The notes beneath the pieces were generated by a model that saw only the letters and a program-made list of their open reading frames with translations, was not told the origin of the DNA and did not search any database. DNA of 24,290 bases from Oligoflexales bacterium. GTDB lineage: Bacteria > Bdellovibrionota_B > Oligoflexia > Oligoflexales > Bog-1112. A program made the position numbers and the translations under genes. Shown here piece after piece: positions 1 to 24,290 of this stretch (positions are counted from its first letter, which is position 1; every line of letters begins with the position of its first letter). The stretch is from NCBI GenBank assembly GCA_045105515.1, contig JBGCDR010000188.1:1-24290 (forward strand), written 5' to 3'.

Positions 1-8647: not shown

Positions 8648-9610
8648 ATGAAAATTATAAATTGCATTCTATTTTTAACATTCTGCTTAAAAGTTTATGC
8701 ATCACCCAAACAGTATTGCGTCACAAATGGCAAAAACGAAGCAAGGGACTTGGAAAGATTTGGTGTTGCCGCAGAAAATTTTTTAAGAATGCTAGTTTTT
8801 CAGCCTGAGAATGCATTTCAAGAAACCCCCATTATATGTGACTACTTTGACCGAATTGTTTGCAGAAAAAACATGGATGAGCAAAGTGAAATTTTTCATA
8901 ACAATGTACTCGCAAGACAAAATCCTATTTTTAGAGACGATGAGTTAAAATCTATTTTCAACGAGTTGTCAAAACCAAATTTAAAGCTGAAAAGGCATAA
9001 CGATTATTATATTTTAAAATCCAAATTATTGGGGTTTGATGAAGAATGTCCAATCAGCTACCTATTAAAATCCATATCAGAGTGGAGAATCAGCAATATT
9101 GATGAAGATATTCTATGGGAAAAAGATAAGGACCTTGAATACAAAAGAATCTGCGTACAAGAAAAATTTTTGGAACTTGATGAAGAACGTTCAATGATTT
9201 CCCTTCAAAAATCCCTACTAAAATGGAAAGTCAATGACTATACTAATGGTATTTGTAGGGAAAAAGATGTCAATAAAAGAAATTTCCTTGTATGCGAAAA
9301 GTCTGACGCTGAAAGCAAACTCTATAAAATCGAACAATTTGAAAAAGAATTTGACTGGGCAGCGAGAGACTATGAAGAATCTAAAAAGGTTTTAGATGAA
9401 AGTGAAAGAAAAGAATATACAATGCAATGCGAAGAAAAAATGCAACATTTAAAAGAGATTAACCAGGATTTCTTTGATAGTTTCTTTAATAATCCAAATT
9501 TTTACAAAAACGACTACAAATCAAAATTTGAAAAAATGGCAAGGGATGATGCTCTTTGCAAATGTGGAGAAGAATACAAAAATCATAGACTATTTATAAA
9601 AGATTATTAG
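8648..9610 (+). CDS. Hypothetical secreted protein, Cys-containing and charged, probably helical C-terminal half
   Basis: 320-aa ORF with signal peptide MKIINCILFLTFCLKVYA|S; no family recognised. Confidence 0.7.
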   Translation: MKIINCILFLTFCLKVYASPKQYCVTNGKNEARDLERFGVAAENFLRMLVFQPENAFQETPIICDYFDRIVCRKNMDEQSEIFHNNVLARQNPIFRDDELKSIFNELSKPNLKLKRHNDYYILKSKLLGFDEECPISYLLKSISEWRISNIDEDILWEKDKDLEYKRICVQEKFLELDEERSMISLQKSLLKWKVNDYTNGICREKDVNKRNFLVCEKSDAESKLYKIEQFEKEFDWAARDYEESKKVLDESERKEYTMQCEEKMQHLKEINQDFFDSFFNNPNFYKNDYKSKFEKMARDDALCKCGEEYKNHRLFIKDY

Positions 9611-9766
9611 ACAAGAACAACTAAAGTAATTGAGGGTTAATATCGGCTTTAGCGTAAAACTGAACGCTATTGGTTAGAATGCAAGCTCCATGACTAATTT
9701 GGGAGCCGTCTGGGAATATCCATCTGATTTCAATAACAAGTACTTCAAGTCCGAAATTATAGCCAC

Positions 9767-10549
9767 CTATTTTTTTGCAAGGATAAATATCCGTTTAACC
9801 TGATAGAAAGTTTTAAAATTCTTATTGATGGGATAATAATCTTTTAGCTTTTCGCCATACTCTTTTTCAAAACTATGGTAATCGTCACCTTTTAATGTAC
9901 CTCGAATTGGACTAAGAGCACTTCCTTTCATCCACTCTAAAACAGGATTATCTCCTTCTAATACATGAAGGTAAGTGGTCTCCCAAATATCCACATCAAC
10001 TCCGGTCTCGGCCAACAACTCATAATATTCTTCCATAGTACATACTGGATTTTTACGCATATGCTGCTTTAATTCAGGGAATCTTTCTAAATAATCGTTG
10101 ACTAGTGACTCTAAACATATATGGGATCTGCGATCCTTGGTGCAAGGCATTTGTATAGCTAGGGTGCCTTTAGGACTTAGGAGTTCTAACAGATTCGGAA
10201 ACAATTGCTTATGATTTGACAACCAATGCAATGCAGCATTACTAAATATAAGGTCGAAAGAACCCTTAACATCACTAATTTCTAGTTTCTGCCAATCTAT
10301 TTGAGGATAATTTTCTTTTGCTTGTGCAAGCATAGGGCTAGAATTATCGATACCCAAAACATGCGAATTTGGATACCTGGCCTTTAATTGTTGTGTAACG
10401 TTTCCAGGCCCACACCCCAGATCAACAATTTTTAAAACATCGTCTTTTGGTAAGGTATTCATCAAGTCTAAAGCAGGCTGGTTACGGCTATTTTTATACA
10501 AATGATATTGTTTAGGATTCCATGCATCTGCCTTGTTTCTTCCTAGCAT
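9767..10549 (-). CDS. tam: Trans-aconitate 2-methyltransferase
   Basis: WNPKQY..RNQPALDL, VDLGCGPGN, GIDNSSPMLAQA, DLIFSNAALHW, GTLAIQMP, VDIWETTYLHVL, VLEWMKGSAL and RIFILA are all Tam-family hallmarks; SD GGAG upstream. Confidence 0.9.
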   Translation of the reverse strand: MLGRNKADAWNPKQYHLYKNSRNQPALDLMNTLPKDDVLKIVDLGCGPGNVTQQLKARYPNSHVLGIDNSSPMLAQAKENYPQIDWQKLEISDVKGSFDLIFSNAALHWLSNHKQLFPNLLELLSPKGTLAIQMPCTKDRRSHICLESLVNDYLERFPELKQHMRKNPVCTMEEYYELLAETGVDVDIWETTYLHVLEGDNPVLEWMKGSALSPIRGTLKGDDYHSFEKEYGEKLKDYYPINKNFKTFYQVKRIFILAKK

Positions 10550-10867
10550 TTAGCTTCTCCCCCACGAATAAATCAATCCATTATGCTATTTTGCAAGATA
10601 CTTATACACTGTTTTTGATTGAATACCTAACTGATATAGAATGTAATAAGATTTACTATTCATCAAAAAAAGGGTTGGTCTTGAAATTTCTGGATTCTCA
10701 ACCAAATAATTTGGAGGTGGGATACTCAGTTTAGGTCAACCCATAGGGTAACGGTACAAAATCGAATTTATATGGCTAGATAAAATATTATTACTATTTA
10801 CTGGGATTGTAGAAGTTTTTGTTCCATGTTACTTGGAGTGGTTCAAACATTTAATTGGAGAAATTTT

Positions 10868-11497
10868 ATGAATTCATCAATATTTAGTTTTATAGCAGCT
10901 CATTTTATTCTTTTCGGCCAATATGGTTTAGCTATAACACAAAATAAGAGTATAGTATCAAACACAATAGAAGAAAAAAAATTCCTTGAGAAAACGGAGG
11001 AACACCTCGTAAAATCAGGTATAACTGACGCAAAAGAAGAATTTTTTGGTTCGGTAATCAAAAATCATATGCGAGCCGAGACAGCTCATGAAACTGTCAC
11101 AAATTTACTATCTGAAGCTAGCTATCTAATAAAATCAGATATTATTGATGCATATGCTAATGTATTGGAAACTAAATTAGAAGCAAAATCTTCGGGAATC
11201 TATTTTTCTAGGTCCGATTTAAGTAATGGGTTTGTTTTATTCTTCAGCCTGTTGACAAAAACTGATTCTACCGAAATATACTATAAGATAATTCATAGTG
11301 AGCAGGCTAAAGCTCAAGTTTTAAATATGAAAAGATACAATACAGTCATTTCAGAAATTAAAGAATTAAGAAAACAATCCTCAAAATTGATAGATATGTT
11401 GGGAAATGGGGATATAAGCTTTGAAGAATATAAAAGTAAATTTGATGAATTACAAACTGAAATGAACGAACTAGAGGATGAACTCAAAAATTTATAA
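10868..11497 (+). CDS. Hypothetical exported protein with C-terminal coiled coil
   Basis: ATG 10868 after GGAG (10857-10860); signal-like MNSSIFSFIAAHFILFGQYGLA; heptad-rich C-terminus (EEYKSKFDELQTEMNELEDELKNL). Confidence 0.7.
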   Translation: MNSSIFSFIAAHFILFGQYGLAITQNKSIVSNTIEEKKFLEKTEEHLVKSGITDAKEEFFGSVIKNHMRAETAHETVTNLLSEASYLIKSDIIDAYANVLETKLEAKSSGIYFSRSDLSNGFVLFFSLLTKTDSTEIYYKIIHSEQAKAQVLNMKRYNTVISEIKELRKQSSKLIDMLGNGDISFEEYKSKFDELQTEMNELEDELKNL

Positions 11498-11603
11498 TAT
11501 CACAGCTTTAGAAAGTTAAGAGATTACCTTTTATGATTATTTCAAGAACAAATATTCCCATGTAAATTAAAAAAATTAGTCTAGCTGCACAAACTAAGAA
11601 TAT

Positions 11604-12533
11604 TCAGTATTGGTGAAGCCTGAGAAACAGCTTTTTCCTCATACCATGGGGTAGAAAAAAGTTCAAAGCAGCATAAGTTAAGATCATAAATGTTTTAGGG
11701 GGACACCGGTAACGTAAACTTTTTAATATATAAAGTAATGCTCGGAAAGGAGATTCGGGGATTGTCATGACTCCCTTTGATTTTGCAAGTTGATGACGCA
11801 GACTATTTATCAGATAAGTCGGACTACCTGGTTTTTTCAAAAAATAATCCAGAATACTTTGTAGCCCAGGAATAAATATACCTTGATCTGTACCTAGGTT
11901 ACTGCCATGAACCCGATAAAATGTAAGTGGAGATGGAATATGATATATTTTTTTTACAAAACTAGCTTTGAGCCAAAGGTGGTAATCGTCTACGCCTATC
12001 ATTTCTTGATCTGTACATAGGCCTCCCACAGAATTAAAAACTGTTGTTTCTATCATTCCACTTGACCAAGTAATAGGATTACCTTCGTAGAGCTCGTTTG
12101 ACTCAAGTATTTTTGCTGGTTTAACATCTGTTATGAAATCCCTGCTATCGAATGATTCAGTATTGACAATTATTCGATCTGTATAAACCACACCGGCGTC
12201 CGGACTCTCTAAAAATGTTGTAATTTGTGATTCGAAACGTCTTGGATGCGAATAATCATCATGGTCCCAAAATACTAGGTACTCACCTTTTGCAAACTTA
12301 AAGCCATGCATTCTAGATTTGCAAGGCAGACCTTCAGGGGTCTTACTATAGACTCGAAAGCGCTCATCCTTGACTTTTTCTATAAAGTCGATGGTATTAT
12401 CAGTAGATCCATCATCTACAAAAATCGCTTCCCAGCGCTGATAGGTTTGTGCTTGGAGGCTATCTATGGTGTCCTTCAAAAATCTTGTGGAGTTATAGCA
12501 GGGAATAATAACAGAAATCAAAGGTGAATTCAT
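11604..12533 (-). CDS. Glycosyltransferase family 2 (GT-A fold)
   Basis: LISVIIPCYN, FVDDGSTDNT, GEYLVFWDHDD (DxD), DDYHLWL, YRVH; SD AAGGA. Confidence 0.92.
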   Translation of the reverse strand: MNSPLISVIIPCYNSTRFLKDTIDSLQAQTYQRWEAIFVDDGSTDNTIDFIEKVKDERFRVYSKTPEGLPCKSRMHGFKFAKGEYLVFWDHDDYSHPRRFESQITTFLESPDAGVVYTDRIIVNTESFDSRDFITDVKPAKILESNELYEGNPITWSSGMIETTVFNSVGGLCTDQEMIGVDDYHLWLKASFVKKIYHIPSPLTFYRVHGSNLGTDQGIFIPGLQSILDYFLKKPGSPTYLINSLRHQLAKSKGVMTIPESPFRALLYILKSLRYRCPPKTFMILTYAALNFFLPHGMRKKLFLRLHQY

Positions 12534-13060
12534 GATGCTTCCTTAGCAAACTAGCAAATTTCCGCCACTATCATATGCTTTTAGCATATCTATGGGGGGC
12601 CTAATAGATTTTTAAAACAGTTTAATAAACTTTTCAATGTATTTAAACAAGAATTCCATCATCATGACCAGCATTTCCCTTGCTTCACCTCGTAGCTTTA
12701 CTCTTAAAGATGACAATAAAATATGAGCACATGAAGCCTACAATGAATAGATTCAAGAGAAGTCTGATAAACTGAAAGAAACGAAAAAAAAGAAACCTAA
12801 ATTATCCTAACTGTAGCCATATGAACTGAACTCCAGAAAGCCCCGCAGGAAGTGGTCAACAGGCCTAATAATAAGGGGGCAAGCATTTTTTATTTTCCTC
12901 CAATTAAGTTAAGCAAAGTCTATATTTTAAAAATGGAGAAGATTAAATGCAAAAGATTAGTAAAAATGGTAAAAGTGATTGATTATTATTTTGAGGAAAT
13001 TTTGAGGGTGGCGATGATTCTTAAAACTAGAGTTCCATAACCATAAGGCATGGAGTAAAT

Positions 13061-13081
13061 TAGGGGGCAATAAACCCCCTA
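13061..13081. other. Perfect 7-bp intergenic hairpin
   Basis: TAGGGGG-CAATAAA-CCCCCTA; no clear U-tract on either strand, so function unassigned. Confidence 0.4.
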
Positions 13082-13355
13082 GAAAATAGCAAAACCAAAG
13101 TCAAAACTCAACAATCATAAACATGTGCTTGTTCGTAGATTTTGCTAAAGAACTATCCTTTTGTTAGGGAGTTCGATTTTTTCCTGAGGCTCACTTAAAA
13201 TCAAAGCATTATTTTTCATAAATTTGTTTGTCATTTTGTAATGATAACTTCTTTTTGAATTATTCTTAGCACATTACTTCCTTGACAAATATAATATCCT
13301 CAATATCCTAGTTAAACCATACATTTCGAACAATCGTAATGAACACGGAAAAAAT

Positions 13356-14099
13356 ATGAAAATCAAATCAATTACTTTGTTTTTAAATCTAATGGTTCTA
13401 GGATCATTCAGTTTTTACTATGGAAGTGGTAAATCTGAAGCGACGCAACAGGAAAATGTTTTTTTTGATAATTTGGATATTAATTATTGTACTAATCCAG
13501 AAGAAGAATGGCCTGATGATGATCAAGATTACGAACTCACTTTTTTTCCTCGCCCGATAACGAATACTTCCCGTAGCCAAACCCAATGGCAACGAGAGCC
13601 TTCTCAATATGAACTCGATGAATTGTGCACTAATCGTCAACGCCAAGCTCTTCAAACCTGGTATAAAAGATTTTATGAACTGATTGAATACTGTGAGGTT
13701 AAAGGGGACTGTAATGTACCACAAAAATACAAGAACAACCCAGTGCTTGGCATATGGGTGAACAAGCAACGAATGGAAAAGAAGTACATGGATGAAGGAA
13801 AAAGATCTTCCATGACGCGAAAAAAGGTTCAAAAATTGGAAAACATTGGATTCCAATGGGGACAACGAAAGGGTCAACATCGATGGTCCATAAGATACAT
13901 TGAGCTCCGTGCGTATCATGAGCAGTTTGGTGATTGCGAGGTTCCCACAAAATACATAAAAAATCTAGCTCTAGGGCGATGGGTGAGCACACAAAGATCA
14001 GAATACAAAAAGTTTCCCAGTGGCCATTCCAAACAGATGACCCAAAAAAGAATAGACCTACTCAATGCCCTTGGGTTCAAGTGGGTAGCGTCTAAGTGA
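13356..14099 (+). CDS. Protein with two tandem helicase-associated (HA, PF03457-type) domains, no helicase core, and an N-terminal signal peptide
   Basis: Two copies of W..R(F/Y).EL..Y....GDC.VP.KY..N..LG.WV..QR.......MT.K....L...GF.W (about 13659-14087). N-terminus MKIKSITLFLNLMVLGSFSFYYGSGKSEA followed by an acidic linker. Confidence 0.9.
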   Translation: MKIKSITLFLNLMVLGSFSFYYGSGKSEATQQENVFFDNLDINYCTNPEEEWPDDDQDYELTFFPRPITNTSRSQTQWQREPSQYELDELCTNRQRQALQTWYKRFYELIEYCEVKGDCNVPQKYKNNPVLGIWVNKQRMEKKYMDEGKRSSMTRKKVQKLENIGFQWGQRKGQHRWSIRYIELRAYHEQFGDCEVPTKYIKNLALGRWVSTQRSEYKKFPSGHSKQMTQKRIDLLNALGFKWVASK

Positions 14100-14279
14100 A
14101 AGACTTTGTATTCATAACAGGGGCTTTAAGTCGAAATTTTTGTAGAATTTGTAATTAAAATGTTAAGATTCAAACTTCTATTGGAATGTTGTTCCAGTGA
14201 TTATTAAAATTGCTATGAATGCCGCTTTAGATTAGCAGAGTTTGCATAAACCACAATTTTGATTCCTAGCGATTTGCAT

Positions 14280-15317
14280 TTAGATTTTATTTTGCACTGT
14301 CTCATTTTCATAAAGATGAGAAATTGTACGTAACTTATGCGCTATCCCTGGATATGGGTTACTAATAAATTTCTGATTAAATTTGAAATTGTTTTTTAAA
14401 AACCATGTATAAATATAAGAAATAATCGATAGGGATGCATAGGTACCCACAACCCATTTACTTGAGATCCTTGGTTTGAGTACAGGTATAAAACTCTGAA
14501 CTAAAGACTGAAACAATACCCCAGTTACAAGACCAGAGAAATGAGATGCATGTGCTATTTTTAGATTTGCAATTCTTCCAACACCTTCTGTTATCAATGA
14601 ATTCTTTATAAAATCTGCTGAAATATGATATGGGCTTTTATTTTGTAAACTTTGATTGTAACCAATCACTCCATAGATAGCACCTGAAGAACCTATGCTT
14701 GATGAGTGCGGGCCAGCAATTGCTGAGCCAATAGAAGAGCCTATGGTGGAAAGGATTAGAACTGAAGATAGTTCTGCACCTTGTAGATCTCCCAATTTAA
14801 ACAGATTATAAAGTTTTAAGAGATTTAAACCAAGATGCAAAGTGTTTGCATGGATAAATGAGCTAGAAAATATTCGATAAGGTTGTTTTAAAAGTGCTTT
14901 TAAAGCATGGGTTTTTTCAAGCAGATCTGCAAGATCATTAACCTTGAAGTAAGGAGAATCTAGCATTGAATTGAGCTTATTTTTATCGGATTTGGGAAGT
15001 TCTACAAACAATTTTTCGATATAGTCTTTGACAGGTACAACTAAATAACCATAATGAGTCTGCAAACCAATTATGTTCCTATTTTCATCTCCAAAATCTG
15101 CCGCAAAGGATTTTGAGATTGAATAATAATCAATATTATTCACTACTAATAACTGATAATCGCGGTCAAAAACCCCATCTTGAAAAGACTTAGACGATAC
15201 TTTTGGGTACGTAAAATCAGGATAGATTTCTGATCTTGATAAAGATCTCGATAGTGAATTTGATGCGTTTGCAATTGTGCAAATTATTAAAAAAGTAAGG
15301 ACTAGGATATTTTTCAT
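14280..15317 (-). CDS. Rhomboid-family intramembrane serine protease-like protein with signal peptide and soluble N-terminal domain
   Basis: PYRIFSSSFIHANTLHLGLN (H..HxxxN), catalytic GSSG (SIGSSGAIYGVIG), catalytic His region IAHASHFSGLVTG. Likely start MKNILVLTFLIICTIANA at 15317; the ORF track starts at 15404. Confidence 0.78.
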   Translation of the reverse strand: MKNILVLTFLIICTIANASNSLSRSLSRSEIYPDFTYPKVSSKSFQDGVFDRDYQLLVVNNIDYYSISKSFAADFGDENRNIIGLQTHYGYLVVPVKDYIEKLFVELPKSDKNKLNSMLDSPYFKVNDLADLLEKTHALKALLKQPYRIFSSSFIHANTLHLGLNLLKLYNLFKLGDLQGAELSSVLILSTIGSSIGSAIAGPHSSSIGSSGAIYGVIGYNQSLQNKSPYHISADFIKNSLITEGVGRIANLKIAHASHFSGLVTGVLFQSLVQSFIPVLKPRISSKWVVGTYASLSIISYIYTWFLKNNFKFNQKFISNPYPGIAHKLRTISHLYENETVQNKI

Positions 15318-15612
15318 TCTGAGATTTTCTCTTTTTTTGGAATTGATCCAAATAAGATATTTATATCTTCCAATTCGACTTCCATCTTTAGTTTCATTCT
15401 TCATATTTTTTCAATAATTCAAAATTTATGATTCTGTGGATATGATCTTCTATTTATTCATTTTATAAGGTGCCACAAAATAGCAAATTTGGTGCCAATG
15501 GTCTACCAACGAATCATATACGGCTGATATTACTATGAATATTCTAGTAAATATCGGAAGCACCAGAGATTTTAGCAAGCTCCAAATATAGTTTATGAGC
15601 AGCCCCCCTGAA

Positions 15613-15861
15613 TTACACAATAAAAATCGGGCGATTCTGGGTTCGACATTTACCCTGATTATTGACCTAATCGTCCCAACGATCATTCATGCGGGTCACC
15701 TGAGTATAGTTACATGGGGTCCCAGCCTTTGCCATACTAAGCCTACACTCACTCCCTTCATCTAAAGTAGTTAGACACCCCCCAGGAACATAGCTGCTGA
15801 GTACGGTTCCTTAGTTTCATCTGTTTCTTCAGCTTATTCTGATCCGTTTAGTTCCTTTTTT
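15613..15861 (-). pseudogene. Eroded C-terminal part (acidic linker plus second Cys-rich module) of the 16185 lipoprotein gene
   Basis: In the lipoprotein frame: PGGCLTTLDEGSECRLSMAKAGTPCNYTQVTRMNDRWDD*VNNQGKC (TAG 15669-15667), which parallels module 1. An acidic linker-like KELNGSE*AEETDETKEP lies in another frame. Confidence 0.5.
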
Positions 15862-16185
15862 TTAGAGTGTTTCAAGTGAGCCCGATATCTCTGGGTTTTC
15901 TAAAATTAGAGATGATTTAGCTACGTCACCACCACACAAACCTGCTCCATTACAATTATCATTTTCCGTTTTTGGGTTGCCATCATTGCAGGCACTGCCT
16001 TTTGTTTTATAAGTAATCTGACAAGTATCTCCGGCTGGTTGTGCTGAAACTATACATTGGTTTAGCTTGCAGTCTGGGTGTGGTCCAATATTAACAGGGT
16101 TGGTACGTGAGAGAGTGGGCCTATTTTCACAAGCTGCCAGAGCAATAATTAGCATCACAATAGGTAGATTTTTTATGCAGGACAT
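15862..16185 (-). CDS. Cys-rich lipoprotein, probably truncated
   Basis: SD GGGAGG; lipobox LIIALAA|C; module CKLNQC..C..GSACNDGNPKTENDNCNGAGLC resembles the CxDGNxxTxxDxC repeats of myxobacterial and Dictyostelium-type Cys-rich proteins. Confidence 0.75.
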   Translation of the reverse strand: MSCIKNLPIVMLIIALAACENRPTLSRTNPVNIGPHPDCKLNQCIVSAQPAGDTCQITYKTKGSACNDGNPKTENDNCNGAGLCGGDVAKSSLILENPEISGSLETL

Positions 16186-16545
16186 ATTCCTCCCTGGCGG
16201 TAAAATACTATATTGTTCAGTCAGTAATGAATGAGCAATTATTTTATCACTTTTAAGCTGCAGTAAATGACAAAAATTTCGCCACTTGATTGAATGCGGA
16301 GAATCAGGGGTAGTAATTGAATTTTATGCTCGAATATAGATTATTTTTTAATAAATAATAAAAATTCAAAAGGGAGCAGAAAAAGCAAATTGAAAAACTA
16401 TTTGAATTAGCATCTTTTTCTATGCACCACCACCATTGATAAAGTTAAGAATTCCCAAATACTTCCGAAAGCCGTTTATACCACTGAAACGGATTAATTC
16501 GGGAGCTCTGATATCCGGAAAAAGATTTGGTTTTGGCTGAAAATC

Positions 16546-17772
16546 TTGTGCGATCCAAGCGGAACTGTGACCGAACCTGCTGAAAAATCTCGGATTTTCA
16601 TGATCAATATTATCATTATTCTGACAATTCTTATGAATTTTCTTCATATACCGGCTTTTTTGCTACCTGAGCTTAAGCACGGACTCATGGTTATTAGTCT
16701 CAATTTTTGTATAAACACATTTTTTGTTGGCGTTCTAATCCTAAACAAAAAAAATAATGCAGGTCCCGGGAAAAAATTGTTCTTTTTCCTGGTTATCTCT
16801 GAATTTACCTACCTAAATATATTGCTTGGGACTAACAGCGGTTATTACCACTATTATACCTGCTCCATGCTTGCGAGTTTTCTAGCATTTTCCACCGAAG
16901 AAAAAAAAAGTAAATACTGTGCTATTTTGGCGTCTATTTTTTTGTACTGTTTATTCATCATTTCTCAATTATTTACTGGCTGGTTTCCAGGGCCAGACAC
17001 GACTAGTACGCGCCTTATTGCAGGTTCGGCAATGATTCTAAGCATTCTAATTAATTTAACCATTGTAGGCATTGTGCATTTTAATCAGGTACAGATGGAG
17101 GCTAGACTCAACTTCGAATACAAGCGTTCAGAACGACTTCTCGATAATATTTTTCCTCGTGCAGTATCTCAAGAGCTAAAGAGTCGTGGTCACCAGATGA
17201 TTGCAAATAGAATCTCGGATACGACAATTCTTTTTGCTGATATTGTTGGCTTTACCAAGCTGACAGAAAATATGGGTGCAGAGCCCATAGTTGCTCTCCT
17301 GAATAAATTGTTCTCTTACTATGATGACCTTGCAGGCAAGCTGGGCCTAGAAAAAATAAAGACCATTGGGGATGCTTACATGGTTGCTGCAGGGGTTCCA
17401 GAACCCTCCAAGCTGCATGGAGACCTAATTGCAGAGATGGCGTTAGAGATGATGGCTTACACAGAAAAAATAGCTAAAGAGTCAAGGATAGATATCAGAC
17501 TCAGAATTGGCATAAACACAGGAACTGTCATAGCAGGGGTCATTGGGAAAAGAAAGTTTCAGTTTGATATCTGGGGTGACTGTGTGAACACTGCATCGAG
17601 GATGGAATCCTCGGGAGTGGCTGGAAAAATACAGGTTTCAGAATCAACGTTTGAACTATTAAAAGAAAATTGGAATCTGAATCTGAGAGGATATACAGAA
17701 ATCAAGGGTCTTGGAAAAAGAAAAACCTGGTTCTTAAGTGGGGCTAAATCAACACTCAGAAATGTCGCTTAA
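16546..17772 (+). CDS. Membrane-anchored class III adenylate cyclase
   Basis: About five or six N-terminal hydrophobic segments, signalling helix RSERLLDNIFP, catalytic motifs FADIVGFT, KIKTIGDAYM, RIGINTG, FDIWGDCVNTASRMES. The Lys/Asp specificity pair indicates ATP. Start codon uncertain. Confidence 0.92.
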   Translation: MCDPSGTVTEPAEKSRIFMINIIIILTILMNFLHIPAFLLPELKHGLMVISLNFCINTFFVGVLILNKKNNAGPGKKLFFFLVISEFTYLNILLGTNSGYYHYYTCSMLASFLAFSTEEKKSKYCAILASIFLYCLFIISQLFTGWFPGPDTTSTRLIAGSAMILSILINLTIVGIVHFNQVQMEARLNFEYKRSERLLDNIFPRAVSQELKSRGHQMIANRISDTTILFADIVGFTKLTENMGAEPIVALLNKLFSYYDDLAGKLGLEKIKTIGDAYMVAAGVPEPSKLHGDLIAEMALEMMAYTEKIAKESRIDIRLRIGINTGTVIAGVIGKRKFQFDIWGDCVNTASRMESSGVAGKIQVSESTFELLKENWNLNLRGYTEIKGLGKRKTWFLSGAKSTLRNVA

Positions 17773-18000
17773 TGCCGGATGAGCACAGACAAAAAGATAG
17801 CTGAAATACTATTTTGAGATTACTGTGTCTGTTATCAAAACTTAGTTTTTGATAGATTGATCTATTAGGCTTATATATTTAAATCTTTAGCAAGAAATTC
17901 ATTGACTAGCGTAATGTCAAAAAGGTAGTTTCTACCACTAAGTAGTTTATACAATTTTTAAAAAAATACATCTGATAATTCGGTAAGAGACTGTTTTAAA

Positions 18001-24290: not shown

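Follow-up and report, generated by a model that had tools for sequence, protein, structure and literature searches.

The 24,290-nt stretch of DNA analysed here (the window), one contig of the draft genome of an uncultured, marine-type Oligoflexales bacterium, encodes a small stand-alone protein with two HA domains (PF03457) that closely resembles two-HA proteins of diatoms and begins with a segment resembling an export signal. That the bacterium received the gene from a diatom-like eukaryote is well supported, if unproven by the tree alone, and we consider a eukaryote-to-bacterium origin likely, with a diatom-like alga as the most probable donor. Eukaryote-derived genes in bacteria are a kind already known, and the window gene is a further member.

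The open reading frame is intact, starts with ATG and lies on the forward strand at 13356..14099, encoding 247 amino acids plus the stop with a GC content of 0.39 and a GC3 of 0.36. Pfam recognises the HA family in two stretches (E 3.8e-36, 123.6 bits against a cut-off of 28.4), the first over residues 100-166 (13653..13853, E 1.7e-15, profile positions 3-64 of 64) and the second over residues 174-241 (13875..14078, E 5.1e-19). No family besides HA, and no helicase, was returned by this search of the 247-residue frame, which agrees with the two HA repeats without helicase that had been read from the letters in the original prediction. The SF2 helicase domains of the helicase-linked HA type are absent also from the adjacent genes, which encode a GT2 glycosyltransferase (11604-12533, reverse strand) and a rhomboid protein (14280-15404, reverse strand). 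The gap between the glycosyltransferase and HA genes measures 822 bp (12534-13355), is long for so gene-dense a contig and holds no open reading frame of more than 73 residues. Two overlapping sigma-70-like promoter matches on the forward strand, TTAGCA-18-TATAAT and TTGACA-16-TATCCT, occupy 13266..13309, 47-60 nt 5' of the ATG; such consensus matches are weak evidence, with 10 sites in the 2-kb region against 7.0 +/- 2.3 in shuffles.

Three parts can be distinguished along the protein. Residues 1-29 (13356..13442) form the signal-like N-terminus, which is modelled with low pLDDT and runs from MKIK through 18 hydrophobic residues to GSGKSEA, with a 9-residue hydropathy peak of 2.29. Residues 30-80 (13443..13595) make up an acidic linker (pI 4.05) that is modelled as disordered, with block-mean pLDDT of 39-73. 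Residues 81-247 (13596..14096) constitute the basic double-HA module (pI 9.74; 33 K/R against 18 D/E), the portion held in common with the diatom proteins; its predicted structure, with block-mean pLDDT of 93-98 as far as residue 240, consists of six main helices, arranged as two three-helix units with a short extra helix in front.

The reading of the N-terminus depends on the start codon. The public gene call (P0001) has 235 residues and seemingly starts 12 residues later, at Met13, which would cut into the hydrophobic segment. We favour the longer start because residues 1-14 are kept in the closest relative, P0002, where Ile stands at the position of Met13. This relative, an ENA protein of 254 residues whose contig measures up to 25.7 kb, begins with the same signal-like segment and is 62% identical to the window protein overall; it is probably a bacterial orthologue, a bacterial origin that rests on the shared N-terminus. 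By hand reading and hydropathy a cleavable Sec signal peptide is plausible, and the 18-residue run could alternatively act as a membrane anchor; of the signal peptide proposed in the original prediction, the hydrophobic signal-like segment is present and conserved in P0002 (19 of its 29 residues identical), and cleavage stays at the level of plausibility that hydropathy gives. Identity between the two proteins amounts to 66% over residues 1-29, 30% over the linker and 67% over the module, as expected if export signal and module both matter, and the comparison suggests that the gene has been kept under selection since its capture. Export of the protein seems fairly likely. As to a route across the outer membrane, the T2SS L marker scored 22.5 bits against a cut-off of 25.5 in the host genome (91% complete), in which the T2SS M marker was not found.

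Relatives were collected by a first word-based search (230 candidates, of which 162 reached E<=0.001), and because the order of E-values favours proteins with many repeats, 285 sequences were re-ranked by their best single local alignment to residues 81-247. P0002 came first with 68% identity and P0010 second with 58%, followed by the Seminavis robusta protein (57%), P0014 (55%), the proteins of Thalassionema nitzschioides (named by the taxid of its record; 53%) and Fistulifera solaris (53%), and many further relatives at 43-56%. The prokaryote loci came from a scan of genome_contigs, described as holding one genome for each of 185,579 species, with the two most conserved motifs of the subfamily; it yielded no subfamily member, and its 14 prokaryote-genome open reading frames took ranks 209-285 of 285 with identities of 28-38%. 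The algal-like signature that had first drawn attention to the gene was thus confirmed, its quoted motifs being invariant and the named diatoms ranking, after P0002 and P0010, above every prokaryote sequence in the similarity check that had been proposed. Viral contigs scanned with the same two motifs gave 11 pattern matches and no relatives, so that no viral carrier of the subfamily was found there. An exhaustive profile-free search (17,514 proteins at E<=0.001) was unusable for finding nearest relatives because its ranking was driven by proteins of 3-18 repeats and carried no names.

What defines the subfamily goes beyond the Pfam domain. The motifs WVNKQRM, RKG and GRWVSTQR are invariant in all 14 aligned members, the window protein included, and the likeness to the diatom proteins starts some 15-20 residues before the domain (residues 81-100). 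Exactly two HA stretches and no other family were found in the proteins of Seminavis (P0012), Fistulifera (P0017) and Thalassionema (P0015) as well as in P0010 and P0002. The prokaryote loci are built differently: 10 of the 14 combine 5-11 HA repeats with ResIII, DEAD or Helicase_C domains in a single frame, and in the remaining four the frame that was read contains 3-9 repeats without a helicase. Two of the helicase-linked arrays (L017 and L019) begin with an Mrr-type restriction nuclease domain.

On the eukaryotic side, the subfamily spans raphid pennate, araphid and centric diatoms, and the diatom genome contigs that carry the named relatives measure 53 kb in Seminavis, 454-581 kb in Fistulifera and 903 kb in Cyclotella. 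A metagenome scan added 80 loci with 34-61% identity and GC contents of 0.33-0.58 (0.39-0.58 in 74 and 0.33-0.36 in 6). The module is whole in a single frame in 30 of the 80, and in 25 its two parts stand in different frames with a gap of 55-164 nt between them. Five such gaps were inspected, of which two have GTAAGT...AG ends (L078, 88 nt; L082, 55 nt, immediately before WVNKQRM); for the remaining three, the alignments do not end on the boundaries. We take these intron-like gaps to be spliceosomal introns; the window gene has no such gap.

What such a module does has to be approached indirectly. Foldseek returned no PDB match at E<=0.001, and the only clear match from VIA-align was 2kta, over residues 168-247 and hence the second HA domain (Z 7.0, rmsd 2.8, 69 of 74 residues, 28% identity; next Z 4.8); neither program matched the fold to a known DNA-binding domain. 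The best hit of a PDB sequence search was a LEAFY-like factor at E 0.49. Among the titles and abstract openings returned by a full-text literature search, none concerned diatom PF03457 proteins, and most papers on a 'helicase-associated domain' dealt, by the same openings, with DEAH/RHA-type RNA helicases such as DHX9 and DHX37, whose domain of that name is apparently a different one. Nucleic-acid binding is our best guess for the double-HA module because of its basic charge and the association of the family with helicases.

The explanation that we prefer combines these features with the origin of the module. The two-HA module would have been acquired by an Oligoflexales-type bacterium from a diatom or a close algal relative, a bacterial export signal would have been added in front of it, and the gene would then have been retained under selection. 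The N-terminus would route the protein over the inner membrane by Sec, the acidic linker would serve as a spacer, and the basic module (pI 9.7) would bind nucleic acid or a partner of the diatom proteins, and so imitate a host protein on or inside the diatom-like cell that serves as host or prey. Taken whole, this account falls just short of being probable. Among single roles for the protein, action directed at a host or prey is the one that we rate first, if only tentatively, because the subfamily-specific residues have been retained and an export signal has been added; a general nucleic-acid-binding role outside the cytoplasm comes next and is possible but rather unlikely. The original prediction had proposed acquisition from an algal host and re-export as a transcription-factor mimic: the diatom-type sequence is there and the transfer is well supported, while the identity of the host, the re-export and the mimicry are hypotheses.

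Two further double-HA genes in the same genome bear on the choice among these roles. They belong to a two-gene cassette of 1.8 kb that is present in two copies with 89% nucleotide identity, on contigs C41 (L002, 354-971 and 983-1777) and C282 (L003, 1168-1812 and 1825-2559). Each copy places a signal-bearing double-HA protein of 205 or 214 residues tail to tail with a signal-bearing protein of 244-264 residues and unknown function. The cassette HA genes are 33% identical to the window HA protein and show a dN/dS of 0.22, indicative of purifying selection. A third gene, in another genome of the order (G052, L022 316-900), encodes a stand-alone two-HA protein of 194 residues without a hydrophobic start, which groups weakly with an MMETSP sequence in the larger of the trees described below and may represent a separate acquisition. 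All of these share at most 43% identity with anything in a set that was chosen for likeness to the window protein.

The algal origin would be the same if the exported basic module served the bacterium itself outside the cytoplasm, with no mimicry involved, by handling extracellular or prey DNA or RNA in scavenging, in a biofilm matrix or in uptake. The excess of basic residues in the module would suit such a use, as would an N-terminus that looks like a plain Sec signal and not like the signal of an injection system, and the lineage belongs to a predatory phylum. The two signal-bearing cassette genes, duplicated and under purifying selection, likewise fit an extracytoplasmic role. Against this, all the invariant residues of the subfamily have been kept at 53-57% identity to the diatom proteins, which suggests a specific ligand beyond mere charge, and the flanks of the gene are without nuclease or uptake genes. 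We regard this use by the bacterium for its own ends as a somewhat unlikely alternative to action on a diatom-like cell.

The direction of transfer was approached through two trees. The first comprised 111 rows, namely the 65 sequences with 43% identity or more, a random sample of 28 out of about 150 full-length sequences below 43%, and all 17 genome-locus rows, and was calculated over 167 columns with a quick IQ-TREE search under LG+C20 PMSF. The window protein joins P0002 (SH-aLRT 96) and then P0010, which is unlabelled (85); these three fall within a group of 18 rows to which Seminavis, Fistulifera and Thalassionema also belong (88), itself within a starred set of 54 rows (95) that contains 13 named-eukaryote rows and no prokaryote-genome rows. 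Across the midpoint root from that set lie 14 of the 15 rows of other prokaryote genomes. In a first AU test on these rows, forcing the window protein and P0002 together with 14 prokaryote rows scored 2.97 lnL better (p 0.52). This outcome shows that 167 columns resolve little, and the test is uninformative because the free search was short and far from optimal and because nine unlabelled rows stood among the prokaryotic ones.

A second test used 45 chosen rows with full searches under LG+F+G4. Its maximum-likelihood tree unites the window protein, P0002 and P0010 with support of 98.1/100 and gathers the prokaryote rows in one clan (97.2/78), and joining the window protein and P0002 to the 14 prokaryote rows costs 26.0 lnL (p-AU 0.025, p-SH 0.024). 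The constraint was set up after the first tree, though it equals the outcome that the original prediction had named beforehand as speaking against itself, a place among bacterial helicase-linked repeats; neither tree shows that placement. The backbone bootstraps of the 45-row tree are 30-81% and the 54-row set is not recovered, and with the tree unrooted, the nesting of the window protein within diatoms requires a root on the side of the prokaryote rows.

Because support is weak deep in the tree, the case for the direction of transfer is built chiefly on the distribution of the gene among genomes. In the order, 3 of 95 genomes gave a protein match at E<=0.001, being the genome itself, G052 (35% identity) and one hit with three internal stops. 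Among 131 genomes of the phylum, 3 have a Pfam HA match that reaches the cut-off, and none was found in a genome of the same genus that is 94% complete (G012). HA is considered non-native to the lineage because of this scarcity and because the same-genus genome is without it. An empty site cannot be seen in the latter, as its glycosyltransferase gene lies 439 nt from a contig end.

The opposite direction, in which the two-HA type is bacterial and old, was passed to a diatom ancestor and expanded there, would make the window gene a descendant of the donor side. HA is mostly a helicase appendage of prokaryotes and viruses, as the 10 helicase-bearing prokaryote loci illustrate; the clade of the window protein sits at one end of the unrooted 45-row tree on a branch supported by 98.1/100; and a union with prokaryotic rows was not rejected when the AU test was run on 111 rows. 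In a language-model atlas, moreover, the first neighbour of the protein is a cluster of 243-aa HA proteins of which 63% are assigned to Bacteria, so stand-alone HA proteins do occur in bacteria. These observations are countered by the scarcity of HA in the phylum and its absence from the same-genus genome, by the lack of any prokaryote representative with the subfamily motifs above 38% identity, and by the rejection of the prokaryote union in the 45-row test. The subfamily is, furthermore, spread over pennate, araphid and centric diatoms, in which it lies on nuclear contigs of large size, and its metagenome relatives show intron-like gaps. Descent from a bacterial donor is improbable on this balance, and capture from a diatom-like eukaryote is the direction that we retain.

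The bacterial residence of the gene follows from its contig. The assembly has 6.29 Mb in 461 contigs, with a completeness of 90.9% and contamination of 4.83%, and the window is its contig C188. Over residues 400-900, RpoB is 89% identical to that of a MAG labelled Deltaproteobacteria, 79-84% to MAGs labelled Oligoflexales, 81% to a MAG labelled Bdellovibrionota, and 80% to Pseudobacteriovorax antillogorgiicola and an Oligoflexus sp.; judged by this marker, the host is an Oligoflexales-type bacterium. The window shares its glycosyltransferase gene (70% nucleotide identity) and an adenylate cyclase gene (79%) with the same-genus genome. Its GC content is 0.361 against 0.383 for the genome, its tetranucleotide profile correlates with the genome mean at 0.983 (median over 169 contigs, 0.985), and the GC and GC3 of the HA gene lie within the range of neighbouring genes. 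Such an ameliorated composition, together with the 62% overall identity to P0002, indicates that the capture was not recent. Window DNA was found in only three sequencing runs, all from a single study that bears the label plant metagenome and is possibly the source; no RNA run was listed as carrying it in this look-up. That algal DNA was misbinned or misassembled into the bacterial genome, as a fragmented assembly with 4.83% contamination, a size of 6.29 Mb against about 4.6 Mb in the same genus, and the limitation to three runs of a possible source study might suggest, is very improbable in view of the genes shared with the same-genus genome at 70-79% on this 24-kb contig, the typical GC and tetranucleotide profile, a gene GC of 0.39 against locus values of 0.39-0.58 in 74 of 80 relatives and 0.33-0.36 in the other 6, and an uninterrupted frame with a bacterial-style N-terminus that P0002 has in common.

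Two other genes of the window deserve mention in their own right. At 686-3019 on the forward strand lies a gene for a SNF2 helicase of 777 residues with a RING finger inserted between SNF2-rel_dom and Helicase_C, an arrangement typical of eukaryotic Rad5/Rad16/HLTF proteins. Its close relatives are few (80%, 68%, 38%, 32%, then 27% identity), and the nearest RING-bearing atlas clusters belong to giant viruses (Nucleocytoviricota) and fungi, which we give as a lead only; the window possibly contains in it a second gene of eukaryote or virus type. A protein of 564 residues encoded on the reverse strand (3173-4867) has two methyltransferase regions with many class-I methyltransferase matches and a weak match, just above the cut-off, to the DOT1 histone methyltransferase family (E 5.1e-5, 23.3 bits where 23 is required).

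Hardly any Oligoflexales have been cultured, and diatoms are among the main primary producers of the ocean. A diatom-type gene that appears to be under selection and to carry an export signal offers a testable clue to a close interaction between the two, and the compact, well-folded module of 167 residues provides a handle on a large family of two-HA diatom proteins. A more specific and more doubtful scenario is that a bacterium of this lineage, living on or in diatoms, and with three signal-bearing double-HA genes in its genome, secretes copies of a nuclear-type two-HA protein of diatoms to bind host nucleic acid or the partner of the HA proteins of the host. If true, no nucleomodulin-like mimic directed at an alga would precede it, and it would mark the identity of the host at the molecular level; if the link to diatoms fails, what is left is an ordinary eukaryote-to-bacterium transfer of a domain of unknown function.

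Among known proteins, the nearest counterparts are the two-HA proteins of Seminavis robusta (P0012, annotated as 'helicase'), Fistulifera solaris (P0017, FisN_22Lh110) and Thalassionema nitzschioides (P0015, MMETSP0156), which share the same C-terminal module of about 165 residues, are 53-57% identical over residues 81-243 and have the same invariant motifs and the same extension before the first HA domain. They differ in their length of 379-424 residues and their long N-termini, in place of which a signal-like segment followed by a short acidic linker is found in the window protein; P0012 and P0010 have a long N-terminal region without a hydrophobic start, whereas the window protein and P0002 begin with a hydrophobic segment. 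The helicase-linked arrays of prokaryotes (such as L007, L010 and, from Nocardia sp., L019) consist of the same Pfam domain and its three-helix unit, but have 5-11 HA repeats behind ResIII, DEAD or Helicase_C, some with Mrr in addition, at 28-38% identity and in a separate region of the tree. The structural match, 2kta, is an NMR structure from structural genomics of a single, uncharacterised domain of a longer protein of Bacteroides vulgatus (A6KY75), to which its title assigns no function. In concept, the closest parallel lies in the 'nucleomodulins' of Legionella and Chlamydia, eukaryote-like proteins with demonstrated targets that type III or type IV systems deliver and that act in the host nucleus. 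As with these, a eukaryote-derived domain has been kept by a bacterium and is predicted to be sent out, here with only a Sec-like signal visible.
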